Assembly (NCBI GenBank): GCA_045047305.1
Contig: JASFYO010000021.1
Location: 40,915 to 104,914, forward strand
Reading direction: 5' to 3'
DNA length: 64,000 bases
From: Planctomycetota bacterium
Lineage (GTDB): Bacteria > Planctomycetota > UBA1135
Notes under the pieces: generated by a model
What the model was told of the DNA's origin: nothing
The model's input: the letters and a program-made list of their open reading frames with translations, nothing else
Databases searched by the model: none
Program-made: the position numbers and the translations under genes
Part shown: one piece after another, positions 1 to 64,000 of the stretch
Position numbering within the stretch: position 1 is the first letter of the stretch
Layout: every line of letters begins with the position of its first letter

Positions 1-1040
1 GAATCCTCCGGATTTGTTTTTTCCTCGTTGTAACTCCCCCATCCATCACCTCGGCGCAAGAATATTTTACTAGCGTCACCGTATTCAATTTTCACGGAGG
101 AAATCCGTTCCGGATTCAAGTCCAAAATCCTCGAACTAATTAAGTCATCTAATGGGATATCTAGAAACCGATAGGTGTGCTCCTCGTATGAGAACGGATA
201 TTTCCTTTGATCGGATACCACCAATCCGTCAAAAACTTGAAGCCGAACTTGCCGATTCCCGGAAGTGAAAATCAAATCTCCCTTCTTTTTCTCCAAAGGC
301 AATTCTTCCAACAAAACATCACCGAGCCCTTCGACCCGTCCCCCCAATAGCGCCATGAGGTAAGGTTCACTTCTCACTTCAAGTGGTGCCTGGACTGGAG
401 CACGGAGATACCAGCGATTGTTTTTTTTCTCCAAGAGAATACGTGGCCCCTCCACAGGGTTCCAAGAGACTTGAGTTACCCCGGCTCCAAATTCGTGCAA
501 ACGATGGTCACGCCATTGTTCCACCGGACGCGCTAGCATGCGGAAATCAGGAATAGGGAAACGGACTAGTTTTCCATTGCACTTGGCGACCTGCCAATTG
601 CCAGAAGGTTCTTCAGCGCCAATAATTAGTTGCTGGACACTTCCGCCTTTGAAGGAAACTTCAATCAGAGCAGCGGCCGGGAGTAGGCCAAGCTCTTCCT
701 CCGACTGGTTTTCCCATCCCGCTGGGGCAGGCTCCCAATGGGTGGTAAACAATGCCTGAAGAGCCGCTTGAACTACAAAAGGTTCCGCGTGGTCCGGCAT
801 GGGATTGGTGATTGCCCAACGATTGTCCTTGTACTCCAAGGAAACGGTAATGCCGAATCGCGGTTGTTCTATGGATAAACCAGTCATAGAAGCTGGGTCC
901 CCTTCGATGAGGGTACCTGCGTTAGCTTGAGGAAGTTCTACTTCTAAGCTGGTAGCGGTTTGTGAATGCGAAAGCTGCCACAAACCAAACACCGCGCCCA
1001 AAAGCAGGAGACAAATCAAAAACAAACGAGTCGGAGTCAT
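1..1040 (-). CDS. DUF4340-like exported protein of Gld-type ABC operon (3' truncated by window edge)
   Basis: Not in the ORF track. ATG at 1040 overlaps the TGA of the upstream gene (ATGA). It reads MTPTRLFLICLLLLGAVFGLWQ (signal/anchor) and stays open to base 1, with repeated W..P segments and an ELGL motif. Its position after GldA/F/G-like genes is typical of DUF4340. Confidence 0.7.
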   Translation of the reverse strand, partial: MTPTRLFLICLLLLGAVFGLWQLSHSQTATSLEVELPQANAGTLIEGDPASMTGLSIEQPRFGITVSLEYKDNRWAITNPMPDHAEPFVVQAALQALFTTHWEPAPAGWENQSEEELGLLPAAALIEVSFKGGSVQQLIIGAEEPSGNWQVAKCNGKLVRFPIPDFRMLARPVEQWRDHRLHEFGAGVTQVSWNPVEGPRILLEKKNNRWYLRAPVQAPLEVRSEPYLMALLGGRVEGLGDVLLEELPLEKKKGDLIFTSGNRQVRLQVFDGLVVSDQRKYPFSYEEHTYRFLDIPLDDLISSRILDLNPERISSVKIEYGDASKIFLRRGDGWGSYNEEKTNPED

Positions 1041-2506
1041 CGTCTTCTTCTCCAAAAAATCAAAAGGCCTAAAAGGAATGTCAAACCTGGAAACACAAAG
1101 ATACTGATGTTCTGAATGCGTGCCATGACTGCGCGTTCGGGACGGAATGGTAATTCACCAAGCCCAACCAAGCCACGCTCAGCTTCATCATGACCGGAAA
1201 GCCAGATTAAGGCTCCAGCCAAAAGTTCGCGGTTGTAAAGGATGTCGGAGCGAATGCTTTCGGCAGAGCCTAGCACCACAATACGTCCGTGGAGATTATT
1301 TTCTCCAGGTGTCCATCGCTCTGCCGCAACAGCCAAAGGAACTACCCCTCGTTTCTCCCCGGGGTCCATTTCAAATAAGTTTTTCCGTGGATCTTCAATC
1401 CAGGCCAGGGATCCACTCCGAATAAGACGTTCTTGGGTGTAATCATTAGTTCCGCTGGCAAATTTAACTGGGCGTGCCCCCCGAAATAGCAAGAAACGCG
1501 AAGCCTCAATGAGAGGAACGGTGATGGAATGCTGCGGGCTTAATTGTTCTTGTTTTATTTCAAGAAAAGCACAATCGCTACGGCCAGTAACAAAACCACC
1601 CTGAATGCGTAATGGTTCACACACAAGCCCCTCTCCAAAACCAGTTCCATGATCTCGCAACAGATCATTCCAGAAGGAAATCACAGGTGGCGGTGCGTTG
1701 GGACCTAGGGCGAGCAGAACCGGTTTATCCGCCGCGACCCAAGCCTCCATCGCGGCGGCATCTGAGGGTAGAAAAGGTCTGCGTTGGCCGGGAATGATGA
1801 TGAGGTCTGCATCCTTGGCATCCTGCGGCCCTTCTATAGGAAAAACGTCCCAGTTTTCACGTTGCAGTTGCATGCGCAACTCGAGTAACTCATCGGCATC
1901 ATCCAGAGAACCTTGGCCATATCCGACTAAGACAGCTGCTTTGGGGGTATCTCCTGCAGCGAGGGCAACTGAGGCATCGCCCAGGGCAGATTCCACGCGT
2001 TCTTTGAGTATGCGGGCTGGAGCACCCTCAGGGGTTGCGCGTAGAATTTGGAACAAGTCCTCAAACGTAAGGACGCGTCGATCCCCGTTGGCTTCCAGGA
2101 TTAAAGTCTCTCCGGGTTGCCGATCGAGGCGTTTTATTTCACGATCAATGGCGACCAGGGGGCTGGATTCGTCCAAGATAAGTGTGGTAATTTTACCGCC
2201 ACTGCGCACCGCAGTGTCTTCGGTCAGACTACGCAATAAGACAAACGCCTGCGCATATACGGTGGAGCCAAATTTTTGGATATCTGGATCTTCAGGAAAA
2301 AGAAAAGCTGAAAGGGTGCTTCCTTGCGGCAATGCCTGCAAGGCTTCGGTTGTGCGATCACTGAGGCCTTGATCTTGAGCAGTGGTCCAATCCCAACGAA
2401 CACGCAAGCCGGGGCGTGAAAATGTATAAAGGAGGAAGCCCGTAAAGGCAACCGCGCACAAACCAGCAAAGATGGTGAGCATGCCTAAACGAAGGCGCCG
2501 GCTCAT
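1037..2506 (-). CDS. GldG-like ABC transporter auxiliary protein (GIFT-type domain)
   Basis: N-terminal TM, DWT..LS..T motif, GYGQG, LIIIPG, RIVVLGS, and a C-terminal TM ending WRRRR. Start set at ATG 2506, overlapping the upstream stop. Confidence 0.8.
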   Translation of the reverse strand: MSRRLRLGMLTIFAGLCAVAFTGFLLYTFSRPGLRVRWDWTTAQDQGLSDRTTEALQALPQGSTLSAFLFPEDPDIQKFGSTVYAQAFVLLRSLTEDTAVRSGGKITTLILDESSPLVAIDREIKRLDRQPGETLILEANGDRRVLTFEDLFQILRATPEGAPARILKERVESALGDASVALAAGDTPKAAVLVGYGQGSLDDADELLELRMQLQRENWDVFPIEGPQDAKDADLIIIPGQRRPFLPSDAAAMEAWVAADKPVLLALGPNAPPPVISFWNDLLRDHGTGFGEGLVCEPLRIQGGFVTGRSDCAFLEIKQEQLSPQHSITVPLIEASRFLLFRGARPVKFASGTNDYTQERLIRSGSLAWIEDPRKNLFEMDPGEKRGVVPLAVAAERWTPGENNLHGRIVVLGSAESIRSDILYNRELLAGALIWLSGHDEAERGLVGLGELPFRPERAVMARIQNISIFVFPGLTFLLGLLIFWRRRR

Positions 2507-3246
2507 GGGACCCACCTCCTGGACACCAGTCGGACCCAGGTTAGGAATAGGAATAGTGTGGACATTCCAAACAGATATACCAATGCATAACTGTCGATGA
2601 GCCCAGCTGAGAAACTACGGTCGAGAAAGTTTGGCAGATGGGTTAAACGTGCAATGTTTCCGAGTGCACCCTCTTTGTGCTCGAATAAGGCAGGTACGAA
2701 TAGAAGCATGTAGTTGAGTGCGGCTCCACCCCCAGCTGCCAAAACAAGATTGCTTCCCCATGAACTAGCCCAGAGCCCTGTAGCCAAAAACAAAAAACTT
2801 ACCAGCATGGCACCAAGTAATCCGCCCCAAATCCGTGCCCAATCCATGTTTGCACCGTGCCATGAAAGCAACAAGAAAAGCAAAAGGACTCCTCCCCAAA
2901 ACAAAAGGAAGAACATGCAGGCTGCAAAATACTTAGCTAGGACTACCGCTCCATCGCGAATGGGAGCAGTAAGCAATGGCTCTAAGGTGCCGACACGATG
3001 TTCTTCGGCAAACAAACGGATGCATAAGAGGGGCGGGAAGGCTGGGAGCAATAGCCACACCAACATGCCGCTACCAAGCAGATAGGGCGGCAGCAGACCA
3101 AGGTCATTTTGGACGGCCTGAGTTTCGATCGTGACACTAAACATCAACCCATTCAGTAAAAACCAGAATCCCAAAAGCACAAACACAAATGGGGAAACCA
3201 TGAGTGAGAACACTTCCTTTCTCCATAAGGCGCAGAAAGCATTCAT
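2503..3246 (-). CDS. ABC-2 type permease, GldF-like
   Basis: WRKE..S..SP and FAEE.R.GTLE.LLTAP..VLAKY motifs, about 6 TM helices. ATG 3246 is coupled to the upstream stop. Confidence 0.88.
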   Translation of the reverse strand: MNAFCALWRKEVFSLMVSPFVFVLLGFWFLLNGLMFSVTIETQAVQNDLGLLPPYLLGSGMLVWLLLPAFPPLLCIRLFAEEHRVGTLEPLLTAPIRDGAVVLAKYFAACMFFLLFWGGVLLLFLLLSWHGANMDWARIWGGLLGAMLVSFLFLATGLWASSWGSNLVLAAGGGAALNYMLLFVPALFEHKEGALGNIARLTHLPNFLDRSFSAGLIDSYALVYLFGMSTLFLFLTWVRLVSRRWVP

Positions 3247-4175
3247 GCGGGATCCCCCTCGACTAAGGAACGGAAAAGTTGGTCTAAGTCTGGGCGGATT
3301 TCGCGGAATTCTAAAACAGGGTACCCTTCTTTCCCGAGCCAACGAAACACAGAAGGACGCATATCAGGGGCTTGGAAACGTAGCTCAAACGTGGTTTCAG
3401 AGTTGCGTATAAGGCTGAATTGGAATTGTGATGCCACGGCCCTGAGACGAGCTTCTGCATGGGCAAAGCCGGGCTCCAACTGAATCAAAACGATGGCACC
3501 TTTTTGCATTTTCTGGTGGAGCTCTTGCAAAGTCCCAACGGCGCGCGAATAGCCGTGATTCAGAATTAGAACTCTGGTCGCAATCTCTTCTACTTCAGGG
3601 AGGACGTGACTACTGAATAGTATTGCTTTGCCTAGCGAGGAGAGCCCAATGAGAATATCGCGAAACTCTTGGCGCTGGATTGGATCCAGTCCTGTAAAGG
3701 GTTCATCCAAAAGAACCGCAGGAGGGTTGGCGAGCAATACATCGGCTAATCCAACTCGTTGGCGGAACCCTTTTGAAAGGGATGCAAAAGTTTGTCGCAT
3801 GCGTGGTGCAAGTCCTAATCTTTTCACGATTTCGGCAATGGAATTTCTGGCCTCGGTGCGCTTAAGACCTTTGAGGCGGGCGCGAAACATGAGGTATTCG
3901 ATAACCCGCATCTCTGAGGGTGCGACAAAGTTTTCTGGCAAATATCCCGTACTACTTCGTGCGCCCAAAGAATCTTGAGCCAAGTCTTTACCGTCAATGC
4001 TGCATTTCCCAGAAGTTGCTGGCAAATACCCGCTCAGAATGCGCAGAGTGGTGGTTTTACCCGCGCCATTGGGGCCCAAAAAACCGAGGATCTCTCCTGG
4101 CTTGACTTCCAAATCTAAATCCACCAGTGCGACATGGTTGCCGTACTTTTTGGTGAGTTTTTGGGTGAGAATCAT
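3243..4175 (-). CDS. ABC transporter ATP-binding protein, GldA-like
   Basis: Walker A GPNGAGKTT, signature LSKGFRQR, Walker B LLDEP, H-loop SSH. Confidence 0.93.
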   Translation of the reverse strand: MILTQKLTKKYGNHVALVDLDLEVKPGEILGFLGPNGAGKTTTLRILSGYLPATSGKCSIDGKDLAQDSLGARSSTGYLPENFVAPSEMRVIEYLMFRARLKGLKRTEARNSIAEIVKRLGLAPRMRQTFASLSKGFRQRVGLADVLLANPPAVLLDEPFTGLDPIQRQEFRDILIGLSSLGKAILFSSHVLPEVEEIATRVLILNHGYSRAVGTLQELHQKMQKGAIVLIQLEPGFAHAEARLRAVASQFQFSLIRNSETTFELRFQAPDMRPSVFRWLGKEGYPVLEFREIRPDLDQLFRSLVEGDPA

Positions 4176-4269
4176 GCTCGCGGTAGTGTGCAAAAAGGAT
4201 GCCGAAGCCATAGGTTACGTGACCCGCCTTACATTTCCCATAGAGTACATTTTGTGCGAATTCGCGCAT

Positions 4270-4310
4270 AAAAGAAGAAGGGCTGTCAGGAGCGAACTCC
4301 TGACAGCCCT
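4270..4310 (-). terminator. Intrinsic terminator of dnaK
   Basis: Perfect 14-bp stem AGGGCTGTCAGGAG/CTCCTGACAGCCCT with TTCG loop, followed by TCTTCTTTT on the minus strand, 16 nt after the dnaK stop. Confidence 0.88.
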
Positions 4311-4326
4311 ATGGGACGACGCAAGC

Positions 4327-6219
4327 CTAGTTTTTGACTTCGAAGTCAGCGTCGACTACGTCTTCCGAGTTGTCTTCTGCTTGAGGAGCCTCGCCACCAG
4401 TCTGAGCGCCGGCACCTTCGCCACCATCCGCGTAGAGCTTTTGCGCTACGGCTTGCATGGCAGTATTTAGCTCCTCCACCTTGGTCTCGACAAGAGCCAT
4501 GTCCTCGCTTTTGAGGGCCTCCTCTAGAGCTTCGATTTTGGCCTGGACATCTTCTTTTTCAGAAGCATCTAGCTTTTCACCTTGCTCCTTTATTAGCTTT
4601 TGTGCCTGCCATACGGTTTGATCCGCAAGATTACGCTTCTCGACTAGCCCCTTGGTAGCTTCGTCCTGCTCTTTGAACTTCTCGGCATCATCTTGCATCC
4701 GTTGGATGTCATCCTCGGACAGCCCCGAAGACTGCTCAATCCGTACTTTGTGTTCTTTGCCAGTAGCTTTGTCCACAGCATGAACATGCAGAATGCCGTT
4801 GGTGTCAATGTCGAATTCGACTTCGATTTGAGGGACACCGCGTGGGGCTGCAGGAATACCGTCGAGGGTGAAACGATCAAGGGTGCGGTTGTCGACAGCC
4901 ATCGGGCGTTCGCCCTGCATGACATGGACTTCTACTTTTGGCTGGTTATCAGCCGCAGTGGAGAACACTTCTTTTTTGGTGGTCGGAATCGTGGTGTTCC
5001 GCTCAATCAAAGTGGTCATCACGCCGCCCATGGTTTCAATTCCAAGACTGAGTGGAGTCACGTCGAGAAGTACGAGGTCTTCTACATCGCCCGATAGCAC
5101 ACCACCCTGGATGGATGCTCCCATGGCAACCACTTCGTCTGGGTTCATGCTGCGGTTTGGCTCTTGTGCAAAGACTTCCTTCACCACTTCTTGCACCATG
5201 GGAATGCGGGTGGAACCGCCTACCAAAAGCACCTCACTGATTTCAGTCGGCTTGAGGCCGGCATCAGAAAGAGCCTGTTGACATGGAGTCTTGCAGCGCT
5301 CAAACAAATCGGCGCAGAGGTTTTCAAACTTAGCCCGAGTCAGGTTCACCATGAGGTGCTTAGGACCGGTTGCATCAGCAGTGATGAAAGGCAGGTTGAT
5401 TTGCGTTTCGGTGCCAGAACTCAGTTCACACTTGGCTTTCTCACAACCTTCCTTGAGGCGTTGCAAGGCCATTTTGTCATCCCGCAGGTCAATGCCATTC
5501 TCGGACTTAAACTCGTCAGCAACCCAGTTAATGAGGATCTGATCGAAGTCATCGCCACCTAGCTGAGTGTCACCAGAAGTAGAAAGTACCTCAAAAACTC
5601 CATCACCGATATCGAGGATGGAGACATCGAAGGTGCCACCACCGAGGTCGAAAACAGCAATCTTGCCGTTTTTCTTCTTGTCCATACCGAATGCAATTGC
5701 TGCAGCAGTAGGCTCGTTAATGATACGCTCGACCTCAAGGCCCGCAATCTTGCCAGCATCTTTGGTGGCCTGACGTTGTGCATCGTTGAAGTAAGCCGGG
5801 ACGGTGATGACCGCCTTTTCGACCTTTCCGCCAAGATAATCCTCAGCACATTCCTTGAGATATCCAAGAATGTAAGAGCTGATTTCAGGTGCAGAGTATT
5901 CCTTATCACCCACTTTCACCTTTACGATTTCATTGGGTTTACCAACGACATCGTATGGCACCAATTTCTCATCACTACTGACTTCCTCATGACGACGGCC
6001 CATAAACCGTTTGATGGAGAAGATTGTGCGTGTTGGGTTGGTGACCGCTTGACGCTTGGCAGGACCGCCGACCAAGCGCTGGCCATTGTCCTGAAACGCC
6101 ACCACGGAGGGAGTGGTACGCCCACCCTCTTTGTTCGGGATGACCTTGGTCTCCCCACCTTCCAAAACAGATACGACGGAGTTCGTCGTTCCCAAGTCGA
6201 TTCCAATGATTTTTGCCAT
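4327..6219 (-). CDS. dnaK: Hsp70 chaperone DnaK
   Basis: [41 protein letters not shown]-terminal DVVDADFE. Start placed at ATG 6219. Confidence 0.98.
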
Positions 6220-6255
6220 TTCTTTACCAGGGGATGCCCCCTGGAGCTCTAGGTG

Positions 6256-6270
6256 GCAATTGCTGTGCCA
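6256..6270 (-). promoter_or_regulatory. sigma54 (RpoN) -24/-12 promoter of dnaK
   Basis: Minus strand reads TGGCAC-AGCAA-TTGC, matching TGGCAC-N5-TTGC. It lies in the 86-bp intergenic gap, giving a predicted TSS near 6244, about 25 nt before the ATG. Confidence 0.8.
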
Positions 6271-6278
6271 GGAATAGA

Positions 6279-6293
6279 CTGCCAATCTGACAG
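6279..6293. promoter_or_regulatory. Imperfect palindrome, candidate operator upstream of dnaK promoter
   Basis: CTGCCA-ATC-TGACAG (5 of 6 symmetric), 8 bp upstream of the sigma54 motif. Confidence 0.45.
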
Positions 6294-6305
6294 CCACCGC
6301 GTAAC

Positions 6306-7748
6306 CTATTCGGCCTGGAACCCTTTCAGCTTGCGGTACAGAGTTCGCTCACCAATCCCGAGTTGTTTCGCGGCTTTTTGGCGGTTTCCATCCATGGACT
6401 CTAGGGTGCCAAGAATCATGTCCCGCTCGACCTCCTCAAGCGACTTCCCAATGGGTGGGTAGCTCGGGCCGGTAGATGCAGGTGGCGCATTGATTTCCTC
6501 GTCAACTGGGCAAGATTTAGGTGCGCCAATAGGAAGCGATACTTCGGCCTCGATTAGCGGTGGTCTTGGTTTTAAATCTCGCAGATTGAGCGGAAGGTCT
6601 TCTACTCCTAAGCAGCCATCGGTGTCGAGAACCACCATGGTTTCCACAGCATTGCGTAGCTCGCGGACATTGCCCGGCCAGGTATGGGCACGGAGCACAC
6701 GCAAAAGATCCTCCGAAATCGCGGGAATGGATTTGCCATGACGCTCGGAGAATTCATGCAGGAAATGGTCCACCAGCAAGGGCAAATCTTCCAACCGTTC
6801 CCTTAAAGGAGGCATGTCAATTTCAACCACGGCAAGGCGGTAATAAAGGTCTTCACGGAATTCACCGGCTTCGATTCTTTGTCTCAGATTTCGGTTGGTC
6901 GCAGCAATGATGCGGACGTCAATCGGGCGCGCATCATTGGCCCCAACCGGAACGACTTCACGACTTTCTAAAACGCGCAAAAGTTTCGCTTGGGTCGATA
7001 GCGGCATATCGCCGATTTCATCAAGAAAGATGGTCCCCCCATCCGCAAATTCAAACTTACCTTGCTTGGATTCATGGGCGCCAGTGAAGGAACCTTTAGT
7101 ATGTCCAAACAATTCACTTTCAATCAAACTTTCGGTTAATGCCGCGCAATTCACCGCTACGAATCGGCGCTTATTGCGTTCCGACAAGCGATGCAGTGCA
7201 CTTGCAACTAATTCCTTGCCAGTGCCGGAATCGCCAAGCACCAGTACCGTTGCATTGGTTGGACCGACTTGGCGCACCAAGTCAAAGACTCGTGTCATGG
7301 CAGGTGCATTGCCAATCATGCCTTCCAGACCAAATCGGCGGTTCAGGGCCTTGCGCAGCTGTTGATTGTCCTCGGTAAGGCGCTGTTTCTCTAATTCTCG
7401 ATCCACTCGGGTGCGCAATTCTGCAAGATTAACAGGTTTGGTGAGGTAGTCTGCAGCCCCTTCCTGCATGGCCTGTACTGCGGTCTCAACCGTGCCATAA
7501 CCCGTGATCAGAAACACCGAAACCTCGGGACGACGTTCACGGATTGCGCGTAATAAATCCAAACCATTTCCATCGCCAAGCATGAGGTCGGTGAGGACGA
7601 CGTCGTATTTGCGAATGGGGAACCGATCCATCGCGGCTTGGAAGTGATCCGCAATTTCAACTATGTGGCCATCACGTTCCAAAGCCATTTGCATGGCTTC
7701 AGCATGATTCCGGTCATCGTCGACCACCAACAGTCGAGCACTAGCCAT
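6306..7748 (-). CDS. sigma54-dependent response regulator (NtrC/AtoC/ZraR family: REC-AAA+-HTH)
   Basis: REC (LVVDDD, LTDL, KP), Walker [15 protein letters not shown] loop, [23 protein letters not shown], Fis-type HTH. Confidence 0.95.
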
Positions 7749-8469
7749 AATTAGGAGATGCTTCCAAGGGGAGTGCCATGCTGACTCGGGTTCCATTGCC
7801 GGGAGAACTTTCAATTGAAAGCGTGCCACCATGGGCCCCCACAATGCGCCGCACGGTCGCCATACCGAGGCCAGACCCACCTTTCTTCGTGGAGTAGTAC
7901 ACCTGGAGGCATTGCTTCAAGGTTTCTGCTTCCATGCCTGGGCCGTCATCCACGATTTCAACTATGGCACGCTCTCCTTCACGTCGAGTGATGAAGGTGA
8001 TGGTGCCGTACCCACGCTCTTCCATAGCCTGCCGAGCATTGATAACCAAATTTAATAAGGCTTGCCGCATGCGACCGACATCGAGCATGACCAAGGGCAA
8101 ACTTAAATCCAAATAGGATTTGATTTGAATCCCAAGGCGTTGGGCCTCGGGTGTAGAAAATTGCACCACCTGTTCAATTTGCGCATTGAGCGAAGCGAGA
8201 CTGGCGTTTAAGGAATCGGTGCGTGCAAAACGCAGAAAGTCTTCCAGAATTCCGTTGAGTCGTAAGACTTCCGATTTCAAAATGCGTACGGTTTTGACCG
8301 TGCGTCGGGCCTTGATTCCATCCTCCGGCTCCCAATCCTCCTCCAGCAAAGCCAAGTGCAAGCTGATGGTGCTCAGAGGGTTTTTTAGCTCATGCGCAAG
8401 GCCGCCCGCAAGACGAGCAAGCGTTTGCGGGTCAAGGTCATGTGCACGTAAAGGTTGTTCCGAAGACAT
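7741..8469 (-). CDS. Cytoplasmic histidine kinase (HisKA + HATPase_c only)
   Basis: H-box AHELKNPL, N-box NLVINA, G1 DDGPGM, G2 GSGLG. No TM or input domain is visible. Its stop overlaps the regulator start. Confidence 0.92.
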   Translation of the reverse strand: MSSEQPLRAHDLDPQTLARLAGGLAHELKNPLSTISLHLALLEEDWEPEDGIKARRTVKTVRILKSEVLRLNGILEDFLRFARTDSLNASLASLNAQIEQVVQFSTPEAQRLGIQIKSYLDLSLPLVMLDVGRMRQALLNLVINARQAMEERGYGTITFITRREGERAIVEIVDDGPGMEAETLKQCLQVYYSTKKGGSGLGMATVRRIVGAHGGTLSIESSPGNGTRVSMALPLEASPNYG

Positions 8470-8543
8470 AAGGGCTTCCAGCGGCCAATGCCGCACGACT
8501 AGGATACCTGCGCTGGCTCCCATCCCGACATTGTTTCCTCCCC

Positions 8544-9620
8544 GTGTCCGCAAACTCATTCGACCTTAATACGACTTCTGGCCAGGCCGATGCCGCCAAA
8601 CGCCTTTGCGCAGGCGAAATCGTGGCTCTTCCAACCGACACGGTACCTGGATTGGCCATTCGAGCGGACCTCCCTCAAAGCGCGGAACGCTTGGCGCGGA
8701 TTAAAGGAAGTCCTCAAGGCCGCCCCTTTACGCTTCACTTGCCGCATATGCAAGCTATTCGGGAAATGGCGCCAACTTTGCCACCTGGATTGGCTGCATG
8801 GTTAAATACGCATTTGCCTCAAGGAGTGACGGCATTGTTACCCCGAAGGTGGGTCAATCTCGCAGACAGTATCGATTGGAAATGGAATCATGTGGGATTC
8901 CGTTTACCGCAGCAGCCTGATTATCAGGCGGTGACTGAAATTTTAGATTTCCCGCTATTGATGACCAGCATCAATCCAAGCGGCCAACCCTCCCTATTTG
9001 GCGAGGCTCTGAACCAATGGATCAGTTCGCATGGAGTGGCACACGCGACAGGATTGGCCCAAATTGGCGAGTGCGCCCCCTCAACCATTATTTCCTTTGA
9101 TCCGATGCCGAATGTTTTACGGGGGCAGGCTGCCACGGAAATGACTCTTCCTGGCAAACGAGTTCTGATTTTATGTAGCGGCAATATTTGCCGTTCCCCA
9201 GTTGCAGAGCATCTATTGCGTGAACTACTGGCCAATACCTGGCAAGTGCCTCAGGAGCAACTTGCGGATTCCGGGTGGATGGTGGCCTCGGCTGGGACCT
9301 TTGCCATAGATGGTGGCACGGTAAGCCGACATTCCTATACCGTTGGCCAAGAAATCGGTTTGGATTTATCCGCACATCGGTCGCAACATGTGGACCAGGC
9401 GCTGCAACAACCCTGGGACTTGATTCTAGGGATGGGGCCGAATCACCTTGCTGGCATGCCACCGGAACTGGCTTGTGAACTGTTCGACCCTACCGGCCAT
9501 GCTGTGCCGGATCCCTTTGGTGGGGAGCTTGCTGAATACGAAAACATGCGCAATCACCTCATGGTGGCGGCACGAAATCGAGTTGCTGCTTGGTCAGATT
9601 GGCCTCACGACCAGAGCTGA
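8544..9620 (+). CDS. Fusion of Sua5/YrdC (TsaC)-like domain and low-molecular-weight protein phosphatase
   Basis: N-terminal PTDTVPGL, GFRLP, TSINPSG, PSTI. C-terminal P-loop CSGNICRS, SAGT, H.S and DPFGG. Confidence 0.85.
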   Translation: MSANSFDLNTTSGQADAAKRLCAGEIVALPTDTVPGLAIRADLPQSAERLARIKGSPQGRPFTLHLPHMQAIREMAPTLPPGLAAWLNTHLPQGVTALLPRRWVNLADSIDWKWNHVGFRLPQQPDYQAVTEILDFPLLMTSINPSGQPSLFGEALNQWISSHGVAHATGLAQIGECAPSTIISFDPMPNVLRGQAATEMTLPGKRVLILCSGNICRSPVAEHLLRELLANTWQVPQEQLADSGWMVASAGTFAIDGGTVSRHSYTVGQEIGLDLSAHRSQHVDQALQQPWDLILGMGPNHLAGMPPELACELFDPTGHAVPDPFGGELAEYENMRNHLMVAARNRVAAWSDWPHDQS

Positions 9621-10054
9621 ACCACGTCCTCTGTGGAGGCCGCTTGGAGCAATTGATCGCGAAAGGAGACATCCCCAAGGCGCCGAGCGACCTCGGTAAG
9701 CGTTTGCAGGTGCATTAACTTTTCGTGCTTTGGCACCAAAATCATCACCACTATTTGCGCTGGTTTGTCATCCAGCGAGGCGAAATCCAATCCATCGGGC
9801 AATAGGGCCATGCTGACGAACATCTGCTCTAAGCCCTCTACAGCCGCATGAGGCACTGCGATACCAGCCTCCATGCCAGTAGAAACGCATTCCTCACGTG
9901 CAACCACACACTCTAAGCATAGGTTTCGAACCTCAGAGGAGAGATCCCATGCGGTGGCGAGGGCATCCACCATGGATTCTAATAGCTCCCATTTGTCGGA
10001 CACCGGAGGTGCCAGAAGAATGGAGCCAGCGCGGAAATGGGTGGGGAAATCCAT
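9605..10054 (-). CDS. Stand-alone PTS EIIA domain protein (Ntr/Fru-type)
   Basis: ARE..STG...GIAVPHA phospho-His motif, DF.SLD.KP, HL..L. Confidence 0.88.
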   Translation of the reverse strand: MDFPTHFRAGSILLAPPVSDKWELLESMVDALATAWDLSSEVRNLCLECVVAREECVSTGMEAGIAVPHAAVEGLEQMFVSMALLPDGLDFASLDDKPAQIVVMILVPKHEKLMHLQTLTEVARRLGDVSFRDQLLQAASTEDVVQLWS

Positions 10055-10247
10055 CAGTTAGGGCGTGCACAGCATATCTTCAGCCAAGCGCGTGCAACAG
10101 CGGCCAAGGAGGAAGATTTTCTTGGAAGGGAAGGAAGTTTGTCCACGTCGGAAAACGCAGTCCGTAATGCTTTGAGCCGAGCTACCACAACGACTAGACT
10201 CTGCTCTACCCGGCGCCCACCGCGCCCCCACCTCATTCTAAGAGCGC

Positions 10248-12470
10248 ATGCTCCTCATCATCAGTCTTGGCCTAGCGCCACTCCTGTTTTCTCCATCCTT
10301 TCAGGAACCCGAAGAAGATCTTCAGGTCCCTGAGAGTGTCCTTCAGTCAGACGGCGAGTACTTCACACTTGACCTGAGCGAACTCGATGAAGGCGGCTTA
10401 ACGCTGCGCCAGTTCATCAAGATCTGTCAGCTCAACACTGGCCTGAACTTCACTTTGGATGAATCCAATTCCGCCAACGTGCGTCAGAAGTTAGATAATA
10501 AACGACTTCTGCTCTATGGAGAGAAACGCATTAAGAAAGAGGACTTCTACTCCTTCTTTCAAATCATGATGAAAATTCATGGGTTCGTTTGCGTCACGCA
10601 AGGATCTGGCGATCTTGAAGTGATTGTGATTACGGAACAACTGGCTTCGAATAACACATTGATTAAATCCAATGCTCTATTCATCAGCGAAGAAAAGGTG
10701 AAGGACTATGCGGACAAGCCTGGAACCTTCCTCTACACAGTAGTCCCGCTGAAGTACGCAGAAGCGCAAGACCTAGGAACCAACTTGCGGTCTGCGATTG
10801 GTGGTAACGTCGGCGACAACTCTTCCTTCATGCCGCTAACTCAAGAGCAAGCCTTGTTCATTCAAGGTTATGGCCCTTTTGTTGCTGCTGCCGTGCGCAT
10901 GATCAAGATTCTAGATAAGAAGCCAGATTTGGTGCAGCCGGAATTCCGCAAGATTCCATTGCGTGAAACCAGTGCGGAAGAGCTTGCCGATATCCTGGTG
11001 GATTTGGTTGAGAATCTACAGGGACCTGAAACTAGATCTCCGAATACCAATCGTCGTTCGGGCGCCAACCCTACGGCACCGATTGAGACAAACATTGTTG
11101 CCTTTCCTCAAGACAACTCTTTGTTAGTCACTGCCGACCCGGAAATCATGAATAGGATTCTAGATTTAGTGGCGCAACTCGACACCAAAGTGCTGGAGCC
11201 GCAATCGAATTTCCATTTGTATGTATTGCAGTACCTCAGCGCAGCGGACCTAGATGAAGCGATTTCCCAATTCTTGCAACGTTCGGAAGATGAGGCTGAA
11301 CGGGCAAGCAGAAATGCCTCGGGTGGAAGTAACTCCCGTTCGCGAGTCACTGAGCAGAAAATCATCGTGGAAATCCACGAGGAAACAAACTCACTCCTTG
11401 TTACAGCAACCCGTTCCAAATGGGAAGAGCTGCGCACCTTGCTGGACCGCTTAGATCGCCGTCAACCACAAGTGTTGATTGAAACGGCCTTGATTGAAGT
11501 CAGTAACGATTTCTCGAGAGACATTGGCATTGAATATGCCAATGTGGAAACCCCAACTGGAAATACGCAAAAAGGTTTCGTCTTTACTTCCGTGGGAATT
11601 ACTTCAGGTGACACCATTGGCGGACCGCGCCTGCCGTCTCCAACCGCTGCTGGTCTAACCTTCGGTATCTTTGATGGAGCAGATCTTGGTATCCCTTTCA
11701 TCATTCAAGCTGCGCAAGCCAACACCGACACCAACATCTTGTCGGTTCCATCCATCTTGGTTGCGAACAACAAGGGTGCTACAGTGACATCGGAAGACGA
11801 GATTCCGTTCCAAACTTCAAACGCAGTGCAAGGTGCGGTTGCCAGCAATGTGGATTACACCACAGCTGGTATTACTCTGAATATCACCCCTTCGATTTCG
11901 GCGCAGAAATACTTGCGGCTGTCGATTAAGCTCACGGTTTCTTCCTTCCGCGGCGAAGCCACTGGAACCCTTCCTCCGGCCAAGGCCACGCGGACCATTC
12001 AGACCAATGTAAACCTGCCTGATGGTGCCACCATGTGGCTCGGGGGCATCATTCGCGATGACATTACAGACAGCGAGAGTGGCATTCCTTACCTCTCAGA
12101 CATTCCCCTGATTGGTGGCCTCTTTGGGCGTAACACGAAGAGCAATGTGAAAACAACATTGTTCTTTTTCTGCACGCCTACAATCCTCGAAGACTTCAAC
12201 GAACTTGATGACATTTCCAAGGATGGAAAAGCGCGCGCTGCGGCAACCATTGGTTTGGAAAGGGTACGCATGATTGATCCTGACTATCAATACGATAGCC
12301 CTGTAGACATCATTTTAGAATCCGATAACGACCAAGATGGTAGTCCTGACTTTGGTTCGCTGAACCTATCCGGTTTCGCAGCACCAAGATACCAGGGTTC
12401 CGGTGGAGTCCTGAATGATGGATCTGCGGTTGGATCCAATCGTTTCCTGCCAGTCCAGAACAACAAGTGA
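10248..12470 (+). CDS. gspD: Type II secretion secretin GspD
   Basis: Signal peptide, N-domains (PLKYA, NSLLVT repeats), QVLIETALIEV, P.I..ANN, GITL.ITP, WLGGI, GIPYLSDIPLIGGLF. Confidence 0.92.
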   Translation: MLLIISLGLAPLLFSPSFQEPEEDLQVPESVLQSDGEYFTLDLSELDEGGLTLRQFIKICQLNTGLNFTLDESNSANVRQKLDNKRLLLYGEKRIKKEDFYSFFQIMMKIHGFVCVTQGSGDLEVIVITEQLASNNTLIKSNALFISEEKVKDYADKPGTFLYTVVPLKYAEAQDLGTNLRSAIGGNVGDNSSFMPLTQEQALFIQGYGPFVAAAVRMIKILDKKPDLVQPEFRKIPLRETSAEELADILVDLVENLQGPETRSPNTNRRSGANPTAPIETNIVAFPQDNSLLVTADPEIMNRILDLVAQLDTKVLEPQSNFHLYVLQYLSAADLDEAISQFLQRSEDEAERASRNASGGSNSRSRVTEQKIIVEIHEETNSLLVTATRSKWEELRTLLDRLDRRQPQVLIETALIEVSNDFSRDIGIEYANVETPTGNTQKGFVFTSVGITSGDTIGGPRLPSPTAAGLTFGIFDGADLGIPFIIQAAQANTDTNILSVPSILVANNKGATVTSEDEIPFQTSNAVQGAVASNVDYTTAGITLNITPSISAQKYLRLSIKLTVSSFRGEATGTLPPAKATRTIQTNVNLPDGATMWLGGIIRDDITDSESGIPYLSDIPLIGGLFGRNTKSNVKTTLFFFCTPTILEDFNELDDISKDGKARAAATIGLERVRMIDPDYQYDSPVDIILESDNDQDGSPDFGSLNLSGFAAPRYQGSGGVLNDGSAVGSNRFLPVQNNK

Positions 12471-14194
12471 GCAGCGAACCCCTGACTTCGCCTCCCGATT
12501 TGCTCGGTATTCTTGCAAAAGAAACCGGGCAGGACCCTATCGAGTTGCGCAAATTGCGTGATCAGGCCTCTTCTAGCGGTCAAACTCTCGATCGGGTACT
12601 TCTGACCCGGGGACTTGATGAAGCTTCCGTTTTGCGCGCTTTCGCGGAAGACTTGGAAATGGAATTCCTTGAGGACTTTCAAGGTGTTCAAGTCCCGAAA
12701 GCCTTCGTCGACCGTGTCCCCCTATCCTTTGCGCGGGCACACAACATGGTAGGGATGGCCATGGAAGGGTCGGAATTGGTGGTTGCATGCGCCCACCCAC
12801 TCGACATACATCCACAGGACGATCTCATTGCTATGGTCCCATGCAGCGTTCGCTTTGCATTGGCTACCAAGGCAGATATTACCGAACTGGTAAACCGAGC
12901 CTTTCGCCACCGTGCAGATGGCGTCGATGATGCGCTGGATGACCTAGAAGGCGCCGATATTGTAGGACTCGCTGCTGAAATTGATGAAAGTGAAGACCTG
13001 CTTGATGTGGCCAATAAGGCGCCCATCATCAAGCTAGTCAACTCTGTATTGTTCCAGGCGTTGAAACTGCGCGCATCCGATGTGCACTTCCAACCCTACA
13101 CCGACCGCATGCAGGTCCGCTTCCGCATCGACGGCATTCTCTACGATATGGAAGGCATTCCTAAAAAAGCCCAAGATGCCATCACTTCGCGTATTAAGGT
13201 GATGGGCAAAATGGATATCGCGGAACGTCGGCTTCCTCAAGACGGGCGCGCATCCATTCGCATTGGCGATGGCGAGGTCGACGTGCGGATTTCGGTAGTG
13301 CCTACCGCAGAAGGAGAACGCTGCGTGTTACGTCTACTTGACAAAACCGCCCGCTCTTACGATTTGCAGCACATCGGGTTGGACGAAGAAAACCTGAAGA
13401 CACTGAAGCATTACTTGAATTTCCCCCATGGCATCATCTTGGTCACGGGGCCTACGGGGTCAGGGAAAACCACCACGCTATACGGTGGCCTGACTGAGAT
13501 CAGTACGGGTGAAAAAAATATTCTGACGATTGAGGATCCCGTCGAGTATCAACTCGACGGGATCTCGCAGGTGCAGGTGAACGTTAAAAAAGGACTGACC
13601 TTCGCGGCAGGTTTGCGTTCCTTCTTACGTCAAGATCCAGATGTAATGATGGTTGGTGAAATCCGCGACCTCGAAACGGCAGAAATTGCCATTCGAGCGG
13701 CAATCACCGGGCACCTAGTGTTCTCTACCGTGCACACCAATGACGCCCCAAGCACGGTAACTCGTCTTATCGACCTGGGTCTAGAGTCTTACTTGGTCTC
13801 CTCGTCTTTGGTGCTAGTTGTGGCACAGCGTTTGGTGCGAACCTTGTGTCAAACTTGCATTACCTGGATAGAACCAGACGAACAACAAATTGCAACTTTG
13901 CGCGCCGTTGGTATCGACCGCGAATTGTTAAAGGATGGGAAATTCGCCCATTCCCCAGGATGCGAGGACTGCTTCCATTCCGGATACCAAGGCAGAACGG
14001 CTATCTATGAACTTTTGCCAATGACAGAAACCATGCGTGAGTTGGTCATGAACAATGTCTCTGCAGCAGAACTCAAACGTGCTGCGATTCAAGGTGGCAT
14101 GCGGACTTTACGCCAAGACGGCATGCTAAAAGTCATTGCCGGTGAAACTTCTCCGGAAGAAATCATGCGTGTGACTCAGTTGGACATCATCTAG
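12467..14194 (+). CDS. gspE: Type II secretion ATPase GspE
   Basis: ASDVH, ERRLPQDG, GPTGSGKTT, EDPVEY, RQDPD..GEIRD, tetracysteine CQTC/CEDC. Confidence 0.95.
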   Translation: MSSEPLTSPPDLLGILAKETGQDPIELRKLRDQASSSGQTLDRVLLTRGLDEASVLRAFAEDLEMEFLEDFQGVQVPKAFVDRVPLSFARAHNMVGMAMEGSELVVACAHPLDIHPQDDLIAMVPCSVRFALATKADITELVNRAFRHRADGVDDALDDLEGADIVGLAAEIDESEDLLDVANKAPIIKLVNSVLFQALKLRASDVHFQPYTDRMQVRFRIDGILYDMEGIPKKAQDAITSRIKVMGKMDIAERRLPQDGRASIRIGDGEVDVRISVVPTAEGERCVLRLLDKTARSYDLQHIGLDEENLKTLKHYLNFPHGIILVTGPTGSGKTTTLYGGLTEISTGEKNILTIEDPVEYQLDGISQVQVNVKKGLTFAAGLRSFLRQDPDVMMVGEIRDLETAEIAIRAAITGHLVFSTVHTNDAPSTVTRLIDLGLESYLVSSSLVLVVAQRLVRTLCQTCITWIEPDEQQIATLRAVGIDRELLKDGKFAHSPGCEDCFHSGYQGRTAIYELLPMTETMRELVMNNVSAAELKRAAIQGGMRTLRQDGMLKVIAGETSPEEIMRVTQLDII

Positions 14195-14212
14195 TCCTTT
14201 AGGGGACCGAAA

Positions 14213-15511
14213 ATGCCGGTTTACGAGTGGAAAGGATTTAACAGCAAAGGCAAGAAAGCCTCTGGTGTCATTGACGCTGATTCCCCACGCGATGCGCGGG
14301 CGAAGTGCAAACGGCAGGGCATGCTAGTCACGGGCTTGGTAGAAATTCGTGCGGGAAGGAAAAAACGCACTGCCATGGTCTCGGCTTCCAAGGCCGGGCG
14401 CAAAGAGAACAAGCAACTTGCTCGATTCAAAAAAAGCATAGAATCTGCACGTGGCCGCAAAGAAGGCGGAATACGAAGTAAAGGGCGTACCGATGAGGTC
14501 GCAACTTTTACTCGTCAACTCGCCACCTTGACCAAGGCCGGCATTCCGATTACAGAAGCTCTGCGCGCGATCATTGAACAAACAGAAAATAAACGTCTAA
14601 ACATTCTTTATCGTGATATTCGTGAGCAGATTTCGCAAGGAACGCCGACGGCAGACGCATTGGCATCTCACCCGGATTACTTTGATTCCCTCAACGTATC
14701 GATGGTTCGCGCAGGTGAGGCCTCGGGGCATTTAGATTCCGTTCTGTTGAAGATGTCCAATTTCATGCAAGAACAGAGCAAAGTCCGAAACAAAGTGCAG
14801 GCTGCCATGATGTACCCCATGGTAATGCTATTGGTTGGCTTTGGCGTCATTGGGCTATTGATTGGTTTTGTAGTACCAAAAATCACTTTGATGCTGGAGA
14901 GCCAAGGAAGTGAACTTCCCCTCCCAACCCGGATATTGCAGGGCACTTCCGATTTCTTAATCGGATACTGGTGGGTTCTTTTTATTGTGATTATTTTCGC
15001 GTCACTCGGGTTTAACCTCTTCTATTCTTCCGACAAGGGTCGCCTTTCTGTAGACACGAAAATGCTGAAACTACCCATCTTTGGTGACTTGCTCAAGAAA
15101 CAGGCTATCGCACGATTTGCACAAACTTTCGCCACACTTCTCTCTTCTGGAGTACCTGTAGTACGTTGTTTGGAAGTAAACCGCACCGTGCTCGGCAACC
15201 GTCTCATGGAAAACACCATCGATGATGTGCGCAAGAAAATTATTGAAGGGGCAGACATCGCTGGACCGATTAAAGCGTCGGGGGTGTTTCCGCCCCTACT
15301 CGGTTACATGATTGCAGTGGGCGAACAATCCGGAGAGCTCGATTCCATGATGCAACAGATTGGTGATACTTACCAAGACGAAGTGGAAATCGCGACGCAA
15401 AAACTAACTTCCCTCATTGAACCAGTCCTAATCCTAGTGTTAGCGGTTATGGTCGGGTTCATCATCATGGCCATCTTGTGGCCGGTCCTACAAATGACCT
15501 CAAACTTTTAG
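14213..15511 (+). CDS. gspF: Type II secretion inner-membrane platform GspF
   Basis: FTRQLATL..AG, GE.SG.L, YP, LP.PT, GE.SGEL, LIEP; three TM helices. Confidence 0.95.
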   Translation: MPVYEWKGFNSKGKKASGVIDADSPRDARAKCKRQGMLVTGLVEIRAGRKKRTAMVSASKAGRKENKQLARFKKSIESARGRKEGGIRSKGRTDEVATFTRQLATLTKAGIPITEALRAIIEQTENKRLNILYRDIREQISQGTPTADALASHPDYFDSLNVSMVRAGEASGHLDSVLLKMSNFMQEQSKVRNKVQAAMMYPMVMLLVGFGVIGLLIGFVVPKITLMLESQGSELPLPTRILQGTSDFLIGYWWVLFIVIIFASLGFNLFYSSDKGRLSVDTKMLKLPIFGDLLKKQAIARFAQTFATLLSSGVPVVRCLEVNRTVLGNRLMENTIDDVRKKIIEGADIAGPIKASGVFPPLLGYMIAVGEQSGELDSMMQQIGDTYQDEVEIATQKLTSLIEPVLILVLAVMVGFIIMAILWPVLQMTSNF

Positions 15512-15513
15512 AC

Positions 15514-15927
15514 ATGAAAATCCAAACAAAACTTAAAAAGCGCGCGGGCTTTACTCTCATCGAGATCATGGTGGTGGTCCTCATCATCGGACTTTTGGTC
15601 AGTGTGGTTGGGCCTAACATTTGGAATGCATTGGTTAGCAGTCAAGCCAAAATCGCGGACACTCAAATTCGTTCGTTCCATGATGCCATGGATCACTATA
15701 AGTTAAGTAACTACACCTACCCAGACAGTTTGGAGGCCTTAACCGAACCGGACCCAGTGACCGGCAATCCAATCATTAAAACCATTCCTCTAGATCCTTG
15801 GCAGAATGAATATGTCTTGGACCAGGATGCTGATGGCAATCCCGTGATCACTTGTTATGGTGCCGATGGCGTGCCTGGCGGAGAGGGCGAGAACAAGGAC
15901 ATCTCTTCGGAAACTATAGGGATTTAG
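15514..15927 (+). CDS. gspG: Major pseudopilin GspG
   Basis: G|FTLIEIMVV prepilin site, YP..L.AL, DPWQN.Y, GADG..GGEG...DI. Confidence 0.93.
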   Translation: MKIQTKLKKRAGFTLIEIMVVVLIIGLLVSVVGPNIWNALVSSQAKIADTQIRSFHDAMDHYKLSNYTYPDSLEALTEPDPVTGNPIIKTIPLDPWQNEYVLDQDADGNPVITCYGADGVPGGEGENKDISSETIGI

Positions 15928-15935
15928 AGGTTAGG

Positions 15936-16487
15936 ATGAGGGCAAGAAGAGGGCGTCAGGCCGGATTTTCTCTGATTGAGATTACTGCCGTGGTCATCCT
16001 CATTGCCCTTGTTGCAAGTGTTGCCATGACCCGCTTGGATGGAGTGCTTCCATCTACTCGTTCTGAATCCGCTGCACGTGAGGTTCTGGCAACCTTAGAT
16101 TTTGCCCGCACCCAAGCTATCGCCAAGGCGCAGCCTTACGAAGTGGTTTTTGATTTTCCAGAACAACGCTACAGCATCCGAGTTCCGTTCGATTCCGAAG
16201 GTGTTTTAATTCCAAATCAAGAGGATCGGCCTTTGCTCTCTTGGCACCATTTTGAAAAGGGAGTTGAGATTCTGGGCATACTTGACCCGCGTGGGGAAAT
16301 CGTCAGAGACGGAATCTACGCCATTACATTTGATGACCAAGGCGCCTCTAGTGACGTCCATATATATATTGGACACACAGAAAACAAGGACTTTGAACTC
16401 ACTCTACGGGTGCTTTCGCTCACTGGTATCGCAAGCGTATTTCAAGGACATCTGGAACCCGAATTTCTGGTGGAAAATGATTTTTAA
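15936..16487 (+). CDS. gspH: Minor pseudopilin GspH-like
   Basis: G|FSLIE prepilin site, AR.QA helix; position after gspG. Confidence 0.8.
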   Translation: MRARRGRQAGFSLIEITAVVILIALVASVAMTRLDGVLPSTRSESAAREVLATLDFARTQAIAKAQPYEVVFDFPEQRYSIRVPFDSEGVLIPNQEDRPLLSWHHFEKGVEILGILDPRGEIVRDGIYAITFDDQGASSDVHIYIGHTENKDFELTLRVLSLTGIASVFQGHLEPEFLVENDF

Positions 16488-17043
16488 CCATCCGCCATCC
16501 GTGAAGCGGACATCCTCTGGCTTCACTCTAGTTGAGATTATGGCTGCTGTGACTTTACTAGCAATCATTTTCACCACGGTGATGCAAATCAAGGCTGGCT
16601 CTATCGCCAAGGCCACTCATGCACGAGCTTTATCGGTAGCATCACGCCTGGGGCTGGGACTGCAGCATCAGATCGAAGCTGGCATGGTCGCAGAACTTTA
16701 TGATGGATACGAAGGCGACTTTTCCGAAGATGGATTCGGTGATTTCCATTACATCATTGGTCTCGGTGATGGCAGCGCGTATTCCTCGGCCTCAGACAAT
16801 GAATCCGATTCAGAGGGGATTTGGAGGCGCTTTCGCCAGACAGAAGAGGAAGACCGTGACAAGGATGCTATGCAGCCAGAATTCACTCGGGTATTTCTCA
16901 CCGTAAGCTTCCCAGATGTTCGCCAACAAGGTGAGGAAGAATCATTTACTTTAGAGAGCCTGATTGACACTTGGGCTGTATATCAAGATTTCGAACTGTA
17001 CCGCACCCTCTGGCCAGAGCTAATTGGCGAAACCATCGAATGA
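16477..17043 (+). CDS. gspI: Minor pseudopilin GspI-like
   Basis: G|FTLVEIM prepilin site; position in cluster. Confidence 0.72.
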   Translation: MIFNHPPSVKRTSSGFTLVEIMAAVTLLAIIFTTVMQIKAGSIAKATHARALSVASRLGLGLQHQIEAGMVAELYDGYEGDFSEDGFGDFHYIIGLGDGSAYSSASDNESDSEGIWRRFRQTEEEDRDKDAMQPEFTRVFLTVSFPDVRQQGEEESFTLESLIDTWAVYQDFELYRTLWPELIGETIE

Positions 17044-17912
17044 AACGCGGCTTCACTCTTTTGGAGGTCATGATTTCATTGGCCATCATGGGCATGGTCA
17101 TGGCAACTGTGATGGAAACAGTGAATCAAACCCGGTCTGCGGTGGATGCGATTCATAATATCATGGAGACCGAAAATACTGGTCCGCGCATCCTCCAAAC
17201 TATCCGCCAAGATTTAGAAGCACTCGCAATCTATGATGCTGCTGAGTACAAAGTTTTCAAAGGGGTAAATCAAACTCAAATGGGCGCCGAGGCTGATCGG
17301 ATTGACCTTATCGTTAGAAAGAAGGGAACGGTTCCCGTAGATTTACCTACCCGAATGGAAACTGTTTTCGCCCCTTTCAATGAAGTGGGTTATCGATTGC
17401 GTCAAAACCCACTGCGACCGGATTTCCTCGAGCTTTATCGTCGCGAGGATTCTTTGGTGGATGAGGACCCCTTCCGTGACGGGACTTTTACTTTGGTCTA
17501 TGACCGGATTATCAGCTTAGATATTCGCTACGCAGAAGAACCTGAAAACCAGATCGTGTGGCTCGATTCCTGGGACAGCTATGAGCGTGAAGGGCTCCCA
17601 TTTGCAATTGAGATTTATCTGGAGATTGAAATCCAGCCACGGCGCTCCTTGGAAAGCCTTAACATTTTAGGTGCCAATTTAGCGCGTCTTGAATACACCG
17701 ATGTCATTCATATTCCTGAAGAGACTAGGTGGCGTTTCAGGAATCGCCTACATCCAGAATTGCCCGGTGATACTGCCGATGACCCGGGTCAAGCTGTGGA
17801 CCAGAACGGGAACCCCATAGATACGACCAATGGTTTAGGGAATGGGTCCGAATCCGGATCTGTATCCGGCACTGGGACCGATACTCGCGGTACTAACAGC
17901 CTTGGCGGTTAA
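17040..17912 (+). CDS. gspJ: Minor pseudopilin GspJ-like
   Basis: MKRG|FTLLEVM, I.QDL, EVGYRL, W.DSWD...LP.A.EI; Gly/Ser/Thr-rich tail. Confidence 0.82.
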   Translation: MKRGFTLLEVMISLAIMGMVMATVMETVNQTRSAVDAIHNIMETENTGPRILQTIRQDLEALAIYDAAEYKVFKGVNQTQMGAEADRIDLIVRKKGTVPVDLPTRMETVFAPFNEVGYRLRQNPLRPDFLELYRREDSLVDEDPFRDGTFTLVYDRIISLDIRYAEEPENQIVWLDSWDSYEREGLPFAIEIYLEIEIQPRRSLESLNILGANLARLEYTDVIHIPEETRWRFRNRLHPELPGDTADDPGQAVDQNGNPIDTTNGLGNGSESGSVSGTGTDTRGTNSLGG

Positions 17913-17996
17913 GATGGAGGGAAACCTGATTTGTCCCAACATGGACGATCAGCAGTTGCCGATTAGTAGGTTTTAGGTTTATTTCGCTTTAAGCTC

Positions 17997-19283
17997 TTAA
18001 TCACCCTGCTTCCCGCGCAGAAATGTTTCTCCGCCTAAGTAGGGTTGTAAAGCGACCGGCACACGAATGGAACCGTCAGCTTCTTGATGGTTTTCCATGA
18101 AAGCGATTAAGACTCTCGGAGAAGCAATAACAGTGTTATTTAGTGAATGGCAGAACTGAGGCTTTCCCTTCCCTTCAGGACGGTAACGTATGTTGAGGCG
18201 ACGGGTCTGGAAATCATGGAAACGGGAAGCGGAGTGAGTTTCCCCATATGAATTCCGACTAGGCATCCATGTTTCGATATCAAATTTCTGAACTTGCCCT
18301 TGCCCAAGATCGCCGGTGCAAACATTGACTACACGATAGGGAAGCTCGAGTAGATCCATGAGATCTGTGGCATGCGCAAGCATCCGCTTATGCTCCTCAA
18401 GCGACCAGGCCTTATCGTTAGGACCAAGTACCACCTGTTCCACCTTCCAAAACTGATGGACACGGTAAAGGCCTTTGGTGTCCTTACCGTAGGTGCCGGC
18501 TTCGCGACGATAACAAGGTGACAAGGCGACCCGTCGTAATGGTAGACGGTCAAAATCTAGAGTTTCATCCGAGTGAATGGAGGTCAATGGCACCTCGGAT
18601 GTGCCAACAAGAGCGAGGTCATCGCGCTCTACCAAATAGGCCTGCTCTTCCCCACCGGGGAAATACCCAGTGCCTTCCATACATGCACGATTCACGAGTG
18701 TTGGCACGGAAACCATTTCAAAGCCACGTTGCTGCATGTGGTCGAGAGCTAAGTTGAGTACGGCTCGTTCCAAGCGTGCAGCGTCTCCCATTAATAGGTA
18801 GTTCCGTGATCCGGCGATTTTCACTCCGCGCTTGATATCAATGATGCCGAGTTTCTCCCCCAGGTCATCGTGAGTTTGGATCTCAAAATCCTTTTTAGGA
18901 ATAGGACCAGAAATGAACATTTCCACATTGCCAGTGTCATCTCGGCCATCGGGAACATCCGAGGCCGGCGGCATGGGTAAGCGCATGGCGAAATCATGAA
19001 CGACTGCGCGCAACTCGTGCTCTTGTCTTTCTAAATCTTTAAGGGACGCTTTCTTTGCGCGCTGCTTGGTCAACGCAACGTCTCGCTCCGCAGGTTCCAT
19101 TTTCCCCAAAGATGAGGAAGAATGTTTCAAATCGGCACGCAAACTTTCGACCTGCTGCAGCAAAGCCCGATAGTTGCGGTCATTTTCGAGGTAAGCGTCA
19201 ACCACTGTTGGGTCAAAACGTTTACGTGTTGCAGCATCACGGACTTCGTCCGCATGCTCCCTTACCCATTTGGCATCAAGCAC
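17997..19283 (-). CDS. serS: Serine--tRNA ligase
   Basis: MLD.K.VR, GTSEVP, YRREAG..G.DT.GL.RVHQF.KVE, SLNNT..A.PR. Confidence 0.97.
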   Translation of the reverse strand: MLDAKWVREHADEVRDAATRKRFDPTVVDAYLENDRNYRALLQQVESLRADLKHSSSSLGKMEPAERDVALTKQRAKKASLKDLERQEHELRAVVHDFAMRLPMPPASDVPDGRDDTGNVEMFISGPIPKKDFEIQTHDDLGEKLGIIDIKRGVKIAGSRNYLLMGDAARLERAVLNLALDHMQQRGFEMVSVPTLVNRACMEGTGYFPGGEEQAYLVERDDLALVGTSEVPLTSIHSDETLDFDRLPLRRVALSPCYRREAGTYGKDTKGLYRVHQFWKVEQVVLGPNDKAWSLEEHKRMLAHATDLMDLLELPYRVVNVCTGDLGQGQVQKFDIETWMPSRNSYGETHSASRFHDFQTRRLNIRYRPEGKGKPQFCHSLNNTVIASPRVLIAFMENHQEADGSIRVPVALQPYLGGETFLRGKQGD

Positions 19284-19325
19284 AGTTCTGGTGTTGGAAT
19301 CGAAAGACTATTAGGAGGTGTAGGC

Positions 19326-21359
19326 TTAATTGCCTATCGAATTACTGATTTTCCCGAACCATGGATGCTTTTTAAGGCTCAACGTGATCTCTGGTTTGTT
19401 GGTTTTGGTGCGCATTTCAAACACAGCATCCATGGGATACCACAAACGTTGCCATTGAGCCGATGCTTGGTCTCGCGTCGGCCGAAGAAGCTCTGCCGAT
19501 TTCTCTACGGAACCTTTTACTTTGACCAGAATGCCAAAAAGAGGCTCTCCGATAACACGGAACCAAGACTCCCCATGAGCCCCTTTCAAGTGAAGTGACA
19601 ATCCATTAATCGTAACCTCGCGACGGTCAATGATGACTTCCGCTTGGAGGGTGAAGGGACCGCCAAGTTCTAATTTGGCAACATCTTCTGGGTTGTCGGT
19701 GACGTCGATAAAGTGGGGTAGTGCTTTGCTCGGTTGAACCATCACCTCAGCCCCATCTTTGCCAATAAAACGAGCTTGCAAGAATTGATAACGCCCAACG
19801 GGGATTAACTGCTCCTTTCCTTTTCTTGCTGCAAGGTCCACCACCAAACCTTTGGTGTGGGAGGAGTTGCTCACCAGAAGAATGCTCGCCGGCTGTATTT
19901 TTTTTACTCCAGTGACCGAATATTGGATGCGGCCAAGGTTCGGATTCACTTGCGTCAGCTCAACACTACCGGGCGCATCAATCCCGGGAAGTTTTATCTC
20001 AAACCAGCGGCCTTTGGCGTCCGGCATGTAGCGTGAGAAGGGCCATGAGGCTTTACTTTTGCCCAAAGTCATGGCATCTGGCCGGTAGATGAAAACATCC
20101 TTCATCAAGCCTTCAGCCCAGATTTGCTTCATCTCTGGGTAACCGAATTGGCCATCACTGTTGGTATCGTAAAGTGTAAATTCACCAAATGGAGTTTTGC
20201 TGCGCTGGATCAATGCAGACCGGAAAAAAATCGCACCTCCATCCTCAGAAGGTTCCAGATTAATGGTGACACCTTGATAAACATCGTCAGCGGTTCCGGT
20301 GCAGAGTTCTAAAGTGAATGGACGGACAATGCCATCTGCATGTTTCCGCATAACAACGAACGACTCTGGATGTGGACCCACCCGAAAGGGTTTGGTCTCT
20401 TCGGCACCGGCTTCCAAGGTGAACTTTAATTTGTCGACTCTTATCAAGCGCACCGGAGGATTAATACCCTGGAAGGTAAATTGTTCCCCAATTTTTGGGA
20501 GGTTGTCACGGGTCCAACTGAAATGGTCGTAATCAGCAAGATCAGAACCATGGCGAATCGAACCAGGTTTTTTGTTTTTCGCGACTTCCATTGGAGATAC
20601 CGAGATTTCGACTCCTTCCATAGGCAAAATCTCTTCCTTATTCACCTTATCCTCCTTCACGTATCCCCCTTCCTTAGCGTTGGGATCCTCAATACCAAGC
20701 ATGGACCGCAGCTCCGCGGTAGCTTTTTCCGCGTTGGAGAACACGACGTCATTGGTTAGGCCCAATCGTTCTCTGGACTCCACCACTTTGAGATAAGCAT
20801 CCAATGCGATCTGTGCATCAGCTCCCTCTTCGTGGTAATTCGGATGGTGCAAGTTGCCCACGATATTGTAAGCCAGGGCTGTGTAATACATATCGCCGGT
20901 GTTCTCCAACGATGTCGCCAAATCTTTGGCATCTTCCCGTAAGGTCCGCCAGGGAACATCTTCCTTGCGCATAGCCGCAAGATGCATTCGATTGATGCGC
21001 GGAAAATCCTTGAGCAAGAGATTTCGACGAATTTCAATCATACTCGGTGACAAACGCTGCAAATAGCGATCGTAGTTGCGTCCAAAATCCGTGTGGTAGG
21101 TGTCATTCCAAGTTTGGATAAACAACTCCAGCCATAAATCCAAATCTGGATCGTCAGCCCCAAAAGCACGACGCCCGGCCTTGCCCATAAAGCTGAGGAC
21201 CGCATCCTCACGGTAACGTCGCAGAGCTTTCGACATGCCCTTCGAATCACCAACCTCGTTTGCCTCTAGCAGTGCCTTGGTGAACTCAATCACTTTCCCC
21301 GGATTCTGGGGAGCGGCGGCGCATAGAGGGACAAGCAGCAACAGGGTGGAAATCACCAT
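19326..21359 (-). CDS. Large secreted hypothetical protein
   Basis: 677-aa ORF with signal peptide, helical N-half, DTNSDG loop and beta-rich C-half; no family recognised. Confidence 0.75.
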   Translation of the reverse strand: MVISTLLLLVPLCAAAPQNPGKVIEFTKALLEANEVGDSKGMSKALRRYREDAVLSFMGKAGRRAFGADDPDLDLWLELFIQTWNDTYHTDFGRNYDRYLQRLSPSMIEIRRNLLLKDFPRINRMHLAAMRKEDVPWRTLREDAKDLATSLENTGDMYYTALAYNIVGNLHHPNYHEEGADAQIALDAYLKVVESRERLGLTNDVVFSNAEKATAELRSMLGIEDPNAKEGGYVKEDKVNKEEILPMEGVEISVSPMEVAKNKKPGSIRHGSDLADYDHFSWTRDNLPKIGEQFTFQGINPPVRLIRVDKLKFTLEAGAEETKPFRVGPHPESFVVMRKHADGIVRPFTLELCTGTADDVYQGVTINLEPSEDGGAIFFRSALIQRSKTPFGEFTLYDTNSDGQFGYPEMKQIWAEGLMKDVFIYRPDAMTLGKSKASWPFSRYMPDAKGRWFEIKLPGIDAPGSVELTQVNPNLGRIQYSVTGVKKIQPASILLVSNSSHTKGLVVDLAARKGKEQLIPVGRYQFLQARFIGKDGAEVMVQPSKALPHFIDVTDNPEDVAKLELGGPFTLQAEVIIDRREVTINGLSLHLKGAHGESWFRVIGEPLFGILVKVKGSVEKSAELLRPTRDQASAQWQRLWYPMDAVFEMRTKTNKPEITLSLKKHPWFGKISNSIGN

Positions 21360-21389
21360 GATGGATTCTATCAGGGCGACGGAGCCCGA

Positions 21390-22184
21390 TTACCGGCTCT
21401 TTTTACGAGACTGTTGTTGAAGAAACTGTTTTTCTTTGTGACTCAAGCTTGGCATCCCCTCGCGGCTAATTTTTGCCAAGATTTTGTCCATGCGTTCATC
21501 GTCCTTAGCACTCAAATCAGCCGATTTCAGTTTTCTCTTTGCCCTCCGTTTGGCCAATATGGGCAACCAAGGAGCATCAAAACGCTGAAATCCACCGACG
21601 GCGATCCAACCAACCAAGCCCCCAGCAAGATGCACCACATTCGCTTTGCCGTCGCCTTGATTTGCCATACTTGCGAGAAGCCAAAGCGAATCCAAAACCA
21701 CCAAGAACAGGAAAAAATGTAGCAATCGAACCTGTATGAAAATTAGGCTAAGCACCCGTTGCGGATACATCGCAGCTGAGGAGGCCAATACTGCAGATAC
21801 TAAACCAGAAGCGCCCAAGACTGGAATTGCAAATTGGGCCGGCATCATCCAGGCGAAAAGAAGTGTTGCTCCGGCTCCAGCCAAGGCTGCCTTCAAAAGA
21901 TATAGCACAAAACGTTTGCCCGGAAACAAGCGTTCGATTTCTGGGGCGAATAGCGCAAACATCCAGCCATTCATCAGAAGGTGAAAAATATTTCTGGGGT
22001 CATGCAGAAAGGTGTAGGTGACCAAACCAGGAAGTTTCAACCAATTCCCATGGAAGAGCCCCGCCGGGTCCAAGAGAAACCAAGGCGTGAGCCCAGTGGT
22101 CCACAATCCAAGCACAAAATCGACCACCCATATGGCGGCCCATAAAATTAGGAGGCGACGAACAATTGGAGTCAGAGCAATCAT
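21390..22184 (-). CDS. Rhomboid intramembrane serine protease with C-terminal helical (DUF6576-like) tail
   Basis: FLH...HL.MN, GASG, HLAG; tail D.IL.KIS..G..SL...EK.FL. Confidence 0.9.
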
Positions 22185-22224
22185 GGCTTACAATCCTATT
22201 CTAGACTCTGACGCTTCAACTTCC

Positions 22225-23103
22225 ATGACTACCTCTTCCTCTTCCGCACAAATCCTCGACGGCAAGGCGCTGTCGATTCAAGTACTTGACGAGCTGCAAT
22301 CTATCGTGGCGGCAAGGAAGGTTGCCGGTAAATCCCAGCCTGGGCTTGCTACGATTTTGGTGGGCGAAGACCCAGCTTCGCATATTTATGTTCGTAATAA
22401 GCGCAGAGCGTGCGAAAAGGTAGGAGTTGTTAGTTTCCACCACGAACTGCCTGCAGAAACTGGCCAAGCGGAATTGCTAGAACTCATTGCGGCCCTTAAT
22501 GCAGATGACAACGTACACGGGATCCTAGTCCAACTTCCCTTGCCACGCGACTTCGATTACAACGAAAACGATGTTCTTGCGGCGATCGATCCGCAAAAAG
22601 ATGCCGATGGCTTTCATCCTTACAATCAAGGTGCCTTACTTCAAGGCCGAATAGCACCTATCCCCTGCACGCCCAAAGGGGTTATGCGCTTGCTAGATTT
22701 AGCCAAGCTCGACTTGTCTGGTTTGCATGCGGTCGTGGTGGGACGCAGCAATATTGTAGGTAAGCCGGTAGCCTTGTTACTGCTGGCCCGCCACATGACC
22801 GTCACTATTTGCCACTCCCGCACGAAAAACTTAGCAGCCGAGGTAAGACGAGCCGACGTTGTAGTGGCCGCCGTTGGGGTTGCTGAATTGGTGCAAGGCG
22901 ATTGGGTCAAACCTGGAGCAGTGGTGCTCGATGTTGGCATTAACCGTAACACAGAAGGAAAACTAGTAGGTGACGTAGATTTCCATGCTGCTGCGCAACA
23001 CGCTGCCTGGATCACCCCAGTCCCCGGCGGGGTTGGTCCAATGACCATCGGAATGCTGCTGCAAAATACTGTGGAAGCAGCTAGTCGCAAAGACTCGATT
23101 TAG
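22225..23103 (+). CDS. folD: Methylenetetrahydrofolate dehydrogenase/cyclohydrolase
   Basis: [40 protein letters not shown]. Confidence 0.97.
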
Positions 23104-24095
23104 AAGTTTCTTTCGCCTAAAAACTGAGTGAGCCTAGCCAACTCGGAGGCCACCTCTTGTTGTGGCAGTTTCCCTAGTTGACGGGTGGATTCACTCAACA
23201 TGGCTTCTACCTCTTTCCGGCAAACACGCATGGCCTCATTCATGGAATCAGCAAATGGGGGCTGATACAGGACTTTGCGGTCGGTTCCTTTGAGGAAAAG
23301 TTCTTCTAATAAAACGCAATCGGGTTGATTCAAGCTTTCGCGTAATCGAATCAGAGGCAGAGTCATTTTGCCCCTCTGCCAATCCGTTCCGAGAGATTTT
23401 CCGACTTTGGTTTCGGAACCTGCAAGATCCAACATATCGTCGACCACTTGGAATGCTCTGCCAGCAAGAAGACCATAACGCGCCGCGGCATCACACATGC
23501 CTAAATCAGCGCCGGAGTAATGAGCAGCAAGGCGTCCACCGGCTTCAAATAATGCGGCTGTTTTGCCATCGATTTGAGAAAAGTAATCCTTCTCACTGAG
23601 GGAGAACAATCCCCGGGTCAGGTTTTGGTGCATCTCCCCTGCGCAAACACGGCCTGTGGCCTCTGACAATACTTGAGAACAAGTCTGATCATGCATTCGC
23701 GTACTTGCTGCGAATGCTTGGCTATAAATCCAATCTCCAAGCAAAACGGCTGTGTGTGCCCCCCATTCCACGTGGAGACAATCCAACTTGCGCCGTTCTT
23801 GCGCCTCATCAAGCAAGTCATCATGCACCAAAGTGGCGCTATGAATCATTTCAATGATGCCGGCGACTTGAATATGGGCCTGGGTTAAGGAGCCGCAAGC
23901 TTTACCGATTAACAACACCTGGGCTGCCCGTAATCGTTTTCCTTTAAAACGGGCGACATAATCCAACAATGGCTTCAGCACGGGGGGCCCCGCTGAAAGC
24001 TGCTGCAAAATCCAGGCATCGACAAGTTCAAGATCTTCTTCTACGCTGCGCAGAAGATCTGTCATCGATAGTTCAGAAGTTGATGGGGAAGCCAT
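23100..24095 (-). CDS. Polyprenyl diphosphate synthase (IspB-like)
   Basis: [32 protein letters not shown]...GK.TLP. Confidence 0.92.
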
Positions 24096-24739
24096 CAGAT
24101 AGTGGGTTTGATGATCGAGGTGGAACGCCAAGTCTTGAGTTCAGCGGGGGTGTTCAAGTTCTGCAGGCCTGAAGATAGCTCATCAGGAGGAGTCCAAGAC
24201 ACAACTCCGGACCACGTTAAAAAACGAAACAAGCTGGACTCTCCGGCGTGAATAGCTTCATGCATAGCTCTAAAACAAGATTGCGGCAAGGCTACAGGGA
24301 AGCCTGCTCGACGGTTGGGACCTTTTGTCACGCAGGCTAGTTTTTGGCTGGCGGCTTGGCGTTGAAAGGCTTTTAGGAAGTCTTCACTTAAACCAGGCAT
24401 ATCAACCGGTAGGATTAAAGCCCACTCGGTCGAGACTTGCGCCAATGCACTCACGAGGGCGTGGAAAGGGCCGTGTGGCGGCTGAGGGTCCGCTAAATGG
24501 TGACGCTCTCCTGGGATAGGCTCGCCACCCAAAATAAAATATTCCATGCAGGTCTTACGCAAAAGTCTCCGAGCGTGATCGGAAAAAGTTTGGCAGCAGT
24601 TGGATGAAAGTAAAATTTTCGACTTACTTCGACCCATACGGGAGGAATCACCGCCAGCAAGGAGCAAGCCGGTCCATAACTCAGGGATGCAATGGGCCGC
24701 TGCCAAAGAATTACTCCTCTGATTTTTTGTCTTTGCCAT
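24095..24739 (-). CDS. mobA: Molybdenum cofactor guanylyltransferase-like (start uncertain)
   Basis: LLAGG.SSRMG..K, GP, PVDMP, NLNTP. Confidence 0.8.
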
Positions 24740-24956
24740 CGTCGGAATCATCCTCCGACTCGCCTTCTTTGAGGCCCTTTTTAAATTCATGAACTCCCGA
24801 ACCCATGCCGCGCATTAAGGACGGCAATTTAGCGCCACCAAACAAAAGTAGCACAACGAGACCAATGACCATCACCTCTGGACCACCAAGCATGCAGCTT
24901 GGAAGAGTCAGAGCTAGGATCGGAAGAAGGAGGTAGTGACGTGCGGAAAGATTCAT
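24711..24956 (-). CDS. tatA: Twin-arginine translocase TatA/E with N-terminal extension
   Basis: G.E...LLLFG..KLP.L.RG.G....FKKGL and acidic tail. Confidence 0.92.
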
Positions 24957-25030
24957 GCGAGACTTGCCTTTAGGACCATTCTATCCATTTCCTCGGCGCG
25001 TCAAGGCCTGGAAATGTACAACAAGAGGAC

Positions 25031-25066
25031 AAAAGCAAACCGGCTCAGGAAATCCCAAGCCGGTTT
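25031..25066 (-). terminator. Intrinsic terminator after sucD
   Basis: Minus-strand hairpin AAACCGGCTTGGG-ATTT-CCTGAGCCGGTTT followed by GCTTTT. Confidence 0.65.
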
Positions 25067-25089
25067 ATCGATTTTTGGAAGCAGGAGGC

Positions 25090-25983
25090 CTAAGAGATGC
25101 CTTTTTCGGCTCTCAATGCGGCAAGGGTGCGGCCTAAATCCGAAGGTGTTGGAGCAACCCGAACACCAGCAGCAGTGAGGGCTTCGATCTTGGAATCTGC
25201 GGTTCCACTGCCTCCAGAAATGATGGCGCCAGCATGGCCCATTCGCTTTCCAGGAGGAGCTGTGCGGCCGGCAATGAAGCCAACCACGGGCTTGGTCACG
25301 TTGCTCTTGATGAACTCCGCAGCTTCTTCCTCGGCAGTTCCACCGATTTCGCCAATCATGATGATGGAATCGGTCTCTGGATCGTCCTGGAAAGCGCTCA
25401 AGACGTCGATGAAGTTGGTGCCAGGAATCGGGTCACCACCAATGCCGACGCAGGTGGACTGTCCGAGACCTTCACTGGTGACTTGCCACACAGCTTCATA
25501 GGTCAAGGTGCCGGAGCGGCTGACAATGCCCACGGTGCCTGGATTGTGGATGTAAGCCGGCATAATGCCAATCTTGCAGCCACCATCGTTGGCAGGAGTA
25601 ATTACGCCAGGGCAGTTAGGCCCGACCAGACGCGTTTGGGACCCCTTCAGCGCTGCTTGTACTTTTGCCATGTCGAGGACTGGAATGCCCTCAGTGATGC
25701 AAACGACGAGCTTAATGCCCGCATCGGCTGCCTCCAAAATAGAGTCTGCTGCAAAAGGAGCTGGGACATAAATGACCGAAGCTTCGGCGCCAGTCTCTCG
25801 AACCGCTTGATCCACGGTATCGAAGATAGGCAGGTTTAGATGAGATTGCCCACCTTTACCAGGGGTCACTCCGCCAACCATTTTGGTGCCATACTCGATG
25901 GCCTGCTCACTATGGAAGGTTCCGTTGCGGCCAGTGAAGCCCTGACAAATAACCTTGGTGTCTTTATCGATGAAGATTGCCAT
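25090..25983 (-). CDS. sucD: Succinyl-CoA synthetase alpha subunit
   Basis: [30 protein letters not shown]. Confidence 0.98.
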
Positions 25984-25994
25984 GATGTTTCTCC

Positions 25995-27164
25995 TTAGGC
26001 TCCAGCTTTCACAGCTTGACAGATGAGTTTGGCGCCTTCGTCGAGGGAGGCTGCCGAGGTGATATCAAGACCGCTCTCTGCGAGCAACTTGCGACCTTCA
26101 TCCACGTTGGTGCCTTCTAGACGTACCACCAATGGAATGCTGATGTCGACGGTTTTAGCCGCGCCAATCACGCCGCGCGCGATGATGTCGCACTTCATGA
26201 TGCCACCGAAAATGTTGACCAGAATGCCCTTCACTTTCTCATCGGAAAGGATGATGCGGAAGGCTTCGGTAATGGCTTCTTCTGTAGCTCCACCACCGAC
26301 GTCCAGGAAGTTGGCTGGAGTGCAGCCATGCAGGTTAATGGTGTCCATGGTGGCCATGGCCAAACCGGCGCCATTCACCATGCAACCGATAGAACCATCC
26401 AGAGAGATGTAATTCAGGCCAAAACGCGATGCTTCGACTTCTTTTAAATCTTCCTCATTTTCATCGCGCATTTCAGCGAGATCCTGATGCCGATACATCG
26501 CGTTGGAATCGAAGCTCATTTTCGCATCCAAGGCAACGACTTCCCCTTGGTCAGTGATGACCAGAGGGTTGATTTCTGCGATTTCGCAATCGAGCTCCAT
26601 GTAGGCCTGAGAAAGCCCCATAAGGAATGGAACTGCCTTTTTGACTTGAGCCGGATTAAATCCGAGGAAAAAAGCTGCCCGGCGGGCCTGATACGGCTCC
26701 AGGCCACGCAGTGGATCGATCGGCAGGCGTAAAAGCGCATCCGGGTCGGTTTCGGCGATGGTTTCAATCTCAACGCCGCCATCGGCGCAGGCCATTAACA
26801 CTGGTACACCCAAATGACGGTCAAGTGCAATCCCAACATACATCTCAGAGGCCAAATTAAGGCCTTCACAGATGAAGAGTTTACGCACCAATTGTCCCTC
26901 TGGACCAGTCTGGTGGGTCTTCAGCATCATGCCGAGCATGGCGTCGGCCACTTCTTCGGCTTCTTGACGATTTTTGACCAATTTCACGCCACCGCCCTTT
27001 CCGCGGCCTCCAGCATGAATCTGAGCTTTGACGACCGCAAGATCTCCGCCTAGCTGAGCGAAGGCCTCTCCGGCCTGTTGAGGGGTTTCAACGACAATGC
27101 CGCGCTGAGTGCGCACGCCATAGCGCTCGAGAACCTCTTTACCTTGGTATTCGTGGACTTTCAT
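25995..27164 (-). CDS. sucC: Succinyl-CoA synthetase beta subunit
   Basis: [40 protein letters not shown]. Confidence 0.98.
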
Positions 27165-27275
27165 GGGGTACCCCGCTTCCGGGAAACGTGGTAGGTTACA
27201 AAGGCGGTAGGAGGTCGCATAGGTTCTTCCGAAGATTTTGGAACCTAGCTTCTTACCACCAACTCTAATACCTAG

Positions 27276-28268
27276 ATGAGCCTCCCCTCTCAACGCCCAA
27301 ACTACGTCCTGGTCTGGATTGGAATCGTCATGCTGACCTTCTCCATGGCAGGTAATTGGCTTTTAGAATCGCCCTCTTTCCCGTCGACTAACTTGGCTGA
27401 TTCGGCGCGACTTAGCATCGTTTACGAAGATTCTGCATTCCTTCCACCGGTAGATTCTGCTCAGGAAGACTTAGTCCCTAAGATCCCACAGGAAGTCGAA
27501 AATGTTTTCGATCAACAAATCCCTGTGCGTAGGGACGAATACTTTCTGAAAGACCAGACTTTAGCCAAGCATGAAGTGGATCTTGGTCCTCCTATCTGGG
27601 AAACTGGAAGATTATCCTTAGATTCACAACCTGAGCTGTTGGAGATCACAATCAACGACGCTGTCATACCAAGAAAAGGAATCTCACCGGTTCATGATGG
27701 CCTCGGGTTAGGAGAGGAACAGTGGCAGTCCTTCCGCAGTAAGGCTCTTCCGGCAACGGCTCCACGTAATCGGAAACAAAAGGCCGCCGATGCTTGGGAT
27801 CAAGGACAATACAACTCCTCCTGGTCGAATCGCAAGGGCTTTGCGAACCGGGGCAAGAAAGGCGCCGGCAAAAACCGCGAAATCTTCATTCAGACCCATT
27901 TCCGCCCGGCACCCAATGGTCGTATTGCGGCGAGCTTCTTCCTCGCGCGCCCACATATACAGGGGCGTATCGAGTTCCTCCAAGGCAACCAGGACGCAAT
28001 GCTGGCACAAAGAGCAGAACAGTATCTTGACGCCCTTGAAGCCGTTATCCGCGAGAGTCAAGAAAATGCTTCTGAACAAGGTGCCCAAAGCCAAAAGCGA
28101 GAGCAGCTGGAGCAAATCCGACAAATGAAAGCCAAACTATTGGAGCATTTACGGCAGCGTCCAGGTGGTATCGAACTGGTGGCCGAATTAAGCCAGATAC
28201 AACTCGAAGCCTTCATGCAAAAGCTTAGCGCACAAAACCCAAGGTTTCGTGCGCTACTGAAAAGCTAG
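27276..28268 (+). CDS. Hypothetical membrane-anchored/exported protein
   Basis: 330-aa ORF filling the gap between sucC and rpmH; N-terminal hydrophobic helix and C-terminal coiled-coil-like helices. Confidence 0.65.
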   Translation: MSLPSQRPNYVLVWIGIVMLTFSMAGNWLLESPSFPSTNLADSARLSIVYEDSAFLPPVDSAQEDLVPKIPQEVENVFDQQIPVRRDEYFLKDQTLAKHEVDLGPPIWETGRLSLDSQPELLEITINDAVIPRKGISPVHDGLGLGEEQWQSFRSKALPATAPRNRKQKAADAWDQGQYNSSWSNRKGFANRGKKGAGKNREIFIQTHFRPAPNGRIAASFFLARPHIQGRIEFLQGNQDAMLAQRAEQYLDALEAVIRESQENASEQGAQSQKREQLEQIRQMKAKLLEHLRQRPGGIELVAELSQIQLEAFMQKLSAQNPRFRALLKS

Positions 28269-28300
28269 TGCTGGTATCCACCCAGCGTGTCGCGCAAAGC

Positions 28301-28441
28301 CTAAGGCTTAACGAATTTACCGTGACGACGACGCTTGCGGCGAATGATGGCACGGCCGCCTGCGGTTTTAGAACGGGAACGGAAGCCGTACTTGCGACGC
28401 TTGTTGTTCGACTTGCGGATGTTTGTTTTGCGGCCTTTCAT
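28301..28441 (-). CDS. rpmH: 50S ribosomal protein L34
   Basis: Hand translation (below the ORF-track cutoff): MKGRKTNIRKSNNKRRKYGFRSRSKTAGGRAIIRRKRRRHGKFVKP, 46 aa, with the GFR.R..T.GGR..I.R.R pattern. Confidence 0.9.
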   Translation of the reverse strand: MKGRKTNIRKSNNKRRKYGFRSRSKTAGGRAIIRRKRRRHGKFVKP

Positions 28442-28465
28442 GGTCGTATTGGGCGAGTTTCGGGG

Positions 28466-29911
28466 TTAGCCGAGTTGGTCGAATCGGATGATCCGCACGG
28501 TGTTGGTCACTCCAGAAACCGAAAAGGTTCCGGTCAGAGCGACGAGGTATTGCTCCGGACGCAGTGCGTGATGTTCTCCTAGATAAACTGCCGCTTGGCG
28601 GTTCATCTCACGAAAACGACGGACTTTGGACAGTCTGCCGGGACTCACGCCCCAGTAAAGGGACATCCGATGAAAAGAACGTTCCTTTGCCGACAACGCC
28701 ACAATGGGCGCCTTGGCGCGAAACGAGCTGACCAGTCTAGCCGAACGCCCAGACTCAGTAAAGGCCAGAATGAGGGCTGCTTTGGCCTGATGGGAAGCAA
28801 AGACTGCCGCGTTTACGGTAGCCATTTCGATGCTGGTCTTTTTGAGGCCACCAGTGGGGCGAATCGAAGGACGTAGACGCCAAGTATCATGGAATTGCCC
28901 CGATTCAGTCTTCTTGGCAATGAGCTGCATAATCCGACATGTTTCAACCGGATAGGCCCCAATTGCCGTCTCTCCGCTCAGCATGACACAATCGGCACCA
29001 TCGAGCACAGCATTGGCCACGTCGCTCACTTCCGCGCGGGTGGGCTGATCCGCCTCAATCATGCTTTCGAGCATTTGGGTGGCTACGACCACTGGGCAAG
29101 CGCGCTCGATTGCCATGCGCACAATACGTTTTTGCAGAGTTGGAACAATCGCATGCCCCATCTCCACGGCGAGATCTCCACGCGCCACCATAACACCATC
29201 ACTGACATCGAAAATCCCTTCCAGCTCATCGATGGCTTGTGGGTGTTCGATTTTAGCCATGACTGGAATCGTGAAGTTATGTTTTTTCAATTCCTTGTGC
29301 ACAGCCTCTACATCTTCGGCTCTGCGCACGAAACTAAGCGCCAACCAATCCACCTTATGCTCCACGGCAAAGGCAATGTCGGTGCGATCCTTCGCCGAAA
29401 GTGCGGGTGCTGAAACCTCACTGTCGGGCAGGTTCACGCCAGAATGCGACATAACGGTGCCACCGCGCCGCACCTTGCACGCAATAGTTTTAGAGCCAAT
29501 CGAGCGGACTTTAAGTTCTACGCGGCCATCCCGAATGAGAATCCGATCTCCCACAGCTAAATCCCGCTTGAGATTACGGTAATCAATGGATAGCGAGCCG
29601 TCTTTCTTTTCGACTTTACTGGCAATCACTATGACATCTTCCCCACGTTGCAGGATTCGTGGTTGGTTCAGAGAGCCAAGCCGGATGCGTGGGCCGCGCA
29701 GGTCAACAAGAATAGAAATCGGTTTGCCTAATTCACGACGAATCCTTTTCACCGAGCGAATCCACTTGGCACAAGTTGCGGCGTCGCCATGGCTCATGTT
29801 CAAACGGAAGCCATTCACCCCCGCGCGCACCATTTCGCGAATCCGGGCCGGCGTAGCGCAGGCAGGACCGAGAGTCGCAAGGACTTTCGTACGTCGGGGA
29901 TTCACGAACAT
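28466..29911 (-). CDS. pyk: Pyruvate kinase
   Basis: TK..ATLGP, RLNMSHG, AKIE, MVARGDL, ATQMLESM, PTRAE, MLSGETA. Confidence 0.97.
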   Translation of the reverse strand: MFVNPRRTKVLATLGPACATPARIREMVRAGVNGFRLNMSHGDAATCAKWIRSVKRIRRELGKPISILVDLRGPRIRLGSLNQPRILQRGEDVIVIASKVEKKDGSLSIDYRNLKRDLAVGDRILIRDGRVELKVRSIGSKTIACKVRRGGTVMSHSGVNLPDSEVSAPALSAKDRTDIAFAVEHKVDWLALSFVRRAEDVEAVHKELKKHNFTIPVMAKIEHPQAIDELEGIFDVSDGVMVARGDLAVEMGHAIVPTLQKRIVRMAIERACPVVVATQMLESMIEADQPTRAEVSDVANAVLDGADCVMLSGETAIGAYPVETCRIMQLIAKKTESGQFHDTWRLRPSIRPTGGLKKTSIEMATVNAAVFASHQAKAALILAFTESGRSARLVSSFRAKAPIVALSAKERSFHRMSLYWGVSPGRLSKVRRFREMNRQAAVYLGEHHALRPEQYLVALTGTFSVSGVTNTVRIIRFDQLG

Positions 29912-29914
29912 GAA

Positions 29915-30856
29915 CTACTTAGCCAAGAGGCCTTTTTCGACCAAGGTTTCGAGGTCGGCGCGGATGGCTTCGGCGGAGGCATTTAACTTGGCTTGTCCGG
30001 CATCATCGAGATCTAGCTCCACAACGCGTTCGACGCCGTTCTTGCCAAGGACGCAGGGCACACCAAGATAGATGTCGGATTGACCGTATTGCCCATCAAG
30101 ATTGGCGGCGCAAGGCAGCAAGCGATGCTCATCGCGGATAATGGCCTTCGCCATAGCCACCGCGGCAGCCGACGGAGCGTAGAAAGCTGATCCGGTCTTC
30201 AATAAGTTCACAATTTCCGCGCCACCGTGCTGAGTGCGCGTGTTGATGGCCTCGATCTCCGACTCTGGTAACAAGGCTGTGATGGAGACTCCATCGACTG
30301 TGGAAAATTGAGGAACAGGAACCATGGAATCGCCGTGGCCACCGAGAACCATGCAACGCGTGTCCTTGATACCACCGCCGTTCTTCTCGGCAATAAAGAA
30401 CGCCATACGAGCGGAATCCAAAACCCCTGCCATGCCTACTACGCGGCTCTTCTCAAACCCAAGTGAGGCCGACATCAGGTACACCATGGTGTCGAGTGGA
30501 TTTGAGACCACAATGACACAAGCTTCAGGTGAGCCAGCCTTAATGTAATCCGCAACCGCATTCACAATCTTACCGTTGGTTTCCAGTAAGTCTGAGCGAT
30601 CCATGCCAGGCTTGCGCGGAAGGCCAGCCGTCATGATGAACACATCGGACCCGTAGGTGTCCTTCGGGTCATTGGTGCCAGTGACGAGAGCTTGGTAGCC
30701 CTCAACCGCAGCAGCTTGATTGATATCTAGAGCGATGCCCTGGGGACGTCCATCAAGGACGTCAATGAGAACAATGTTCTCGGCAACTTCCTGCTCGGCT
30801 AAACGCTGAGCACAGGTCATGCCGACGAATCCGGCTCCAACAACGGTGACTTTCAT
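29915..30856 (-). CDS. mdh: Malate dehydrogenase (LDH-like)
   Basis: GAGFVG, PRKPGMDR.DL, NPLD, LDSAR, GGHGD.MVP, GSAFYAP. Confidence 0.95.
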   Translation of the reverse strand: MKVTVVGAGFVGMTCAQRLAEQEVAENIVLIDVLDGRPQGIALDINQAAAVEGYQALVTGTNDPKDTYGSDVFIMTAGLPRKPGMDRSDLLETNGKIVNAVADYIKAGSPEACVIVVSNPLDTMVYLMSASLGFEKSRVVGMAGVLDSARMAFFIAEKNGGGIKDTRCMVLGGHGDSMVPVPQFSTVDGVSITALLPESEIEAINTRTQHGGAEIVNLLKTGSAFYAPSAAAVAMAKAIIRDEHRLLPCAANLDGQYGQSDIYLGVPCVLGKNGVERVVELDLDDAGQAKLNASAEAIRADLETLVEKGLLAK

Positions 30857-30963
30857 GGTTTTTCCTTGGTATGGCAGTCCCTAGGGGAAAGAAACTGCGT
30901 AGCGGGGCGGAATTCTAACGTTGCGCTGCCCCTAAACCGTGCCGATGTAGACGGAATACCTGC

Positions 30964-31977
30964 CTATTTTGAATTCTTCGACCACCAATCGGTCCACCTT
31001 GCACTGGCTTTTTGGCGATCCTTTTCACTAGCCTTAGAATCATAGCCAACATCTTCTTTGGTGATCTTGACCAGAGCTGCATTGGCTTCTTTACGCACGA
31101 AGGCAAAATCATCCTCCAGTGATTGAATCAGGGTAGGAACGGATTCCATAGCATTCCAGTTGCCTAAGGTATTGGCAGCGTAGAAACGGTTCATTTCATA
31201 ATTGTCATCGAGCAAAGCCTCCACGTAAGGGATTAAAGCTGGGTCATCGAATTTGCTGATTTTCTCAATGGCCGATACGCGTTTAAGGGGATCATTGTCC
31301 TTCATTTGCTCCAGCAGAGCTTTGACATCAGAAGAGAACCCACTGCTTTGCACTGGCGCGGCAGTAGCAACCACAACTTTGCGTTCCAGCTCGGCAATAC
31401 TGTCGCGGAGGAATTCTTGGCCGGTACGGACGTCACGCAGGCCATCTTCCGAAACTTGAACCTGAGCCTGAAGGCTGCGCACGCTTTGCTGCAAAGTAGC
31501 CTGACCATCGGCCAAACCTTCTAGTTGGTCCACCTGAGCGGAAAGTCCTTCGACCTTGCGATCAACGCCACCAATCATGGTAATGGCTGCCGTAATCCCA
31601 TCCTGCATGTTCTGATCCAAGATCCCAACCTGATCGGAAACACGGTTTAAGGATGCCCCCTGCTTAGTTTGGCTTTCCCCCAAACTCTGATGCAAAGTCA
31701 TCACCGCATCATTCACTTGAGCGGTGCTTTCAATACGTACCTTATCTAGATCCAGGTAGAGAAACACACAAGCAGCGCAGGCAATCAGTGCAATGAAGGT
31801 GGGGAAAAAATTACTTCCACCAGTTTTCTCGGCACCGCTGTTCTTTTGGGCCATGGAAATGGCATCACAGCAGGTGGGGCAAATTACACGGCCGCCATGG
31901 CGTACCGCTTCTCCTCCCTCAAGCCGAGAAAGGGGAACAGATTGGTCACAAATGTTACAGAAGAAGAGATCGGTCAT
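30964..31977 (-). CDS. Membrane protein: Cys4 Zn-finger, TM, coiled coil, HEAT repeats
   Basis: CNIC..CPTC, hydrophobic helix, heptad-rich middle, L.D.....R..A...L HEAT-type repeats, ending W..WW. Confidence 0.8.
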   Translation of the reverse strand: MTDLFFCNICDQSVPLSRLEGGEAVRHGGRVICPTCCDAISMAQKNSGAEKTGGSNFFPTFIALIACAACVFLYLDLDKVRIESTAQVNDAVMTLHQSLGESQTKQGASLNRVSDQVGILDQNMQDGITAAITMIGGVDRKVEGLSAQVDQLEGLADGQATLQQSVRSLQAQVQVSEDGLRDVRTGQEFLRDSIAELERKVVVATAAPVQSSGFSSDVKALLEQMKDNDPLKRVSAIEKISKFDDPALIPYVEALLDDNYEMNRFYAANTLGNWNAMESVPTLIQSLEDDFAFVRKEANAALVKITKEDVGYDSKASEKDRQKASARWTDWWSKNSK

Positions 31978-33881
31978 CGGTGTGAAAGGTTGCGCAGGAC
32001 GAAAGCTATGGACAGCAGAAACAGACCTGCCCACAGAAGTCTAGGACGAAACACTGCTGTGGTAAGCACGTTTCGATGGTTTTCCAGCCAAGAAATCCAA
32101 AGTTTTGGCGGAACCCCAAATTCCGGAGAGGTTAAGGCTGCTGCAGTCCAGTGAGTACCATTTTCGAACCAAACCTCCACTGGCTTGAGTGGTGAGGCAA
32201 AAGGGACCTGCCATATCAAGGGGGAGCTGGCCTCAACCAGATGTACCTCGAGCAAAGCATGGTCCTGGAAACAGCGTGGAGCTTGGGGGGAATCCTGCAC
32301 CAGGAAGCGCCCACTAACCCAACCACTGTGCCCTGGAGAGTGAAATTGGGCCTGAATCGGCCCCAGCAGTTGTTGATGTCGGGGGGAGTAGGTGTCCGCT
32401 AAACCTATGAGAAGGCCAGCTCCCACACGTCGGACGGCAAGGTACGCCTGTTCCATGGAGTCTTGCATCAGGCCTTCTGCGCCGCTGGCAAACGCCCATG
32501 CCGGATGCTCGACTTCTGGCTGCCAACTGTCTGGTAAGGGAAAGGAGCTTGGATGCAAGGGAAGAACCGGGGCTAATCCCCCATTCTGGAGCTCCCCAAG
32601 GACTTGATTAAGGCGGTCTTGAATCTCGCCTTGCAGTAAAACCTCGCCGAGCCCGGCTAAGAAGTCCCACTCCGCATCGGGCCCGGTAGGAAGGCAAAAG
32701 ACTCGAACTTCTGGCAGCGTTTGTTGCAGAAACGATTCCCAGTTCAAATCAGGCGTTCCAGCAGCACCATCGGATAATATTAATAAGGCATGGGAACCTT
32801 GCAGCTTGGGCGCTAAGGATTGGAGTGCCTCGGCGAGATGAGTTGGGCCGAAAGCGGAAAGTTGATCCAGTTGGGTTGCGGCCTCGGCAGTCGATAAAGA
32901 AATAGTGTCGAGTAAAGATTGTTGAAAAGGAACAACGTAAATTGGCCCCACATTCCAAGAAGATCGAAGTTGGGCGAGTGCAGCTCGGGCTTCTTCCAAT
33001 CCACGGCCTTCCATACTCCCGGAAACATCAAGCAAAACCCAAAGCGGCTTGGTTTCTGTTTCAGGCTTGGATTCAAAAAGTTTCAAGTCTGCAGGTAAAT
33101 TTTTCCAACTGAGGAAATCGGCGGAAGCAACGACCAAAACTTCACCTTGGGCAAGCCGGCGGCGTATGACATCGACGGCAGTGTTGCTTGGAATCAAATT
33201 GAGCTCTTCCCTCCCCTGGGCAAGAATCCGTAACGAGGTTGTGGCTTGGCCTCCTGCTTCCGTCCAACGCAATTGCAAACGTAGGGTTTGCGTTGGCGTT
33301 TGTGCGCAACTCAAATGCAAAGCGAACCAAGCATCGCCTTGATTCAGAATTTCAAGCGCAGTAATTTGATGGCTAGCATCAAGGAAATCCAATTTGCCTG
33401 AAGCTAGATCTGCATTCTGCATACGCACACGTATCCAGACATCCCCCTGCGCAGGCCAGGTACTTGGAGCCAGAATCTGGTGAAACTGTGGTTGCGCTAA
33501 CGGAGGGACCCACAGAACCTCTATTCCAGCCCAGCTTTCTGGGTCAGAGAAAGCCGACAGCGCGCGGCCATCAGTGCGTACAATCAAGCGATCGGGCGGC
33601 GAAAGTTTTTCACGCATCTGGCGCAAGGCTTCAGCGAGATCCGTGGTTGCAATGCCGTGGGGGTTCGGAAAGGAAAGCACCCGCTGTTTCCTCACTGCCA
33701 ATTTCCACTCATCCAAATTCAATCCGGATTGTTCAAGCCAGGTTTCCAAATCAGGCTCTAAACCCATGCTCGGACTGCGATCGAGCAGAATCCAGGTATC
33801 ACCGCTGCGCAAATGGCCGGGCCAAATCGACCCAATCCAAAGGATGAGTGCGGCGACGAAAAGCAAGTGGGGAAACTTCAA
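31974..33881 (-). CDS. vWA-domain membrane protein
   Basis: Two DxSxS MIDAS-like motifs (LLDRSPSM, LLDVSGSM), T.L.EAL, LSDG; N- and C-terminal hydrophobic segments. Confidence 0.78.
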   Translation of the reverse strand: MKFPHLLFVAALILWIGSIWPGHLRSGDTWILLDRSPSMGLEPDLETWLEQSGLNLDEWKLAVRKQRVLSFPNPHGIATTDLAEALRQMREKLSPPDRLIVRTDGRALSAFSDPESWAGIEVLWVPPLAQPQFHQILAPSTWPAQGDVWIRVRMQNADLASGKLDFLDASHQITALEILNQGDAWFALHLSCAQTPTQTLRLQLRWTEAGGQATTSLRILAQGREELNLIPSNTAVDVIRRRLAQGEVLVVASADFLSWKNLPADLKLFESKPETETKPLWVLLDVSGSMEGRGLEEARAALAQLRSSWNVGPIYVVPFQQSLLDTISLSTAEAATQLDQLSAFGPTHLAEALQSLAPKLQGSHALLILSDGAAGTPDLNWESFLQQTLPEVRVFCLPTGPDAEWDFLAGLGEVLLQGEIQDRLNQVLGELQNGGLAPVLPLHPSSFPLPDSWQPEVEHPAWAFASGAEGLMQDSMEQAYLAVRRVGAGLLIGLADTYSPRHQQLLGPIQAQFHSPGHSGWVSGRFLVQDSPQAPRCFQDHALLEVHLVEASSPLIWQVPFASPLKPVEVWFENGTHWTAAALTSPEFGVPPKLWISWLENHRNVLTTAVFRPRLLWAGLFLLSIAFVLRNLSHR

Positions 33882-34981
33882 ACGGCGAGACTTGACGTGA
33901 GTTGGGTTTCAGACACCCATCCCCCACCAAGAAGTCGCTCCTCGCGGTAGACGGCCAGCCCTTGCCCAGGGTTCACACTAGCAGCCTGCGCATGGAAACT
34001 CACTTGAATCTTGTCGTTGGCAAGCCGTTTTACATCGGCTGGAATGCCACCAGGGGTGCTACGGAATTGGACCGTTACATGCTCCCAGACGTCGCCAGGT
34101 TGAAAACTGCAGCCAAAAGTATGAAAGGCATCGACCAGGACTCCGGTACAGCCAGTTTCCGAACGAGTACCTACCAGTACATCGCCGTTGTTTGGATTGA
34201 TGTCGAGCACGTACATGGCCTCGGTAGAAGCAAAACCTAGACCGCGACGTTGGCCCCGAGTGAAGCCAGCGTGGCCCTCATGTTGCGCCAACACCTTCCC
34301 GCTCTGATCCACAATGCGCCCAGGGATTCCGAGTCCGCCTCGACTGCGCAACAAATCACGGTAATCGCCGCTGGGGACAAAGCAGATTTCGACACTGTCG
34401 GGTTTGCCAAAAACAGGCAATCCTGCGGCTTCGGCGAGGGCTCGTGTTTTGGATTTCTGCAGGGCTCCGACAGGCAAAAGAGTACGTGCCAGGCGGTCTT
34501 CTGGTAACGGGAAGAGAACATAAGACTGATCCTTTTTGGGATCAAGCCCGCGGTGCAGTTGCGGGCCATCTTCTCCGATGCGGACTTGGGCATAATGGCC
34601 AGTTGCTAAATAGTCGGCGCCAAGAGCGTCGGCCATTTTCCATAATGCGCCAAACTTGATATCCCGATTACAACGAATGCAAGGATTTGGGGTATGCCCC
34701 TGCAAGTAGGAATCCACGAAGTAATCCATGATGCCCGCGAACTCCACCTCCATGTCAACCGCGTGATATGGAATGCCTAACTTATCTGCCACCAAAGCAG
34801 CATCGCGCGAATCTTCCACCGAGCAACAACCTTGCTTGGTGGATTTCATGTTGGCAGGTTTATCCACGCCGTTGCGCAGGAACACGCCAATGACGTCGTA
34901 GCCCTGCTGCTGAAGCAAAAGGGCGGCAACACTGGAATCGACTCCTCCAGAAAGGGCTACTAGGACACGGGGTTTTGACAT
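33878..34981 (-). CDS. mnmA: tRNA 2-thiouridylase
   Basis: SGGVDS, TPNPC..CN, ATGHY, KDQSY, ICF, GQR.GL, PGQ. Confidence 0.97.
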   Translation of the reverse strand: MSKPRVLVALSGGVDSSVAALLLQQQGYDVIGVFLRNGVDKPANMKSTKQGCCSVEDSRDAALVADKLGIPYHAVDMEVEFAGIMDYFVDSYLQGHTPNPCIRCNRDIKFGALWKMADALGADYLATGHYAQVRIGEDGPQLHRGLDPKKDQSYVLFPLPEDRLARTLLPVGALQKSKTRALAEAAGLPVFGKPDSVEICFVPSGDYRDLLRSRGGLGIPGRIVDQSGKVLAQHEGHAGFTRGQRRGLGFASTEAMYVLDINPNNGDVLVGTRSETGCTGVLVDAFHTFGCSFQPGDVWEHVTVQFRSTPGGIPADVKRLANDKIQVSFHAQAASVNPGQGLAVYREERLLGGGWVSETQLTSSLAV

Positions 34982-35031
34982 GGTTCCGTGGTGTAGAATA
35001 CCCGGTCCGTGGGCCTAGGCCCCCAATAGAA

Positions 35032-35481
35032 ATGGAACACTCCCTTTTAATTCTCACCACTCAGGAAGGCCAACGCTCGGCCGTTACCTTCCAAGATGGC
35101 CAGGCAGCGCAACCTGCCGCAGGCGACCTCGCAGCGACTACGGTTCAAGATGGAACCTCAGGGTCGGGCCCAGTAGAAGAAGCAGGAGCTGGGTCCAGCT
35201 TCTGGATTATGCTGGTGCTGCTGTTTGGCTTTATGTGGTTTGTGGTCATCCGCCCAGAAAACAAGCGTCAGAAAAAGCGCAAATCTTTTCAGAGTGAATT
35301 GAAGAAGGGTGACGACGTCGTGACTGCAGGTGGGCTGCATGGAACCATTGCCGCGATGGATGAAAACACCATCACTTTGAAGGTGAGTGACCAATTGCGT
35401 CTGAAGTTTGACCGTGTCGCTGTCAGTCGTAACGCGTCTGCTGAAGCAGATGCAGCTGCAGACAAGATTGATAAGAAGTAA
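35032..35481 (+). CDS. yajC: Preprotein translocase subunit YajC
   Basis: F..IRPE.KRQK, LKKGD.VVT.GGLHG.I. Confidence 0.93.
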   Translation: MEHSLLILTTQEGQRSAVTFQDGQAAQPAAGDLAATTVQDGTSGSGPVEEAGAGSSFWIMLVLLFGFMWFVVIRPENKRQKKRKSFQSELKKGDDVVTAGGLHGTIAAMDENTITLKVSDQLRLKFDRVAVSRNASAEADAAADKIDKK

Positions 35482-35507
35482 AACGTGGGGGTGGCAGCCC
35501 GTTTGGG

Positions 35508-35873
35508 ATGCCCTCTAAACGTCAAATCGCAGGAATGAAGGCCGAGGCTTATGCCGCGGTAAATTTGGAGAACCTCGGCTGGGAGTTGCTAGCAAAGAAT
35601 CTACGCACTCCCTATGCCGAGGTTGATTTATTCATGCTCTCCCCGTCGGGGCAACCGGTTGTGGTGGAGGTCAAAGCTAGGAGCACTGGGAGCTGGGTTG
35701 AAGGCGAAGACTGCCTTGGTGCGCAGCAACGGTCCCGTTTATTCCGTGCGGCTGAATGGCTGTCGCAACAACGCCATGAACAGCAAATGATTCGTGTGGA
35801 TCTAGTCCTTGTCGAGCTGATTGGTGGGAATCCTGTCCACTGGAGCCTGCTTCAAGAAATCGGCTTGAACTAA
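35508..35873 (+). CDS. YraN/UPF0102 family nuclease-like protein
   Basis: G..AE..A, N.R...EVDL, VEVK.R, R.D. Confidence 0.85.
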   Translation: MPSKRQIAGMKAEAYAAVNLENLGWELLAKNLRTPYAEVDLFMLSPSGQPVVVEVKARSTGSWVEGEDCLGAQQRSRLFRAAEWLSQQRHEQQMIRVDLVLVELIGGNPVHWSLLQEIGLN

Positions 35874-37568
35874 AATCGAGACCAAATTCCTCACCCCTAG
35901 TGGCTCCATGGGTGCCAACTTCTTTTTCTTACAAAGGTCGATGGCCAATTGGGTGAACTCTTCAGGCGATTGCGTATCCCATTGCGATAAAGGAGGCCAG
36001 CCTTGTTCTTCAGCCAGATCCAACAAATCCAAAAGAATCTGCCTGTATGGCAAGAAATAAGGATCGCTAGGATTCTGTCCACGTTCTAAGATTTCCGCGA
36101 AAACCCAATATGGAATCCGGCCAGAACTTAAGGCACGAAGTTGAGCTCGATATTCCAGCCACAAAATTGGATTTCCGTAACGCTGACGTGACGCGAGCAT
36201 GGACGGAAGAAGCTTAGCTACTGGCAACCCGAAATCTAACCAATTCAGAATTTCAGTGAAATGGCCGCTTTCATGCAGACAAAGATGGAATAGTTCCAGT
36301 TCTGCTACCGAGAAGTCAGAATCCTTAAGGAAACGGCTGCGCAGTCTTTGCGCAAGTCCCAGCGACTCTAAGCGCCCCTTTGCAACAGCAGGATTGTTCG
36401 ATGGGTGGAAACGTTGTAACCGGCGCTCCAACCTTTTTGCGCCCCGCGCAACGCTGTCGCGTAAAACATAGAATCCGCGGAAAACGGTGCCGCCTTGTGC
36501 TGGCCTGCCAGAAGTAGAAGTAACCCTATTTGCGAAAATGATTTCTACAGCTTCCTTGTGCCCTGGCCACCGCAAAAGGAAAGACTGCGTGTCTTGCAAT
36601 AGATGAATTTCATTACCGCGTCCCCAAGCGCTACCTGCCAACAAAACCCTACCGGCATCAGCCCATTCTTGAGCTACTGGCCCTGAAAAAGACTCTGGTT
36701 TTAGCAACCGTGCAACACCAGCGACTGCATATTCCTCATGCGCAGCCCAGCCAGAAGGCGCATGGACTGACTCAAGCCAAGTATCAAGCCGTTTTAGAGT
36801 TGCTCTTAAATCATCTTTGCCACACCAGGGCCATTCTGCAACCAAGCGTAGAAAAGCTAAGTCAATAGCCTCTTCGGGCGCCAAATCACCATTTTGGCCT
36901 TGGCGCAATGCTAGTTCGGCAATACCTCGTGCTTGCCGTGGGACATCACCTGCTTGATTAGCCAGGGATAGATATTCGGATAAAGTGGAGTTCATACCAT
37001 GCGGAAATGCATCGGCCTCCAGCATTAACAGTGCTGCTTCGGTTTCCCCCTGTTGCGCCAATTGTCTTGCCTGAAGAATATGTTGATAAGCGAGTGGCAG
37101 GCTTGGAGGTAGTGGAATAAGCAACCAGCGACCGGCCTGATACCAATCACCTAACTGTTGCGCCGTCGCTATAGCGCCAAACCGAATCCATGGATGGGTT
37201 GGATAGAGTCGAAGAAGATCATGGAATTGTTTCCGGCGCACGATGGGGTCCTCCACAATGCGAGTTGCCAAATAAGACAAATCCGGGTGTTGGGGCCATT
37301 CCGCTTGCCATGCATCAAGCTCCTCCAAGACTGTGACCAACTCACCTTGCCGCAACCGTAAATCTTGACGTATACGTTCCGCCTCAATACTTCCACTTTG
37401 CGACCAACGAAAGGGCTCTAATTCTTCGAGAGCTAATTCATCAAGCCCGCTGGCTACCAAGGAGCGGATTTCGGTTAAATCTGGAGGGGCAGTGACCGGG
37501 TGAAAAGTTGGAACATTGCTGCATGAGCCTAAGCCTAAACCGAAGAGTAGCGCAAGCAGACGTTTCAT
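35802..37568 (-). CDS. Lipoprotein with TPR-like helices and C-terminal HExxH motif
   Basis: MKRLLALLFGLGLGSC lipobox, helical repeats, LHESGH followed by E.RA. ATG overlaps the ribD stop. Confidence 0.72.
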   Translation of the reverse strand: MKRLLALLFGLGLGSCSNVPTFHPVTAPPDLTEIRSLVASGLDELALEELEPFRWSQSGSIEAERIRQDLRLRQGELVTVLEELDAWQAEWPQHPDLSYLATRIVEDPIVRRKQFHDLLRLYPTHPWIRFGAIATAQQLGDWYQAGRWLLIPLPPSLPLAYQHILQARQLAQQGETEAALLMLEADAFPHGMNSTLSEYLSLANQAGDVPRQARGIAELALRQGQNGDLAPEEAIDLAFLRLVAEWPWCGKDDLRATLKRLDTWLESVHAPSGWAAHEEYAVAGVARLLKPESFSGPVAQEWADAGRVLLAGSAWGRGNEIHLLQDTQSFLLRWPGHKEAVEIIFANRVTSTSGRPAQGGTVFRGFYVLRDSVARGAKRLERRLQRFHPSNNPAVAKGRLESLGLAQRLRSRFLKDSDFSVAELELFHLCLHESGHFTEILNWLDFGLPVAKLLPSMLASRQRYGNPILWLEYRAQLRALSSGRIPYWVFAEILERGQNPSDPYFLPYRQILLDLLDLAEEQGWPPLSQWDTQSPEEFTQLAIDLCKKKKLAPMEPLGVRNLVSILVQADFLKQAPVDRIPTNQLDKD

Positions 37569-38710
37569 GCAGAGGACTGTAACAAGAATGCGCGCCGCAA
37601 ATCTTGCCCGAGGTCTTTGCGTTCTTCTTCCTCTAAATGCACACCATCTTGCGGTTTTGATACTCCGTTGGCTTCGCATGCTCCGAGCCCACCAAACATG
37701 AGCAGTGGCGCTTCATAACGAACTAAGGCATGCGCGAGATTGGCCTCGATTAAGGCTCCATGCAAATGCGCTCCACCTTCGACCAAAATCCTTTGACAGC
37801 CGTGCAATTTACGACATTGAATCAATGCGGCATTCAGGTCCAATTTCCCGTCAGCTAGAGATGGAACCTCCACCAAGGCATCGGGCTCACTCCACCAACT
37901 AGGCAGAGTGCGTTGTTTCTGCTTCTTTTCCAGCCAAATCCGAGGTGTTGCATCCTGCAACACTGGGTGTTCTGAATCCATGTCGTTCAGACATCCAAGA
38001 AGGATACGTGCACAGGTCGAATGGATCTGTTCCTCTTCTATGCGTGCAGTGAGGCGCGGGCGGTCCGTAAACACGGTTCCCCTGCCGGCCATCACCGCGT
38101 GACTCAATCCACGCAACTGATGTACCTCATGACGGGCCTCTGTCCCGGTAATCCACTGGCTGGTACCACTTGGTGTTGCCGTGCGACCATCCACCGAGGA
38201 AGCCCATTTTAATAACATCCAGGGGTGCTGGGGAGATTCTAGGCTGGCAAGAAAGGCCTGGTTCATGGAGTTAAATTGCGCCCCTAAGCCCAACTCTACA
38301 ATCTCGATCCCATGAGCCCTTAGTTTCGGATAGGCCGCACCCTGATGGCGTGGGTTAGGATCGGTGGCGCCCACCACCAAGCGTTGAATCCCGGCTTGCA
38401 AAAGAAAATCCGCGCAAGCTGGCCGTTTCTTTTCTTGTCCACGGAACGAACACGGCTCAAGCGTGACGACGATTTCGTCGACGACACCGGGTAACATTTT
38501 TTTTTCGCCAACGTCCCAAGCACCGGCATCCTTCAGGGCGCGTTCTTCTGCATGGGCACCTCCGAATGCAGAGTAATAACCATAGCCAATGACGTGCCCA
38601 TCTTTTAGCGCCAATGCGCCTACGCGTGGATTCGGCGCAGTAAATAACCAGCCTGCCTTTGCCGCCTCAAAGAAGGCTCGTTGCATGAGGGCAGTATCTC
38701 GCGAGTTCAA
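37565..38710 (-). CDS. ribD: Riboflavin biosynthesis deaminase/reductase
   Basis: PNP.VGA, HAE, TLEPC..C, S.DG, SQWITG, EGG. Confidence 0.95.
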   Translation of the reverse strand: MNSRDTALMQRAFFEAAKAGWLFTAPNPRVGALALKDGHVIGYGYYSAFGGAHAEERALKDAGAWDVGEKKMLPGVVDEIVVTLEPCSFRGQEKKRPACADFLLQAGIQRLVVGATDPNPRHQGAAYPKLRAHGIEIVELGLGAQFNSMNQAFLASLESPQHPWMLLKWASSVDGRTATPSGTSQWITGTEARHEVHQLRGLSHAVMAGRGTVFTDRPRLTARIEEEQIHSTCARILLGCLNDMDSEHPVLQDATPRIWLEKKQKQRTLPSWWSEPDALVEVPSLADGKLDLNAALIQCRKLHGCQRILVEGGAHLHGALIEANLAHALVRYEAPLLMFGGLGACEANGVSKPQDGVHLEEEERKDLGQDLRRAFLLQSSA

Positions 38711-40155
38711 ACGTCGAATCCGCCTATAGGTGCTATCAGCTTCAACGCAGGTGGGATTCCCACGGCAATCGCTTCAGGCATGTTGAATGCTGCATCCCGT
38801 TGAGCGACCAGGGATTTGCCGTTGTAGGAAACTAAATCAACGGGGACTTCAAGGCCTGGTTTACATCCAGGCTCGGCTGGCAACAGGGCATAGTGACCGT
38901 TTTGGGTACGCCCCAACCAGAACCCTGGGTTCCGCTCCGATTCTCGCTCTAATAAAAGGCGCGAACTAGTTCCGACGTGTGTCGGTGTCCTTTGGTGCGC
39001 AATCCTTCGCTGGATCTCTAAGAGACGATGATTGCGTCGCGCCTTCAATTTCTTCGGGACATCGTCCTCCATATTGAATGCGGTGGTGCCGGGCCGTGGC
39101 GAATATTGAAATACATAGCTTTGCAAGAATTGGAATTCCTCCATAGCCACCTCACTTTGGGTGAAATCCTCATCCGTTTCCCCTGGGAAACCAACAATCC
39201 AATCGCTGATTAATTCCAAGTCGGGCATGGCCTGCCGCAGGAGTTCAACCTTTTTACGATACAACTCCACCGAATAACCACGCTTCATTTGACGCAAGAC
39301 TGGGTCGCTGCCAGATTGCATCGGGATAGGCAGGAAACGCATGAACTTGGTGGATCGAGCCATGGCATCGGCAAGTTTTTGGTCCACATAACTAGGATGC
39401 AAAGTGACCATGCGGATACGCTTTAGCGCATCGATACCTTCCAGGGCATCTAAAAGGCCAGCCAAATCGGGACGATCACCACGCGGCAAATCCCGGCCAT
39501 AAGAATCAATGGTTTGGCCCAAGAGATGGACCTCGGTGACTCCCATTTCAGCCAGGCGTCGGATTTCGTTGACGATAGATTCTGGGGAGCGACTCTCCAC
39601 TCTTCCGCGCACACTCGGGACAATGCAATAGGTGCAATTCATATCGCAACCCCGCATCACAGCCACGTGCGCCTGATAATCCTCCACCCTACCTGTCAAG
39701 TCACGCTCTTCTTGATCCACGTGACTCTCTGCTTCACCCAACAGGCAAACGCGTTTTTCACCACCAATCACCTGATCAATCAAATCGGCAATCTTCGGGA
39801 AGTGTCGCGAGCCGCAAACAATATCAACATGCGGTTCGCGGTCGAATAATTCCTTGCCTTCGCGGTCGGCCATACAACCAATGACTGCAATCACCACATT
39901 GGGATCTGCTTTCTTAACCCGCCGCAACTCCCCCAGCAACCCATGTACTCGTTCCTCTGCTTGTTCGCGTACGGAGCAAGTGTGGAATAAAAACACCGAA
40001 GCTTCATCGGTGTTTTCTGTAGGCGTCCAACCACGCCCTTCCAAGGAAGCATTCATCAGCTCCCCGTCGTATACGTTCATTTGACAGCCGAACACCCGCA
40101 GCTTAAAGCTACGGGTGCGTTGGATCGGCGCCGCTGGCGTTTGCAAATCAGTCAT
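38707..40155 (-). CDS. miaB: tRNA-i6A37 methylthiotransferase
   Basis: FGCQMN.YD, TCSVRE.AE, GC, radical-SAM CDMNCTYC, VGFPGET, YSPRPGT, TRAM domain. Confidence 0.95.
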   Translation of the reverse strand: MTDLQTPAAPIQRTRSFKLRVFGCQMNVYDGELMNASLEGRGWTPTENTDEASVFLFHTCSVREQAEERVHGLLGELRRVKKADPNVVIAVIGCMADREGKELFDREPHVDIVCGSRHFPKIADLIDQVIGGEKRVCLLGEAESHVDQEERDLTGRVEDYQAHVAVMRGCDMNCTYCIVPSVRGRVESRSPESIVNEIRRLAEMGVTEVHLLGQTIDSYGRDLPRGDRPDLAGLLDALEGIDALKRIRMVTLHPSYVDQKLADAMARSTKFMRFLPIPMQSGSDPVLRQMKRGYSVELYRKKVELLRQAMPDLELISDWIVGFPGETDEDFTQSEVAMEEFQFLQSYVFQYSPRPGTTAFNMEDDVPKKLKARRNHRLLEIQRRIAHQRTPTHVGTSSRLLLERESERNPGFWLGRTQNGHYALLPAEPGCKPGLEVPVDLVSYNGKSLVAQRDAAFNMPEAIAVGIPPALKLIAPIGGFDV

Positions 40156-40816
40156 TGGAAACGGTTTGTAAGACTTCAATTTCACACCCGGGGCCGACTT
40201 CGATGTCGTCGCCATCGTCGAAATTGATACCGGTTTCTTCTTCGATGTCCGCGCGTAAGTAACGATGGGTGGTGCCATCCGCAGTGAGGTAAATCAAAGC
40301 TGTACGGTGAATCATGTGGGCATCAGAAACGATCGCGGTGCTGCCAGGATTCTTTCTCAGACGAGAACGCATAGAGCGATCATTGCCGGTGGTGAACCCA
40401 GCATAACTGGTATAGCCAGGGCCAATTGCATCCCAGTCGTTCAGGTATTCCACAATGGACAGGTCTTCATCTTCAATTCCTTGTAGATAGGCCACGTCAT
40501 CGAAGGATTCAGAAGGACTGAAGTACATTTTGGCCTGCTGATCGACCTTCTCCACCATGCCATCTTTCCATGGACGTAAGAAAAACTTTTGCCCTGATTC
40601 ACGGGGCCATGACTGACCATGATCCATTTGGTAATCAAGAAGCGTGGTGTAAATTCGCTTCATGTTGGCTTCAGAGCCAGTCATGTTTGCCTTATCAATC
40701 CAAGCTGGAGCCGACTGCACGAGGAAAGTACTGAGGATGCCGATGATCATGATTACGATCATCATTTCCATCAGAGTGAAGCCGCGACGCAGCCCGGAGT
40801 AGATAAGACTTTTCAT
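40148..40816 (-). CDS. Orphan prepilin-type N-methylation domain protein
   Basis: RRG|FTLMEMMIVIMIIGIL, then ..N.K.I...L..Y helix. Confidence 0.85.
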   Translation of the reverse strand: MKSLIYSGLRRGFTLMEMMIVIMIIGILSTFLVQSAPAWIDKANMTGSEANMKRIYTTLLDYQMDHGQSWPRESGQKFFLRPWKDGMVEKVDQQAKMYFSPSESFDDVAYLQGIEDEDLSIVEYLNDWDAIGPGYTSYAGFTTGNDRSMRSRLRKNPGSTAIVSDAHMIHRTALIYLTADGTTHRYLRADIEEETGINFDDGDDIEVGPGCEIEVLQTVSND

Positions 40817-40822
40817 TTTGAA

Positions 40823-42097
40823 CTAGGTTCCTTGGGAGTAATCGGTTGCGTATGCAATCTGCTCTGGCGTGAGCACGTCGAGGCCGAGTCCCATCGAATC
40901 CATCTTGATTTTGGCAATCTCTTGGTCGAGTTCTGCAGGCAGTTCATGCACACCATTACCAAGATCCTTGCCGCGATCGGCGAGCATCATCATGGCTTGG
41001 AACTGGTTGGCGAAACTCATGTCCATCACTTCCGATGGATGCCCTTCCGCAGCAGCCAAGTTCACCAAACGACCTTCAGCAAGCACGTAAATGCGGTTGC
41101 CGTTGTTCATGGTGTACTCAATGCAGTTGTCGCGCATTTCGCGCTTCGACTTAGTAATGGAGTTGAGGTCTTCAAGGTTCAACTCACAATCGTAGTGACC
41201 GGTGTTACATACGATGGCGCCATCTTTCATGGACTCAAAGTGACGCTTGACGATGACGTCTTTCATACCAGTGGTGGTAATGAAAACATCGCCTACGTTG
41301 GCAGCTTCATCCATGGTCATGACGCGGACGCCTTCCAAAGTTGCCTTCAATGCGGCGGTTGCTTTGACCTCTGTGGCAATCACGTTTGCACCCATGCCTT
41401 TGGCGCGCATGGCACAACCTTTACCGCAGTGACCGTAGCCAGCAGTGACGAAGTTCTTACCAGCAAGCAGTACCGAAGTAGCGCGCAGGATTCCATCCAA
41501 AGAGGATTGGCCGGTGCCGTAAACGTTATCGAAGTCCCACTTGGTCTCTGCATCGTTGACTGCAATGACTGGGTACATCAACTTGCCATCGGCTGCCATG
41601 GCACGCAAACGGTGAACGCCGGTGGTGGTCTCTTCCGAACCACCGATGATGCCGTCGAACAATTCTGGGTGCTCAAAGTGCACGCGGAAAATTAAGTCGG
41701 CGCCATCGTCAAGAGTCAGGGTCGGCTTAAAATCCAAGGTGCGGTCGATGGACCAGTAAAACTCCTCGGTGCTTTGGCCGTACCAGGCGAACATGCGAAT
41801 GCCTTCTTCTGCTAGAGCAGCGGCAACAGCATCGTGGGTGGAAAGTGGGTTACAACCCGACCAAGCCACTTCTGCGCCCGCTGCCACAAGGGTGCGGATC
41901 AGAACTGCGGTTTCCTTGGTGACGTGTAGGCAACCGGTAATACGCTGGCCTTTCAGCGGTTGGGTTTTGGCGAACTTCTCGCGAAGCTGCATCAAAACAG
42001 GCATGCGGGACTCAGCCCAATCAATGAGGAGACGCCCCTCTTCCGCTAGGGAAAGGTCGGCGACTTTGAATTTAAGGTCTTCTGCGGTGGTGCTCAT
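40823..42097 (-). CDS. ahcY: Adenosylhomocysteinase
   Basis: CLHVTKET, CNPLST, DDGAD, EETTTG, DNVYGTGQS, GRLVNL..GHP. Confidence 0.97.
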   Translation of the reverse strand: MSTTAEDLKFKVADLSLAEEGRLLIDWAESRMPVLMQLREKFAKTQPLKGQRITGCLHVTKETAVLIRTLVAAGAEVAWSGCNPLSTHDAVAAALAEEGIRMFAWYGQSTEEFYWSIDRTLDFKPTLTLDDGADLIFRVHFEHPELFDGIIGGSEETTTGVHRLRAMAADGKLMYPVIAVNDAETKWDFDNVYGTGQSSLDGILRATSVLLAGKNFVTAGYGHCGKGCAMRAKGMGANVIATEVKATAALKATLEGVRVMTMDEAANVGDVFITTTGMKDVIVKRHFESMKDGAIVCNTGHYDCELNLEDLNSITKSKREMRDNCIEYTMNNGNRIYVLAEGRLVNLAAAEGHPSEVMDMSFANQFQAMMMLADRGKDLGNGVHELPAELDQEIAKIKMDSMGLGLDVLTPEQIAYATDYSQGT

Positions 42098-42105
42098 GGT
42101 TGTAT

Positions 42106-43323
42106 TTAGCAACTCGCCTTGAGGTTAGCCAAGGACTGGAGTTCGGTCACGAGATCTAGTTTCTCCCAAGGGAAAAGATCACGGCCGAAGTGGCCATGGG
42201 AGGCCGATTTACGATAGGTCCAGCCATTTGGATCGGTGTACCCGGTTGGGTGACGCAGATCCAGACGACCAATGATCCAATCAGGGGTAAATGCATTGCA
42301 GCCTTTCCACGCTTCTAAATTGCGTAGATGTTGCTCAATGGCTGTGTCGGACAGTCCGGTCGAGGTCCCGAAGGTGTCGACGCGGACGGAAACCGGTTCG
42401 GCTACGCCAATCGCGTAAGCCAATTGCACTTCGCATCGCTCAGCCATCCCGGCAGCGACGACATTTTTCGCAACCCAACGCGCTGCATAAGCTGCAGAAC
42501 GGTCCACTTTCGTGCAGTCCTTTCCGGAGAAAGCTCCACCACCGTGGCGTGCATAGCCACCGTAAGTGTCGACGATGATTTTACGACCGGTAAGCCCCGC
42601 ATCTCCGTGCGGACCGCCAACCACAAACTTGCCGGTAGGGTTGATGTGGAACTCCGTATCGTTGGTGATCCATTTCTCCGGCAAAATCGGACGCACGATG
42701 ACTTCTTCTACTGCCTCACGGATGATGTCGATGGAGATGTCTTCCGTTTGCGTAGACAGCACAACGGCTTCGATACCAACGGGCTCGTTGCCTTCGTAAA
42801 CGAAAGTAACTTGAGCTTTGGCATCGGGACGTAGCCAGGGCAACTCACCCGATTTCAAAACCTCTGCCTGACGTTCCACCAGCCGATGAGACCAATGAAT
42901 GGGAGCCGGCATCAAGACCTCGGTTTCCTTACAGGCGAAACCAAACATCATGCCTTGGTCTCCAGCACCAGTCATGCCTTCCGCGTGCCCGCCTTCGGCA
43001 GTGACGCCCTGACTGATGTCGGGGGACTGCGAATGGATTAACACATGAACACCGCAAGAATCGGCATCAAAACCAATGCCGGCTTGGGTGTAGCCAATAT
43101 CACGCAAGGTAGCACGCACTTCTTCCTGGACGTCGACATAGGTCTCGGTGGTAATCTCGCCACCGACGACCACAGTGCCAGTGGTGACCATGGTCTCACA
43201 GGCCACACGCGACATCGGGTCTTGCTTCATGCAAGCATCGAGGATGGTATCGCTGACTTGATCGCAGACTTTATCCGGATGTCCTTTGGACACCGATTCC
43301 GAGGTGAAGAGTTTTCGTTCCAT
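42106..43323 (-). CDS. metK: S-adenosylmethionine synthetase
   Basis: [43 protein letters not shown]. Confidence 0.98.
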
Positions 43324-43379
43324 GCAAGAAGTCCGGTAAAACGGCCGGGTCCGGGGGATTTCACTGGTGGCTAAGGACC

Positions 43380-44672
43380 TCAGAGAAGGTCTGCTTGGCG
43401 CAACGCAAGTACCGTACTTTGCGCTGCCCCCCGTTGTGATTCAAGGGCCTTGGCCCCGTTCACGCCGGTTTGCTTAGCTAAATCAGGTTGCCGCAACCAG
43501 GAAAGTAGGCATTCTACCACTTCTGCACTATCCATTCCCTCTTTCAAGCCACCTCCCTCTTTCAGATAAGCCACTTCCTCAAGGAAATTTTCTGTGTGTG
43601 GGCCCACCACCACGGGAACCTCGAACACCGCAGGTTCCAACACATTTTGCCCACCATGCTCCAGCAAGCTACCACCAACAAAGGCCATTTGGGCAATGCG
43701 GTAGATCATTTCGAGCTGGCCAAAGGCATCAACGACCAAAATGCTCCCTTTCTCGAGCACCGCTTGGTTCTCGCATTCGCTGAGAGCCACACAGGGAATA
43801 TCCGCTGCGAGCCGCTTCAACTCTGGAATCAACTTAGAACATCGACGTGGGTGCCGCGGAACGATGACCAAAATGGCTTGCTTCGCTTCTGCATAACGTA
43901 ACCAATGGGCAAGCAGTTCGGTTTCTTCAGGTTCATGGGTGCTTGCCCAAACCACAAAGGCAGCATTACCATCCCAGCGTGCCCAGCAGGAACGAGAGAA
44001 CTGACTATTCTCTTCCCCAGTAGGAAGATTGTCGTATTTCAGATTCCCGGTAACCACAACCCGTTGATTTGGCACGTCCAGACCCGAGAAGCGCTCGGCA
44101 TAACGATGGTTTTGCACACCGTACAGGGAGATTCGTTCAAATTGTGGAAGCCATTTCTGAACGCGGCGGTAACCCGCTAGAGAACGATCCGTGATGCGAC
44201 CGTTCACGATGGAAACTTTGATATCGCAACGAAAGCATGCATTCAGAAAGTTCGGCCAAATCTCCAACTCTGCGAGGATAACAAGGCTTGGCCTGACCCT
44301 CACAAGGAAACGTCGGCAGGTGCCGGGCAAATCCAGTGGGTAGGCCACCACCGGCAGATCGGGGAACAGTTGCCGCGCAGTCGCTAATCCAGTCGGAGTA
44401 CTGGAGGAAATCACCAAACTGCGGTGAGGGAATTGCCTACGCAGTTCTGAGACTAAGGGCTTCAATGCTTTGACTTCTCCGACAGAAACGCCATGTAGCA
44501 AGACCCGCCCCTCCGCTGCTTCAAGGGGGGGCGAGAAACCCAAACGCCCGGGCAAGCTACGCCGGAAACCTGGCACCCGCAAGGCGCGAAAAATTGCAAA
44601 TGGAATAAGTAACAATCCCACGAGCACCAAAAGGAAATCGTAAAGAAGAAGGGCCGCCCAACGTCGGTTCAT
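43380..44672 (-). CDS. waaA: Kdo transferase
   Basis: H.VSVGE, E.EIWPN, GNLKYD, STH..E, PRH, FVGGSL..GGQN.LEP. Confidence 0.93.
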
Positions 44673-44696
44673 CTGGGTTTAGGCCCTCCTCAAGCT

Positions 44697-47510
44697 TTAG
44701 TTGCTACCGTGACATTGCTTGTACTTTTTCCCCGAGCCACACGGACAAGGAGCATTGCGTGCGACCTTTGGCTTGTGCTTATCTGGGGTTTGCTGACCAT
44801 GATCTTGGCCGACACTACTTGCTTTCTCCATTTCCTCAGTGGTGTTACCCACAGCCGGTGTCTGACGCTTATTCGGTTGAGAATAACCCACCGCGACTTG
44901 GCGGCGAGGTGCCCCTGGACGTGCCTGAGAAGTGGAACCTCCAAATTGAGGGTGTAATGCGTTTTGCCCTTCATATGCATTGCCGAGTCGTTCTTCGTCC
45001 TTGTTTGCTAGTTCGAAGCGCAAAATGTGATTGGTGACTTCATCGGCAATCGCAAACAACAACTCCTCAAAACGCTCCAAACCCTCACGTTTGTATTCAT
45101 TTTTCGGGTCAACTTGTGCGTATCCACGCAATCCAATGCCGGAACGCAAAGCATCCATGGTGTAAAGATGTTCCTTCCACTTTTTATCAATGCAATTCAA
45201 CAGCAGGAAACGTTCGAGGTGCGCCATGGCTTCTTCACCTGCGGCTTCTGTGCGTTCAGCATAAACCTTCTGAAAATCAGTAAACAGTAGACCTGCAACA
45301 TCGTTGAGGCCCGCATTCTGCAAAATAGACGCCTCCCCGCTGTAGCCCCACTTGCGTTCCGCCCAAAGGCGGAAAGCTTCCCAGTCCGGATCGACATCTC
45401 GACCATCACCACCAAAGGTGATAGTCGCTTGATCGATAACCTGCTCCGCCATGGCGACAACTCGATCATGCAATCCTTTGGCATGTAATGCCATCTGACG
45501 CTGATTGTAAATCATCTTGCGCTGCTCGTTCATGACCTCGTCATACTCGAGCAGGTTTTTACGAATCTCAAAGTGATAATCCTCGACCTTCTTCTGCGCT
45601 TTCTTAATCGCATTCGAAACCATCTTCGACTCCACCGGCTCACCACCACCCATGCCAGCTTTGGCAAGGAAGTTCTTCACCCAATCCTTGTAAAAGCGAC
45701 GCATCAATGGGTCGTCAAGAGAAAGGTAAAAACGGGATCGTCCTGGGTCACCCTGGCGGCCAGAACGTCCGCGCAATTGGTTGTCGATGCGGCGTGATTC
45801 ATGACGCTCGGTGCCAATCACATACAACCCTCCCGCCGCAAGCACTTCCTCTTTTTCCAAATCATGAATGGAACGCAGTTCTTCCAAAACGGACGCTACC
45901 GCAGTTTGGTCGTTGATATCGGTCTTGCGTGCGGCAATTTCGCCGGGCAACATGGCATCGACATTGCCGCCAAGAACGATGTCGGTTCCACGACCAGCCA
46001 TATTGGTGGCTACCGTCACTGCGCCCTTACGCCCTGCCTGCGCGATGATGTGCGCTTCGTTTTCGTGCTGTTTTGCATTCAAAACATTGTGGCGTACACC
46101 GCGGCGATTCAGAATGCCCGACAACAACTCGGAGTTTTCAATGCTGGTGGTGCCTACCAGTACCGGCTGGCCATTTCCGCGCGATGATTCAATCACATCC
46201 GCAATGGCCTTCCACTTATCTGGTGTTTCCAAATAAACCACGTCGGCATCGTCGAGTCGAGCAATCGGACGGTTGGTTGGGATTTGTACAACATCCAAAT
46301 CGTAAATCTTGGCAAACTCACCAGCCTCGGTGAGAGCAGTTCCAGTCATGCCGGACAACTTGCCGTAGATGCGGAAGTAATTCTGAAAAGTAATCGTGGC
46401 GAGTGTTTGGTTCTCAGCCTTAGGACGGATGCCCTCTTTGGCTTCTACCGCCTGGTGTAAGCCATCCCCCCAGCGACGCCCTTCCATCATGCGGCCGGTG
46501 AACTCATCAACAATGACAATGGTGCCATCCTTAACTACATAATCCACCTCATGCTTGTAGAGGTGCAGGGCACGCAAGCACTGCTCCAGAATGTGCGGCC
46601 ATTCCATATTCTCTGCACCGCTATAAAAGTCATCGATGCCAAGCATCTTCTGGCCTTCGATAATGCCTTCCTCGGTCAACAAAGCCGATTTCTCTTTTTC
46701 TTTGACCTCGAAATGTTCCTCATCATTAAGTTTACGTGCCGCAGTCATACCGATTCGGTACTTCTCAGCGTTGCCGGTAGCGGGACCCGAAATAATTAAT
46801 GGCGTACGCGCCTCATCGATCAGGATCGAGTCGACTTCGTCGATAATCGCAAAGTCTAGGCTGTGCTGCACCTGGTCTTCAACCCGCGACTTCATGTTGT
46901 CCCGTAAGTAGTCGAAGCCAAGTTCGTTATTGGTGGCGTAGATGATGTCGCCGGCATAAACCGGATGCCGCTCTGCTGGGCTCATGCTGGACTGAATCGA
47001 ACCACACTCTAAACCCAGGTATTCATACACCGGGGTCATCCATTCGGCATCACGTTTGGCAAGGTAATCATTTACCGTGACAACGAATACCTTTCCCGCG
47101 AGCGAGTTTAAGTAGGCAGCCAACGTAGCGACTAAGGTTTTGCCCTCGCCGGTCGCCATCTCTGCGATGGAACCAGCATGCAAAACAGCTCCGCCAATGA
47201 TCTGCACATCGTAGTGGCGCAATCCAAGTGTCCGTTTTGCAGCAACCCGAGTGACCGCGAATGCTTGCGGCAAGAGGTCACTGAGACTGCCTCCATCGGC
47301 AATCTCCTTTTTCCAGGCCACAGTTTGGGCTTTGATGTCTTCCTCACTCAGGGCCTCAGCCCACTCCTCGTGAGAAGCCACCTCTTTCACCAAAGGAGCC
47401 ATGCGTTTGACCACCCGAGCATTCTGGGAGCCAAATACCTTATTCAAGGTGCGGCCCAAGCCCTCACCCAACCCCTTAAGGGAATCCGTTATCGCGTCAA
47501 CGTCGACCAT
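44697..47510 (-). CDS. secA: Protein translocase ATPase SecA
   Basis: MATGEGKT, DEVDSILIDEARTPL, TNMAGRGTDI, RRIDNQLRGRSGRQGDPG, SEC-C motif CPCGSGKKYKQCH. Confidence 0.98.
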   Translation of the reverse strand: MVDVDAITDSLKGLGEGLGRTLNKVFGSQNARVVKRMAPLVKEVASHEEWAEALSEEDIKAQTVAWKKEIADGGSLSDLLPQAFAVTRVAAKRTLGLRHYDVQIIGGAVLHAGSIAEMATGEGKTLVATLAAYLNSLAGKVFVVTVNDYLAKRDAEWMTPVYEYLGLECGSIQSSMSPAERHPVYAGDIIYATNNELGFDYLRDNMKSRVEDQVQHSLDFAIIDEVDSILIDEARTPLIISGPATGNAEKYRIGMTAARKLNDEEHFEVKEKEKSALLTEEGIIEGQKMLGIDDFYSGAENMEWPHILEQCLRALHLYKHEVDYVVKDGTIVIVDEFTGRMMEGRRWGDGLHQAVEAKEGIRPKAENQTLATITFQNYFRIYGKLSGMTGTALTEAGEFAKIYDLDVVQIPTNRPIARLDDADVVYLETPDKWKAIADVIESSRGNGQPVLVGTTSIENSELLSGILNRRGVRHNVLNAKQHENEAHIIAQAGRKGAVTVATNMAGRGTDIVLGGNVDAMLPGEIAARKTDINDQTAVASVLEELRSIHDLEKEEVLAAGGLYVIGTERHESRRIDNQLRGRSGRQGDPGRSRFYLSLDDPLMRRFYKDWVKNFLAKAGMGGGEPVESKMVSNAIKKAQKKVEDYHFEIRKNLLEYDEVMNEQRKMIYNQRQMALHAKGLHDRVVAMAEQVIDQATITFGGDGRDVDPDWEAFRLWAERKWGYSGEASILQNAGLNDVAGLLFTDFQKVYAERTEAAGEEAMAHLERFLLLNCIDKKWKEHLYTMDALRSGIGLRGYAQVDPKNEYKREGLERFEELLFAIADEVTNHILRFELANKDEERLGNAYEGQNALHPQFGGSTSQARPGAPRRQVAVGYSQPNKRQTPAVGNTTEEMEKASSVGQDHGQQTPDKHKPKVARNAPCPCGSGKKYKQCHGSN

Positions 47511-47602
47511 GATGCTAAATCGTCACACAGCTGACGGGATGTCAGCGTGTGAACGGCACACAGGATACGAGAAAGTCGCGGCCGAGAAAACGGCCAATCT
47601 GA

Positions 47603-47630
47603 GAGGCCTCAGTGAGGCCTCAGTGAGGCC
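47603..47630. repeat. 11-bp tandem repeat (GAGGCCTCAGT x2.5) across the pyrD stop
   Basis: gaggcctcagt-gaggcctcagt-gaggcc read directly. Confidence 0.7.
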
Positions 47631-48525
47631 AGGAAAGGGAGCCACGCAACTCGCTCAGATTCAGCTTTTCTCGCTCCAAAATCTGCCTCATTTGGCTAGC
47701 AATTGCAGAAATAGCACCTGGCCGACGGAAGGATGCGGTGCCCACTTGCACCGCAGCAGCTCCCGAAACGATGAATTCCAGCACGTCGTCCGCATTCGAG
47801 GCACCTCCACTGGCGATTACCGGAATAGAAACGGCCCGGCTACATTCCCAGACCAAACGCATTGCCATGGGCTTCACCGCGGGCCCAGACATGCCCCCGG
47901 TCCCATTTGCTAGCACTGGCCGACGTTTCCGCCAATCCACCAGCATGCCAATCAGAGTGTTGCAGACAGTGAGCGCATCGGCCCCGGAGGCTTCGGCAGC
48001 CTTGGCGAAGGGAGTGATGCTGGTGACGTTGGGCGAAAGCTTGACCCAAAGCGGTTTTTGCGTGGCATCGCGGCAGGCACGGACCACCTGTTCTAAGGCA
48101 GAGGCCTGGGTAGAAAATTGAATTCCCCCCTCTACATTAGGGCAGGAAAGGTTCAGCTCAATCGCTGCCACCCCTTCCATGTCGTCGAAAGCTTCCACCA
48201 TAGCTACATAATCACCCGCTGAGTGGCCACCAGCATTCGCCACTACCGGTAATGGCAATGCGGCCAACTGCGGCGCGACGTGTTCGCGCCAATAAGCTAA
48301 CCCCTTGTTCTCAAGACCGATGGCGTTAAGAACTCCTCCCTGAAACTCAGCGATTCGCTGTGGAGGATTCCCCGGACGAGGCTCAGGGGTGACGGTTTTC
48401 AGTACCAATGCGCCAAGGTCTCCTGGATGCAAGAATGCAAGAGCCGCTGGATCATGGCCGAAAGTGCCAGAGCCGGTGAGCAAGGGAGACTGCAGCTCCA
48501 AACCGCCAACCGAGGTGCGCAACAT
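47620..48525 (-). CDS. pyrD: Dihydroorotate dehydrogenase, family 1B catalytic subunit
   Basis: SGTFG, KT.T, NAIGL.N.G, ELNLSCPN, KLSPN, GGMSG..KP. Confidence 0.93.
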   Translation of the reverse strand: MLRTSVGGLELQSPLLTGSGTFGHDPAALAFLHPGDLGALVLKTVTPEPRPGNPPQRIAEFQGGVLNAIGLENKGLAYWREHVAPQLAALPLPVVANAGGHSAGDYVAMVEAFDDMEGVAAIELNLSCPNVEGGIQFSTQASALEQVVRACRDATQKPLWVKLSPNVTSITPFAKAAEASGADALTVCNTLIGMLVDWRKRRPVLANGTGGMSGPAVKPMAMRLVWECSRAVSIPVIASGGASNADDVLEFIVSGAAAVQVGTASFRRPGAISAIASQMRQILEREKLNLSELRGSLSWPH

Positions 48526-48534
48526 GGCGCTAGT

Positions 48535-49131
48535 TTACTTGGACGCTTTGGCAGTTTCTTCGGATTCCGCCTGAAGCTGGAGCTTCGCCACCCCCGTAAT
48601 CAACAACACAAAGCCCACTGAAATGCAGGCGTCGGCAAAGTTGAAAATGGGGAAGGGATGAAACGGCCAACCTAACCAGTCAGGCCACCATCCAGGAATA
48701 GAGAAGTCGACCATCAGAAAATCCCGTACTTTGCCTGGCTCATCTAAGTCCCACGGCAGCCACGCGGACAGATTGTCATACAAGTTACCCACAGCCCCCG
48801 CGATAAGCAGGGCTAAGGTGAACAGCCCCATGCGATTTTTATTGGCTTGACGCTTTACGAACAGAATGAGGACGCACACCGCAATCAAGCGAATGACAGT
48901 GAGAACCCCAGTGAATCCCCCATTGTTTCCCGCACCCCAAATCCCGCCGGAATTGGTAATGCAGTAAAACGAAAACCAGTCCCCCAAAATGGGGCGACTT
49001 TGATGGATTCCGATTTCAGAGAAGGCCCAAGCTTTGCTGCACAAGTCAGCAAGCAAGAGTGCCAAAACGAAAATCCAAAAAACCGGGCGCCGAAGTCCTT
49101 TGCGCGGTTTTTCTAATTGCGGGTCAGTCAA
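48535..49131 (-). CDS. lspA: Lipoprotein signal peptidase II
   Basis: D..SK, N.G..WG, GA.GN..D, V.DF, FN.AD. Confidence 0.92.
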   Translation of the reverse strand: MTDPQLEKPRKGLRRPVFWIFVLALLLADLCSKAWAFSEIGIHQSRPILGDWFSFYCITNSGGIWGAGNNGGFTGVLTVIRLIAVCVLILFVKRQANKNRMGLFTLALLIAGAVGNLYDNLSAWLPWDLDEPGKVRDFLMVDFSIPGWWPDWLGWPFHPFPIFNFADACISVGFVLLITGVAKLQLQAESEETAKASK

Positions 49132-49495
49132 GTTCTAGTTGGCCCGATTCCGAGAGTGCTTGGCATTCAATGCAGTAATGCGCATAAGGAACAACCGCCA
49201 AACGCCGTGGAGGAATTATGGCCTTGCACGCCAGGCAGGAACCGAATTCACTATCTTCAATACGTTTTAGGGCTGCGTTCGTGGATTTCAAAATTTCTTC
49301 CTCATTCTCGATCAGGCCGAGTTGGAAATCACGGGAGTAACCTTCTGCGCTGGCATCGTCACCATCATCTCCCGAACTTACCTCTCCAAGCAGTACGGAA
49401 TCCTCCAATCGTTCCAACTTCACGCCGAGTTGACGCAAAATGTTTAGCAGGACTGGACGATATTTGTTCTGTTGGGTCTTTGTGAGCTTGGGCAT
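49124..49495 (-). CDS. DksA/TraR C4-type zinc finger protein
   Basis: Coiled-coil tip DDGDDA (DxxDxA), AL.RI, FG.CLAC..I...RL..P....CIEC. Confidence 0.88.
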   Translation of the reverse strand: MPKLTKTQQNKYRPVLLNILRQLGVKLERLEDSVLLGEVSSGDDGDDASAEGYSRDFQLGLIENEEEILKSTNAALKRIEDSEFGSCLACKAIIPPRRLAVVPYAHYCIECQALSESGQLELD

Positions 49496-49542
49496 CGCGG
49501 TATCTTGAGGGGGTGCTCCCCATTTCGAGGAGGCAGATTCTA

Positions 49543-50487
49543 ATGTCTACGGAATCCACTGGTCAATTCTCTCCATCTCCGATGAACGATCGGGTTGCAG
49601 AATATCTCGGCAGTCTGGCTGCCGAGGCGGGGTTGGCGGTGCATACGATGGCCGCTTATCGCCGTGATCTAGGTCGTGCTTCGGCCTTCTTTATGGGGCG
49701 TAAAATCAGCGACTGGAAGGACTTAGACTCGACTCACTTGGCCGAGTTCATGGCGGCTGCACGCACGGATGGTCTCGCCCCTGCCAGCCAGGTCCGACTT
49801 CTTTCAAGTTTACGGGGATTCTTCCGCTGGTTGCGCGCAGAAGAAGGCTTGGAGGGCAAAGACCCTACCCGGGTCTCGGGCAAAATCCACCTCTGGCACC
49901 GCCTTCCAGAAATCCTTACCCCCGAAGAAGCACGCACCTTGCTGGATACCCCCAGTGCAAACACCTGGATAGGACAACGCGACCGAGCCCTTCTGGCCTT
50001 GCTTTACGGTGGCGGTTTACGCGTGAGTGAAGCCATCGGTTTACGTTTGGGGGATTTGCACCTTTCCCGTGGCAAGGACGACGGACAGCCCGGATTACTT
50101 CAGGTGCGCGGCAAAGGCAATAAGGAGCGCTTAGTGCCTTATGGCGGTGTGGCAAGGGAACGTTTAGAACTGTGGATCAACGGCGAACGAACATCTCGAA
50201 AGGGTGAATCAAATACTGTGCTGTTATCCAAAAGCGGTAAACCCTTAGATCGCCACCGTGCCTTCCGCATCGTACGCGACCATGCTGTGGCATGTGGATT
50301 GTCCGCGCACATGCATCCCCATATTTTGCGCCATTCCTGCGCCACTCATTTATTACTTGGCGGCGGAGATTTGCGCAGCGTACAAGAGTTTTTAGGGCAT
50401 GCCGATTTACGCACAACCGAACGGTATACGCATTTAGAAGTGGAGCAATTGCAGGCTTACCATAAGCTGCACCATCCTCGCGGCTAA
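49543..50487 (+). CDS. xerD: Tyrosine recombinase XerD/XerC family
   Basis: T..AY.RDL, GLRVSE, GKG.KER.VP, HPHILRHSCATHLL..G.DLR.VQE.LGH, T..YTH. Confidence 0.88.
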   Translation: MSTESTGQFSPSPMNDRVAEYLGSLAAEAGLAVHTMAAYRRDLGRASAFFMGRKISDWKDLDSTHLAEFMAAARTDGLAPASQVRLLSSLRGFFRWLRAEEGLEGKDPTRVSGKIHLWHRLPEILTPEEARTLLDTPSANTWIGQRDRALLALLYGGGLRVSEAIGLRLGDLHLSRGKDDGQPGLLQVRGKGNKERLVPYGGVARERLELWINGERTSRKGESNTVLLSKSGKPLDRHRAFRIVRDHAVACGLSAHMHPHILRHSCATHLLLGGGDLRSVQEFLGHADLRTTERYTHLEVEQLQAYHKLHHPRG

Positions 50488-50490
50488 CCG

Positions 50491-52299
50491 TTAAGGCAAC
50501 ACATGGCGCAAATGTAGTTGCATGGCGAGAACTAAATCTTCTTGCATGCCTGGAAGTTTGAGTAACTCCTCCATGTTGGCGTCGCGAATTTTTTGTAAAT
50601 CGCCGCGGTATGCATCCAATAGGATTTTGCGTTTCGCGGGGCCAATCCCTGGCACATCTTCTAGGACTAAGCGCAAATTTTCTCGTTTGCGACGGTGGTA
50701 GCCAATCGCGAAGCGGTGAGCTTCGTCACGTAAACGCTCGAAGAATAATCGTTCGGGGCTTGCCGGCTCCAAAATGCACGGCGCATCATGTTGCGGCAAA
50801 AATAGGCGCTCTTCCGCGGCAACCGGACCGCGCCCCTTGCGCGCCTTAGCCAAAGCGATGATCGAAAGTTGTTGGCCCGATGAAACTAAACTTTCTAAAC
50901 CAGCCGAGAGCTGACCGCGGCCCCCATCAAGAACGAGTAAATCGGGCAACCCTTCTTCGTTGGCGCGGGCCAAAACCCGGGCTACGACCTCGCGCATGGC
51001 TTCGAAATCATCATTGCCGACCCCTCCACCAACCAAGTAGCGGCGATAGGCAGAGCGGGCAGGACGTCCTTCAATAAAACGCACTTTAGAGGCAACACGT
51101 TCTTTCCCTTGCAAATGAGAAATGTCAATGCAGTCGACAATGGAAGGCCGCTCACCGTGGAGGATGTCAGAAATCCGTTGTTCCACCACCGGCCAGGGCG
51201 CACTGGCGACAGCTCCACTTTGGGCACGGGCATTGCTCTCTGCCATACGTACCAGAGCACGGCGCGCTCCACGTTGAGGGGCTTTAATCCGAACCCGCTG
51301 TCCAAGACGCCCTCCCAGCCAAGTTTCCAACGCCTCCGCCTCTTCCGGTAAGGCGCCGACTAAAATCTCCGGTACAATTTCAGTGCCTTCAGGATACAGG
51401 GCTACCAAGAGTTGCGAGATCCCAGCAGCAGGGGTTTCTGGAAGCGGTAAAGAACCGCGGCGCGTATGCAGCCATTCCCCATCACGATATTGAAGTAAAG
51501 CGAAAAAGCCGCGTTCATCAAGGCCAAGTACATCGAAGTCACGTTCGGATTCCAGAAGAACTTTTTGCGGTTCGGCAAGAGATTCCAATGCACGCATACG
51601 GTCGCGCGAACGCATCGCAATCTCATAATTCTGACATTCCGATGCGGCCACCATATGCCTGCGCTCAGACAACAAACGCTCCTGCACTTTGCCACGCAGA
51701 ACTTCGCGAGCGCCCTCAACTGCATGTTGGTAATCCGCTTCACCTACCTGTTTCACACAAGGTGCCGTACACATGCCCATCCCAAGTTTGAGACAGGCGC
51801 GCGAACGATTCGACAAGGTATGGTCGGAACAATCACGTAGTCCAAAAGCGCCTTGCAACAGACGTTTCGCCCTTCTTGCGGATCCGGCATTGGGGTAAGG
51901 CCCAAAGAATTCGCCGTGCTTACCACGCTTTCGAGCTAAACCCAAACGCGGAAACTTATGTTCGGTACTGAGTGAAACAAAGAGGAAGGATTTGTCATCC
52001 TTCAGTAAAATATTCAGCGGAGGCAAATGCAATTTCACCAATCGCTCTTCAAGCAAGATTGCTTCATGCTCATTATCGGTGACGCGAAACTCCGCCGTCA
52101 TGGCATCACGCAGAAGCAACTTCATGCGATCGCGTCCGTCGGCACCTTCGCGTCGGTAAACCTGCACGCGTTTTCGCAGATCTAAGGCTTTGCCCACGTA
52201 GAGCACCTTTTCTTTTTCATCGCGAAAAAGATAAACCCCGGGACGCGATGGCGCGGTCATTAAATCTCGTTCAAATCCAGGGTCTGCGGTGTAACTCAT
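50491..52299 (-). CDS. uvrC: Excinuclease ABC subunit C
   Basis: GIY-YIG (PGVY..YVGKA), Cys cluster, DISH, DGG.GQL, RDEAHRFA, HhH GIGP. Confidence 0.95.
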   Translation of the reverse strand: MSYTADPGFERDLMTAPSRPGVYLFRDEKEKVLYVGKALDLRKRVQVYRREGADGRDRMKLLLRDAMTAEFRVTDNEHEAILLEERLVKLHLPPLNILLKDDKSFLFVSLSTEHKFPRLGLARKRGKHGEFFGPYPNAGSARRAKRLLQGAFGLRDCSDHTLSNRSRACLKLGMGMCTAPCVKQVGEADYQHAVEGAREVLRGKVQERLLSERRHMVAASECQNYEIAMRSRDRMRALESLAEPQKVLLESERDFDVLGLDERGFFALLQYRDGEWLHTRRGSLPLPETPAAGISQLLVALYPEGTEIVPEILVGALPEEAEALETWLGGRLGQRVRIKAPQRGARRALVRMAESNARAQSGAVASAPWPVVEQRISDILHGERPSIVDCIDISHLQGKERVASKVRFIEGRPARSAYRRYLVGGGVGNDDFEAMREVVARVLARANEEGLPDLLVLDGGRGQLSAGLESLVSSGQQLSIIALAKARKGRGPVAAEERLFLPQHDAPCILEPASPERLFFERLRDEAHRFAIGYHRRKRENLRLVLEDVPGIGPAKRKILLDAYRGDLQKIRDANMEELLKLPGMQEDLVLAMQLHLRHVLP

Positions 52300-54284
52300 A
52301 CACCTATTTCCAGTTGCGCCATTTCCAAACGACGCACTTCATCACGCAACCGGATTGCAGTCTCAAAATCTAGAGCGGAGGCCGCCAGAAGCATTTCACG
52401 CTGCAACTCTGCCAGACGTTGGGTGATGGCTTTGGCATCCAAACAATCCACCACAGTTTCAGCTTCGCTCTCTCCACGCAGCAAAGTAGCCAGTGACCCC
52501 TGAATCTTTTTGCGAATGGATTGGGGGACGATGCCATGCTTTTTGTTGTGCGCTCTTTGGATCTCGCGCCGTCGGTCGGATTCCTCTAAGGTTGCGCGTA
52601 AAGACTTGGTCATTTTGTCGGCATAAAAGACCACCAGTCCTTCGACGTTGCGCGCAGCACGACCGCATGTTTGAATAAGAGATGTCGTCGAGCGCAGGAA
52701 GCCCTCACGGTCTGCATCAAGTACCAAAACCAAGGAGACTTCGGGCAAATCCAATCCTTCGCGCAGAAGGTTAATGCCTACTAAGACGTCGTACACTCCA
52801 AGACGTAAGTCGCGCAACAACTCGGAGCGTTCCAATGTTTCAATGTCGGAATGTAAGTAACGCGCACGCACATGGTTTTCCTGCAAAAACTCGGTTAGGT
52901 CCTCTGCACTACGTTTGGTGAGGGTTGTGACCAGAACACGGTTACCTTTTTCTACCACTGGCAGGATGGATGCCAACGCATTCTCCACCTGACCAACTGC
53001 TGGCCGCACCTCACAGGTGGGATCCAACAACCCCGTTGGGCGTACAATTTGCTCCACTGGTGCTTCCGGCGCCAAGCGACGCTCGCGATCCCCAGGAGTT
53101 GCGGAAACATAAAGTACCCGACCAAGTAATGGCTCGAACTCCATCTCAGCCAAGGGTCGGTTATCAACGGCAGACGGCAAACGGAAGCCGTAATCCACCA
53201 AGTTCTGTTTGCGTGCCGCATCGCCTCGCGACATGCCATAGACCTGAGGCAGGGTGACGTGGCTCTCGTCAAGGATGCACAAAAAGTCTTTCGGGAAGTA
53301 ATTGATCAGGGTGAATGGAGGTTGGCCCGAAGCTCGTCCTTCGAAGTGACGGGAATAGTTTTCAATGCCCCCGCAATGGCCAAGCTCCTCCAAATCTTCA
53401 AGATCCGAAAGCGTGCGTCGCTCCAATCGTTCGGCCTCAATATCCTTGCCACTTTTTCGTAGTTCGCGCAAACGCGAATCCATCTCCTGACGAATCGTCA
53501 CGATGCCTTCCGGGATTTTGTCTTCTGGTTGCACATAATGCCCAACTGGATAAACCGCTACGGAGGAAGGCTCTTCCATAATTTCTCCGGTAAGAGGATC
53601 CACATAAAGCAGCGCATCGATGCGATCACCGTCTAACTCTACGCGCAAAACACGCTCTTGCTCATGGATCGGCCAAATCTCAATTGCCGGTCCACGCAGA
53701 CGGAAACTTCCGGGGCGCAAATCTACTTCGGCACGGGTGTGCTGGGTACGCACTAGGCCTCGTAGCAATTCTTCCCTCTTGACGGCAGAGCCCTCCACCA
53801 ATTTCAGCGCGAGCCCTTGGTAGGTTTCAGGATCACCTAATCCATAGATGCAAGAAACGGAGGCCACCACAATGACATCACGCCGGGTTAGAAGAGATGC
53901 GGTTGCGGCATTACGCAGGAGATCGATGCGTTGGTTGATGCGCGCATCCTTCTCGATAAAAGTATCGGAAGAGGGAATATAGGCCTCGGGCTGGAAATAA
54001 TCGTAATAGGAGACGAAATATTCCACCGCATTTTGCGGAAAGAGCTCTTTAAACTCTGCATAAAGTTGACTCGCCAAGGTTTTATTGGGCGCAAGTACCA
54101 AAGTGGGTACTTGTAAATTCTGAATCAAGTTTGCAGCTGTGAAGGTCTTGCCCGAACCGGTCACCCCGAGCAAAATACGCCTGGCATGAAAGTGCTGGAA
54201 TATGTCAACTAGGGCTTCGATAGCCTGGGGCTGATCTCCCTTTGGGGAGAATTCAGTAACGAGTTGGAAGGAAGATGTCACCAC
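52296..54284 (-). CDS. uvrB: Excinuclease ABC subunit B
   Basis: GDQP, GVTGSGKT, YYDYFQPEAY, DESH, GINLLREGLD, GRAARN, UVR tail. Confidence 0.97.
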   Translation of the reverse strand: MVTSSFQLVTEFSPKGDQPQAIEALVDIFQHFHARRILLGVTGSGKTFTAANLIQNLQVPTLVLAPNKTLASQLYAEFKELFPQNAVEYFVSYYDYFQPEAYIPSSDTFIEKDARINQRIDLLRNAATASLLTRRDVIVVASVSCIYGLGDPETYQGLALKLVEGSAVKREELLRGLVRTQHTRAEVDLRPGSFRLRGPAIEIWPIHEQERVLRVELDGDRIDALLYVDPLTGEIMEEPSSVAVYPVGHYVQPEDKIPEGIVTIRQEMDSRLRELRKSGKDIEAERLERRTLSDLEDLEELGHCGGIENYSRHFEGRASGQPPFTLINYFPKDFLCILDESHVTLPQVYGMSRGDAARKQNLVDYGFRLPSAVDNRPLAEMEFEPLLGRVLYVSATPGDRERRLAPEAPVEQIVRPTGLLDPTCEVRPAVGQVENALASILPVVEKGNRVLVTTLTKRSAEDLTEFLQENHVRARYLHSDIETLERSELLRDLRLGVYDVLVGINLLREGLDLPEVSLVLVLDADREGFLRSTTSLIQTCGRAARNVEGLVVFYADKMTKSLRATLEESDRRREIQRAHNKKHGIVPQSIRKKIQGSLATLLRGESEAETVVDCLDAKAITQRLAELQREMLLAASALDFETAIRLRDEVRRLEMAQLEIGV

Positions 54285-54364
54285 GGTGCCTGAGGGAGAC
54301 TATTCTAGACCCGGCGTCGGCTCCTTCCCTGCCGACCCACCTCCATCCCACGACAGAACCCAAA

Positions 54365-56326
54365 ATGTCTGAACGCATCGGTATTTGTGAACAGTGTGGC
54401 CAAAAATTTGGCGGCATCCCTGACTCGGTTACAGCACTCAAGGTGAAATGCACCGAGTGTGGTGGCGCGGTTGCGATCCCTCCTCTCCCAGAGGCGCCAG
54501 TGGCAGTCACTCCTCCCAGCGTTGAGGTGGAGCCAGCTGCCGCCTCAGCACCCAAACCACCCAATCCAGTAGCTCCTGCTGTTGCCCCACCTACGAGAAA
54601 ACCGTTTGCTGCACCCTTAGGTGGAAATAAGCCAAAAGCTAATATCCGTCCTGGTTCGGCCAAACCGGTGGACCGCGATGTGGCGGCGCCGAAAAAACCG
54701 GCCGATCCCAAAATTGTAAAGCCACTGGTGCCGCTGAAGCCTGTGGTGAAGATTGCGAAACCAATAAAGCCCCTAAGGCCGGTTACGAAACCCGCCAAGC
54801 CCATCCTGCCGCTGAAAAAGCCTGCGGCTCCGATAAAGCCACTGGTTCCAGTAAAACCTATTGCCAAGCCCGCCGCGCCGGTGAAACCAGTCCCAAAAGA
54901 GACTCCAGCGCCGAAGCCAGTAGCGAAAGTGGTTCCAAAGCCAGCAATTCCTGTGGCTAAAAAGCAACCTGCAGCAGCACCAAAACCTGCGGCACCTAAA
55001 AAGGTGGTTCCAGTTGCCAAAAAACCAGCTGCCCCAGTGGTAAAACCAGCTGCAGCGCCTGCACTGAAAAAGAAGGAAGTCGCAAAACCGACCGCCGCTG
55101 ACATCATCGCGAAGGCTAAAGCTAAGAAGGCGGCTGAAGCCAAACCATCGGCGGCTGACATCATTGCCAAAGCCAAGGCCAAACGGGCCAAGGAAAGTTT
55201 GGCTCCAGCCGACAAGAAACATTCTGCCGCAGACATCATTGCGAAAGCTAAGGCGAAACGTGAAAGTAACACCAAGACATCGGTGAAGCCCGGCATGAAA
55301 AAGGTTGCCTTGGCTAGCGGGCGCCCCAAAGTTGTTGTTGCGGTTGCTGGAGCCGGTTCCCGTAAACGTCCGGCAGGCAGCGGAGCCTCCTCACGCTCGC
55401 GCCGGCGGCGTCAAGCCGAGGAAGAAATTCCAGAAAAATCCAAAGCTCCACTTTTAATTGTTGGAGTCCTAGTTCTTGGCGGTGGCGGATTCGGCATCTG
55501 GGCCCTGATGAAAGGCGATTCCGCAGATACAAGCAACACCGAAAATGTGGTGGTGAATGTCCCTGCAGAGTCCACATCAACTTCAAGCGAAACTACAGCA
55601 AACTCCAATCTTGCGACTACTACCAACCCGGCAGCATCTGGGCAGGCCCAAGTAGAGTCCCCTTCGGATGCCACTTCTTCCGCCGCGGGTAGTGAAACCG
55701 CCGCCAACGCAGAGACTCCCGCAGAAGCAGTGGAACAGCCAAAACCAGCAGCTGCAGCAAGTTCGGAATTCACCATCCCCGCAGCCGGTGAAAGGATTAA
55801 TACCCGTGGCGTCACCGATGCTTCGCTCATCCGTTTCGACCAGGTGACTCCACTTAAAAAAGCGAGTGATACCCCAGATGATGTATGGAACGAAGCGGTG
55901 GAAGACCTCGCGCTTTACTTGGAAGATTCTGGAGCTTCCTCCAATCGTGCGGGTAATCGTCTCGCCGAAGATTACCCGCGAGCCGCTTACCCAGCCATCA
56001 TCAACGCCATGTTGAATGCTGACTACACTTCAGCCGAAGGGCTTTTTCAGGTGGCCGCTCTGAATAATCTGATGTTGCGCATTGGCACCAAAGACTTGAA
56101 TTGGAAGCAGACAGAATTTTTTGAGCCGGGCACCGAGGAATGGAACAAAGCTGTGGTGTTCAACAAAAGAGTGGTTGCAGCTTGGCACAACCTATGGGTT
56201 GATAATTACGCAAACAGCCTTTCCGCATGGAACGGTTTTAGCAAGGTTGCAGCCGAAGCTGCCGCTGCCGAACAGGCTGTTGATGCCGGTGGTATCGTCG
56301 GGCCGGACGATGACATGTTTGACTAA
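54365..56326 (+). CDS. Bitopic protein: Zn ribbon, Pro/Lys/Ala-rich linker, TM, Ser/Thr/Ala spacer, globular C-domain
   Basis: CEQC..CTEC at the N-terminus, about 250 aa of low complexity, TM LLIVGVLVLGGGGFGIWAL. Confidence 0.85.
   Translation: MSERIGICEQCGQKFGGIPDSVTALKVKCTECGGAVAIPPLPEAPVAVTPPSVEVEPAAASAPKPPNPVAPAVAPPTRKPFAAPLGGNKPKANIRPGSAKPVDRDVAAPKKPADPKIVKPLVPLKPVVKIAKPIKPLRPVTKPAKPILPLKKPAAPIKPLVPVKPIAKPAAPVKPVPKETPAPKPVAKVVPKPAIPVAKKQPAAAPKPAAPKKVVPVAKKPAAPVVKPAAAPALKKKEVAKPTAADIIAKAKAKKAAEAKPSAADIIAKAKAKRAKESLAPADKKHSAADIIAKAKAKRESNTKTSVKPGMKKVALASGRPKVVVAVAGAGSRKRPAGSGASSRSRRRRQAEEEIPEKSKAPLLIVGVLVLGGGGFGIWALMKGDSADTSNTENVVVNVPAESTSTSSETTANSNLATTTNPAASGQAQVESPSDATSSAAGSETAANAETPAEAVEQPKPAAAASSEFTIPAAGERINTRGVTDASLIRFDQVTPLKKASDTPDDVWNEAVEDLALYLEDSGASSNRAGNRLAEDYPRAAYPAIINAMLNADYTSAEGLFQVAALNNLMLRIGTKDLNWKQTEFFEPGTEEWNKAVVFNKRVVAAWHNLWVDNYANSLSAWNGFSKVAAEAAAAEQAVDAGGIVGPDDDMFD
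55094..55258 (+). repeat. Three copies of the peptide repeat AADIIAKAKAK
   Basis: Copies start at 55094, 55151 and 55226; identical amino acids with differing codons. Confidence 0.85.
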
Positions 56327-56338
56327 GGCACGAAGAAA

Positions 56339-56584
56339 CTAATCGACGGGGCGATCTTCGCCCTCGTCGAGATGTTCGACCTGAACGCCTTCATCGACCA
56401 GGTACTGCACAGCCTGCTCCACATTCGCATCGTCTCCTTCCAACTCGAGGGAGAGGATTGCAATGGTCTCAGTCACACTCGCACCCCGGATATTAGGGAC
56501 CACCTTAAAACGATTCACCAAAGTGAACAGAAGAGGTTGCTTGATCAGCTTTTGAGGAATGGTGCAGAAGAGCTTACGTTTCAT
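56339..56584 (-). CDS. NIL domain (ACT-like) protein
   Basis: MKRKL....P..LI..P....L...F.V.PNIR.A.V......L.LEL.G......A...L...GV.VE. Confidence 0.8.
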   Translation of the reverse strand: MKRKLFCTIPQKLIKQPLLFTLVNRFKVVPNIRGASVTETIAILSLELEGDDANVEQAVQYLVDEGVQVEHLDEGEDRPVD

Positions 56585-57071
56585 CGCATTGGGCAGGGCT
56601 GTTATCCCTAGCCTGGATTGTACCCGATAACGGCAGGAGGAAGCGGAGCAGTGCACACATGCCAACGTAACTGAGAAATAGGCTCAGGAAGCTAGGAGAT
56701 GGCAAAAGGGATACCGAGCCCCAATTTTGATAAAACCACCCGCCCGCAAGTGGATCCCACCCTGCACCTGAAAGACCGTGTCCGGGCCATAGAGCCCATA
56801 ACCAAGGCTTCGATGGGGCCCAAAGAGGCAAACTACAGAGGCCAGCCCAAAGCAAAATCCCACGGATTGGGTGCATATTGGGTCCGCAAATCAAAAAAAG
56901 AAAATAACTCGCCGCGCAAGCTAGAGTCCAGGCGGGCAACACGGCACTAAAACCAAACATCAAACCAACTACCCCTGCCAGAAACAGAAGGAGAAAGCCG
57001 ATGCGTCTGCCCAATAGGACCACAATGGGTCCCAAAAACAAAAGCACGGAAGCGAAAAGCGGTGGATTCAA
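56574..57071 (-). CDS. Hypothetical membrane protein (start uncertain)
   Basis: Hydrophobic ORF with about 4-5 TM helices; start moved downstream to avoid overlapping tRNA-Cys. Confidence 0.5.
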   Translation of the reverse strand: MNPPLFASVLLFLGPIVVLLGRRIGFLLLFLAGVVGLMFGFSAVLPAWTLACAASYFLFLICGPNMHPIRGILLWAGLCSLPLWAPSKPWLWALWPGHGLSGAGWDPLAGGWFYQNWGSVSLLPSPSFLSLFLSYVGMCALLRFLLPLSGTIQARDNSPAQCDET

Positions 57072-57112
57072 GCTAGACAGGCCCTTACGTGGAGCATACA
57101 CTTCCGCGCGGT

Positions 57113-57189
57113 GGCGGCATAGCCAAGTGGCCCAAGGCGATTGATTGCAAATCAATTATTCCCCAGTTCAAATCTGGGTGCCGCCTCCA
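57113..57189 (+). tRNA. tRNA-Cys(GCA)
   Basis: GGCGGCA/TGCCGCC acceptor stem, anticodon arm ATTGA-TTGCAAA-TCAAT, T-loop GTTCAAATC, U73 discriminator, encoded CCA. Confidence 0.96.
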
Positions 57190-57194
57190 ACCCC

Positions 57195-57575
57195 CTAGTG
57201 GGAAGCCTGTGCGGAGCGTTTTGCTCCCGGGAGAAGCTGAGAAATGCCTAAAAGGAGCCAGCTTAAAATGGAAAGACTGCCGCCGAAGGGTGCAACTCCG
57301 AAGCTCTTTTCAGTCAAGGCGCCCAAATATACGTCGCCGCAAAACAGGATTGCTGCAAGAAAAAGACCATGTGCCGCGATGGCAACCCAGCGCGAACCTT
57401 GCAAATGAAACAAAATCCCACACAAGATTAAGCCAAATCCAGCGTAAATTTGTTGGCCAATACCCCGTCCAAACGAGACATAAGCGTGCTCTGTCAGGCT
57501 TTCAGTCAATCCATGGGCATGCCAGGCAGACAGGGCGATTGCCAATGAAAGGAGAATGGAACCAACAGCAATCAT
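57195..57575 (-). CDS. DUF423 family small membrane protein
   Basis: A..AHGL, ILF.G..Y, AP.GG...I..W. Confidence 0.8.
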   Translation of the reverse strand: MIAVGSILLSLAIALSAWHAHGLTESLTEHAYVSFGRGIGQQIYAGFGLILCGILFHLQGSRWVAIAAHGLFLAAILFCGDVYLGALTEKSFGVAPFGGSLSILSWLLLGISQLLPGAKRSAQASH

Positions 57576-57628
57576 AAGACGGGGTAGGAATGACACGGCG
57601 GATAGGATAATGTCCTCCTTCCAAGTTT

Positions 57629-57704
57629 GGGGGGGTAGCCCAATGGCAGAGGCAGAGGACTTAAAATCCTCCCAGTGCGGGTTCGACTCCCGTCCCCCCT
57701 ACCA
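57629..57704 (+). tRNA. tRNA-Leu(TAA), short variable loop
   Basis: GGGGGGG/CCCCCCT acceptor stem, D-arm GCCCAATGGCAGAGGC, GAGGA-CTTAAAA-TCCTC, GCGGG-TTCGACT-CCCGT, A73, CCA; 76 nt. Confidence 0.93.
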
Positions 57705-57809
57705 AACCCTAGGAAATGCAGCTTATCCCTTGCTGTAGGCTGTTCAGACCTTGTGGCCGAGGCCGAAATCTGGGAGAATGTCCGGCTCCCCCGCGGATTT
57801 AACCGCGAC

Positions 57810-59144
57810 ATGGAAAACACCAAAAACGCCGCAATTACTGCCGACTCCGCCATGGATTCGACCCAGGATTCCCTCACCGCCACGGACAGCCGCACGGACA
57901 AGACCTATGTCCTGCCCATCACCGACGACACGATTCCTGCCATTGATTTGCGCGGGATTAAGGTCCAGGAAGGTGATTTTGGCATGCTGTCCTACGACCC
58001 AGGTCTCACCAACACTGTGATCGGTCGCAGCTCCATCTGCTTCATTGATGGGGAAAAAGGTATTTTAGAATACCGCGGTTACAGAATCGAGGACATGGCC
58101 AATCATGGCTCCTATTTGGAGATTGCGTGGTTAATCCTGAATGGCGAGCTGCCCAATGCTGCGGAACTAGATTTGTTCCGTGCCGAAGTGCGTGCCGCCA
58201 CAGTGATTCCTGAAAACATGGTAAAATTGGCCGACGCCCTCAACGCCGAAATGCACCCGATGTCGATGCTTGAGTCCATGTTGAGCGCTTTGGGTGGCGA
58301 ATTCCCTGAAGCCGATCAAGTGTTGGACCCGGAAGTTCGGCATCAACAAATCATACGCTTAATTGCCTTGACCCCAGTCCTTGCGGCACTGGGACACCGC
58401 CGCCGCGAAGGATTAGGGTCCATCGAAGTCAAGCCGGAGTTGTCTTACACCGGCAATTTCTTGCACATGTTGCTAAGCAAAGATGGTCGTGAAGCCAATT
58501 TGGCACCAGCCCTTGAGCGCGCGATGGATGCCTTGCTCGTTTTGCACGCTGAGCACGAGCAGAACTGTTCTGCCAATGCGGTGCGCGCAGTTGGAAGTAG
58601 TCAAGTCAATCCTTACTCGGCGGTAGCAGCAGGTGCTGCAGCCCTGCATGGTCCTCTTCATGGTGGCGCCAACCAGGCCGTCCTTGAAATGCTGGATCAG
58701 ATTGACTGCATGGAAGATGTACCTGCATTCATTGATTCCTGTAAAAATGGCGATCGGCGTTTAATGGGATTCGGCCATCGGGTCTACAAAAACCATGACC
58801 CCCGGGCCAAAGTAATTGGGGATCTCGCAGGCAGCGTGTTCGAGGCAACGGAACCCAATCCCAAGCTGGAGATTGCACGCGAACTGGAGCGCATTGCTTT
58901 AGAAGACCCCTACTTCGTAGATCGTAAGCTGTTCCCGAACGTCGACTTCTACTCTGGTTTGATTTACTCCGCCATGGGCTTCAAGCCACAATCATTCACG
59001 GTGTTCTTCGCCGTCGCCCGGATGATTGGCTGGTTGACCCACTGGAACGAGATGATGTCCGACCCTAAAACTCGGATCGTCCGCCCGCGTCAGATTTACA
59101 CTGGTTACAGCCGCCGCGATTGGGTGGCGATGCCCGACCGCTAG
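57810..59144 (+). CDS. gltA: Citrate synthase
   Basis: DG.KG.L.YRGY, HAEHEQNCS, GPLHGGAN, MGFGHRVYK..DPRA, PNVDFYSG, RPRQ.Y.G. Confidence 0.96.
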   Translation: MENTKNAAITADSAMDSTQDSLTATDSRTDKTYVLPITDDTIPAIDLRGIKVQEGDFGMLSYDPGLTNTVIGRSSICFIDGEKGILEYRGYRIEDMANHGSYLEIAWLILNGELPNAAELDLFRAEVRAATVIPENMVKLADALNAEMHPMSMLESMLSALGGEFPEADQVLDPEVRHQQIIRLIALTPVLAALGHRRREGLGSIEVKPELSYTGNFLHMLLSKDGREANLAPALERAMDALLVLHAEHEQNCSANAVRAVGSSQVNPYSAVAAGAAALHGPLHGGANQAVLEMLDQIDCMEDVPAFIDSCKNGDRRLMGFGHRVYKNHDPRAKVIGDLAGSVFEATEPNPKLEIARELERIALEDPYFVDRKLFPNVDFYSGLIYSAMGFKPQSFTVFFAVARMIGWLTHWNEMMSDPKTRIVRPRQIYTGYSRRDWVAMPDR

Positions 59145-59145
59145 G

Positions 59146-59303
59146 CTTGCACCGACAAAAATTTAAGAAACGTTCACCCAGCGCGGTGACGTAGACTTGA
59201 ATCGCGCACTTAGCGTCAGGCGTTAAGTGACTGTTGCAATGACCGAGCCATGGCCTTCGCGGATCCCACTATATAGAAGGAAAGCGCTGGGGCGAGGTGC
59301 AAG
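59146..59303. ncRNA. Candidate structured RNA (rod-like) between convergent gltA and pepA
   Basis: Nested complementary segments CTTGCACC/GGTGCAAG, CCCAGCGC/GCGCTGGG and CACTTAGCG/CGTTAAGTG. Confidence 0.35.
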
Positions 59304-59352
59304 GCGCCAGCAAGAGAAAACAATATGGCGCTTTGCATGGAGCACCATTTAT

Positions 59353-59385
59353 AAAAAAGGAGGCGACCCGCGAAGGCCGCCTCCT
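59353..59385 (-). terminator. Intrinsic terminator of pepA
   Basis: Minus strand AGGAGGCGGCC-TTCGCG-GGTCGCCTCCT followed by TTTTT. Confidence 0.85.
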
Positions 59386-59404
59386 GCATTCAAAGCGCGT
59401 AAAC

Positions 59405-60850
59405 TCAGTCGCGCAGAACGGCGAGCATGGTGCGTGCGATGACACCACGTCCGCCATAACTCATGTAGGAAGTGCTAGGACCATTCCAGGCAGTCGCTGC
59501 AATATCGAGGTGAACCCAAGGAGTGTCTTCGACGAAGAAGGACAGGAAGCTGGCTCCTGCAATCGTGCCAGCGCCTTCGCCGGGATTGTAGATGTTCTGC
59601 AAGTCAGCGTACTTACCACGGGTAAGGTCTCGGTAATCCTCATTCAACGGCAGTTGCCACAATGGCTCGCCGACGCTTTCACCAAGTTCGATCACCCGGT
59701 CAATGCGTTTTTGATCATTTCCGAGAACAGCGCTATGGAGATGCCCCAGCGCATGAATGGCTGCACCAGTTAAGGTCGCCATATCGTAGATGCAATCGGG
59801 CTTGATCTTGCGCGCCGTGTAAGTCAGGCAATCAGCAAGCACCAAGCGGCCTTCTGCATCCGTGTTATGCACTTCGATGGTCATCTTGTTCATCGCAGTG
59901 ACAATATCGCCAGGGCGTTGTGCTTTACTACCAGGCATATTCTCGACACAGCCGAGAATGCCGTGAACCTCATAAGGGCATTCCGCACCTTTCGACAAGG
60001 CATGGAAAACACCTAGCACTGCAGCGGCGCCAGACATGTCAAACTTCATGTCTTCCATTTTGCCGGATGGCTTCAGGGAAATTCCGCCGGTATCAAAGGT
60101 CAAGCCTTTACCGACCAAGGCAATTTTACCCTTCGCCTTGCGGCCAGGTTTGTAAACCATGTGCACAAGCTGTGCTTCATTGGCAGAGCCAATTGAAACG
60201 CCTAGCAAAGAGCCCATACCAAGCTCTTCCATCTTTTTTTCACCCAGAACTTTGCAGCTTAATTTGGGAGAAGTATTGCACACCTTACGCGCACGCTTAG
60301 CGAAGTCCTTTGGATTCAGAATGTTGGCCGGCAAGTTCTGCAAATCGCGAGCAAACAAGTTTGCCATCGCACCATGCATGCCGTTTTTCACAGCAGCCTT
60401 GGTTGCTTTCGAATTTCCAGCACCAACCACCTGGACCTTTTTCACTCCATTTTTACTACGGTCACTCTTGCAAATACCGTGATCATAAGAAGCCATGCCT
60501 GCGCCTTCTGCAGCAGCCAAAGCAAAACTTGCATCATTTGGCAAGGCCGAAAGGTCAACAGAAACAGTGGCCTTCTCGAGCTTTTCAGCTTGAACGCGAG
60601 CTGTTCCAGCAGCATTGCGTACCTGCTCCGCCGTGATCTTTTTCGCCAATGGCAGACGCACAAGCAACCAACGCTTGCCGCCATCACCGCGCAACATCAG
60701 GGAGCTTCCAACTTGATCGGAGAAATCGGCCTTCCATGTACGCGCATCGGGAGCACCTGCAGGAAGGGAAATCTTCGCGCCTTTAGGCACTAAGATGGCG
60801 TGAAGTTCGCTACGGCTTGCTGCCGCGCGGTCAGTTAAGAGAGTACGCAT
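59405..60850 (-). CDS. pepA: Leucyl aminopeptidase (M17)
   Basis: VGKGLTFDTGG.SLK, MKFDM.GAA, NTDAEGRL, ATLTGA, HLDIA. Confidence 0.96.
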   Translation of the reverse strand: MRTLLTDRAAASRSELHAILVPKGAKISLPAGAPDARTWKADFSDQVGSSLMLRGDGGKRWLLVRLPLAKKITAEQVRNAAGTARVQAEKLEKATVSVDLSALPNDASFALAAAEGAGMASYDHGICKSDRSKNGVKKVQVVGAGNSKATKAAVKNGMHGAMANLFARDLQNLPANILNPKDFAKRARKVCNTSPKLSCKVLGEKKMEELGMGSLLGVSIGSANEAQLVHMVYKPGRKAKGKIALVGKGLTFDTGGISLKPSGKMEDMKFDMSGAAAVLGVFHALSKGAECPYEVHGILGCVENMPGSKAQRPGDIVTAMNKMTIEVHNTDAEGRLVLADCLTYTARKIKPDCIYDMATLTGAAIHALGHLHSAVLGNDQKRIDRVIELGESVGEPLWQLPLNEDYRDLTRGKYADLQNIYNPGEGAGTIAGASFLSFFVEDTPWVHLDIAATAWNGPSTSYMSYGGRGVIARTMLAVLRD

Positions 60851-60883
60851 GAGTATTCGAGAGAAATCGAAAGAGAAACCGAC

Positions 60884-62506
60884 TCACATGCCGGTGTAAA
60901 CCGGGCCGCCACCTTCAGGCACTTCCCAGTTAATGTTTTGGTAAGGGTCTGCGATATCGCAGGTCTTACAATGCACACAGTTGGATGCATTGATTTTTAG
61001 CTCCTTGCCCTCCCATTCATACACGGCGGCAGGGCAGAAATGTTGGCATGGGTTGCCGTATTCCTCGGTGCAGCGGTCCGTACAAATGTTTGTATCAAGA
61101 ACGACGAGGTGACATGGTTGATCTTCCTCGTGGACGGTGCCTGAGTGATAGACGTCGGTAAGCTTGTCGAAAATCTGTTCGTTATCGAAAGTTGGCTTAG
61201 CCTGGGTGACGCCACCTTTTTGGTAAAGGTCGTGGTCCGCGATCATTGGCTTTTTGCCGCCGGGAAGTTTGCCGCCAGTCACGGTTGCTAGTCCCACGCC
61301 TATCGAGCCAGACCAAAATCCTTTCTGGAAACCCTGACGGATATTACGCACTTTCCAGAGCTCTTCGTAGGCCCAGCTTGCCTTGAACATGTCATCGATA
61401 ACAGCGAGGTCTGCATCTTGCGCCGGCCCCTCTGGTGTCTTTGCAAGTGCCTCTGCGGCAGCTCCCGCTCCGAGCATGCCGGACTTAATACCGAGGTGAA
61501 TGCCTTTCAGGCGTGCAGCATTCATGTGCCCTGCGCTATCGCCAATCATTAGGAACCCATCGCCATGACACTTAGGCATCGAATACAGACCACCTTCTGG
61601 AACAGTCTTCGCGCCGTAGCGAACCATCTTTCCGCCTTTCAATAAATCTCGCAGCATTGGATGGGTTTTCCACTCCTGCATTTTGGCGTGATAATCAAAG
61701 GCTGCATTTCCATGGTCCATTCCCATGACGAAACCAATCGACAATTTATTATCCGGCAGACCATAAATCCATCCACCACCATAATGCGACTTTTCCAACG
61801 GCCAGCCGCCGGTATGCAAGACAGTGCCTTCAAGATTATGCTCGACTTCCCAGATTTCTTTGATGCCAACTCCCCAAATTTGAGGATTCGCATCTTGCTC
61901 TAGGTTGTCTTCAGCCATCAACTGCTTAGCCAGAGAACCACGGGTGCCTTCCGCTAAGACAGTAAGACGGGCCAAAATATCCATGCCTGGCTGGAAGTTT
62001 GACTTTTCCTTTCCATCTTTATCACGCCCTTGATCCACGGTGCGCACGCCTTTCACAGCGCCAGAATCATCACGCAGGATTTCAGCAGCGGCAAATCCAG
62101 GATAGACCTCAATACCAGCAGTTTCCGCTTTCTCTGCCAACCATTTCACCACCAGATTACCCGAGGTAATCCAGTTGCCATGGTTTTTGAATTGTGGTGG
62201 GCACAAGGCTCCGCGGAAAGTTTTCTTTCCTTCGGCGCTGAGCCACATCATGGCATCGTCTTTGACTAAGGACTGAATCGGAAAACCATCTTCCGCGGCT
62301 AACGGGAACATTTCGAGAATCGCGCGCGGGTCCATCACTGCGCCGCTGAGTTGGTGATGGCCAATTTCCTCCGCCTTATCCAACACCAAAATACCCAACT
62401 CCTCACCGCGGGTTTCTGCTTGGCGGGCCAACTGAATGGCAAAAGCAAGACCAGCTGGCCCAGCACCTACAACTACAACGTCGACTTCGAGGCTTTCTCG
62501 CTCCAT
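60884..62506 (-). CDS. Electron transfer flavoprotein-ubiquinone oxidoreductase
   Basis: GAGPAGL, SGA, G.KE.W, KGIH...KSG, HEEDQPCHL, CPA.VYE, NCVHCKTCDI.DP, GGGP.Y..M. Confidence 0.93.
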   Translation of the reverse strand: MERESLEVDVVVVGAGPAGLAFAIQLARQAETRGEELGILVLDKAEEIGHHQLSGAVMDPRAILEMFPLAAEDGFPIQSLVKDDAMMWLSAEGKKTFRGALCPPQFKNHGNWITSGNLVVKWLAEKAETAGIEVYPGFAAAEILRDDSGAVKGVRTVDQGRDKDGKEKSNFQPGMDILARLTVLAEGTRGSLAKQLMAEDNLEQDANPQIWGVGIKEIWEVEHNLEGTVLHTGGWPLEKSHYGGGWIYGLPDNKLSIGFVMGMDHGNAAFDYHAKMQEWKTHPMLRDLLKGGKMVRYGAKTVPEGGLYSMPKCHGDGFLMIGDSAGHMNAARLKGIHLGIKSGMLGAGAAAEALAKTPEGPAQDADLAVIDDMFKASWAYEELWKVRNIRQGFQKGFWSGSIGVGLATVTGGKLPGGKKPMIADHDLYQKGGVTQAKPTFDNEQIFDKLTDVYHSGTVHEEDQPCHLVVLDTNICTDRCTEEYGNPCQHFCPAAVYEWEGKELKINASNCVHCKTCDIADPYQNINWEVPEGGGPVYTGM

Positions 62507-62533
62507 GGTGCTTCTAGGTTAGCGTTGCGGAAC

Positions 62534-63166
62534 CTAAATAGCCCGTACGAAGGGGTTTGACCGAGCTTCTTCGCCGATGGTTGTGGTCGGTCCATGCCCA
62601 CAGTGCACCACGGTTTCTGGAGCTAGCGTATACAGCTGAGTTTGGATCGAACGAAGCAAGTCTTCAGGATTACTAAATGGAAAATCGGTGCGTCCGATGC
62701 TGCCTTGAAACAGAACATCGCCAGCAATGATTTGATTCCCAATTGGATCATGAAAGACCACATGACCAGGTGTGTGGCCAGGACATGGCAAAACTTCCAA
62801 TGGACAGTTTCCAATTGTTAAATCCATACCTGGGAGGATATCGATGTTGACCTCGGGAACAGATACGGATGGAAAGCCATACATGCGAGCCTGCTCGACC
62901 AAACCTTCGCGGAGGAAATCATCGCCGCGTGGAAACCAAAATGGAATTTGCAAAGCTTGCATCAAATCAGCAGTACCACCAATATGGTCCAGATGGCCGT
63001 GAGTCGCGATCACTTTACTTACCTTGACGCCAAGCTGCTTGATCTTCTGCAAAACAGGGGCAGCGTCGCCGCAATCGCAAACCGCCGCATCTTGGGTCTC
63101 CGTGCACACCAGTAGGGTGCAATTTTGCATGAATGGCGTGACTGGTATTTCGTAGATTTCTAACAT
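62534..63166 (-). CDS. Metallo-beta-lactamase fold hydrolase (glyoxalase II/YcbL-like)
   Basis: THGHLDH, PGHTPG, GD.LF.GSIGRTD, GHG..TTIG.E...NPF. Confidence 0.92.
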   Translation of the reverse strand: MLEIYEIPVTPFMQNCTLLVCTETQDAAVCDCGDAAPVLQKIKQLGVKVSKVIATHGHLDHIGGTADLMQALQIPFWFPRGDDFLREGLVEQARMYGFPSVSVPEVNIDILPGMDLTIGNCPLEVLPCPGHTPGHVVFHDPIGNQIIAGDVLFQGSIGRTDFPFSNPEDLLRSIQTQLYTLAPETVVHCGHGPTTTIGEEARSNPFVRAI

Positions 63167-63170
63167 GATT

Positions 63171-63596
63171 TCAGGATCCTTGACCGCGCCATTCGCTGCC
63201 GTCGACGCACACTTCTTTCTTCCAGATGGGCACTCGCGACTTAAGCTCCGCCATGATGTAGTCAGCTGCGGCGAAAACATCTTTGCGATGTGCTGCAGCA
63301 ATCGCGACTGCTACCGAGCCTTCCCCTACAGCAACGCGCCCCACCGAATGTTCCAGCGCAATCCGCAGAATGGAAAATCGCGCTTGGGTTTCCGCAGCGA
63401 TACTGGCGAATTCCTTGGCGACCATATCAGGGTAAAGCTCATAGTCCAAATGCACCACTTTGCCTAATCGACCGCTGTCGCGCACAGTACCGAAAAAAAC
63501 TAGAGTGCACCCAGCATCAGGGCCTGCAACGCAAGCCTGCGCCCAGCCCCCCTGAACTGGTCCTTCCACAATTCGCATTTGAAAACGCTGACTCAT
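63171..63596 (-). CDS. moaE: Molybdopterin synthase catalytic subunit
   Basis: F.GTVRD, L.YE.Y, H..G....GE, HR, LK..VPIWKKE. Confidence 0.93.
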   Translation of the reverse strand: MSQRFQMRIVEGPVQGGWAQACVAGPDAGCTLVFFGTVRDSGRLGKVVHLDYELYPDMVAKEFASIAAETQARFSILRIALEHSVGRVAVGEGSVAVAIAAAHRKDVFAAADYIMAELKSRVPIWKKEVCVDGSEWRGQGS

Positions 63597-63598
63597 GC

Positions 63599-63838
63599 TT
63601 AACCTCCAGAAACGGGAGGTAGAAAAGCAATTTCTGCATTTTCCGGGATGGTTGCTTCATCATCGACGTATGCCGAATTGACTGCCACGCGAAAGGTTGC
63701 TGTTTGCAATGCGGGGGAAACTGCCTGGGCGACGTCCTTAAGTGTGGCTACCGTACTAAGGGCAGGTAGCTCCACAAGTAAAAAGCTGGAGCCACAGGCA
63801 TCTGCAAGTCCTGCGAAAAGAAGAATGCGCAGGTTCAT
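63599..63838 (-). CDS. moaD: Molybdopterin synthase sulfur carrier
   Basis: LFA.L, AVN, C-terminal PPVSGG. Confidence 0.92.
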   Translation of the reverse strand: MNLRILLFAGLADACGSSFLLVELPALSTVATLKDVAQAVSPALQTATFRVAVNSAYVDDEATIPENAEIAFLPPVSGG

Positions 63839-63853
63839 GATTCCCAAACCGGG

Positions 63854-64000
63854 TTAGAAGGGGACGTCGTCCGGTAGTCCGCCAGCGGATGGCGCGTTAC
63901 CGAAGTCGGATGGGCCAGGAAACTCCGGAGCATTCCCTGCAGGCTGTTGGGGTTGCTGCTGTTGTTGGTAACCACCACCTTGCTGTTGATAGCCACCGGC
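63854..64000 (-). CDS. ssb: Single-stranded DNA-binding protein, C-terminal tail (5' part outside window)
   Basis: Hand translation AGGYQQQGGGYQQQQQPQQPAGNAPEFPGPSDFGNAPSAGGLPDDVPF*: G/Q/P linker plus acidic DDVPF tip. Confidence 0.85.
   Translation of the reverse strand, partial: AGGYQQQGGGYQQQQQPQQPAGNAPEFPGPSDFGNAPSAGGLPDDVPF

Follow-up and report, generated by a model that had tools for sequence, protein, structure and literature searches.

How does a bacterium control a dnaK gene that stands apart from its usual partners? This question is raised by the window analysed here, a stretch of 64,000 nucleotides from a member of the Planctomycetota. A sequence-only reading had proposed that five genes, encoding DnaK, an enhancer-binding protein, a histidine kinase without an input domain, a TsaC-phosphatase fusion and a stand-alone EIIA, form one phospho-signalling circuit that switches on DnaK through sigma-54. 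Each of the five genes was confirmed (Table 1), as were the sigma-54 site and the absence of a kinase sensor domain. Because the kinase-activator core is conserved and the linkage of EIIA and phosphatase is not, a phylum-wide sigma-54 two-component chaperone regulator appears likely, rather than a five-gene circuit. We put at roughly two in three the probability of this explanation as a whole, in which the kinase-activator pair, acting via a palindrome, would serve as the principal chaperone switch in the Planctomycetota.

Sigma-54 chaperone promoters in Planctomycetota are already predicted in print: regulation of GroEL, GroES, IbpA, GrpE, DnaJ and DnaK was proposed for Planctomycetota and Bacteroidota, with enrichment in Planctomycetia and less in Phycisphaerae, by matrix promoter prediction only, and in the available text neither an activator nor a kinase or enhancer is named for the chaperone genes (PMC12316311). 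In Rhodopirellula, according to the available text, heat shock induces ClpB, GroEL, DnaJ, GrpE and DnaK with the usual sigma factors unregulated, and a different cascade was suspected (PMC2754498). No planctomycete chaperone activator or palindrome was found in the literature covered, most subscription papers lying outside it. The present analysis names a candidate activator, a candidate kinase and a 13-bp site conserved across Planctomycetota for chaperone induction.

Gene content of the locus

Table 1. Features of the locus, with positions in the window
Feature	Position	Strand	Remarks
Intrinsic terminator 3' of dnaK	4279..4310	-	14-pair stem, T-rich tail
dnaK	4327..6219	-	630 aa; passes TIGR02350 with 957 bits (cut-off 823); predicted regulated target
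7-bp GC hairpin	6227..6244	-	predicted 5' end of dnaK leader
Sigma-54 -24/-12 promoter of dnaK	6256..6270	-	TGGCAC-N5-TTGC; pattern match
Palindrome TG(C/T)CA-N3-TG(G/A)CA	6279..6293	.	predicted activator binding site; centre near -42
NtrC-type activator, REC-AAA+-HTH	6306..7748	-	480 aa; recognition helix GERTLYRK; predicted
Sensorless histidine kinase, DHp + CA only	7741..8469	-	242 aa; 8-bp overlap with activator start
TsaC(Sua5/YrdC)-LMW phosphatase (LMWPTP) fusion	8544..9620	+	no other TsaC found in the genome
Stand-alone PTS EIIA, Fru/Ntr type	9605..10054	-	His69 retained

As had been noted, dnaK has no adjoining grpE, dnaJ or hrcA, and no CIRCE element was found anywhere in the source genome at up to three mismatches. 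Since dnaJ and grpE follow groEL-groES-groEL on contigs C66 and C23, whose ends overlap, the isolation of dnaK is nothing special here. The terminator would part dnaK from the ABC/Gld genes beyond it. At the other end, the transcript is predicted to start near 6244, as deduced from the -12 element, and the 34-nt leader region folds at -13.9 kcal/mol.

The NtrC-family activator lies directly upstream of dnaK and is co-oriented with it, as first described. It comprises REC, sigma-54 AAA+ and Fis HTH domains and has the features of a group I protein, including Asp54, K104, Walker A and B motifs and a GSFTGA loop (GAFTGA is the majority form among its orthologues). Scores against NtrC (429/559), AtoC (428/714) and ZraR (395/760) all fall below the NCBIfam cut-offs. 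A quick tree places the orthologous activators in a single clade (SH-aLRT 96), and they share a conserved recognition helix. Further enhancer-binding proteins are numerous in these genomes; the source genome encodes six in total, and the other five fall outside this clade.

The kinase contains HisKA and HATPase_c domains only, and its AlphaFold model (pLDDT 92) likewise consists of DHp and CA domains alone, which bears out the proposed lack of an input domain. The H-box His and the N, G1 and G2 boxes are intact, and H26, E27, N30, N140, N144, D174, G176, G178, G198, G200 and G202 are invariant in 65 sequences. Records titled Aeoliella, Schlesneria and Candidatus Kuenenia are among those in which the kinase is conserved. 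A conserved ATG lies 25 codons ahead of the His, and the open frame ahead of the His spans at most 100 codons in 68/96 and 67/80 loci. A 272-aa frame from an upstream ATG was discarded on account of its overlap with the phosphatase gene and its lack of conservation. The AtoS model gave 172/646, below the NCBIfam cut-off.

Sigma-54 promoter and palindrome upstream of dnaK

The near-consensus sigma-54 promoter reported for dnaK was upheld, with GG at -25/-24 and GC at -13/-12 at the fixed spacing. The genome contains 22 matches to its pattern (expectation approximately 4e-4 per 100 bp), and a sigma-54-type site is present in 45 of the 56 dnaK upstream regions examined in relatives. The earlier reading overlooked the palindrome 8 bp upstream of this promoter. 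The motif, which was defined on dnaK sites and then broadened after the groEL sites were seen, is found in 49/56 dnaK upstream regions versus 1-9% for six neighbouring genes. Both motifs occur together in 41/56 dnaK regions, compared with 0 or 1 each upstream of the kinase (91), activator (80), phosphatase (57), EIIA (34), ABC (43) and gspD (37) genes. Autoregulation of kinase and activator via the palindrome was considered and discarded, the site occurring near background in their upstream regions (7/91 and 7/80).

In families other than that of the source genome, the palindrome usually lies 70-110 bp upstream and is often paired at approximately 40 bp, which is the usual enhancer layout. In the source family it sits near -42, abutting the polymerase footprint and, in 21/31 promoters, lying 17 bp from the -25 G; this is an unusual position for an enhancer and would also be consistent with repression. 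Distances in the source family increase in increments of roughly one helical turn (17-18, 28-29, 39, 48-50 and 61), as expected of an activator contacting polymerase.

Other chaperone promoters

A scan of further stress genes had been suggested, and clpB and both groESL operons of the source genome (REC-groES-groEL and groEL-groES-groEL-dnaJ-grpE) proved to share the palindrome and sigma-54 site; lon did not. The copy ahead of REC-groES-groEL carries two mismatches, and its 8-bp spacing is that seen at dnaK. With one mismatch allowed, 16 palindrome-promoter pairs were found genome-wide, of which four are intergenic, three of them preceding dnaK, clpB and groEL. Like lon, the clpC, ftsH, tig, mcsB and rpoN genes of the source genome are without both motifs; htpG and hsp20 were not found in a motif search, which is a weak test. 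Conservation at clpB is patchy, 17/30 regions having no sigma-54 site by the pattern used.

Across Planctomycetota, 40 of the 42 genomes that carry the orthologous activator HTH have the palindrome upstream of groEL, versus 3 of 14 without it; in the HTH-positive group, coding windows gave 0/126 and shuffles an expectation of 1.3. The Fisher P of 1.7e-7 for this co-occurrence is overstated, since related genomes are not independent. The exceptions are the three HTH-less genomes that keep the palindrome and two HTH-bearing genomes without it.

These data bear on whether the adjacent activator is the protein that reads the site. Another enhancer-binding protein, or a repressor, might bind it, or the activator might repress from -42, with the pair serving some other signal; the five further enhancer-binding proteins of the source genome, the abutment of site and promoter in its family and the three HTH-less genomes would all fit. 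We consider this improbable, however, given the co-occurrence and the helical-turn spacing, and because sigma-54 promoters require an activator, for which several classes have a candidate gene next to dnaK.

Alternative heat-shock regulators

The presence of rpoN and the absence of rpoH and hrcA in the source genome had been named as checks, and rpoN is present. HrcA was found in 0/41 relatives and RpoH above the cut-off in 0/41; among 151 genomes HrcA gave one weak match, and sigma-32-like promoters were found in 0/55 dnaK regions. CtsR was not found in the source genome, and for none of HrcA/CIRCE, RpoH and CtsR were regulator and site found together in this genome, which is 87.66% complete. 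HspR was covered by a motif search only. A further conserved factor of the sigma-70 family reaches 156 bits against the RpoH model, for which the cut-off is 323. An RpoH-like match at C16 was set aside, as its region 2.4 resembles that of RpoD/RpoS and the RpoH box motif is missing.

Conservation of the gene neighbourhood

Kinase and activator are adjacent, by increasing distance from the source, in 23/23, 18/18 and 38/53 loci, and in 54/77 loci of a further set. The pair is the conserved core, and the linkage of kinase, activator and dnaK, put forward earlier as a check in relatives, is conserved. The kinase was missing at E<=1e-32 in 31/151 genomes (18 candidates scored per genome); in one family (f26) it was not found at this threshold, yet activator and palindrome are present. 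In four loci the kinase lies beside dnaK with no adjoining activator. A reading of these as natural knock-outs was rejected; degenerate sites persist, and those genomes hold a sister-clade activator.

The proposal of one circuit driving DnaK thus divides. Control by the kinase-activator pair is supported by rpoN, by the failure to find HrcA and RpoH, by linkage and by shared promoters; membership of EIIA and phosphatase is not supported. In the five-gene version EIIA would bind the kinase DHp domain as input and the phosphatase would reset the relay, and the five genes do occur together in nearly every source-family locus (EIIA 21/21, phosphatase 22/22); EIIA retains its His, and EI and HPr are present in the genome. 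Within this family, however, gspD (19/19) is conserved to the same degree, as is the ABC ATPase (17/18). At greater distance EIIA is near the kinase in 4/50 loci versus 8/50 for the unrelated gspD, and in 0/30 where the kinase is unlinked to dnaK; phosphatase linkage (19/51) about equals that of the ABC transporter at the opposite flank (15/46). In 56/78 further loci the kinase follows pnp, and phosphatase and ABC transporter are absent where it sits behind rpsO-pnp, yet such lineages retain palindrome and activator. While both the fusion and EIIA are real genes at the positions claimed, the fusion is transcribed away from the kinase and towards EIIA, so it can share a transcript with neither and a five-gene operon is excluded; the three transcription units point different ways. 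EIIA scores 77/139 bits on TIGR01419 (PtsN), below the cut-off, and lacks the rpoN/HPr linkage expected of PtsN, a second EIIA adjoining HPr. A co-folded model of EIIA and the kinase dimer scored 0.01 and was counted neither way. LMW phosphatases, moreover, are not known to act on the His and Asp phosphates of a relay. We therefore regard the five-gene circuit as very improbable; the fusion and EIIA probably belong to an old gene block and lie outside the circuit.

The TsaC part of the fusion scores 87 bits in Pfam and 68/123 on TIGR00057. It retains S-x-N, and K-x-R is missing in 19/20 family fusions including the source copy; we take both to be TsaC motifs. Judged by sequence, the phosphatase part is ancestrally a YwlE-type arginine phosphatase. 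Thr is found at P-loop position 5 in 29/34 fusions beyond the source family; the source loop, CSGNICRS, has Ile where YwlE has Thr, and 14/23 enzymes of its family, this one included, do so too. According to the available text, LMW phosphatases target phosphotyrosine or phosphoarginine, the latter preference being conferred by the P-loop Thr (PMC7772506).

A second layer of control may be envisaged, in which the pair drives the regulon while McsB and the YwlE-like phosphatase tune it through arginine phosphorylation of activator, kinase or chaperones. This would account for the old divergent linkage of the fusion, and it draws on the P-loop Thr outside the source family, on McsB-like kinases in 147/151 genomes and on the failure to find CtsR in the source genome. 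In distant loci where the kinase is dnaK-linked the fusion is kept in 17/21, so it could have a functional tie, but the ABC transporter is kept almost as often (14/21). The Ile of the source enzyme and the unenriched palindrome upstream of the fusion (4/57) also argue against such tuning, as does a gene that we take from its sequence to be rpiB-like, which follows the fusion in two loci; ywlC-ywlE-rpiB is a housekeeping layout. The chance of this second layer seems small. The likeness to Bacillus YwlC-YwlE(-RpiB)/McsB extends to a TsaC beside an LMW phosphatase, a C-x-G-N-T-C-R-S loop in most relatives and the presence of McsB; in contrast, the two proteins are fused here, and the source copy has lost the Thr and K-x-R in a genome where CtsR was not found.

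Proposed mechanism and related systems

In the preferred two-component reading, the sensorless kinase would phosphorylate the adjacent NtrC-type activator, a step we consider very likely. The activator would bind TG(C/T)CA-N3-TG(G/A)CA and open the sigma-54 promoters of dnaK, clpB, REC-groES-groEL and groEL-groES-groEL-dnaJ-grpE, and both binding and activation are likely. We infer that the signal is heat or misfolding.

NtrB/NtrC, AtoS/AtoC and ZraS/ZraR share the kinase-activator architecture and gave the best NCBIfam scores, all below cut-off; their targets differ, and the source kinase lacks both PAS and periplasmic domains. In Myxococcus xanthus, the histidine kinase HsfB phosphorylates HsfA, an NtrC-like activator of a heat-shock gene; HsfB is a hybrid kinase, however, and the target described in the available text is lonD, not the core chaperones (PMC9109919, citing Ueki and Inouye 2002), whereas lon in the source genome is without both motifs. 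In Flavobacterium psychrophilum, of another phylum, mapped starts in the SM4 (sigma-54) study put groES-groEL, dnaK, grpE-dnaJ, clpB, htpG and lon behind -24/-12 elements; the activator was left open among three candidates, and the available text describes no palindrome or sensorless kinase (PMC9723704).

As for the input, free DnaK or another chaperone might hold a bifunctional kinase in phosphatase mode until misfolded proteins release it. In mycobacteria, DnaK keeps the histidine kinase MprB off until titrated by misfolded proteins, but the available text has DnaK binding the extracytoplasmic domain of MprB (bioRxiv 10.1101/2020.06.04.135335), which is missing here; chaperone titration, the input that we favour, is offered tentatively and by analogy only. 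The broadest form of the proposal, in which Planctomycetota control core heat shock via a dedicated sigma-54 two-component system as a general alternative to sigma-32, HrcA, CtsR and HspR, with a sensorless kinase under the direct control of the very chaperones that it switches on, a phylum-wide enhancer and a source-family site compressed at -42, strikes us as somewhat unlikely. A conserved kinase without an input domain is a clean case in which to find how folding stress is sensed by a bare catalytic core. More speculatively, the stand-alone receiver gene at the head of the groES-groEL operon might serve as an induced phosphate sink.

Locus layout and gene linkage

The sequence-only reading tentatively placed five genes in one circuit, with a sensorless histidine kinase, the adjoining NtrC-type activator, a TsaC-LMW phosphatase fusion and EIIA controlling dnaK via sigma54. 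With the fusion encoded on the plus strand and EIIA, like kinase, activator and dnaK, on the minus strand, the genes form at least three transcription units. Gld-like ABC transporter genes lie 3' of dnaK past its terminator and are linked to dnaK across several classes; the same old gene block also includes a cluster resembling type II secretion genes (secretin, ATPase, GspF, pseudopilins), which is transcribed divergently from EIIA.

Features of the locus, in window positions.
Feature	Position	Strand	Remark
Kinase, 242 aa	7741-8469	minus	
Activator, REC-AAA+-HTH, 480 aa	6306-7748	minus	
dnaK	4327-6219	minus	terminator downstream
TsaC-LMW phosphatase fusion	8544-9620	plus	
EIIA	9605-10054	minus	
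dnaK sigma-54 site	6270-6256	minus	
Palindrome	6279-6293		8 bp upstream of sigma-54 site; overlooked in the sequence-only reading
GC hairpin	6227-6244		starts where dnaK transcription is predicted to begin; visual inspection suggests similar ones in several genus-level relatives
ABC transporter genes	1037-4178		
Type II secretion-like cluster	10248-16487		

Of 41 relatives, 39 have the kinase, as do 120 of the 151 phylum genomes; the comparison took in every one of those 39 loci and 60 of those from the phylum. On the linkage counts, near and far, kinase and activator therefore constitute the conserved unit, and EIIA is the least conserved neighbour. In 80 further loci, some of them from genomes already counted, the kinase is preceded by pnp in 56/78 and followed by the activator in 54/77 (the genes beside it we take, from sequence, to be pnp and rpsO). 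Distant loci linked to dnaK keep the fusion in 17/21 cases and the ABC transporter in 14/21; the fusion is an old neighbour, but so is the transporter. The kinase-activator part of the proposed synteny held, EIIA fell away, and in distant loci the phosphatase was linked about as often as the transporter.

Linkage to the kinase. Genes were scored only on contigs of sufficient length. Left out were a 1.2-kb contig and four loci with long-N-terminus kinases and out-of-clade activators.
Gene	Family	Other families of order	Rest of phylum
Activator	23/23	18/18	38/53
dnaK	21/22	12/18	22/51
Phosphatase	22/22	15/16	19/51
EIIA	21/21	10/15	4/50
gspD	19/19	9/15	8/50
ABC	17/18	7/13	15/46

A predicted sigma-54 chaperone regulon

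As anticipated from the sequence, the source genome (2.83 Mb, 87.66% complete) encodes rpoN; HrcA, CtsR, over-cut-off RpoH and CIRCE were looked for in it and none was found. The sigma-54 pattern occurs 22 times genome-wide. The promoter scan proposed for groESL and clpB recovered the same site, with the palindrome, upstream of clpB and both groEL operons (lone receiver-groES-groEL and groEL-groES-groEL-dnaJ), as at dnaK; overlapping contig ends place grpE after dnaJ. Palindrome and sigma-54 site pair 16 times genome-wide (one mismatch allowed), four pairs being intergenic by crude gene calls and three of these chaperone promoters. Since its co-chaperones share the predicted regulon, the lone dnaK requires no special explanation: its own sigma54 promoter stands, its solitary position as a special sign does not.

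The lone receiver gene (G000:C19:58370-58801) is first in its operon, and a receiver gene also precedes groES in one compared locus (L257); it is a candidate feedback phosphate sink. Palindrome-free sigma-54 sites ahead of several large secreted/lipoprotein-like genes (G000:C46:5403, C49:21842, C55:20968, C83:16646, C38:25355, C70:18279) suggest a second sigma-54 regulon.

Across 56 dnaK upstream regions, the palindrome is found in 49, the sigma-54 site in 45 and both in 41; for six neighbouring genes, both occur in at most one case each. At clpB the sigma-54 site is patchier (matched in 13/30). Outside the source genome's family the palindrome lies mostly 70-110 bp upstream, often as a pair about 40 bp apart. 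Within it the activator-dnaK gap is reduced to mostly 53-175 bp, and in 21 of 31 promoters 17 bp separate the palindrome from the -25 G; the remaining spacings mostly differ by steps close to one helical turn.

Kinase-adjoining activators have the helix GERTLYRK in common and, with relocated copies from nine genomes, form one clade (SH-aLRT 96, quick tree) that excludes the source genome's five other enhancer-binding proteins. An HTH profile scored orthologues at 73-93 bits and others at 68 or below, with one borderline genome. After removal of this genome and three second-in-operon loci from 60 groEL loci, the palindrome was upstream of groEL in 40/42 genomes with an orthologous activator versus 3/14 without, in groups defined by protein rather than motif, with kin non-independent and the motif previously widened on some of the same loci. 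There is also evidence against this pairing: two genomes with the activator have no palindrome at the groEL copy that was inspected. In four loci kinase and dnaK stay together with no activator adjoining them; a sister-clade activator occurs there, and the sites are shifted. Activator and palindrome are both present in family f26, where a search scoring 18 candidates per genome gave no kinase match. At L227 (G054), L263 and L248, a divergent kinase-activator-dnaK locus with helix LKTLYRK has TGTCA-N3-TGACA-type sites, and genomes G082 and G175 carry SLRTLQRK and CGCCA-N3-TGACG-type sites; helix and site may co-drift, from these few cases.

We conclude that kinase and activator probably form a real sigma-54 chaperone switch, likely phylum-wide in extent. 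Prediction places sigma-54 promoters at chaperone genes in Planctomycetota (PMC12316311), and in Flavobacterium such promoters have been mapped (PMC9723704); Myxococcus lonD has a known NtrC-type heat-shock activator (PMC9109919), and the same chaperones are induced in R. baltica by a route left unexplained (PMC2754498). A literature search that covered mainly papers outside subscription journals found activator, palindrome and kinase named nowhere.

Input to the kinase

No variation is seen in the catalytic boxes of 65 sequences, the predicted structure comprises DHp and CA domains only, and the open frame ahead of the His does not exceed 100 codons in 68/96 and 67/80 loci. The H-box carries E-x-x-N, a sign of both kinase and phosphatase activity, which suggests that the protein has both. 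Some pnp-linked kinases (L094, L099, L113, L124, L137) have, by eye, one hydrophobic stretch at the N terminus and lack a sensor domain, possibly a membrane-tethered variant.

Of five candidate inputs, chaperone titration ranks first, at roughly one chance in three; it would parallel MprB, a precedent (bioRxiv 10.1101/2020.06.04.135335). An unlinked partner follows close behind; control exerted at the activator is unlikely, and direct thermal sensing and, last by a narrow margin, EIIA are both improbable.

Phosphatase fusion and EIIA

No TsaC other than that in the fusion was found in the source genome. Outside the family, 29 of 34 fusion copies have Thr in the P-loop, the phosphoarginine signature (PMC7772506), and the window's copy has Ile; McsB-like kinases occur in 147/151 genomes. 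The fusion is a better match to an McsB/YwlE-type system than to a His-Asp relay, although it may add a second layer of control. In the family (f1, loci L036-L058), 19/20 members lack the K-x-R of this sole TsaC (elsewhere 21/32 keep it), Ile tends to replace Thr in the phosphatase loop, McsB scores rank near the bottom of the phylum sample and TsaD is present; t6A and phosphoarginine metabolism may be relaxed or altered there.

EIIA could belong to the circuit in that its His is kept, EI and HPr are encoded and DHp domains can be targets of PtsN (PMC8534201), but its linkage, 4/50 in the rest of the phylum, does not track the circuit, and its membership was not borne out. The five-gene circuit thus retains kinase and activator and probably loses two of four proposed regulators, phosphatase and EIIA. 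The 2.8-Mb genome has two enzyme I-like genes (G000:C36:48973-50727 and C74:18641-20374) with three EIIA genes.
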